This document shows positions 1 to 32,000 of a DNA stretch of 32,000 bases, piece by piece. The first letter of the stretch is position 1, and the number at the start of each line of letters is the position of its first letter. A program made the translations under genes and the position numbers. Where the stretch lies: assembly GCA_021498095.1 (NCBI GenBank), contig JAIZWK010000001.1, forward strand, positions 180,001 through 212,000, read 5' to 3'. Origin of the DNA: Candidatus Harpocratesius repetitus (GTDB taxonomy: Archaea; Asgardarchaeota; Lokiarchaeia; Sigyniarchaeales; Promethearchaeaceae). The notes under the pieces are model-generated. The model made no database searches, was not told where the DNA came from, and saw nothing but the letters and a program-made list of their open reading frames with translations.

Positions 1-2
1 AA

Positions 3-278
3 CCAATAGTAGATCGCTTGATTTTAAGATTATTTCGGAAGCGGATATTGCAGAAGAAGCACTTTACAGATGAAGGCGATGAATTTGGAATGCGTTTTAC
101 GAAATCTGGAATGGAGATCTTTCTTCGTGAGTTTTATTATTTAGTTCGGAAACAGGGCGAATATATAAAGGGTACATTCATAACTTATCAAAATTTGATG
201 TTAAACCAAGCGCGAATGATGGTTCGTTATTTTTTGGGTAAAGTAAAATCGTATAAGCCATTTTTAATGAAATGGTAA
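3..278 (+). CDS. cas1: CRISPR-associated integrase Cas1, C-terminal part (5' end outside window)
   Basis: Frame is open from position 3 (PIVDRLILRLFRK...), resembling the Cas1 'P.VDR.V' region. It ends in YKPFLMKW, a typical Cas1 'Y.PF' terminus, and lies directly upstream of cas2 and cas4. Confidence 0.88.
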   Translation, partial: PIVDRLILRLFRKRILQKKHFTDEGDEFGMRFTKSGMEIFLREFYYLVRKQGEYIKGTFITYQNLMLNQARMMVRYFLGKVKSYKPFLMKW

Positions 279-314
279 AAGTGCGTTGAATTTTCCAAAA
301 AAGAGAAGAAAGTC

Positions 315-382
315 AAAAAGCAAAGAAGGAAAAAAAGAGAAGAAGGTTAAAAAGCAAAAAAGGAAAAAAAGAGAAGAAGGAT
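315..382. repeat. 34-bp purine-rich tandem repeat (2 full copies plus partial flanks) between cas1 and cas2
   Basis: AAAAAGCAAAGAAGGAAAAAAAGAGAAGAAGGTT (315-348) and AAAAAGCAAAAAAGGAAAAAAAGAGAAGAAGGAT (349-382) differ at 2 positions. A partial copy lies at ~297-314. Confidence 0.85.
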
Positions 383-413
383 AAAAAGAGAACCTAATCG
401 AAGTGCTTAAAAT

Positions 414-2171
414 ATGAATTACTTAGTTACTTTTGATATTCCCGTGGAGAATACTCGATTGCGAACAAAATTGGGGGAGAAATGCATGGATTACGGACTT
501 TTTCGCATTCAATTATCTGTTTTTTGGGGGAGTTTAGAGAAAGCCGCTTTACAGGATTTAATGTTTGAATGTGAAGAGTTAATTGATAATTCACCTGCAG
601 ATATAAGGTTTTTTGCCGTTTGTGATCAATGTTTAGAGAAGTCGTATGTGATAGCGAATAATTCTCAAATTCGAACTTTGCAAGCAAAAAAGTTAAGCGA
701 GAATATAAAACTGACAACACTTTCGCACATTGATGTTGGATGGATAGAGAAATCTAAAGATTCACAGAAAAAGAAGAAATCGAAAAAGAAAAAATCGAAA
801 AAGAAAGAGAGTTCAGAAAATCAAGAAAATATAGTCAATCAAGAAAGCGTTGTCAATCAAGAAAGTGCAATTAATCAAAAATCAGATAAAAAAGTAGAAA
901 TCAGAGAAACGACAATAAATGGAACAGAAAAAGCGATAAATGAAACAGAAAAAGCAATAATTGAAGGATTAACGAAAGAACAGAGCAAAATAGCAAAAGT
1001 AACAGCCAAACCCGAGCCATTAATGAAGGAAAAGAAAAGAGGGAAATTGGATAATGGAATAGAAAAAAACGTTTTAGAATTATTCGATTTATCAGATGAT
1101 AAAGTTTGGAAGCAGTTTCAGTCAGAATTTTTAGAGCCTTCAATGATAGATGAGAATGAATTAAAACAAGGCGATAATTTAAAGAAATCAACTGATATAG
1201 AAAAGTTACGAGAGATAGAAAAAATAAATGGAAAAATTCATGAAATAAAAAAAGAAAAAGAAGAAATTCATAAAACAGGAAAGGAAAGAGAGAAAATACA
1301 TAAAACAGGAAAGGAAAGAGAGAAAATACAGAATATAGAAAAAGAAAGAGAAAATATACATGAGAAAGGAAGCGAAAGATTTGATGACACAGACTCAATT
1401 GAAGGAGGAATAAAGGAAGAAAAGAGAGATAATATCAACAACGATATTCTAAACAATGCGCTTAGTACTTTTTTGAGAGAGAGCCTTCAAGATGCAATTA
1501 AATTTTGTATTTTTTCTGAAAGTCAGTTTGATTATGAACAAACACATAAACCTGAAATTTCAAAAGAAATGTTATTAGAAAAACAAAAAGAGAAGTTAAG
1601 ACAAGATAAAAAGGAAGATTCAAGAGATTTATCAGAACCAGCAGATACACAACAAACACAACAAACACAACATACACAACATACACAACAATTAAAAGAC
1701 ATATCAGGCACCAAAATAGAAAAAGAAAAGGAAAACGATATAGAGCAGAATAGTATTAGTGAAAACAAAAGGGAAAGCTTTTTAGAAGAGTCAGATTTAG
1801 GAAGGATCCTTAGTTTAGGAGATGATTTGCAGCAGAAAGAATCAGTTCCGTTTTTTATGACGAAAGAATTAATGAAATGGTTGCAAACTGGAGAAGGAAA
1901 TGAATTAGTTGATGAATCGGAATCATTTCCCATAATTGAGAAAGATTTTATTGAGAAAGTTTTGTCTGAATCTGAAAAATATGTGCAAATGGACAAGAAT
2001 GATGATGAAATAGATAATATAGGAGATGTAAATGGGGAAAATCCGAAAGATTTGAGTGAAACATTTGTAACACTAAAAGATATCATGAAAAATATATCTT
2101 TGTTAGAAAAAAAGAGCGGACAAAAGCCGAAATATCATGGATTTGTTGATATTGATGTACTTCTTGTTTAA
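414..2171 (+). CDS. cas2: Cas2 with ~490-aa low-complexity, repeat-containing insertion/extension
   Basis: The N-terminal ~85 aa are a classic Cas2 (YLVTFDI...RLRTKL...C.DYGLFRIQLSVFWG...IRFFAVCDQC). The rest is K/E/N/Q-rich with tandem peptide repeats and ends in HGFVDIDVLLV. The gene sits between cas1 and cas4. Confidence 0.9.
   Translation: MNYLVTFDIPVENTRLRTKLGEKCMDYGLFRIQLSVFWGSLEKAALQDLMFECEELIDNSPADIRFFAVCDQCLEKSYVIANNSQIRTLQAKKLSENIKLTTLSHIDVGWIEKSKDSQKKKKSKKKKSKKKESSENQENIVNQESVVNQESAINQKSDKKVEIRETTINGTEKAINETEKAIIEGLTKEQSKIAKVTAKPEPLMKEKKRGKLDNGIEKNVLELFDLSDDKVWKQFQSEFLEPSMIDENELKQGDNLKKSTDIEKLREIEKINGKIHEIKKEKEEIHKTGKEREKIHKTGKEREKIQNIEKERENIHEKGSERFDDTDSIEGGIKEEKRDNINNDILNNALSTFLRESLQDAIKFCIFSESQFDYEQTHKPEISKEMLLEKQKEKLRQDKKEDSRDLSEPADTQQTQQTQHTQHTQQLKDISGTKIEKEKENDIEQNSISENKRESFLEESDLGRILSLGDDLQQKESVPFFMTKELMKWLQTGEGNELVDESESFPIIEKDFIEKVLSESEKYVQMDKNDDEIDNIGDVNGENPKDLSETFVTLKDIMKNISLLEKKSGQKPKYHGFVDIDVLLV
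768..956 (+). repeat. In-frame tandem repeats in cas2: 15-bp (KKKKS) at 768-806, 18-bp (NQE-x-x-x) at 819-880, 21-bp (IN(G/E)TEKA) at 915-956
   Basis: Read directly from the sequence; all unit lengths are multiples of 3 and in frame with cas2. Confidence 0.85.
1251..1370 (+). repeat. 30-bp in-frame tandem repeat x4 in cas2 (KEKEEIHKTG/KEREKIHKTG/KEREKIQNIE/KERENIHEKG)
   Basis: Units at 1251, 1281, 1311 and 1341; a weaker unit at 1221. Confidence 0.9.
1647..1691 (+). repeat. 9-bp in-frame tandem repeat x5 in cas2 (TQQ TQQ TQH TQH TQQ)
   Basis: ACACAACA(A/T) occurs five times in tandem. Confidence 0.95.
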
Positions 2172-2251
2172 TGTGAAAAACATTTGAGAAAATTGAAATT
2201 AACTTAAGGGAGATAAAAAATAAAATTAAAAGAAACAAAGTTAAGGAAGGA

Positions 2252-2303
2252 AAAAACACAAAAAGAAGAAATTTAAGAAAAACACAAAAAGAAGAAAGTT
2301 AAG
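2252..2303. repeat. 26-bp purine-rich tandem repeat x2 between cas2 and cas4
   Basis: AAAAACACAAAAAGAAGAAATTTAAG and AAAAACACAAAAAGAAGAAAGTTAAG differ at 1 position. Confidence 0.85.
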
Positions 2304-2348
2304 GAAAATGTGCACTAAATTGAGCAAAATAAAAATAAAACCAATAAA

Positions 2349-3044
2349 GTGAAAAAAATGGATGTTTATATGGAAAATTGGTATGGATCAGAAAATTCCA
2401 GCTCAGATAATTGGCTTTTTTCAGCAGAAGAACTTCGACAGTATATTTACTGTCCTCGGATACCATTTCTCAGGCATGTTCGGAAAATAAAACCAAATTC
2501 AACAGCTTCAATGCGTCGTGGAACCAAATTTCATCAAGACATTGTACGAAAACGAAGAAAGTTACAGAAATGGCTCCTAATTAATGATAAACATAAATTT
2601 AATAGTATACCACCTCAATACTATTTTAATCTCTATTTTGAATCGCCCACACTTCATTTACTTGCTTATCTTGATGTTGTAGAGAAGAATCCAAATACAG
2701 ATGAGTTATATCCTGTTGAAATCAAAACAACTTCAAATTTTCCGATATCCAGGGATAAAATCATTGAACATCATCTTATCCAATTGACAGTGCAAAGTTT
2801 GCTATTGGAAGAACATTTTAAGACATTTATTTCTCGAGCAAAAATAATATATGTAAGTAATGAGCTAAATCACACCCACTCTTTATCATTATGGCAGGAA
2901 ATCAGTATCGATATGAAAGAGACAGTATTGAAAACCGTTGCTGATATGCACAGAGAAATATCATCAGAAATTTTACCAAGGCCAACAAAAATAAAAAATC
3001 GGTGTAAAGTATGCGAATATTGGACAATTTGCAGGTCGGTATGA
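2349..3044 (+). CDS. cas4: CRISPR-associated exonuclease Cas4
   Basis: N-terminal 'QYIYCPR' Cys, 'M.RG..FH', RecB-like 'YLDVVE...PVEIK' and 'QL..Q' motifs, and C-terminal C..C.Y...C cluster (RCKVCEYWTIC). The start codon is uncertain. Confidence 0.92.
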   Translation: MKKMDVYMENWYGSENSSSDNWLFSAEELRQYIYCPRIPFLRHVRKIKPNSTASMRRGTKFHQDIVRKRRKLQKWLLINDKHKFNSIPPQYYFNLYFESPTLHLLAYLDVVEKNPNTDELYPVEIKTTSNFPISRDKIIEHHLIQLTVQSLLLEEHFKTFISRAKIIYVSNELNHTHSLSLWQEISIDMKETVLKTVADMHREISSEILPRPTKIKNRCKVCEYWTICRSV

Positions 3045-3363
3045 AAATTTGAGAAAAAGCAACACAATTATGAAATAGAATGGAGAATAGCGCAGATGAA
3101 TTATATTTTTGAGCACACAAGCAGGAACAGAAGAGAAATAAGAAGAAGAAGAAGCAAAAAGGGGAGAGAATAATGGAGAAGATAATAGGAACCACTAATT
3201 TAAAAGAAATTTGTGAATAAAAATCAATGAAGAAACTGTAGCAATGAAAAAAAATAACAATAAATAACAATAGAACAGAAATAATAAAAAAAGCAACTAA
3301 ACAGGAAAAATGAAGGCCAGTAACAAAATTGGATATAATAAAACCTATTTGGTTTAAATATAA

Positions 3364-5682
3364 ATGAAATTACTAATGATTTTAACAAAAAAGAAGCGAA
3401 AAATTATGAATATGATTGAAGCGCAAATTAGATTTAATAAAAAGGAAAAGCATCAAATTAATAATGGCGAAAACTGGAAAACTTCTGAAAATAATGCAAT
3501 TTTTATAGGAGCTCATAAAAAAAAGATAATTATTTTTGGTAATACTAATAAAAGCTTTGGAATTCGCATAGATTGGACAATAAAAATATATAATGCAGCA
3601 TCAATCGAAGACTATAATCCATTAAATCCAATGATGATACATGGAAAATTGCAGACTCAAGACTTAATTAAATCATATATTCATGATTTTCAAGTACAAT
3701 GGCAGAAGTTCTACCCAATTGACAAATTCAGCATATTTTCTAATTTCGATGAAAATTTAAAAAATAAAAACCAAAAGAAATCAGCTTTATCAAAACAAGT
3801 AAAAAATATTACAGAAAAGATGAATATTGAGATTTTTAAAAATAGAGAGAATCAAAATAATCAAGAAAATCATAATATTCAAGCGAATGATAATAATCAA
3901 GCGAATCAAATGATTCAAAAAGAACGCACATTCATAAAAACTCATGAAAATACTACACAAACATGGGATGAATTAAAATCTCGATTGCAACAAACATTTA
4001 CTCCTGAAAAATTTGGAATTGATTTTATCTCCCACGGCCATGCAGACCATTCACCATTGTCAACTAATTTACCTGAAACACTAATTTTCAATCCGATTAC
4101 AAATGATATCGAGAAAATTCGTTTCTTTCCGCTTCCTATATTAACAACCAGACAAAATTTGAAAATATTAGAGAATCGATTTAGTTGTAAATTAATATCA
4201 TTTATAGATTGGTATAAAAATGAATTGGATATTATTGATGATAAAGAATTGAAATCAAGGGAGATGAATAGCAAAACAGATAAGAAAGAGAACAAATCAA
4301 GTAAGAGAGAAAGCAAAGGAAATAAGAAAATCAACAAACAAGATAAAAACGTCAGAAAATCCCTGAACAAAAATAATATATTTTCTATCATAAATTGGAC
4401 AGAGTTTGAAAAAAAGCAGTTATTTGATTATTTTCGCAAGCTTAGACAGGAATATTCAAAATTTTTTAAAGAAAAAATGAAAGAATACATTCAAATTCAA
4501 TCTTACTCTGATGGTTATGATGATATTTCTAAAGAAAAAATAGATAACAGTGCAGATGATATAACAGATACAAGTGATATAACTCAAATTTTGTTCAAAT
4601 ATCCTAATGGTAATAGAAGATGGCTTTTTATTTTTGAAGATATAGAAAATTGGCTTGAAAATGAGAATTATTTCTATCCTATCATCATTCAAAACTATGT
4701 AATTTGGTTAATTCCTTCAGGTCATGTAATCGGTTCAGCGGGTTTATGTATTTGTAGAAAAGAAGCAATTTTTCAAGAAATATTAAAGAATCACACAAAA
4801 TCTAATAGATTTCAAACCATTTGTGATGTTCTATATATGGGAGAATTTATTCCATATTTTCGAGGTCATTGTCTTATTCCGCCACCAATTAGAGCAGCGA
4901 ATATAATAATTGATGCATTGTATGGAGATCCGCATCAAATATTCAATCTTTTTGATTCGGAAGTGCAACATCTAAAAACTTGGATAAATTCAGTTTTTAA
5001 AAAGGATAATTTGGGGAATATTGTTTTTTTTTGTAGAGAACTTGGTAAACCCCAATTCTTACTACAAATTTTGTGGGAATATATTCATGAAAATTGTAAT
5101 GAAAATTGTAAAAACACTGACAATACTCAAAATATTAAACAGACACAACAAGAATTAATTACTCAAACTCAGTCATTAACGCAAACTGAGAATTCGATAG
5201 AAAGTAATCAGAAAGCAGTAAAAAATAATCACTACATCCCACTATTGATCATGCCAAGTTCTTTTTTCAATCTACAACAGGTTATTCTTTCGGATAATTT
5301 ATTTCAAACGCTGAAAAATAAGGAGATCTTAATAACAAAAACGATAGCAAATCAAGGGAAAAAAAAGGATAACAGGCATTTTATAATGTTAGAATTACCA
5401 CGCCAAAGATATTCAAATGCATTCAAAAATTTTCTGGTAAAATACAAGTCAAAAATAGCAGAAATTTCCGGATGGTGCAGCCAATTAAATTATCGAGAGA
5501 AACATCCAGCTGATGAATATTTTGAAATTTCAGATCATGGAAATATAATAGAAATGACTGAATGCTTAAAACAAAATGAAATTAACAAAGTTTGGATAAT
5601 CAATAATTTGTCAAATTTACCCTTGAAATATTTACGAGAGCATGATATACAATGTGGTATACTATCAACGATTAAATTATGA
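3364..5682 (+). CDS. Metallo-beta-lactamase/beta-CASP family nuclease (COG1236/ligase-associated exonuclease-like) with large insertions
   Basis: Motifs appear in the expected order: SHGHADH, PSGHVIGSA, LYMGEF (normally TGD), IIDALYGDP, ELGKPQ (cf. YALGKAQ), ISGW, ISDHGN. N/Q/K-rich inserts lie between them. Confidence 0.8.
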   Translation: MKLLMILTKKKRKIMNMIEAQIRFNKKEKHQINNGENWKTSENNAIFIGAHKKKIIIFGNTNKSFGIRIDWTIKIYNAASIEDYNPLNPMMIHGKLQTQDLIKSYIHDFQVQWQKFYPIDKFSIFSNFDENLKNKNQKKSALSKQVKNITEKMNIEIFKNRENQNNQENHNIQANDNNQANQMIQKERTFIKTHENTTQTWDELKSRLQQTFTPEKFGIDFISHGHADHSPLSTNLPETLIFNPITNDIEKIRFFPLPILTTRQNLKILENRFSCKLISFIDWYKNELDIIDDKELKSREMNSKTDKKENKSSKRESKGNKKINKQDKNVRKSLNKNNIFSIINWTEFEKKQLFDYFRKLRQEYSKFFKEKMKEYIQIQSYSDGYDDISKEKIDNSADDITDTSDITQILFKYPNGNRRWLFIFEDIENWLENENYFYPIIIQNYVIWLIPSGHVIGSAGLCICRKEAIFQEILKNHTKSNRFQTICDVLYMGEFIPYFRGHCLIPPPIRAANIIIDALYGDPHQIFNLFDSEVQHLKTWINSVFKKDNLGNIVFFCRELGKPQFLLQILWEYIHENCNENCKNTDNTQNIKQTQQELITQTQSLTQTENSIESNQKAVKNNHYIPLLIMPSSFFNLQQVILSDNLFQTLKNKEILITKTIANQGKKKDNRHFIMLELPRQRYSNAFKNFLVKYKSKIAEISGWCSQLNYREKHPADEYFEISDHGNIIEMTECLKQNEINKVWIINNLSNLPLKYLREHDIQCGILSTIKL

Positions 5683-5773
5683 TATTTTTAATTAATTAGT
5701 TTAGAAAGTAAAATAAAAAGTAAAACAAATAGTAAACCATTATATTCAAAAAATATATAATTTATTTAGAAAA

Positions 5774-6001
5774 ATGTTAACAAGCAAAATTAGTAAAAAA
5801 GGGCAGATTGTAATTCCTCGCCAAATCCGAGAAAAATTAAATATTAAAGCAGGGGATGTGCTTCATTTTTATCAAGTTGGAAACCGTATTTATATCGAGA
5901 AAGATAAAAGTGATTCATTACCTAGAATGGTTGAAATATTGAAACGCGGAAAACCGTTTGCACCAAGATTGATTAAAAATTTGCGAGATGAATGGAATTG
6001 A
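5774..6001 (+). CDS. vapB: AbrB/MazE/SpoVT-type antitoxin (VapB-like)
   Basis: SKISKKGQIVIPRQIREKLNIKAGD is a swapped-hairpin signature; the gene overlaps the downstream PIN gene by 10 bp. Confidence 0.88.
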   Translation: MLTSKISKKGQIVIPRQIREKLNIKAGDVLHFYQVGNRIYIEKDKSDSLPRMVEILKRGKPFAPRLIKNLRDEWN

Positions 6002-6414
6002 AAATATGTATCGATTCGAATGTCTTTATATCAATTCACAACCAAGAGTCTAACCATACAGAATGCGAAAAAATTATTGATGCAATTGAAACTAACCAAC
6101 ATAAAGGGCTGGTTTCAGTAATTGTAATTTCAGAATTGTTGGTAGGATATTATCAAATTGGAGAAATGAGTGAATTAAATTTATTCCTGTCAAAGGCAAA
6201 GATGCTATATGAGTTAATTCCAATATCATTGAGTATTGCTCAAGAAGCTGCCGAATTACGGGCGCTATATCAGATCAAATTACCTGATGCGATTATTCTT
6301 GCTACAGCGAAGCTTTATAATGCAGATTACCTGATTTCTAATGATATTAAATTGATAAAGAGGCCATATTTTCCAATTATTACAGCAGAAGATTTTGTAT
6401 TGAAATTTCTTTAG
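5992..6414 (+). CDS. vapC: PIN-domain toxin (VapC-like)
   Basis: ICIDSNVFI, SEL, LPDAIILATA and LISND carry the acidic PIN motif residues. Confidence 0.9.
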   Translation: MELKICIDSNVFISIHNQESNHTECEKIIDAIETNQHKGLVSVIVISELLVGYYQIGEMSELNLFLSKAKMLYELIPISLSIAQEAAELRALYQIKLPDAIILATAKLYNADYLISNDIKLIKRPYFPIITAEDFVLKFL

Positions 6415-7232
6415 AAGAATTTGAGTGTTTTCAGAGTTTTGACTAAATATAGATAGCGTTAAAAAAAGGGAGCAAAATAGAAAGCTTTTTATTAATAAAA
6501 AAGAATTTCAATTCAATCATTTTTGAAAAAAGCATCAAAAGCGCGACCAGATGATGAAACCATTAAATTGTGGATCAAATTAACGAAGAGATATCCTAAA
6601 GAACGAAATTCTTTTTATCATAGAGATGAAAGAGAAAATATTATGGAATTTTTCTTTAGGTATTTAAAATAGATATATGTTTTTTTTTTCAATTCTTTAA
6701 GGGAATATTGAGCACTAAAACACTATATTTTTGATAGTGGAAAGAAATTTTTTAGTTTCAAGTATTTTCAGCTGTAATGAAAAGTATTAAATGAAAAAAA
6801 ATACAAATCTTGCTTTTTTTATTATAAAACAATCCTTTTACTCAAATATTTTTGTAAATCAGTATTGTAAAAATCTTTTTAAACTTTTGAATTATTTTTG
6901 TATTGATATAAGAGGTTCTAGCAACTTCTTTATTTTTGACAGAATTTCCATTTTAATCTTTCATTTTCCGACAATAATCAATTCTATCCAAGAATTATTT
7001 CAGTCGGCAAAAATGAACTTTAAAAAATATAATTACGGGTCGATTTTTGACTATTTTTAATCATATTATAGTTGAATTTGATAAAAAAAGTTCTAAATTT
7101 CTGATCGACAAATTTCAAATTTGGATGGAATGTTGGTAAATGCGTAGATTATGCAGGATTTTTATTTTTTTATTAATCTATCAAATGTTGATAAAGGCTC
7201 ATAAAAACTTTAAAAATATTAAAGGGAATTTC

Positions 7233-8332
7233 ATGTCTGAGCAGTTTGTATTTGAATATGAAAGTGATTGGGTAGAATATTTTAATAGCGTACTTAAAAA
7301 CGAAATTAGAGAAGAAATCGGCAATAAAAATTCAATAAAAGCGAGTATTATTGAATCAAACCAATCACTTGAAGAATTTCTAAAGAAACATCCAGAAATT
7401 AAACGGATTCCTTCAAAAGAATCATTTTTTCATAATTTGAGAATAAAAAATAATGAAAATGATTTTTATTTTTATTTGAATAATCAAAATGAAAGATTTT
7501 GGGTTATTCATAATATAGAAAATCAAAAAAAGATTGAAAATATTGTAAAAAATTTAACTACAAATACATATTTACAGGATAAAATCTATTTATCACAAAA
7601 AACCATGGAAACCCATAAAAAGAATTATTCTGCTGATTCTTTAGGATTAACGCTTAATTTTGAACAAAAATTCACTTTGAATAAAAATAATCCTGTGTTT
7701 ATTAATGGAATTGAAGAATTTGATGATATTGCCTTTACATTACAAATATGGCCAAAGCGTTCTGAATCGATAAATTACTTTTTAGATAAATTTAGAGAAA
7801 TTAAATGTCCGATTAATTACAAATCACTTAACTTTGTATTTAATGACAAAGATACCGATAATATTCTTATTAAAGAAGATCTATATTATGATGGCTCTTT
7901 TACAATCCATAGAGGCAAAGATTTACACCAACATTTGAAATTCTTACATGATATAAAGCAACAATATAATAAATCTATGGATGAAATTGAAGAAAAAAGA
8001 ATTGACTGGGATTTAATGAAAGGAGATCTATTTACAATAGAACTCGATAAAGAAATTAATCCGAAGAATTTTATTCAAGCAATCAATCAAACAAAAGAAT
8101 TCAAGATTAATGGATTTTATATGTGTATAAAGATAACGATTTTTATACTTTTTGTTGTATTGATCTTCATACTGGAGGAAAATTCTATCTTCAAGTCTCA
8201 CGTTCAAAGATATATGTCAATTTAGGAAAGGATTCTTGCGGCAATATTATTTTTCGATTATTTACAAATCTTCAAAGATATTTTTCAGTTTCAACAAGGC
8301 TATCCGTGGACGATATAGAAATGAATATATAA
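7233..8332 (+). pseudogene. Hypothetical protein (~365 aa if repaired) split by a frameshift near 8120
   Basis: The likely start is ATG 7233 (MSEQFVFEY...). At ATGTGTATAAAG the protein-like reading moves to the frame of ORF 8123..8332 (YKDNDFYTFCCIDLHTGGKFYLQV...CGNIIFRLFTNLQRYF). Removing one TG restores a single ORF. Confidence 0.65.
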
Positions 8333-8510
8333 TGAAAAGAGAAATTCATAAGGATAAATCAGAAAATTTCAAATATATAAAGCAATAAGAAAAACACACA
8401 ATTTGCTAAAACGAATGATTGAAATTAATGAAAAATTAGAAAAAGAAATTAAAAACAGGCAATTACAAAAAGAGATGACAGAGTTTGGAGTTGTCTTAAG
8501 AAAAAAGTAA
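8332..8510 (+). pseudogene. Small coiled-coil protein (~58 aa if repaired), frameshifted near 8375
   Basis: ATG overlaps the previous stop (TAATG). Removing one TA from AAATATATAAAGCA gives MKREIHKDKSENFKYKAIRKTHNLLKRMIEINEKLEKEIKNRQLQKEMTEFGVVLRKK*. Confidence 0.45.
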
Positions 8511-8624
8511 AACTGATTAGATTTAAGTTATTTTCATATTTGTTTCAACTCCTTTTTTATTATTCTTATCATCTTATTCATTTATTACTAAATATCAAAA
8601 CAATTAGTAAAGAATCTTTATCTC

Positions 8625-9620
8625 ATGATTAAAAAGATTCAAGTAAATTCTGTAGAAAAAGATTTTGTTCAGATAATTTACAAATTGATTGACACAAACC
8701 TTTTTGAATTGACTATTCTTAGTATAAATGAGAACCAAATGGCGATGCTCACACAGTTTATCTTTACCCTTTACCCTCATGAATCCACCGGTCCCTACTT
8801 TCTTCAACCATTTGCTTATATTTTCCGAGGTATTTTCATGAATTGGCTTAAAGCCTTTAATTCTACTGTTGGTGATGATCTCCACAAAAAGCAGCCCAAA
8901 GATTCAAATCTTTTTATGCTAGAATATGCCCTTCAGCAAGAACTTCACTATTCGTCTGATTCAAACCTAAATCATTCCGCAAATTCTTCACGTAACTATC
9001 GCAGAAATCGATCTCATTCACGTCGCTCCAATGTTAATAAAATTACATATACAATTTCTTCATTAAACGATTCAATTTCTCAAGCCCTTCTGAATTTTCT
9101 GCTGCAGCAGCGAGATACAACCATTCAATATGCAATGCAAAAGGCAGTAATTGCTCAAGTTGAAATTAAACAGAAAAGCCTCATCGATTTAACAAAAACT
9201 GAAAATAGACCGAAATCATTGAAAATTAAATTTCTAACACCTACTGCTTTCAGTATTCGTGGAAAAAAGACCATGATGCGCTTACCCCTTCCCGAATATT
9301 TCTTTCCAAATTTAGCAAAGCTGTGGGATAGTGTTTTTAAAGAAACAGATTATCAAGTTCCCGATTTGTTTTTTGAATGGGTCAATCAACATATTTCAAT
9401 CTCTTCATTCCAATTAAAAACTCATGCTTGGGACATGGGTAAGGACATAAAATTCACCGGTGCTTCCGGTTGGATAAATTACATTAATGATGATTCAAAT
9501 AATCCATTAAGCATTTGGCTGGATATTTTGACACGATTTGGAGAAGATATGAATACTGGAAACGGCCGAACTGCGGGATTCGGACAATTCAAAGTAATTA
9601 ATAGTTTTAGTTCTAGTTGA
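8625..9620 (+). CDS. cas6: CRISPR RNA-processing endoribonuclease Cas6 (probable start ATG 8739)
   Basis: IKFLTPTAF, LP.PE..F..L...W, TGASGW, and the C-terminal G-rich loop TGNGRTAGFGQ (GhGxxxxxGhG type). Confidence 0.88.
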   Translation: MIKKIQVNSVEKDFVQIIYKLIDTNLFELTILSINENQMAMLTQFIFTLYPHESTGPYFLQPFAYIFRGIFMNWLKAFNSTVGDDLHKKQPKDSNLFMLEYALQQELHYSSDSNLNHSANSSRNYRRNRSHSRRSNVNKITYTISSLNDSISQALLNFLLQQRDTTIQYAMQKAVIAQVEIKQKSLIDLTKTENRPKSLKIKFLTPTAFSIRGKKTMMRLPLPEYFFPNLAKLWDSVFKETDYQVPDLFFEWVNQHISISSFQLKTHAWDMGKDIKFTGASGWINYINDDSNNPLSIWLDILTRFGEDMNTGNGRTAGFGQFKVINSFSSS

Positions 9621-9755
9621 ATCCTTAGGCAATGAAGTCAAAAGAGTAATTAGCAATGCATTTTATTTGTATAGAATCTTTAATACTTTTTCTACCTTTT
9701 TTTGACTAAATTTTAGCTTTCAAATTGTAGTAATAGCTTCTTTTATATAATTAAA

Positions 9756-9866
9756 ATCTCAATTTAAATGCGGATTTTACTAGTAAAGTATAAATTTGGA
9801 TGCAAAAATTCTTATAAAAGTCTCAATTGAAATGCGAGAAATCATAAAAAAGTCTCAATTAAAATG
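9756..9866. repeat. Four 16-bp motifs (consensus GTCTCAATTNAAATGC) with 32/32/31-bp period upstream of the AAA ATPase
   Basis: Copies start at 9756 (ATCTCAATTTAAATGC), 9788 (GTATAAATTTGGATGC, degenerate 11/16), 9820 (GTCTCAATTGAAATGC) and 9851 (GTCTCAATTAAAATGC). Confidence 0.75.
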
Positions 9867-11180
9867 CAACATTTTTTATTTATTAATAATTTAATATATT
9901 CAATGAATATTTCAAAAGAAAATCTTCGAAAGATAGTAGAAGAACAATATGAAATGATTATCAAAAAACCGGTTGGAATTCCTCGAGAAAAATTGTCAAT
10001 AATTGCAGAAAAAAAAAAGGCGACACATGTTATTATTATAACAGGACTCCGAAGGTGTGGGAAATCAACTTTTTTACGACAAATCATGCATTTTTATTAT
10101 CATGATGAGAATTTTTACTATCTAAATTTTGATGATGAACGATTAGTTGGTTGTACATCAGAAGATTTTGATTTAATTTATGAAGTATTGTTGGAACAAT
10201 TTGGAGATCATCAAGTTTTTTTTTTTGATGAAATACAAAATGTGCCGAAATTTGAACGGTTTATTCGACGATTACATGATTTGGAAAATAAAATCTATTT
10301 AACAGGATCAAATGCCACCCTTCTCAGTAGCGAGATTTCTACAAAATTAACTGGGCGTCATTTAGATATTGAACTATTTCCTTTTTCTTTTCGTGAATAT
10401 CTCAAATTAAAAGATGTAGAAATTAATAATTCTTTACTATATACAACAAAAGGAAGAGGAAAGATCATAAAATTATTTGATAATTACTTGCATAAAGGAG
10501 GAATGCCTGAATTTCTAAAAATAAATGATTATGAAATATTACAGCGGTTATATGAAGATATTCTTATTAAGGATATTACTGTACGATATAAAATTCAACA
10601 TGTTCGGGAACTCAGAGAAATTGTGAAATATCTCTTCTCTAACATTGGACAAAAAACAAACTATTCTCGTCTTTGCAAGTTAGTAAATATCAGAAGTCCT
10701 AACACAGTAAAAAATTACTTAGATTACTTGCAGCTAACATATTTAGGATTTTTAATTCCAAAATTAGATTATAGTGTCAAAAAACAAATTGTTTCTGGTC
10801 AAAAATATTATGCGATAGATTTAGGTATAGTTGAATATATCTCTGTAAAATTATCCAGAGATCTCGGTTGGGCATTAGAAAATCTTGTATTTCTCTCTTT
10901 GCGAAGAAAATATCCCATTTCTAAGATTTTTTATTATGATAATGGGTCAGAATGCGATTTTGTGATTCGGAATGAAGTGAAAGTTAGAAAAGCGATTCAA
11001 GTTTCTTACTTTTTAGACGAACACAATAAGAAGAGAGAAATAGAAGGACTTTTAAAGATAATGAAGCATTTTAACTTGGATTCAGGCTTAATTCTAACAT
11101 ATGAACAGGAAGAAGAATTAGACACTCCAGCAGGCTTGATTCACATAATCCCTGTTTGGAAATGGCTTTTGCAAGAATAG
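9864..11180 (+). CDS. AAA_14/DUF4143 family ATPase (probable start ATG 9903)
   Basis: Walker A GLRRCGKST, Walker B FFFDEIQ, LTGSNA, LTGR, GGMPE, K.Y.ID.G, LENLVF, ECDFVI and AIQVS match the COG1373-type pattern. Confidence 0.92.
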   Translation: MQHFLFINNLIYSMNISKENLRKIVEEQYEMIIKKPVGIPREKLSIIAEKKKATHVIIITGLRRCGKSTFLRQIMHFYYHDENFYYLNFDDERLVGCTSEDFDLIYEVLLEQFGDHQVFFFDEIQNVPKFERFIRRLHDLENKIYLTGSNATLLSSEISTKLTGRHLDIELFPFSFREYLKLKDVEINNSLLYTTKGRGKIIKLFDNYLHKGGMPEFLKINDYEILQRLYEDILIKDITVRYKIQHVRELREIVKYLFSNIGQKTNYSRLCKLVNIRSPNTVKNYLDYLQLTYLGFLIPKLDYSVKKQIVSGQKYYAIDLGIVEYISVKLSRDLGWALENLVFLSLRRKYPISKIFYYDNGSECDFVIRNEVKVRKAIQVSYFLDEHNKKREIEGLLKIMKHFNLDSGLILTYEQEEELDTPAGLIHIIPVWKWLLQE

Positions 11181-11258
11181 TTAATTTTCTAATCGTACTC
11201 TATATCTTTTATCCTGCATATTAAGCCAATAAGATCATATTATTTTGCATGCAAAATT

Positions 11259-11605
11259 ATATACAATATCTTCATTAAACGATTCAATTTCTCAAGTACT
11301 TCTGAATTTTCTGCTGCAACAGCGAGATACAACCATTCAATATGCAATGCAAAAGGCAGTAATTGCTCAAGTTGAAATTAAACAGAAAAGCCTCATCGAT
11401 TTAACAAAAACTGAAAATAGACCGAAATCCTTGAAAATTAAATTTCTAACACCCACAGCTTTCAGTATTCGTGGAAAAAAGACCATGATGCGCTTACCCC
11501 TTCCCGAATATTTCTTTCCAAATTTAGCAAAGCTGTGGGATAGTGTTTTTAAAGAAACAGATTATCAAGTTCCCGATTTGTTTTTTGAATGGGTCAATCA
11601 ACATA
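11259..11605 (+). pseudogene. Internal cas6 fragment; 347-bp direct repeat of 9047..9393 with 7 substitutions
   Basis: Base-by-base comparison gives ~98% identity at an offset of 2212. The fragment lacks the Cas6 N-terminus and G-rich loop, and its frame runs on into the antisense of the longin-like gene. Confidence 0.92.
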
Positions 11606-11653
11606 ATCAAAATGCTATTGTTTATCCTTCAATTGTAAATCCCAGTACCTTAA

Positions 11654-12220
11654 TTATTGAAAAAGGCGTGACCACAACAATTTTAATCGATCTCTCATCC
11701 CTGTCAACTTTCCAAACTGAGTTCGTTGCAAATATTCTGTCACTTGTGTCTGTAATTTTTCTTCAAATGCTTTAAAATATTCTAAATTTCCATCCCAATC
11801 TTGTAGCATATCAACAGGGTAATTGCGAACAAAGACATCGAGGGCACTCTCGGCTTCATCACGTAGATTGATTTTTTTCATCTCTTGATCCATTAATGCA
11901 AAAATCATCAGTTCCATATTTGAATAACTCTTAACAAACACATATATATCGAAATCTGCTGTGTGGAATGTTAATTCTTGAGATACTGAAACGAGATTTT
12001 CGCAGAATGTGTGAATAGCCGAGAGAAATGGGACCATAATATTTTCATTCACACTCTCATCAAGTTTTAGCGTGATAAAAGGTAATCCAGATTTATTGCT
12101 GATAACTACAGCCCTTACACCAAACTTAGTAGAATCCAATGATGATAACCCCGCTTTTTCGTATTTCTTTTGTTGTAAATCTGTTTTAAGCATTTTATTA
12201 TTTAAATTAGATGATTTCAT
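11654..12220 (-). CDS. Longin-like domain protein (Asgard type), paralog of 22481..23014
   Basis: RAVVISNKSGLP...PFLSAI.TF...F...YP...L..WDGN...F.AFEE.L is a pattern typical of Asgard longin-like domains. It aligns without gaps to the second copy over its core. Confidence 0.65.
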   Translation of the reverse strand: MKSSNLNNKMLKTDLQQKKYEKAGLSSLDSTKFGVRAVVISNKSGLPFITLKLDESVNENIMVPFLSAIHTFCENLVSVSQELTFHTADFDIYVFVKSYSNMELMIFALMDQEMKKINLRDEAESALDVFVRNYPVDMLQDWDGNLEYFKAFEEKLQTQVTEYLQRTQFGKLTGMRDRLKLLWSRLFQ

Positions 12221-12400
12221 AATCTTAGTATTATTTGAAATATTGGATGATTTTACCTTATTTCCAGTTGGAGAAATTCCAATTTTTGAATATTTTGATT
12301 AGTTTTATCCACATTTAAATTATCTTGGCTTATTTTCAATAGAGATTGATTTATTTGCATAGTATCATGTACTTCAACATTCTAAAATATTTAAATTTAA

Positions 12401-13835
12401 CAGTTCTCAACGATTCGACAAAAATAAATAATTGAAATAGCATGATTATCTAGTGTTTGCATCAACGAGAATAAATTAAATGGATACTTGAGTTATTGTA
12501 TGAGCATAAAAACTCAAGCCGTGCATCGAATTTCACGATTCGGTACACGTTATCCATATTTTAATAAGATTTCGTTCTTCAAAAATCTTGCGAAATCGAT
12601 TCGACATACTTTGAACCTTTCAAATCAACGTATTGGGCGCAAATGGAGTTTAGATGAAATTTTGACGGTTCTCTGCTATTGTTGGATTCGTGGTGTCTCA
12701 ATTCATCATGCCTCCGAAAAATTGGAACGGTGGGCATCTAAATTTTTGAACTTTCAACCAAAAATATTTCATGATAGACGAAAATCACGCGCTTTTCCGC
12801 ACCAAACAACAATTAATGATTGGTTACGTACCCAATCATCTGAAAAAATCGAGGAAATCTATCGAATTGTGTTTGAAAAAATGATTCAGCGTGTATTTTT
12901 AAAAAATCCTGATTGAACTGGTTATGTTTTAGAATTTGACCTTACATACTTAGAATATTGAGGAAAACGGAGGGATGCGCTGATCAAAAAAAGTCGGATG
13001 GTTAAAGGTATCAGACGAATTCGTCATTATCATGGTGCGCTCATTCATGAAAATTCTACTTCATTATTTATTGGTTGCCATCATGTTGCCAATCGAGAGT
13101 CGAAAATCCTTTTTATGCTAAAAATTGTGGATTGGCTCCAATATTTAGGTCTAAAAATAAAGATTTGTGTCATAGATCGTGAATATTATCGACACGATAT
13201 TTTGAGATATTTAAAGATCGTGATGTTTCTGTTGTCACTCCTGCTAAAAATTATAAACAGCTGAAACTGGCCAAAGAACAGTATTTAAAAGGTGAAAAGG
13301 GCCGAATTCAGACATATTTCATAAGACCTAAATCAACTAATAATCGAAATAAGAAATTGATGCGCAATTGGGTACATTTATATCCAAGAGGTAATCAATC
13401 TTTAGGTGAAATAAAAACCGCTTATCGACAAGGATGTCTAAGTTTAGCAGAGGCATCCGAGCAAATTTATGGTTTAATTACCACTATTGCGCCACAATAT
13501 CGCTCGAAATCGTTCGTGTATTTGATCAAGCGTTATTACAAAATGAGATGGCAGATCGAAACCGCTTTTCGCGATGTGGAGGTGCATAAAGGAATTTGGC
13601 GGTCAAACAACGATGCAACTCGACTCTTTGCTGAAATGGGGAAATATCTGCTGTTTAATATGTGGCAATTCGAACGAGATCAAATTCGCCCAGAGAGACG
13701 TTTGACCTTTCAAGAGTTTCGAGATTGGCTTGTAGATGAAATTTCTCAGACAATTAACCTCTAAATCTTCAAATTTCGACTGAAACAAAAAAGGAAGGAA
13801 AGAAAATGTAAAAAATATTATTTCATTGAGAACTG
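12401..13835 (+). mobile_element. Insertion sequence, ISH3-like (IS4 superfamily DDE), 1435 bp
   Basis: Terminal inverted repeats CAGTTCTCAA(C/T)GA at 12401-12413 and 13823-13835 match at 12/13. A 5-bp target duplication TTTAA lies at 12396-12400 and 13836-13840. Size, C-GT ends and 5-bp DR fit ISH3. Confidence 0.88.
12500..13764 (+). pseudogene. DDE transposase pseudogene
   Basis: Motifs EFDLT, VIDREYY and YYKMRWQIETAFRD. In-frame TGA stops occur at 12914 and 12959, and a frameshift at ~13210 (TATTTAAAG; one T missing). Confidence 0.9.
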
Positions 13836-14188
13836 TTTAAGGAAGAAAATTGCACAACCATAACCATTCGTTTAATTTGCGCAAAGAAAATAGCTTGTCA
13901 ATTAAGGAAAATATAGATAAAGACAAATAGACAAAGAATTAAATTGCAAGAAATATAGATCGGGAACATTTTATCAGGAAATAAATACTTGATGACATGG
14001 ATTTAGCGCATTAATTACAAATAGAAAGAAATGATTAAGAAAGTGATAAGGATAAACTTTCTAAAAATGATAACTATAAACCCATGAAAGTTTTGACTCT
14101 GATTTCGTATAGAAACTTTGATTTAGAAATCTGAATTAAAATTTCAATCAAAAGCAATCGAGATAATTCGCAATAACCCATAATTCGA

Positions 14189-14383
14189 TTAAAAATATTT
14201 AAAATATACGTCAGATCGAAAAGGTGCGTGATACTCTTTTCTAAGATGTTTTAATTGATAATCACCTTCTTTGCCGATATCAATTATTTCAACTCCCCCA
14301 CAACGGGGACAAATTTCGGGTTTATTAGGGAAATCAATTAGTATCGAACCACATCTTGGACAGAAAAAATGTTCATTCGACAT
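14189..14383 (-). CDS. Small zinc-ribbon protein (64 aa from MSNEHFF)
   Basis: Two CPRCG motifs spaced as a Zn ribbon; ATG at 14383. Confidence 0.75.
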   Translation of the reverse strand: MSNEHFFCPRCGSILIDFPNKPEICPRCGGVEIIDIGKEGDYQLKHLRKEYHAPFRSDVYFKYF

Positions 14384-14930
14384 AATTCTAGCTAACAATA
14401 TGCAAGATGTTCATTTAAATTTGTGCTTTATGGAGCATAATCTCAAAAAAATGTTTACCACACTTATGACTATTCACTCTTATCACACATATAATGTCCA
14501 TGGTATAACTCTATAGCTGTGTGAACAATAATACAAAGAGGTGTTGTAATATATTTGATATATTATATCTTTGAATCTAAAATATTTTTTTAATTATTTC
14601 TGAATCTATGTAAAATCTTTTAATTCAATAATAAAAATACATAGAATATACAATAGTATCAATATTAAAATTCGAGAGTATATTTTAATCGAATAAATAC
14701 TTGAAACAGTTGTCTTTGATTTAATGTTAGAAAATATTTAACTATTATAATTTTCTTGATGAAGTGAGAAGGGGATATGGAATAATATTTGAAAAATTAA
14801 AAGGATTGAACAATCTGGAATTGTTTTACCATTTTAATATTAAACGAATGTCGGATGATTACAAATATTTGTATGAAGATAGATATTATGAAATTAATGA
14901 ATTTTTGGAATTTTCCACTGATTGATTGCA

Positions 14931-15956
14931 CTAAATCAGTTTTTTAACTTTAAAGAATATCCATAATACGCCCATACTGATTGCAATAATTCCACACGCA
15001 GCCCAAAATGGTATCTTTGGAAATCCTTGATTATTCATTCCAAAAATCCCAGTAATTACCTCTGCAATAAGTAAAAGTGATGTAGCGAAAGTAAAACGCG
15101 CCAAAACGGAATTAAGTTTGCTGGATTCTGCATTGAAATATAAATTCATCAAGTCCGATATAATCTGGCGTAAAACATCCAACTCATCAATTTCATGCCG
15201 AATATGATCATCTAATTCGAGCGGGATATAGGTTTGATTGAAATGCATCATGGATCTATCATTCATAGAGACCAACACTTCTCTATCCGCTTGCAAGATT
15301 TTCATGGTGTCGAAAATGGATTGCCTTATTCCTACCAAACGCTCCAGTAATTTATCTTCATTTGAAATATCATGTGTAAGTATTTTTTTTTCGATTTCTT
15401 CCGTAAATTTTCGCCAATCATCGACCACATCAATGGTTTGATCAATCAACAAGTCCATATAGCGCGAAACTAAATATGTAATTTGGCCTTTTATGAGTTT
15501 CATAGGATTTTTCCGAAAATAGCGAAAAAGGCGCGATGTATTAATTACTTCATCTAAATGGATCGAAATTGCAACATTTTCATATATAATTAATCCGATC
15601 TGATTTTCTCTTTTTTCTTCACGCTCAGATGGATGAATTACTGCATTTTTAAATAAAATTAACATGTAAGATACATAATCATCTAAGCGCGGGCGACTAT
15701 CTTCAATAATTTCTTCTAAAGTATCCAAAGAAATATCAAGCAGTACGGTTAAATCTAATAATTCCGCATTTTCTTTTACATCTTCAATGTTACGAATTTC
15801 ATCTTCAAAATTAATATCTAAAAAGCAGCACATACATTTTTCCTTCACACTGTCAGGATGCATGCCATCGCGCAAATCGTCCAAGGTAACATCAAATTGT
15901 TCAACGATTGGGCGGTTATCCACCACTTTACGTAAAATAAAGTAATTCATTTTCAT
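14931..15956 (-). CDS. corA: CorA family Mg2+/Co2+ transporter
   Basis: C-terminal two TM helices with the GIFGMN signature, LN..L..FT, Y.D.LID and long coiled helices. The start is taken as ATG 15956 (TTG 15971 is an alternative). Confidence 0.92.
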   Translation of the reverse strand: MKMNYFILRKVVDNRPIVEQFDVTLDDLRDGMHPDSVKEKCMCCFLDINFEDEIRNIEDVKENAELLDLTVLLDISLDTLEEIIEDSRPRLDDYVSYMLILFKNAVIHPSEREEKRENQIGLIIYENVAISIHLDEVINTSRLFRYFRKNPMKLIKGQITYLVSRYMDLLIDQTIDVVDDWRKFTEEIEKKILTHDISNEDKLLERLVGIRQSIFDTMKILQADREVLVSMNDRSMMHFNQTYIPLELDDHIRHEIDELDVLRQIISDLMNLYFNAESSKLNSVLARFTFATSLLLIAEVITGIFGMNNQGFPKIPFWAACGIIAISMGVLWIFFKVKKLI

Positions 15957-16000
15957 ATAATCTTCCTCCAAATCTTGATCACTCTGGACGCTTGCCTCAT
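15953..16000 (-). other. Candidate 15-aa upstream ORF (MRQASRVIKIWRKII) overlapping the corA start by ATGA
   Basis: ATG at 16000 and TGA at 15953-15955 overlap the corA ATG (15954-15956). Confidence 0.3.
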
Positions 16001-16332
16001 AAGTGATTTATCAAAGATTATTCATCTTTGAGGATAATTTTCGTAATTATTATTACAACTTGTTTTTCTCACCTAACTTCGAAAGTTGCTTTAATGATAA
16101 CCGTCTCGAAGTCAAAGGAATTAAGAATATTGAGATATTAAATTTTTGCCTTTCCATTTAAGATTCAATTTAATTATCTACTTAAGTCAATATTAAACTA
16201 TAAAAACTTCGTCCTTTACATTTTTTCAAACTAAATTCATATTATTTAAATCAAAGAAATCATAAAATCATTAAATATTCAAAAAAAAGCATGTTTTATC
16301 TCAAAATAAGTATTCCAAAGAAATTTTTATAT

Positions 16333-16939
16333 CTAATACATCCAAAAATAGTAATAATAAGAGATATTCAAGTGATTAGAAAATTGATCATTATCCCATG
16401 AAATTATAACTGGATATCCTGATAAAATAGGATCATTTTCTGCACTATAAAATATGTCAAAGAAACTTTCAGTAATCGAGCCGCTTTCATTAACTGGTAT
16501 TCTAATTGAGTAGAGTAAAAAATTCCATATCGTTTTCAAAAACAACTCGGAAATAATATGTTAATTCTGCGTCAGATCCATCCAATACCACAGTGCTATT
16601 ATTGATTGGTTCATCCTTATGAAATGATGGTTTTATTTCATCAATTGATGTGATATTCTCGGTTTGAAGATAAGCTTCTATCCAATGAGCACCAGAAACC
16701 ACTTGTGAGTCCCATTCAATGTGAATTACATCATCAATTGTAAATTGAGTACTTTCACCTGAACGAAAATCGATTTGAAAATCCTCACTTGAAATTGGTG
16801 TATGTATTTGTTTTCTTTCAACAAAAAAATCATAAATGAAATCAGAACTATTATCCCAAATAAACGAGAAGTAAAACCATCCTTCATTTCCTGTAGTATT
16901 AAACTCTTTATAGATATTTGCTGAACATGAATAGATCAA
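16333..16939 (-). pseudogene. Hypothetical (probably exported) protein split by a T-homopolymer frameshift near 16515
   Basis: ORFs 16502..16939 and 16333..16545 join (…ENDME-FLLYSIRIPVN…) if a T6 run is T5. The true start is unclear. Confidence 0.55.
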
Positions 16940-16971
16940 ATTAAAAGAACTTAAAAAAAGAATTGGATTTT

Positions 16972-17053
16972 AATTAATTGAACCACATCTTTTTTTTATT
17001 CAATTAATTGTGGAAACCACATTTGTGGAATTTATGCTCACAAATGTGGTGAT
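16972..17053. promoter_or_regulatory. Divergent intergenic region with two perfect inverted repeats, several CCACA/TGTGG boxes and an SD site
   Basis: AATTAATTGAA(16972)-16 nt-TTCAATTAATT(17009); ACCACATTTGTG(17016)-11 nt-CACAAATGTGGT(17050). The SD GGTGAT at 17048-17053 overlaps the second arm. Confidence 0.6.
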
Positions 17054-17056
17054 TAT

Positions 17057-17530
17057 ATGAAATCAAAAAAGATATTACTTGTATCATTTATTGGTTTATT
17101 AACCCTAAACTTTTTAGCTTATGGAGTAGCAGATCAATATATATCAAGCACTCGAAAACTAGATTATGGTTCTTATTCGGGAGGATCTTACGTAGATACT
17201 CGGGAGAATGATGGAATTTGCTATAGTTTTGATTCTGAAGGCGTATGGTATGCAAGAATACATGTTTATTTTAAATTGCAAAATCCTGATAAATATAATT
17301 CTGTGAATATATTGAATAACGTGGCACATGCATCGAATGAAGATTATTGGGTTATCATTGTGTACGGGACTGACTATGATTCTACAGATAGATCTGAAAT
17401 TCACCTAAATAGCGATGGATATCATACAATTTCATTGGATTCAAATAAAACTTGTTACTGGATCGGTTTCGAAAAGAAAAAATGGTTAGACGATTTTTCA
17501 TTTGGTATTGATTATATTGATTTTAAATAA
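17057..17530 (+). CDS. Exported/membrane-anchored beta-rich hypothetical protein
   Basis: Signal-peptide-like N-terminus (MKSKKILLVSFIGLLTLNFLAYG), GGTGAT SD, and a C-terminal motif shared with the next gene. Confidence 0.8.
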   Translation: MKSKKILLVSFIGLLTLNFLAYGVADQYISSTRKLDYGSYSGGSYVDTRENDGICYSFDSEGVWYARIHVYFKLQNPDKYNSVNILNNVAHASNEDYWVIIVYGTDYDSTDRSEIHLNSDGYHTISLDSNKTCYWIGFEKKKWLDDFSFGIDYIDFK

Positions 17531-17581
17531 TGATACCTTTTTTTTATTATCCTTTTTTTTTCTAATCTAAGTGATAAAAAG

Positions 17582-18082
17582 ATGAAACGAAAATACGTTG
17601 CATATATTCTTATCAGCATAATACTGAGCAGCTCTATCATTGTTGTTATTATTTTAATGCAGAATGATGCTTTAAATAAAGATCTATCTTTACAAGATGG
17701 AAAAGATTATTATGATAGTCTTGGTGCAGATTTAGGCTATCTGAATGAAACGGACAACATTTATGCTTCATTTGCAAGTAAGTGGAATGGCTTTTACCAA
17801 GTTTTGAAAATATCAATAAATTTTGATAGTATTCAAACATACACAAGAATTGAAATAGTTTATTATATTCTTCATTCAAATTCAAAAGATGTTTTTCTCA
17901 TGGTTAACTATCAAAATTGCAAAAACTTAAGTATTCCAATAAAACTTTCTGAAGGTTCCAACACTCTAATGGTTAAAAATGGAGATTTTTCAAATACAGA
18001 TAATATTACAGGAATAACACTCTTTAAAAAAAACTTTTTAGATGATTTTACTCTCCAAGTAGATTATCTGCAAGCATTTTAA
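17582..18082 (+). CDS. Membrane-anchored hypothetical protein, paralog of 17057..17530
   Basis: N-terminal TM (YVAYILISIILSSSIIVVIILM); FKKNFLDDFTLQVDYL matches EKKKWLDDFSFGIDYI. Confidence 0.8.
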   Translation: MKRKYVAYILISIILSSSIIVVIILMQNDALNKDLSLQDGKDYYDSLGADLGYLNETDNIYASFASKWNGFYQVLKISINFDSIQTYTRIEIVYYILHSNSKDVFLMVNYQNCKNLSIPIKLSEGSNTLMVKNGDFSNTDNITGITLFKKNFLDDFTLQVDYLQAF

Positions 18083-18101
18083 AACCATGAGGTGATTTCT
18101 T

Positions 18102-20939
18102 ATAATTAAATATGCATTACGAAATATCTTTCGTCAAAAATCCCGCAATATTATTGTAATTTTCACGATCGGAATTATAGTGGGATATTCGTCGGCTTTA
18201 GTTTTGATAATGAATAGTTATAGCCGTTCAGTTCTTCAAACAGAATTTCAAGATTCTTTGGTAGATATTCGTATTCAATCGGATAATTTTGAAAGATTTA
18301 TAAGCCCAGACAGAGAAGAAATTCACTATCAACTTCAAAAACTAGATGATTTTTCCTTATATTATCAAAATTTGTATTACCAAGCAGATGATTGGCTTTT
18401 AAATGCATCAGAAGAACAATTTTCTTCAATAAACTATTCGCAAGCCCCGCTTTATATTTGCGGATTTGATCAGTTTTTCATCCATTATTTAGATGATGAT
18501 TTTTTCAGTTCTATATTTTCAACAAATTTCATTAAAAATTACTCCGACTCTATTAAAACAAATCCTAGAGTTTGGATTAGCGCTAATTTTGCAAATTTAT
18601 TTAATTTAACCATAGGTGATGCCTTAAATTTAACAGAAGGTTTTTATGATTCACAATCAGAATTGAATTCCTTACAACAACCAATCTCATTTTGCAATTT
18701 CACAATTGGAGGTATTTTTGAATTGCGAGATATTAATAAATTCAAAGATCTAATTGGAATCCAATATTCTCATAACTTTATTAATCCTATATTTACAATA
18801 ATTACATCGATTAATTGGTTCTCATCAAATATTTGCAATCTCTCTCAAAATTCCCGCCATATCAAATTTTTTGATAATATTCATCTTTCACGTTCCGATT
18901 CTCTATTATTTTCACAGGAAGTTCGCTCAGCAAATCGTGATATAATTTATTCAGTCTATCATCAATCGGATTTTATGATAGATTTTTGCTTATTTGATGA
19001 AATTGATTCATTATATGCTGATCTTTCAAAATATCAAATATTATACGCAATATTTTCGCTTCCAATTTTTGCTATTTCTATGAAACTGATTAAAATCGTG
19101 TTTAACTATCTTAATACGAAAGATAAATCAGATTTAGCGTTTTTAAAAGTAAAGGGGATTTCTTATCTAAATGAAAATTTGATAAAATTAATAGAAATTG
19201 GGATTCTAGGAGCAAGTGGAGGATTACTTGGATTAGGAATTGGGAACTTAGTATTTCAAACAGTTAATACTGTTTTTTTCAGGAAAACTTTTTATTTTTT
19301 GTCAATTTCTACAAAATTTCATTCCCAGTTATTTTTTTCAATTTTTATTGGTATAATATTGTATATCATCGGCAAACTTTATGCTCAAAAAGATTTTAAA
19401 TCAAAATCTCTCGATGAATTATTACATAAATATGAATTTACACAAGAAACAAAAGCAAATCGTGAACGCATCTCTCCCGTATTTTTATTTATTCTGGGAC
19501 TTATTCCATTCTTTGAAATTATTTTAAATTATTTTGCACATACATTTCATTCCTTTTCATTTACTACATTTGTTTCAATTTTCAACTATATTTCCTTAAT
19601 TTTTAGTCCGATTGCTCCCATATTACTTCTTTATTCAAGTATTATTCTTATAATAAAAGGATTTCAAATAGCAACACGTGAATCTCTTTCGCGAGTTAAA
19701 ATAAAAAATAAGAATTTTCTTCTTCATTTTGCAATTAAGCAATTTCAACGTAAAAATCAGAAAACGATTGATACATTATTATTATTGAGTTTATCACTTG
19801 GTTTTACGTTGTTTTCTCAATCACTTCAAATGAGTGAGTTAGATTATCAAAATCAAATGAATATCTTGGATAACGGCAGTGGATTAGCATCTAATATCAT
19901 TTTGCAACAACCAATATCATTCTCAGATCTAAACAACCAATTTCTTTCAAAAATTGCACAACAGCAAGAACAACTGGATTTTTCGGAATTTGCCTGGCAA
20001 TTTCCATCTAATGATTTCTATTTTTATAATTATACTCATCGTAAATCGCTTTCAATCCAGTTTATTTCAGCTGAGCATTACCTTAAAATGATCGATTTTC
20101 CTCACGATTGGTTTACTCCTCAAAGCACTGAATCTGTATTGACCAAATTAGCTCAAAATAATACGACGATCTTAATTCCTGATTCATGGACAAAATTATA
20201 CTCGATTGGTCAAACACTTAATATATCCTATATTTCAAATTCTAAGAATTTAAGTGTAGAATGTGAGATTATCGGCAGTTATTCTCGTTTTCCTTTTCTT
20301 TTTGGAGCAAAAAGTAATCCACCTCTTTGTTACACTATTTTAATGGGGGAAAATTCAGTATTTTTGGATATTTGTGAAATTAGTTCATTTTATTTAATAC
20401 TTCAATCAAATTCTCCCGCTCCTAATTCGATTTCATCTACTCTTCTTAATTCACTCATATATCAGCATTTTCCCTTTTCTGAAATATTCCAAAATGAGAT
20501 TCAAGTATATGATTTTGATTTGATGATTTTTAATCTTTTAGAGATTGAGAGTTTTTATTTTATGGGCTTAGTTTTTTTCGGGATCTTGATTGTGAATCTT
20601 GTTAAAATTCAAGATAATGAATACCAATGGAATTTACTCCGAATTAAAGGGCTTTCGAAAAAACGTATTTTCTTTATCGAACAAATCCAATGGATGCTTT
20701 TTACTACGATTGCTTGTATTTTGTCTTTAATTGCTTTGATTTCATCCCAATTAATGATTAATATGATAAATTTTCTTTTTTCAGATCCAGGACAACTTCA
20801 ACGAAGATTATATATTAATTCACAGACAATTTTAATTGATATCACCTTTCTCATTATTATATCTCTGTGCTATTTATTACTTTTTTATCTTAAAATTAAG
20901 CAAATAGATGCCAAATCAGAAAGACTTCTTAAGAATTAA
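18102..20939 (+). CDS. FtsX/MacB/LolC-E-like ABC transporter permease (duplicated architecture)
   Basis: The frame is open from 18096 and reads IIKYALRNIFRQKSRNIIVIF, a typical FtsX-family N-terminus. LKVKGIS and LRIKGLSKKRI motifs are present. GAGGTGAT at 18089-18096 precedes an in-frame ATA at 18102. Confidence 0.85.
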   Translation: MIKYALRNIFRQKSRNIIVIFTIGIIVGYSSALVLIMNSYSRSVLQTEFQDSLVDIRIQSDNFERFISPDREEIHYQLQKLDDFSLYYQNLYYQADDWLLNASEEQFSSINYSQAPLYICGFDQFFIHYLDDDFFSSIFSTNFIKNYSDSIKTNPRVWISANFANLFNLTIGDALNLTEGFYDSQSELNSLQQPISFCNFTIGGIFELRDINKFKDLIGIQYSHNFINPIFTIITSINWFSSNICNLSQNSRHIKFFDNIHLSRSDSLLFSQEVRSANRDIIYSVYHQSDFMIDFCLFDEIDSLYADLSKYQILYAIFSLPIFAISMKLIKIVFNYLNTKDKSDLAFLKVKGISYLNENLIKLIEIGILGASGGLLGLGIGNLVFQTVNTVFFRKTFYFLSISTKFHSQLFFSIFIGIILYIIGKLYAQKDFKSKSLDELLHKYEFTQETKANRERISPVFLFILGLIPFFEIILNYFAHTFHSFSFTTFVSIFNYISLIFSPIAPILLLYSSIILIIKGFQIATRESLSRVKIKNKNFLLHFAIKQFQRKNQKTIDTLLLLSLSLGFTLFSQSLQMSELDYQNQMNILDNGSGLASNIILQQPISFSDLNNQFLSKIAQQQEQLDFSEFAWQFPSNDFYFYNYTHRKSLSIQFISAEHYLKMIDFPHDWFTPQSTESVLTKLAQNNTTILIPDSWTKLYSIGQTLNISYISNSKNLSVECEIIGSYSRFPFLFGAKSNPPLCYTILMGENSVFLDICEISSFYLILQSNSPAPNSISSTLLNSLIYQHFPFSEIFQNEIQVYDFDLMIFNLLEIESFYFMGLVFFGILIVNLVKIQDNEYQWNLLRIKGLSKKRIFFIEQIQWMLFTTIACILSLIALISSQLMINMINFLFSDPGQLQRRLYINSQTILIDITFLIIISLCYLLLFYLKIKQIDAKSERLLKN

Positions 20940-20957
20940 ACAAGGAAAATAAAAAAA

Positions 20958-21824
20958 ATGACAACATATTCTGAAACATCAAATAATCAACCAATTATCC
21001 AAATATGTGATGGAATTAAAGTTTACAAGCGAAATGAAATTGAGACGGTAGCTTTACGAGGAATAAATTGTGATTTTTATACTGGACAAATTTCAGTGAT
21101 TATGGGTCCATCAGGTTGTGGAAAAACCACATTATTAAATGCACTTGCTGGAATAACGCATCTAACTTCAGGAATTGTAGTTTATAAGGATCGCATACTT
21201 CAAAGTATGTCTTCAGCAGAATTGAATCATTATCGTAGCCATCACTTAGGCTATGTTTTTCAATCCAACAATTTATTACCACATCTCACTGCGTTAGAGA
21301 ATATATATTTAGGCTTGGAAATAGCTGACACCCTTACATCTAAACAAATTAGCCGAATTAAGAGATTACTTATCAAATTCCAATTACTAGATCGGGCAAA
21401 GCATTACCCAGAGGAATTAAGCGGAGGGGAGCAGCAAAGAATTAGTATTATTGCTGCAGTTGCAAATCAACCTGACATTTTACTGTGTGATGAGCCCACA
21501 GGTGAATTAGATTCCGACTCGAAAAAGGATGTGTTTAATTTACTTTTATCTTTACTCGATGAATTCCCGAACACTTGCATAATTGTTGTTACACATGATA
21601 GTGATTTTATTCAAATTGCCCATCGTGTATTATACATAAAAGATGGAAAAATTTCACATATAGAAGAAAATTCAAATAAGACATTGCAAAACCAGGCATT
21701 TCAAATTACTTCTGATTTTCTCGATACAAAGAAAGAAAAAATACTTCACACTATCGCAGAATTGAAAGAACTTCAATATTTATTATCGCAAAAAATCAGA
21801 AAGTATGAACATGATATTGAATAA
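20958..21824 (+). CDS. ABC transporter ATP-binding protein (LolD/MacB-like)
   Basis: VALRGIN, Walker A GPSGCGKTT, GYVFQ, LSGGEQQR, LLCDEPTGELD and VVTHD. Confidence 0.95.
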   Translation: MTTYSETSNNQPIIQICDGIKVYKRNEIETVALRGINCDFYTGQISVIMGPSGCGKTTLLNALAGITHLTSGIVVYKDRILQSMSSAELNHYRSHHLGYVFQSNNLLPHLTALENIYLGLEIADTLTSKQISRIKRLLIKFQLLDRAKHYPEELSGGEQQRISIIAAVANQPDILLCDEPTGELDSDSKKDVFNLLLSLLDEFPNTCIIVVTHDSDFIQIAHRVLYIKDGKISHIEENSNKTLQNQAFQITSDFLDTKKEKILHTIAELKELQYLLSQKIRKYEHDIE

Positions 21825-21872
21825 AACTTGTATTTTTTGAAAAAATTAAAAAAAAAGATATGGTGCTAAATT

Positions 21873-22307
21873 CTATGCTCTTTGTTCTATCGGTAATACG
21901 TGATCTCGGTAGAATTCTTCGTCAGTTTTTGTCAAATAGATAATCCCCTCTATAAATCCAATAATTCCAGTTATACCTGTCCACGATAGACATAAATATA
22001 TAATACCCATGGTGATATTTCCTAAATAGAATTTATGAATACCAAACGCTCCTAAAAAGATAGCAAGTAATGCAGCTACAATGCGATCTTTCTTTTCTAC
22101 GCCTAAAGAGGCAGTGGCTGGAGGAACGTTATTAGAAATTGGTTGTTGGTAAGTTCCTTGAAATTCTGATGAATTTCCACTCATCGATGACGCTGATGAA
22201 CTTGATGCTGTACTTGTACTTTGTGAAAAATTTAACTTAGTTCCACAATAAGGACAAAATTTTGTGATTTCATCAACTTTTGCTCCGCAGTTAGGACAAA
22301 ATTGCAT
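21873..22307 (-). CDS. Zinc-ribbon + TM2 domain membrane protein
   Basis: FCPNCG...FCPYCG, an S-rich linker, then KDRIVAALLAIFLGAFGIHKFYLG (TM2 signature). Confidence 0.9.
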   Translation of the reverse strand: MQFCPNCGAKVDEITKFCPYCGTKLNFSQSTSTASSSSASSMSGNSSEFQGTYQQPISNNVPPATASLGVEKKDRIVAALLAIFLGAFGIHKFYLGNITMGIIYLCLSWTGITGIIGFIEGIIYLTKTDEEFYRDHVLPIEQRA

Positions 22308-22480
22308 TCTTTTTTTGATACCTCGCTGATTTTATTTTTATTCGACTATTACATTCAAAATTTTTATTAGTTATGTATTTTAATTTGCATATCGACTAAA
22401 AAAATTTTAGAGTCCAACTGTTATCATTTTTCCAAGTTTGCATAAAAATAAATACCATTGCTTTCTCTTGAACTTAACAA

Positions 22481-23014
22481 ATGGAACTTACTTCAGTTGA
22501 TCCATCTCAAAGCAATATATCTTTAGAAATGGGAATACGCGCGGTGATCATAAGTAATTGCTCATGAATCCCTTTGGTAACTTTAAAACTTGATTCTGAA
22601 TTGAATGAAAATATCATGATTCCTTTCATATCTGCAATTCAATCATATTGCACTAATCTTATCGCAAAAACCCATGAACTTTATTTTAAGACAGATAATA
22701 TCGATCTATACGTTTTCATGAAGAAATATGAAGATGTAGAGCTTATGATTTATTCTCTAATGGACGAACAAATTCAAAAAAGTAATATTCAAGCAGAAGC
22801 AGAAATGGCATTAGATGCTTTTATCGCAGAATTCCCTCCCAAAGTTCTCCGAGAATGGGACGGAAATACAGATCTTTTTCGTACATTTGAAAAGCAACTT
22901 CAAGAACAAGTTTCACAATATATTACAAGTTTGAAATCCACTAGTTTGAAAAATGATGAAGGAACAGGCTTTTTTCATCAATTTTGGAATAAATTGTTTA
23001 AAAGAAAAAAGTAA
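22481..23014 (+). CDS. Longin-like domain protein with an in-frame TGA at 22565-22567 (pseudogene, error or recoding)
   Basis: ATG 22481 is in frame. GIRAVIISNCS*IPLVTLKLD aligns with GVRAVVISNKSGLPFITLKLD of the paralog at 11654..12220. Confidence 0.65.
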
Positions 23015-23143
23015 AAATAGAAATTATTACCAAATCAAATTCTCTCCATTACTCTTGGCTTGTAAGTGTTGATAAGTTTACTTTTTTTGTTCTCTATTTA
23101 CCTTATTTGGTTTTATTTCATTTGTAATTCTGATTTAGCATAT

Positions 23144-23863
23144 CTAATTTTTAAAATTTTGATCATAATCAATCTTCTGAGCAAATTTGTTATATTTTTC
23201 AAGCAGTGAATTATATTCTGTCTGAGAAATTTTTTTTATTGCTTCATTTATATTTTTTTTTGCAGATTCCAATTCCTTATTTTCGTAATAAATTTTAGAT
23301 ATTTGATATAGTATATCTCCTTCTAAATACTTTGAACCTGATTCAGAAGCAAATCTTAAAGCTTTTTGCTTTATTCGTAAATATTCTTGAAAATTTCCCT
23401 TAAGATTTTGCAAGATTTCAGATTCCAACAAGAGTATTTGAGCTAAATTGTAGGTATCATATACTAAAAACGACGTATTATATGCTTGCCTAATCATTTT
23501 TTTTGCTTTTATAAGATTTCCATTCAAGAGATAATATTTACTATAATAAAATAGATATTTTCCTTTTAATCCCAATGCATTTGTAATTTCACCACCAGTT
23601 TTAATAAAGTCGAGAGCAACATTGAGAAGATCCTTAGCCTTTTCAAACATTCTTTTAGTTAAATATAAATGAATCAGGATAAATCCATATCTAATATTAA
23701 TAGATATCTTTTTTTGGCTATGTAAATTTAAAGCAGTATTAAAAAATTCATTAAATTGATCAATATTTCCAATGGTTTCAGATAAAAAAGCAGCAAATAT
23801 AAGCTGAATTAAAGATAGGAGAGTATAAGAATAATGGGACTTTTTAGTAAAAAGAAAAAACAA
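23144..23863 (-). pseudogene. TPR-like alpha-helical repeat protein, probably a 3' fragment
   Basis: Repeating TPR-type patterns (FEKAKDLLNVAL, LIKAKKMIRQAY, LEGDILYQISKIYY...LESAKKNINEAI). There is no ATG start, and the 5' end runs into the antisense of the next gene. Confidence 0.55.
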
Positions 23864-24088
23864 GGCGAATCTAAAGATACAGCTGTCAAAATTTATGCTA
23901 AAAATTCATTTGAGGGAATAGCTAAAGAATATGCATGGATTAAGAATAATCACGGCGCTTATACTTTTATTAAACAAAAATTAGTTCGTGAATATGGAAA
24001 ATCATATGATGTTTTGACTGTAAAATTAAGAAATGGGAAATTTATTGATTTTTGGTTTGATATTTCAAGTTTCCATGGAAAATTTTAA
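23834..24088 (+). CDS. Small hypothetical protein (G.S...A..I.A..S.EGI..EY...YDVL.....G.....WFDIS.F.GK pattern)
   Basis: Clean ATG start, protein-like composition, and a motif pattern that looks like a conserved family; the family name was not recognised. Confidence 0.75.
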   Translation: MGLFSKKKKQGESKDTAVKIYAKNSFEGIAKEYAWIKNNHGAYTFIKQKLVREYGKSYDVLTVKLRNGKFIDFWFDISSFHGKF

Positions 24089-24340
24089 TCATATTCAATT
24101 AATTTCCTATTTAATTGAAAATATATCTTATTTTATAGCATCATTCAAGAACTTTCTTCTTTTTTCTAATTAAATATAGAATAAATGAAATCTTTTGAAA
24201 AAAAGCTCTTTTTATCGATTATTTCATTAAGTAATTGAAGTTATCTTAACTATATTTTTTATTTATCCATTTGCTTATCCTTAATTATTCACTATGATAA
24301 AATTCAATAAATATCTGAAACTATTAACACTGAAATATCT

Positions 24341-25456
24341 ATGTCAGAAACAGCAGAAACATCAGAATTATCCATTACTGTAGGTTTACTAGGTTCTAAT
24401 CACCAAATTACCAAATTAGTAGGAGAATCACTTGGCAGTCCCGGGCAGAAATCAGATTTACAATTTTATAATCGATTGGATACAAGTTTACATTGTGTAT
24501 TTACTGCGGTGGCTCCAATCGGATATCCAGATAAGCTTAAAAGCCTGATCCAGAATTGTGCTGAGACGGATATCCATGTTATGTGTGTTGATTGTGAAAC
24601 AGGAATTACACCAGAAATTGGAGAAATCATGGTAGTTATGGATTTATTTGTTCAATATTATAACACAAAGCCTATTGCAATTATTGGGGGAATTACCAAG
24701 AAGAATGAATGGCAGAAGGAAAATATTCATAAACAGCTGAGTAAATTCACCGAACAAACACATTTGAAAGGAATGAAGATTATTTCTTTGGAACAACGAT
24801 CAGATTACCAACAATTGAAAGAAATATTAATGGAAATGGGACAAGAAATTGCAGACGCCCGAAAATCTAAATTCTCAGATGATTCGACACCTGAATCTGT
24901 AAAAGTTTTAATTGACCATGTTTTTCCAGTTAAGGGAGTTGGAACAGTAGTTTTGGGTTTGGTAAAACAAGGCATTGTTCGAGCTGGTGAGATGTATGAT
25001 TTAGCGCCTGTTCAAAATAAAGTCATTCTCCGTTCCATTCAAAAATTCGATCGAGATTTCAAGGTGGCATATATTGGGGATAGAGTAGGATTAGCGCTTA
25101 AAGGAATAAAAGCTCCTGTTTTAGATCGCAATACTGTCTTTTGCTCTTTAAATTCAATGGAAAAAACAGATGAAGTAGAAGGAACACTGCATGTTTCACC
25201 CTTCTTCAAACCACAGCATCCAAGTGGGTGTGTAACTCCTGAGGATACCCGTAACTATCATTTAATAGTGGATTTAGCCATATCTCCTATAAAATTATTA
25301 GGTGGAGATAATATAGCACCAGGAAAGGCAGGTAAATTGCATTTAAAATTAGATAAGCCGCTTGTTCATGATAAACAGGGTTTGCGTGGAATTGTAGCAG
25401 AATTTGGACCTTTTCAGAATAGATTGCGAATTGTTGGATATTTTCACCAAAGATAG
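24341..25456 (+). CDS. Archaeal SelB-like/EF-Tu-like protein with degenerate G domain
   Basis: EF-Tu domain II motifs IDHVFPVKGVGTVVLG, RSIQ.FD and GDRVGLALKG. N-terminal KSDLQFYN and YPDKLKSL match the archaeal SelBL/MJ0325-type family. There is no GxxxxGK[ST] motif. Confidence 0.8.
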   Translation: MSETAETSELSITVGLLGSNHQITKLVGESLGSPGQKSDLQFYNRLDTSLHCVFTAVAPIGYPDKLKSLIQNCAETDIHVMCVDCETGITPEIGEIMVVMDLFVQYYNTKPIAIIGGITKKNEWQKENIHKQLSKFTEQTHLKGMKIISLEQRSDYQQLKEILMEMGQEIADARKSKFSDDSTPESVKVLIDHVFPVKGVGTVVLGLVKQGIVRAGEMYDLAPVQNKVILRSIQKFDRDFKVAYIGDRVGLALKGIKAPVLDRNTVFCSLNSMEKTDEVEGTLHVSPFFKPQHPSGCVTPEDTRNYHLIVDLAISPIKLLGGDNIAPGKAGKLHLKLDKPLVHDKQGLRGIVAEFGPFQNRLRIVGYFHQR

Positions 25457-25546
25457 AATTAGTATTAGGATATAATTATTTGATGTATATCACTTATAGC
25501 TATTTTTTTTATTGTTAAAGTTCTTTACTATATTAGGAGTTCATCA

Positions 25547-25879
25547 ATGTCCCAGCTAAATATAAGAATAAATAAAGAAGATCGAGCAATTATCAGCTTA
25601 ATCGCAAAAAATAAGGGAATATCAGTAGCGGAATTGGTGAGATCTGTATTAATGAAAGAAATTTTAGCGGATAAAGTAAATATACTCCTTAATTTAGTAG
25701 CAGAAGGAAAATTAAGTAGAAAAAAAGCTTTCCAGCTATCTGGTTTAACATATCATGAATTTTTAAACGAATGGACAAAAAGAAATATTGAAGAAGTAAT
25801 TCCTGAAGAAGCATGGAATCGAGGTTTAGAACTGGCACTAAATTTAGATTCTACATCTTTTTTAAAAAAAAACAGGTAG
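25547..25879 (+). CDS. RHH + UPF0175-like putative antitoxin
   Basis: MSQLNIRI...GISVAELVRS (ribbon-helix-helix), followed by EGKLSRKKAFQLSGLTYHEFL (UPF0175-like). Confidence 0.7.
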   Translation: MSQLNIRINKEDRAIISLIAKNKGISVAELVRSVLMKEILADKVNILLNLVAEGKLSRKKAFQLSGLTYHEFLNEWTKRNIEEVIPEEAWNRGLELALNLDSTSFLKKNR

Positions 25880-25886
25880 AATTCTG

Positions 25887-26390
25887 GTGTTTTTAACAGA
25901 TACATGCTTTTGGAATCATATTAGATTTCTTTATCAAGAAACTAATAGGATGATTGATTTTCGAAAAATAATCTATCAGTACCGATGGGGTATTACAAAG
26001 GAGATTTTAAAGGAAATTTATAATTATCAATTAGATTCATTTATTGATGTAAAAGCCGCAGTTAAAATAACAATTACTGAAAATGAATGGAAAATTTTTA
26101 CCCGTAAATATTCATTTTTATCAGATTTAGATAAAGCAGATCAAAGTTTATTATTAGTTGCTCAGCATGAAAAAGCAGTTATCTTATCCGATGATGGAGA
26201 ATTATTTTTAGAATCTCAAGCACTTAAGATTGATTGTTTGCTGATACCATTATTTCTTATTCAACAAACAAAAATGGGGATGGTTTCAAAGAAAATTGGT
26301 TATCAATGTCTTCGTTTTTGGGAAAAAAGAAGGAGTTACGCAAAAAAGCAAATTGAAAGATGGAAAGGAATACTCTCAAAAATTAACTAA
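25887..26390 (+). CDS. PIN-like domain protein (DUF3368-like), putative toxin
   Basis: LTDTCFW, KE, LDKADQSLL and VILSDDGEL acidic motifs; GTG start 7 bp after the partner gene. Confidence 0.7.
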   Translation: MFLTDTCFWNHIRFLYQETNRMIDFRKIIYQYRWGITKEILKEIYNYQLDSFIDVKAAVKITITENEWKIFTRKYSFLSDLDKADQSLLLVAQHEKAVILSDDGELFLESQALKIDCLLIPLFLIQQTKMGMVSKKIGYQCLRFWEKRRSYAKKQIERWKGILSKIN

Positions 26391-26396
26391 TTTCTC

Positions 26397-27398
26397 TCAG
26401 GTTTGCGTGTGACCTAAATTGAAATAATATGTCAAATAAAGAATGTGTATCCCACCAAAGATGAAAACTGGGACTAAAATAGACCAAAATCCTTGAATAA
26501 CAGCAATTACCAAATCGAGTAGATGCATTACTCCAACTACAATCCATATTATACAATATTTTCTAAATTCAAGTGTTTTTTCTCTTTTCTGCAAGGTTAT
26601 TTGATATATTACAATACTTATCACACTCGTTGCAATTATTGATAGCATGATAATCTCGGCCGTTCTATTCCCAAATACAGTTGAGAATGGATAAGCATAT
26701 AATAGAAATAAGCTCAAAGGAGATACCAATAAAAGATCACTTAAAATAACTGCAAAAAATATGTAAAGTAAACCGACTGAGATTTTTTCTCCTTTTTTCT
26801 CGTAGTATCTTCTTCCAATTTGAATCAAGACAGCATAGTAAAACATTAAAACGAACCATCCTGCAAAATTGAAATAAGGAATGCCGTAAAACATATTTTG
26901 ATAATGTATGGATGGATCCCAAATCCATCTACCTTGAAGTGAATTATCGAAAACATATGTATCGGAGACAGCTACCGGATCTAAGGTAAAATCTTGCAGC
27001 ATTCCAAAGAAACTGATAATAAATGGACGAATCCATTTTTTAAATCGCAGAGATTCAGCAAATAAAGCCGAACAATAGAAAATCGCAGCTTCAAATAGTG
27101 GAATTGAAAGAGGAACAACTCCAACCATCATCAATCTATGTGATGAATAATTGTATGTAGTGCTCGCAACTCCGAGATTTTCAAAAATCACAGCATATAA
27201 AACAAATCCACAAATCTCCATTAATCGAATGAATCTTGTGTTCCCATCATATCTTTTAATAATATCGTAAATAACAGTTATAATTAAGATGAAAGCAAAT
27301 ATTTCATACACTAACCAAGAAATTGGGGTTCTTAGCAATTCTAATACAGTAGGATCAAGAGTAATGTTTAAAATCATTTTAATCAACAGAGTTGACAA
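26397..27398 (-). CDS. DUF422/CruF-like (carotenoid biosynthesis family) multi-pass membrane protein
   Basis: FENLGV...Y.Y...GVVPLSIP, QDFTLDPVAV...W.W...YGIPYFNFAGWF. Confidence 0.7.
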   Translation of the reverse strand: MSTLLIKMILNITLDPTVLELLRTPISWLVYEIFAFILIITVIYDIIKRYDGNTRFIRLMEICGFVLYAVIFENLGVASTTYNYSSHRLMMVGVVPLSIPLFEAAIFYCSALFAESLRFKKWIRPFIISFFGMLQDFTLDPVAVSDTYVFDNSLQGRWIWDPSIHYQNMFYGIPYFNFAGWFVLMFYYAVLIQIGRRYYEKKGEKISVGLLYIFFAVILSDLLLVSPLSLFLLYAYPFSTVFGNRTAEIIMLSIIATSVISIVIYQITLQKREKTLEFRKYCIIWIVVGVMHLLDLVIAVIQGFWSILVPVFIFGGIHILYLTYYFNLGHTQT

Positions 27399-27525
27399 TA
27401 TATTGAGATATATTATTCTATATATAGAATATACGAGGATGATTTTATAAATTTTTCCAGTGTTTTGTGCTTAATTACGGTACCTAGAATATTTATATTG
27501 TTCAAGTATCTATCCTTAAATAAGC

Positions 27526-28530
27526 ATGAAAATCAGTCGTCTTATTGTGTTAATTTTCGGAATAGCGGTGCCAATTTATATTTTAATTACATTCCTCACA
27601 TTTGATTTCCCATTAGAATGGCTCCCATCTGATTGGGGGTATAACAGCCGAACCATTGATATTATGGTGAATATTGCAGCGCCAATCTTCTACTGTGTCG
27701 CTTGGCTGTACTTTAACTTCCTCTTAGGAGATCGAATTGCTCGATCATTAGAAATTATGGAGGGTACATCATCTTCCATTTCTATGCATTATATTATTTT
27801 CTATGGAATTAACGCCTTAGTGCTTCTATTTGCATTTTTAATACCTATTTTTACTCCAATAATTGGAATTCTTTCTTTTTCTTCCATGGTATTCAAGATG
27901 CTCACTTCAAAAACCAGTTGGGAAGATCTGGATGAAAAAACAAAAAAATTCGTGAAAACTGTATCTATTTTAGCAGGAATACCTATTATATTTGTTTCAA
28001 TTTTTGTAGTTCCTGATTTAATCACGCTTTCAATTTCATATGCCAAAGCTTTTTGGAATGTAGTAGTCAACCCACTCTTTTGGTTAGTTAAAGCTTTCGG
28101 AGCTGCCATACCTATCGGCAATTTCATAAATATATACCGTCGCGGTGTAGCTGAAGTTGAAGGAAAACGCTATGAACGCTCAAATATCGATATTTTCTTT
28201 ATAGAATTAGTAATAACCGGATTTCTCTTCTTTTTAGAGTCGCAACAAGTAGAATTTGTGAATTTCCTTTACTATGCAGGTATGGTTTTCTGGATTTTAA
28301 CATTTTTTATTAATTTAAAGGTAGGTCGTAACCGTGAAGGAAAATTGACCGAAAATCCATTAGGTATAATACTAAACGCAGTATTCTGGGTTGCATGGTT
28401 CATCTTTGGTAAACAAGACCTTGATCCCAGTTTAGGTTGGGTAAAGTTGGCATTAACAATTCTTTCAGCTGTGATTTTCTTCAGTGCATTTATGCTTATT
28501 TTTATCGGTCATCCTGATTTAGATGATTAG
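27526..28530 (+). CDS. Multi-pass membrane protein of unknown function
   Basis: 334-aa ORF with roughly 9-10 hydrophobic segments; no family recognised. Confidence 0.8.
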   Translation: MKISRLIVLIFGIAVPIYILITFLTFDFPLEWLPSDWGYNSRTIDIMVNIAAPIFYCVAWLYFNFLLGDRIARSLEIMEGTSSSISMHYIIFYGINALVLLFAFLIPIFTPIIGILSFSSMVFKMLTSKTSWEDLDEKTKKFVKTVSILAGIPIIFVSIFVVPDLITLSISYAKAFWNVVVNPLFWLVKAFGAAIPIGNFINIYRRGVAEVEGKRYERSNIDIFFIELVITGFLFFLESQQVEFVNFLYYAGMVFWILTFFINLKVGRNREGKLTENPLGIILNAVFWVAWFIFGKQDLDPSLGWVKLALTILSAVIFFSAFMLIFIGHPDLDD

Positions 28531-29200
28531 GTAGCATAGTGATCAAATAAAAATATCAATATGTTTATCAATTAGGATGAATCTTCAAATTTTTTTCCCT
28601 CTTTAATAATAGACAAACAATATTTCACAATAGAGTAATTTGACCAATTTTCTATTTTTGATCTGATGAAAAAAGAATTAAAATTAAGGATATTTTATCT
28701 TTTTTAATTTAAACGTTTTTTTGAATATCAATTATATATATCCGACTTAATTCTGAAATATAGCAATTCTTTTTTTGTCGAACTCGATTTTTTCAAAGAA
28801 TTTGCTAAAAATTTACCATCATGTTTATAAATTCTTCAATCTGATGTCGATTTTATTATAATTTTTGAATTACATATCTTGAATTTATCACCTTGGTAAA
28901 ATCGACAAAAAATAAGGAAGAATATTTAAGATTTGAGCCGGGAGAATTAGGATGAAGGAATGAAAAACTTCGAATCTTTGAAATTTAAAATACCCTCAAT
29001 TATTTTATAATTTTTTTAATCTTTTATAACATCTAGATGACACGCGGATTTAGAATCTTCCCAAAAAATAATTTTAAATAAGGGCGATTCTACTATGTTA
29101 GTGTTAAGAAGTTCAACAAACTGAAACACCCGCGCCAACAGAAAAAACTCTTGAACGTCCGATACAACGCACGTAAAGAGGTGTCTAATTGACGATTGAA

Positions 29201-29344
29201 ATGAAAACAACTACATTATCAGACATATGCCCAAAGTGTGGTTCGAAAATGGTGCTTAGGCGCCGAATAGCCCACAACCGCCCAGTTCAAATTCTCCAAT
29301 GTCGTGTCTGCCGTCATTATGAGGTTATCGATGAAGATAATTAA
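29201..29344 (+). CDS. Small zinc-ribbon protein (47 aa), absent from the ORF track
   Basis: MKTTTLSDICPKCGSKMVLRRRIAHNRPVQILQCRVCRHYEVIDEDN*, with CPKC...CRVC spacing and GC content above its surroundings. Confidence 0.72.
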   Translation: MKTTTLSDICPKCGSKMVLRRRIAHNRPVQILQCRVCRHYEVIDEDN

Positions 29345-29522
29345 GAAGAACGAAAATCAAATTATATTATCAACTTAATTCATTTAATCTGCAATTTTTT
29401 TCTAATTATTGATAAAAAATCCATATATAGATTTGAGAAATAATTAATTTTGTTTTTAGCGAACAAAAAAGAATAAATTTGTAAAAATGTTGAGTGTAGA
29501 TTTGTTCAACTCTTTTTTCTTA

Positions 29523-29930
29523 TTATTTAGAAACGCTTTCTAGCATAGAACAACGCGTAATAAAGTCTTTTGTTGAAATATTATCAAATTCAAAAATTTT
29601 AGTAGTAGATGATTGTCCATGTCTAAGAATAATATTTCTTTTTGGAATATTGAACGATTTTGAAAGTATATCTATTACTGCCTTATTTGCTTTTCCTTTT
29701 AATGGAGGTGTTTTTACTGTAATTTGTAGTTCTGAATTTGAAAGAATAATTTGATCTTGACGTGCGTTGGGTTTTACATGAACTTCAAGAATAACATGGT
29801 TTGAAGCAGATTTAGATTCATTATTGGAATGAAATTTAATAAATTCATAATATTTCTCAATGTTCTTTGCATCTGTAGTGATTTTTTTATTATTATTATT
29901 TAGTTTTTTTTTCTTCATTAATTTAGCCAT
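29523..29930 (-). CDS. DUF167/UPF0235 (YggU-like) protein
   Basis: VHVKPNARQD...VKTPPLKGKANKAVIDILSK...I.L.HGQSSTTKIF. Confidence 0.9.
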   Translation of the reverse strand: MAKLMKKKKLNNNNKKITTDAKNIEKYYEFIKFHSNNESKSASNHVILEVHVKPNARQDQIILSNSELQITVKTPPLKGKANKAVIDILSKSFNIPKRNIILRHGQSSTTKIFEFDNISTKDFITRCSMLESVSK

Positions 29931-29995
29931 CCTTAACGATTCTTATGCTATTCCCAGCCAACTTTGAAAACAATCAATACTAAATCAGCAAATAA

Positions 29996-31282
29996 TTAAT
30001 CTTTTTGAATTTTAATTTTTCTTATGTATTCATTTCCGAATGATTCAGAAGCTCCTACTAATATCTGATAAGTATCAATAATATCCCAAGAATTAGTATA
30101 ATCAGGAACTTTACTTGCTTTTTGAAGAATTCCCTTAACTTCTATAATATCGCCTACTCGGTAAAATCCTATAAATTCATGCTCATAAACCATTAAACGT
30201 TTTACTTGTTTTGCAATTTTTTCTAGATTTGGGGAAGTGTGAAGTACTTTCTTAACTTCTACAGAAAAAAGACCGGGATAATCAAAACCCCATTCATCTG
30301 ATTCAACCTTAAGCTGAATTCTACACATTCCAAGTGATTTAAAGTGCGAAGAAGGAAGAAATAAAGGACATTTTGGCAGATTCTGAAGGCTGGGAGCAAA
30401 TGTAATTGAAATTTTTCTATCTCGATAAAAAAATAGATATGGTTTATATAATATTTGTTCAAAGCATTCTTCCATGGAGAGTCCAGATTTCAAACTTAAT
30501 TTTTGCGCGATTGGAAGGATTTCCATTTTATTATATCTTCTAAGATATGAATGTTCAATTTTTTGAGCATTTTGATCATTTCCATCTAAAGAAGAATATT
30601 CTTGATATGAAAAATCGAGGATCTTTCGACTATTTTCATGACCATAAATCATCAAATCTATATCTGATTCAGAATGATGTCCTTTCCATAATAGAGAACC
30701 TGTCACCCCTATATTAGAAAGCGAAATATTAAAAATATCGCTGATACAGATTGATACTTCAATACATTCCCGTTCTAAAGAATCGAATGTTCGTAATTTT
30801 TCTAATTGTTCCGATAATCTTCCTTCAAACCAATCTGTCAATTCATGTAAACGTTGATTTGGAATCCAATGTATAGTAATATCCTTTTTAGGAACCATAA
30901 TCATATTTCTTTGAAATATGGTTGAAAATGAAGCATATCTATTTTCAGCAATATTATTTTTTGCAGAAATGGATGAATAATTTGGAAGTATACGATAAAA
31001 TTGATCTCCAGTATCCTTTTGAATCCAGATACGAAATTTGTGAGGTGATACTTCTTCAAGTGGATTAATTGGAATAGAAACATTCTGTTGGATTTTTATT
31101 AAATCAAATTCTGATAATCCTTCATTTTTTTTTGATGGATTAGTTAAAAACTCTGATTTTTCCAGACGATGATATTTCTCAAGAGCAAAAACACGATCTG
31201 ACAGATGAATTGAACCAAGAACTTGATAAAGATCCCCATGAACATCTTGAAAATAATCCCGATCTCGAAATATCATCTTCAT
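29996..31282 (-). CDS. Archaeal predicted nucleotidyltransferase (COG1665-like)
   Basis: FRDRDY N-terminus, GVTGSLL....ESDIDLMIYG (Pol-beta superfamily GS-DxD), and an OB-like C-terminus (GDIIEVKG). Confidence 0.85.
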   Translation of the reverse strand: MKMIFRDRDYFQDVHGDLYQVLGSIHLSDRVFALEKYHRLEKSEFLTNPSKKNEGLSEFDLIKIQQNVSIPINPLEEVSPHKFRIWIQKDTGDQFYRILPNYSSISAKNNIAENRYASFSTIFQRNMIMVPKKDITIHWIPNQRLHELTDWFEGRLSEQLEKLRTFDSLERECIEVSICISDIFNISLSNIGVTGSLLWKGHHSESDIDLMIYGHENSRKILDFSYQEYSSLDGNDQNAQKIEHSYLRRYNKMEILPIAQKLSLKSGLSMEECFEQILYKPYLFFYRDRKISITFAPSLQNLPKCPLFLPSSHFKSLGMCRIQLKVESDEWGFDYPGLFSVEVKKVLHTSPNLEKIAKQVKRLMVYEHEFIGFYRVGDIIEVKGILQKASKVPDYTNSWDIIDTYQILVGASESFGNEYIRKIKIQKD

Positions 31283-31607
31283 CGCTGCTATTTATTCTGA
31301 ATATCTATTTGTTATTTTTTAAAAAATGTTTTTATTACTCTTATTGTCATTCTTGCTGATATCACAAAAATCTTGGTATGTTCTTTTTATAATTTAGTTA
31401 TTCATCACCATATTGCTCTATAATAAATAAATAATACTTCATTCCTTCAACTGTGAAGATCATAGTATTTTCGTCCTAATTCATTGAATGATATTTCATA
31501 ATAACTTAAAAAAATATCTTAAAATAAATTCTTAGAGTTATTTTCAGCAAAAAATCTAAGATAATTAGTGTTATTTAATTATAAATAAGATAAAAAAAAG
31601 ATTTTTG

Positions 31608-32000
31608 TTATAAATTAGAAAGATTGATAATTATTTTGTCAATTTCATCATGGAGCTTCTCAAATAAAGTAGACGGCAAGCGCATTCCACCAGCTAACCC
31701 ATGTCCACCACCATTTCCTCCTAATTTTTGAGTGATTTTTCGAATCACATGGACTGCACCCTTATTATCGTGTTGCTTCATGAATTCAGGAGTGCACCGA
31801 ACTGAAAGTTTGTATTCTCCTGTATCAGTCAAACCACCAATAAAAAGCATTTTGGAACTGTCATAGATATGATTTACAGAAGCAAAACTGCCTGTATCAC
31901 TCCATTGATTGATTGGTACTTGATTAGTCAGATCAACAAAAATTGCGTAATTTGTAATAATTTTCGGAATTTGAACAAATGCTGTTAAATTATGAACCAG
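31608..32000 (-). CDS. DHH family phosphoesterase, DHHA1 C-terminal part (5' end outside window)
   Basis: The frame is open to the window end and contains KLSVR...GGNGGGHGLAGG (DHHA1 GGGH motif). Confidence 0.8.
   Translation of the reverse strand: MVHNLTAFVQIPKIITNYAIFVDLTNQVPINQWSDTGSFASVNHIYDSSKMLFIGGLTDTGEYKLSVRCTPEFMKQHDNKGAVHVIRKITQKLGGNGGGHGLAGGMRLPSTLFEKLHDEIDKIIINLSNL

What the first reader, a model, noticed from the sequence alone, without database searches (positions are those of the whole stretch)
414..2171. Giant Cas2 whose putative Cas1-docking tail sits on a ~490-aa repeat-rich disordered tether
Seen: an intact ~85-aa Cas2 core ends at CDQCLEKSYVI. It is followed by ~490 aa of charged low-complexity sequence with at least five independent in-frame tandem repeat families (15, 18, 21, 30 and 9 bp), a poly-Lys block (KKKKSKKKKSKKK) and an acidic distal half, all without a stop. 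The protein ends in KYHGFVDIDVLLV. Established: Cas2 is normally ~90-100 aa, and its short hydrophobic C-terminal beta-strand contacts Cas1 in the Cas1-Cas2 integrase (shown for E. coli I-E). Inference: G..D.D(V/I)LL(V/I) resembles the usual Cas2 terminus, so this may be an insertion between core and tail rather than a fusion. That would give an adaptation complex with a long flexible linker, which might bind DNA, scaffold Cas4 or the beta-CASP nuclease, or form condensates.
Basis: partly seen in the sequence, partly recalled or inferred. Interest (0 to 1): 0.8.

Follow-up and report, generated by a model that had tools for sequence, protein, structure and literature searches.

The report
Giant Cas2 with conserved tethered tail
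The only Cas2 (CRISPR spacer-integration protein) of this Asgard archaeon is six times the normal length: floppy linkers built from in-frame repeats separate a normal core from three small conserved modules, and the last module may still dock onto Cas1.

Summary
ORF 414..2171 encodes a 585-aa protein with a canonical Cas2 core (Pfam E 6e-15) and five in-frame tandem repeat families (15, 18, 21, 30 and 9 bp).

- **Real and translated.** Frame 1 has no internal stop; frames 2 and 3 have 59 and 55. Every repeat period inside the ORF is a multiple of 3, while the flanking intergenic repeats are 17/34 and 26 bp. Three homologues (401-738 aa) sit in the same cas1-cas2-cas4 operon.
- **Sole Cas2.** It is the genome's only Cas2, and the genome carries 213 CRISPR repeats.
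- **A mosaic, not a uniform tether.** Linkers evolve almost neutrally (dN/dS 0.6-0.8; 27-319 aa). They separate conserved islands at aa 84-112, 222-246, 463-522 and 549-585. The last island is constrained like the core (dN/dS 0.05 vs 0.02).
- **Displaced Cas1-docking tail: plausible, not shown.** Other elongated Asgard Cas2 (118-290 aa) keep a canonical hydrophobic C-terminus. For this family the resemblance is only generic (PSSM rank 20/494; BLOSUM test negative). The conserved segment 84-112 lies where the tail normally sits.
- **No known domain.** A profile of the C-terminal module found no convincing relative outside this family among 1.84 billion representative proteins.

Verdict: new variant of a known kind. 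Moderate interest.

The parts
3..278 (+). 3' end of cas1. The full gene is G000:C1:178755-180278 (507 aa) and carries a charged insert of ~150 aa between its two domains.
   Evidence: Pfam Cas_Cas1; full ORF; insert defined against relatives
297..392 (.). Intergenic purine-rich tandem repeat with period 17/34 bp, which is not a multiple of 3
   Evidence: TRF; contrasts with the 3n periods inside the ORF
414..2171 (+). cas2 ORF, 585 aa plus stop
414..662 (+). Canonical Cas2 ferredoxin-like core, aa 1-83, including the conserved Asp8 and the CxxC plus beta5 segment
   Evidence: Pfam; hhalign to 35 normal Asgard Cas2, probability 99.7 over aa 1-82; PDB Cas2 hits; 83% invariant, dN/dS 0.02
663..749 (+). 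Conserved post-core segment, aa 84-112, ending HIDVGW. It lies where normal Cas2 tails lie.
   Evidence: 45% invariant, dN/dS 0.04; partly shared with the G143 290-aa Cas2
750..1076 (+). Linker 1, aa 113-221: basic, with 15-, 18- and 21-bp repeats including the poly-Lys block
   Evidence: 2% invariant, dN/dS about 0.8; 58-109 aa in homologues
1077..1151 (+). Island A, aa 222-246 (LFDLSDDKVWKQFQSEFLEPS motif)
   Evidence: 56% invariant in 4 homologues; pN 0.10 with saturated synonymous sites
1152..1799 (+). Linker 2, aa 247-462: K/E-rich, with 30-bp and 9-bp repeats
   Evidence: 1% invariant; 61-319 aa in homologues; the 30-bp repeat has 14.7 copies in L037
1800..1979 (+). Island B, aa 463-522 (GxIL..., PFFMTKELMKWL, IEKDFIEKVL)
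   Evidence: 77% identical to the Harpocratesius homologue and 20% invariant in all four; dN/dS 0.16
1980..2057 (+). Linker 3, aa 523-548: acidic
   Evidence: 0% invariant, dN/dS about 0.84
2058..2168 (+). Island C, aa 549-585: a predicted helix followed by the terminal hydrophobic strand KYHGFVDIDVLLV
   Evidence: 59% invariant (last 13 aa 77%); dN/dS 0.05 with dS about 1.2; a profile search found no convincing relative outside this family among 1.84e9 representative proteins
2252..2308 (.). Intergenic purine-rich tandem repeat with period 26 bp, which is not a multiple of 3
   Evidence: TRF
2349..3044 (+). cas4 (PD-(D/E)XK nuclease with C-terminal Cys cluster)
   Evidence: Pfam PDDEXK_1 and Cas_Cas4
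3364..5682 (+). 772-aa metallo-beta-lactamase/beta-CASP-like protein. It is conserved directly after cas4 in all four related operons.
   Evidence: synteny; only weak RMMBL hits in orthologues

Best explanation
This is a genuine, translated Cas2. It belongs to the only Cas1-Cas2 adaptation module of a Lokiarchaeial (Promethearchaeota) genome.

Shown:
- A canonical Cas2 core (aa 1-83) is followed by a family-specific conserved segment (aa 84-112).
- After that comes a ~470-aa mosaic. Three charged, disorder-like linkers were generated by in-frame tandem duplication and evolve almost neutrally in sequence and length.
- The linkers separate three short modules under purifying selection.
- The last module (aa 549-585) is constrained as tightly as the core. 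It ends in the only strongly hydrophobic stretch of the extension.

Inferred mechanism:
- The core dimerises and bridges two Cas1 dimers, as in other systems.
- The linkers grew by replication slippage in slippage-prone, purine-rich DNA, in a part of Cas2 that is naturally unstructured, between beta5 and the tail.
- The conserved C-terminal module is a tethered docking element, most likely the Cas1-binding tail now carried far from the core.
- Islands A and B are additional short docking sites for other proteins of the operon.

The stated confidence refers to the tail-docks-on-Cas1 step. The 'shown' parts I hold at above 0.9.
For: - **Cas2 identity.** Pfam hit, hhalign probability 99.7 to normal Asgard Cas2, PDB Cas2 hits.
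- **Translated to the end.** 0 stops against 59 and 55 in the other frames, and 0 of 5000 simulations were stop-free. All repeat periods in the ORF are 3n here and in L037, while the adjacent intergenic repeats are 17/34, 26, 20, 10, 28, 23, 11, 22, 43 and 86 bp. G is enriched at codon position 1.
- **Likely functional.** It is the only Cas2 and the only Cas1 in a 4.36-Mb single-contig genome. Four arrays share one repeat, 213 copies in all. The largest has 152 repeats and 150 unique spacers and lies 0.9 kb upstream of the operon. Cas3 and RAMP effector modules lie nearby.
- **Mosaic selection.** Residues invariant in all four homologues: core 83%, post-core 45%, island A 56%, island B 20%, island C 59%, last 13 aa 77%, linkers 0-2%. 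dN/dS against the Harpocratesius homologue: core 0.02, post-core 0.04, island C 0.05, island B 0.16, linkers 0.6-0.84, at dS about 1-1.6.
- **The tethered-tail pattern recurs in Asgard Cas2.** Normal forms (87-110 aa) end in a polar or acidic linker plus a hydrophobic terminus such as EEVVIT, EDILSM, KVAYI or DVYIL. Orthologues in G053 and G056 have 35-40-aa K/E/P linkers before GKGVVVL and GKGVLIF. G055 (270 aa) and G143 (290 aa) keep such a terminus after linkers of ~165-190 aa, with PSSM ranks 1/177 and 2/198.
- **This protein's terminus** is in the top 4% of its own 8-mers, and in the top 3% of C-termini among my crude calls of the genome's genes, for that PSSM.
- **Established knowledge.** In S. 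pyogenes, the Cas2 tail after beta5 (residues 92-113) is disordered on its own and is necessary and sufficient for Cas1 binding. [quoted passage not shown]
Against: - The likeness of the last 8-14 residues to normal tails is weak. A BLOSUM62 local comparison of the last 14 aa with 25 non-redundant normal tails ranks it near the bottom of the protein's own windows (474/483). hhalign gives no tail-to-tail hit.
- The conserved segment aa 84-112 directly follows beta5, which is where Cas1-binding tails normally lie. It could be the real docking element.
- The G143 extension is not detectably homologous to this C-terminal module. A continuous series of intermediates is therefore not shown.
- Only four family members exist, all from related lineages.
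- There is no direct evidence of expression.
Confidence: 0.42

Rival explanations
1. C-terminal extension model. Cas1 is bound by the post-core segment aa 84-112, at the canonical tail position. Everything after it is an added arm. Its conserved islands A-C recruit something else: Cas4, the beta-CASP-like nuclease, the upstream 950-aa multi-Cys protein, or a host replication or repair factor.
For: aa 84-112 follows beta5 directly and is strongly constrained (dN/dS 0.04). Its helix and the GW motif are shared with the G143 Cas2. The terminal peptide does not score as a normal tail in the BLOSUM test. The operon partners (multi-Cys protein, Cas4, beta-CASP-like protein) are conserved in all four genomes.
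Against: aa 84-112 does not align to normal tails either; hhalign stops at residue 82. G143 has the same operon partners but lacks islands A-C. Other elongated Asgard Cas2 keep a canonical hydrophobic terminus at the far end, not next to the core.
Confidence: 0.35
2. Neutral baggage. The extension is tolerated junk made by runaway repeat slippage in AT- and purine-rich DNA and has no function. Cas2 works through its first ~110 residues alone.
For: Linkers evolve near-neutrally (dN/dS 0.6-0.84) and vary several-fold in length and in composition, K/E/N-rich versus S/T/A/P-rich. Flanking non-coding DNA carries similar purine-rich repeats. Cas1, the upstream 950-aa protein and the beta-CASP-like protein are expanded too.
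Against: Islands A and C are under purifying selection comparable to the core, at saturated synonymous divergence. The frame is kept open for 473 codons, and only 3n repeats are fixed inside it. The architecture is retained in all four homologues.
Confidence: 0.08
3. Artefact. The long ORF results from misassembly, a sequencing error that removed a stop, or an accidental fusion with a separate downstream gene.
For: Repeat-rich DNA is prone to assembly errors. Short-read contigs break inside the 30-bp repeat. One metagenome contig (L086) carries a frameshift in linker 3 of a near-identical copy of the P0004 gene.
Against: The same architecture occurs in three other independent assemblies with the same operon. 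Contigs match with no indels across 300-2300. No stand-alone homologue of the C-terminal module exists among 1.84e9 representative proteins. There is no extra gene between cas2 and cas4 in relatives. Selection on island C requires translation in this frame.
Confidence: 0.02

Closest known systems
Canonical Cas2 (Pfam PF09827), e.g. S. solfataricus SSO1404 (2IVY), T. thermophilus TT1823 (1ZPW), B. halodurans BH0342 (4ES1; 8D3L in Cas4-Cas1-Cas2)
   Same: Same core fold signature, same conserved Asp at the end of beta1, same beta4-CxxC-beta5 ending. It lies between cas1 and cas4, next to a CRISPR array.
   Different: 585 aa instead of 87-110 aa. About 470 extra residues lie between or after beta5 and the C-terminus. 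These contain three conserved modules with no relatives outside the family.
Type II-A Cas2 C-terminal tail (S. pyogenes residues 92-113; E. faecalis 92-109), Ka et al. 2018, PMC6182153
   Same: An unstructured segment after beta5 whose end binds Cas1. The tail alone is necessary and sufficient for binding. This is the functional model proposed here for island C.
   Different: That tail is 18-22 residues and contiguous with the core. Here the candidate tail sits ~490 residues away, and binding is untested.
Other elongated Asgard Cas2: G143 (290 aa, same family-level taxon), G055 (270 aa), G053/G056 (118-123 aa)
   Same: Normal core, then a polar or charged linker of 35-190 aa, then a hydrophobic terminus at the very end.
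   Different: They are shorter, lack islands A-C, and their extensions are not detectably homologous to this one. They appear to be independent expansions.
Known enlarged Cas2 polypeptides: Cas2-Cas3 (type I-F), Cas2-DEDDh exonuclease fusions, Cas1-Cas2 fusions (from general knowledge, not tested here beyond Pfam)
   Same: Cas2 as part of a larger polypeptide within the adaptation machinery.
   Different: Those add folded enzymatic domains. Here Pfam finds no domain in aa 110-585, and the added sequence is mostly disorder-like with short conserved motifs.

Membership tests
Cas2 (PF09827, CRISPR_Cas2) | Sequence match to the family profile above the curated cut-off | tested here: met
   55.7 bits against a cut-off of 23.8, aa 1-76 covering profile positions 1-73 of 74; hhalign probability 99.7 to 35 Asgard Cas2
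Cas2 (PF09827, CRISPR_Cas2) | Conserved Asp at the end of beta1 (metal-binding/catalytic position) | tested here: met
   D8 in VTFDIP aligns with the YD[IV] Asp that is invariant in all 35 aligned normal Asgard Cas2 and with PDB Cas2
Cas2 (PF09827, CRISPR_Cas2) | Encoded next to cas1 and a CRISPR array | tested here: met
   Order is array (152 repeats), 950-aa gene, cas1, cas2, cas4. It is the only cas1 and cas2 in the genome.
Cas2 (PF09827, CRISPR_Cas2) | Small single-domain protein of about 80-120 aa | tested here: not met
   585 aa. Among about 135 Cas2 matches in 400 Asgard genomes, the stop-to-stop frames are 63-291 aa, apart from this one at 586.
Cas2 (PF09827, CRISPR_Cas2) | C-terminal tail that binds Cas1 to form the Cas1-Cas2 integrase | tested here: inconclusive
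   The terminus is conserved and hydrophobic, but sequence likeness to normal tails is weak. No binding test was possible.
Cas2 (PF09827, CRISPR_Cas2) | Homodimer by beta5 strand swap | not testable with these tools
   The beta5-like KSYVIAN segment is present. The oligomeric state was not modelled.
Cas2 fusion proteins (Cas2-Cas3, Cas2-DEDDh) | A helicase/HD or DEDDh exonuclease domain fused to Cas2 | tested here: not met
   No Pfam family at E up to 1 in aa 110-585. A profile of aa 455-585 found no convincing relative outside this family among 1.84e9 representative proteins.

The most novel reading that the evidence does not exclude
The Cas2 extension, the co-expanding ~150-aa charged insert in Cas1, and the repeat-laden 950-aa and beta-CASP-like neighbours form a disordered-region-based assembly system. 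In this reading, short conserved motifs on long flexible arms tether Cas1, Cas4 and accessory nucleases into one adaptation supercomplex or condensate. That would be a eukaryote-style mode of organising a machine through disordered regions and short motifs, operating in an Asgard archaeal immune system.
Probability: 0.15. Interest if true: 0.8.

Novelty: new variant of a known kind. Interest (0 to 1): 0.55.

Why it matters
Cas2 is one of the two universal CRISPR proteins. It is regarded as a small, invariant structural bridge whose short tail grips Cas1.

This finding is a natural Cas2 that apparently works with ~470 extra residues, as the sole adaptation protein behind more than 200 spacers. 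That would show that the distance between core and tail is not constrained. It also offers a natural length series (97, 120, 270-290 and 400-740 aa) for testing how tethering affects integrase assembly.

The conserved islands are candidate new interaction motifs for Cas4 or for unstudied accessory proteins (beta-CASP-like, multi-Cys). Such motifs are hard to find otherwise.

It is also a clean case of protein growth by in-frame repeat slippage. Neutral linkers and selected motifs lie side by side, in the archaeal lineage closest to eukaryotes, where such architectures are the norm.

Tried and rejected
- **Complex prediction.** Full-length Cas1 (alignment A3) with the last 46 residues of Cas2 (A2) gave no verdict: score 0.00 and no controls run. 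It is not evidence either way.
- **AlphaFold2 of the full protein.** pLDDT was 38, with only 4 sequences. Even the known core was low, so the model says nothing about order or disorder.
- **AlphaFold2 of the C-terminal module.** pLDDT was 42.5. No fold search was run on these models.
- **ESM Atlas look-alikes of aa 455-585.** No usable hit.
- **Word-based search for short relatives of aa 1-112.** None found, which reflects the method's limit.
- **The search for related loci with the C-module in genome contigs.** Nothing. In metagenome contigs, one contig: a frameshifted near-copy of P0004.
- **RNA evidence.** No RNA holder was listed, so expression is untested.
- **BLOSUM local test of the last 14 aa against normal tails.** Negative for this family. 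K/E-rich windows match the K/E-rich linkers of normal tails, so the test is biased.
- **hhalign for a secondary tail-to-tail hit.** None; the motif is too short.
- **PCNA-interaction (PIP) box.** I checked by eye whether the islands contain one. QKESVPFF lacks the hydrophobic position 4, the Q is not in register in the homologue, and the FF pair is absent in P0003 and P0004. Rejected.
- **Conserved charge pattern** (basic proximal, acidic distal). The sign is only weakly kept. Linker 1 is S/T/A/P-rich rather than Lys-rich in two homologues, so a conserved DNA-binding poly-Lys role is unlikely.
- **Fusion with a separate gene.** Rejected.
- **Genome-wide low-complexity habit as the sole cause.** Rejected. 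Only about 1% of my ~3300 crude gene calls have 100 or more residues in K/E/R/D-rich windows. The three adjacent genes (950-aa, cas1, cas2) all rank in the top ~30.
- **Makarova et al. 2020** (Asgard CRISPR survey, PMC7307682) could not be read.
Full report
**1.

The window is G000:C1:180001-212000 of a single-contig 4.36-Mb genome with 31% GC. ORF 414..2171 (+) encodes 585 aa.

- Pfam CRISPR_Cas2 matches aa 1-76 (E 5.9e-15). No other family matches aa 110-585, even at E up to 1.
- hhalign against 35 normal-length Asgard Cas2 aligns aa 1-82 with probability 99.7. PDB Cas2 proteins (SSO1404, TT1823, BH0342) are the best solved relatives.
- The frame has no internal stop. Frames 2 and 3 have 59 and 55 stops. 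None of 5000 Markov simulations of the extension was stop-free; the mean was 34.6 stops.
- G is enriched at codon position 1, as in the genome's long genes.
- Contigs from what is probably the source sample match 300-2300 with no indels and break only inside the 30-bp repeat. This check is not independent of the assembly.

**2. Context**

Upstream lies a 152-repeat CRISPR array (G000 163384-174745; 150 unique spacers). Three smaller arrays use the same 37-nt repeat, giving 213 repeats in total.

The gene order is:

1. a 950-aa repeat-laden multi-Cys protein
2. cas1 (507 aa)
3. cas2 (585 aa)
4. cas4 (231 aa)
5. a 772-aa metallo-beta-lactamase/beta-CASP-like protein, identified only by weak RMMBL hits in orthologues
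6. a MazE/PIN pair
7. cas6

The genome has exactly one Cas1 and one Cas2. A Cas3 and two clusters of RAMP genes lie 20-55 kb upstream. This protein is therefore the only Cas2 available to a large and diverse spacer collection.

**3. Relatives**

Three homologues of 738, 418 and 401 aa exist. One is annotated Candidatus Harpocratesius sp. and one Promethearchaeota archaeon. Two were traced to contigs with the same operon.

A profile of the C-terminal 131 aa was searched against 1.84 billion representative proteins. It found only this family, plus one repetitive 2131-aa protein matched over 12 stretches, which I take to be a compositional match. There is therefore no stand-alone or otherwise-fused version of the module.

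In a survey of 400 Asgard species genomes, 88 have Cas2. The stop-to-stop frames of the ~135 matches are 63-291 aa, apart from this one at 586.

**4. The extension is a mosaic**

| Segment | aa | Invariant in all 4 | dN/dS vs Harpocratesius homologue |
|---|---|---|---|
| Core | 1-83 | 83% | 0.02 |
| Post-core | 84-112 | 45% | 0.04 |
| Island A | 222-246 | 56% | pN 0.10, synonymous sites saturated |
| Island B | 463-522 | 20% | 0.16 |
| Island C | 549-585 | 59% (last 13 aa 77%) | 0.05 |
| Linkers 1-3 | between islands | 0-2% | 0.6-0.84 |

- Synonymous divergence is ~1-1.6. The terminal module is therefore kept by protein-level selection as strong as that on the core, which also shows that translation reaches the end.
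- Linker lengths are 58-109, 61-319 and 27-83 aa. Their composition differs between subgroups, K/E/N-rich versus S/T/A/P-rich.
- The 30-bp repeat has 4.4 copies here and 14.7 in L037. L037 has also multiplied a 21-bp unit that is single-copy here.
- In both genomes every repeat period inside the ORF is a multiple of 3. The adjacent purine-rich intergenic repeats are not: 17/34 and 26 bp here; 20, 10, 28, 23, 34, 11, 22, 43 and 86 bp in L037.
- This pattern fits a locus-wide slippage process filtered by frame selection.
- A charge-hydropathy plot puts 86% of aa 113-585 on the disordered side. The last ~20 residues are the main exception.

**5. Locus-wide co-expansion**

Cas1 carries a ~150-aa K/E-rich insert between its N-terminal and catalytic domains. 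Across the four related operons the neighbouring proteins grow together:

| Source | Cas1 (aa) | Cas2 (aa) | beta-CASP-like (aa) |
|---|---|---|---|
| G143 | 353-356 | 290 | 563 |
| L038 | 391 | 401 | 612 |
| L037 | 448 | 738 | 814 |
| This genome | 507 | 585 | 772 |

Within this genome, only ~1% of my ~3300 crude gene calls have 100 or more residues in K/E/R/D-rich windows. The three adjacent genes (950-aa, cas1, cas2) all rank in the top ~30. The expansion is thus concentrated in the adaptation operon and is not simply a genome-wide habit.

**6. Is the terminus the displaced Cas1-docking tail?**

Established knowledge: in S. pyogenes, the Cas2 segment after beta5 (residues 92-113) is disordered on its own and is necessary and sufficient for Cas1 binding. 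[quoted passage not shown]

Evidence from other Asgard Cas2:

- Normal-length forms end with beta5, a 6-10-residue polar or acidic linker, and a short hydrophobic terminus: EEVVIT, (Y)KIIEDILSM, KVAYI, DVYIL, KVVIF.
- Several independent lineages have stretched that linker while keeping the hydrophobic end at the very terminus.
  - G053 and G056 have 35-40-aa linkers before GKGVVVL and GKGVLIF.
  - G055 is 270 aa and ends DKKVVLI.
  - G143 is 290 aa and ends DKVTFI.
- With a C-anchored PSSM built from 25 non-redundant normal termini, the G055 and G143 termini rank 1/177 and 2/198 within their own proteins.

Evidence for the giant family is weaker:

- Its terminal 8-mer ranks 20/494 within the protein and lies in the top 3% of C-termini among my crude gene calls for the genome.
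- A BLOSUM local comparison of the last 14 aa gives no signal.
- hhalign gives no tail-to-tail hit.
- The conserved aa 84-112 sit exactly where a normal tail would. They do not resemble normal tails either; hhalign stops at residue 82.

I therefore rate the displaced-tail model at ~0.4. I rate the alternative at ~0.35: aa 84-112 binds Cas1, and the distal islands recruit other partners. Complex prediction gave no verdict, and the monomer models were of too low confidence to use.

**7. Rivals dismissed**

- Misassembly or fusion is contradicted by the homologous operons, the absence of any stand-alone module, and selection on island C.
- Pure neutral baggage explains the linkers but not the islands.

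**8. Novelty**

Searches of the held literature for long or disordered Cas2, for Asgard CRISPR adaptation, and for Harpocratesius found no description of such a Cas2. The key Asgard CRISPR survey (Makarova et al. 2020) could not be read. Public annotation calls the homologues simply 'Cas2'.

It is a new variant of a known kind: a bona fide Cas2 with an unprecedented, conserved, motif-bearing disordered arm. Interest is moderate. The architecture and the natural linker-length series make the role of the Cas2 tail directly testable, but no new mechanism has been shown yet.

Noticed in passing
G000:C1:178755-180278 (L036:3755-5278); window 3..278 is its 3' end: Cas1 is 507 aa. A K/E/N-rich insert of ~150 aa lies between the N-terminal domain and the catalytic domain. 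The insert is shorter in L037 (Cas1 448 aa) and L038 (391 aa) and absent in G143 (353-356 aa), so it scales with the Cas2 extension.
   Followed up: partly
L036:668-3520 (G000:C1:175668-178520): A 950-aa protein with clustered Cys motifs lies between the CRISPR array and cas1 and has no convincing Pfam hit. It is filled with long in-frame repeats, for example about 16 copies of an 18-bp unit encoding AEETQY/PEETQY. Orthologues stand upstream of cas1 in L037 (948 aa) and G143 (at least 539 aa).
   Followed up: partly
window 3364..5682: A 772-aa metallo-beta-lactamase/beta-CASP-like protein with N/Q/K-rich inserts is conserved directly after cas4 in all four related operons (563-814 aa). Only weak RMMBL hits were found, in orthologues. 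It is a candidate accessory nuclease for adaptation.
   Followed up: partly
window 297..392 and 2252..2308; L037:7393-7967 and 11201-11450: The intergenic spacers of the operon carry purine-rich tandem repeats whose periods are not multiples of 3 (17/34, 26, 20, 10, 22/43/86 bp). They resemble the coding repeats in composition. The cas1-cas2 spacer is 135 bp here but ~640 bp in L037.
   Followed up: partly
G000:C1:119812-119923, 125024-125437, 133706-137630, 163384-174745: Four CRISPR arrays share one 37-nt repeat (2, 6, 53 and 152 copies). The largest has 151 spacers of 36-40 nt, 150 of them unique; one spacer occurs twice, four spacers apart.
   Followed up: partly
G000:C1:126-133 kb, 143 kb, 154-160 kb (L069-L079): Two clusters of RAMP genes and a Cas3 core helicase lie upstream of the arrays. 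One Cas1-Cas2 module apparently serves both type III-like and type I-like effector sets.
   Followed up: no
window 5774..6414: A MazE-type antitoxin (75 aa) and a PIN-domain toxin (140 aa) overlap by 10 bp. They sit inside the cas locus, between the beta-CASP-like gene and cas6.
   Followed up: no
window 8625..9620, 9864..11180, 11245..11775: A full cas6 and a second partial Cas6-like ORF flank an AAA_14/DUF4143 ATPase gene. The same ATPase family follows the operon in L037.
   Followed up: no
L086:1-661 (metagenome contig Ga0164318_10248107): A near-identical copy of the 401-aa homologue (P0004) has a frameshift in linker 3, so island C is read in another frame. This is either a sequencing error in an A-rich run or a real disrupted allele.
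   Followed up: no
L034 (G055:C8), L032 (G143:C191:2711-3583), L053/L058 (G053, G056): These are independent elongated Cas2 in other Asgard lineages (270, 290 and 118-123 aa). Each has a normal core, a polar or charged linker, and a canonical hydrophobic terminus.
   Followed up: yes
L037:15863-18217 and L038:8373-11372: Large proteins (~1000 aa) with an RNase_Zc3h12a (NYN) domain stand near the related cas operons. None was looked for in this window.
   Followed up: no
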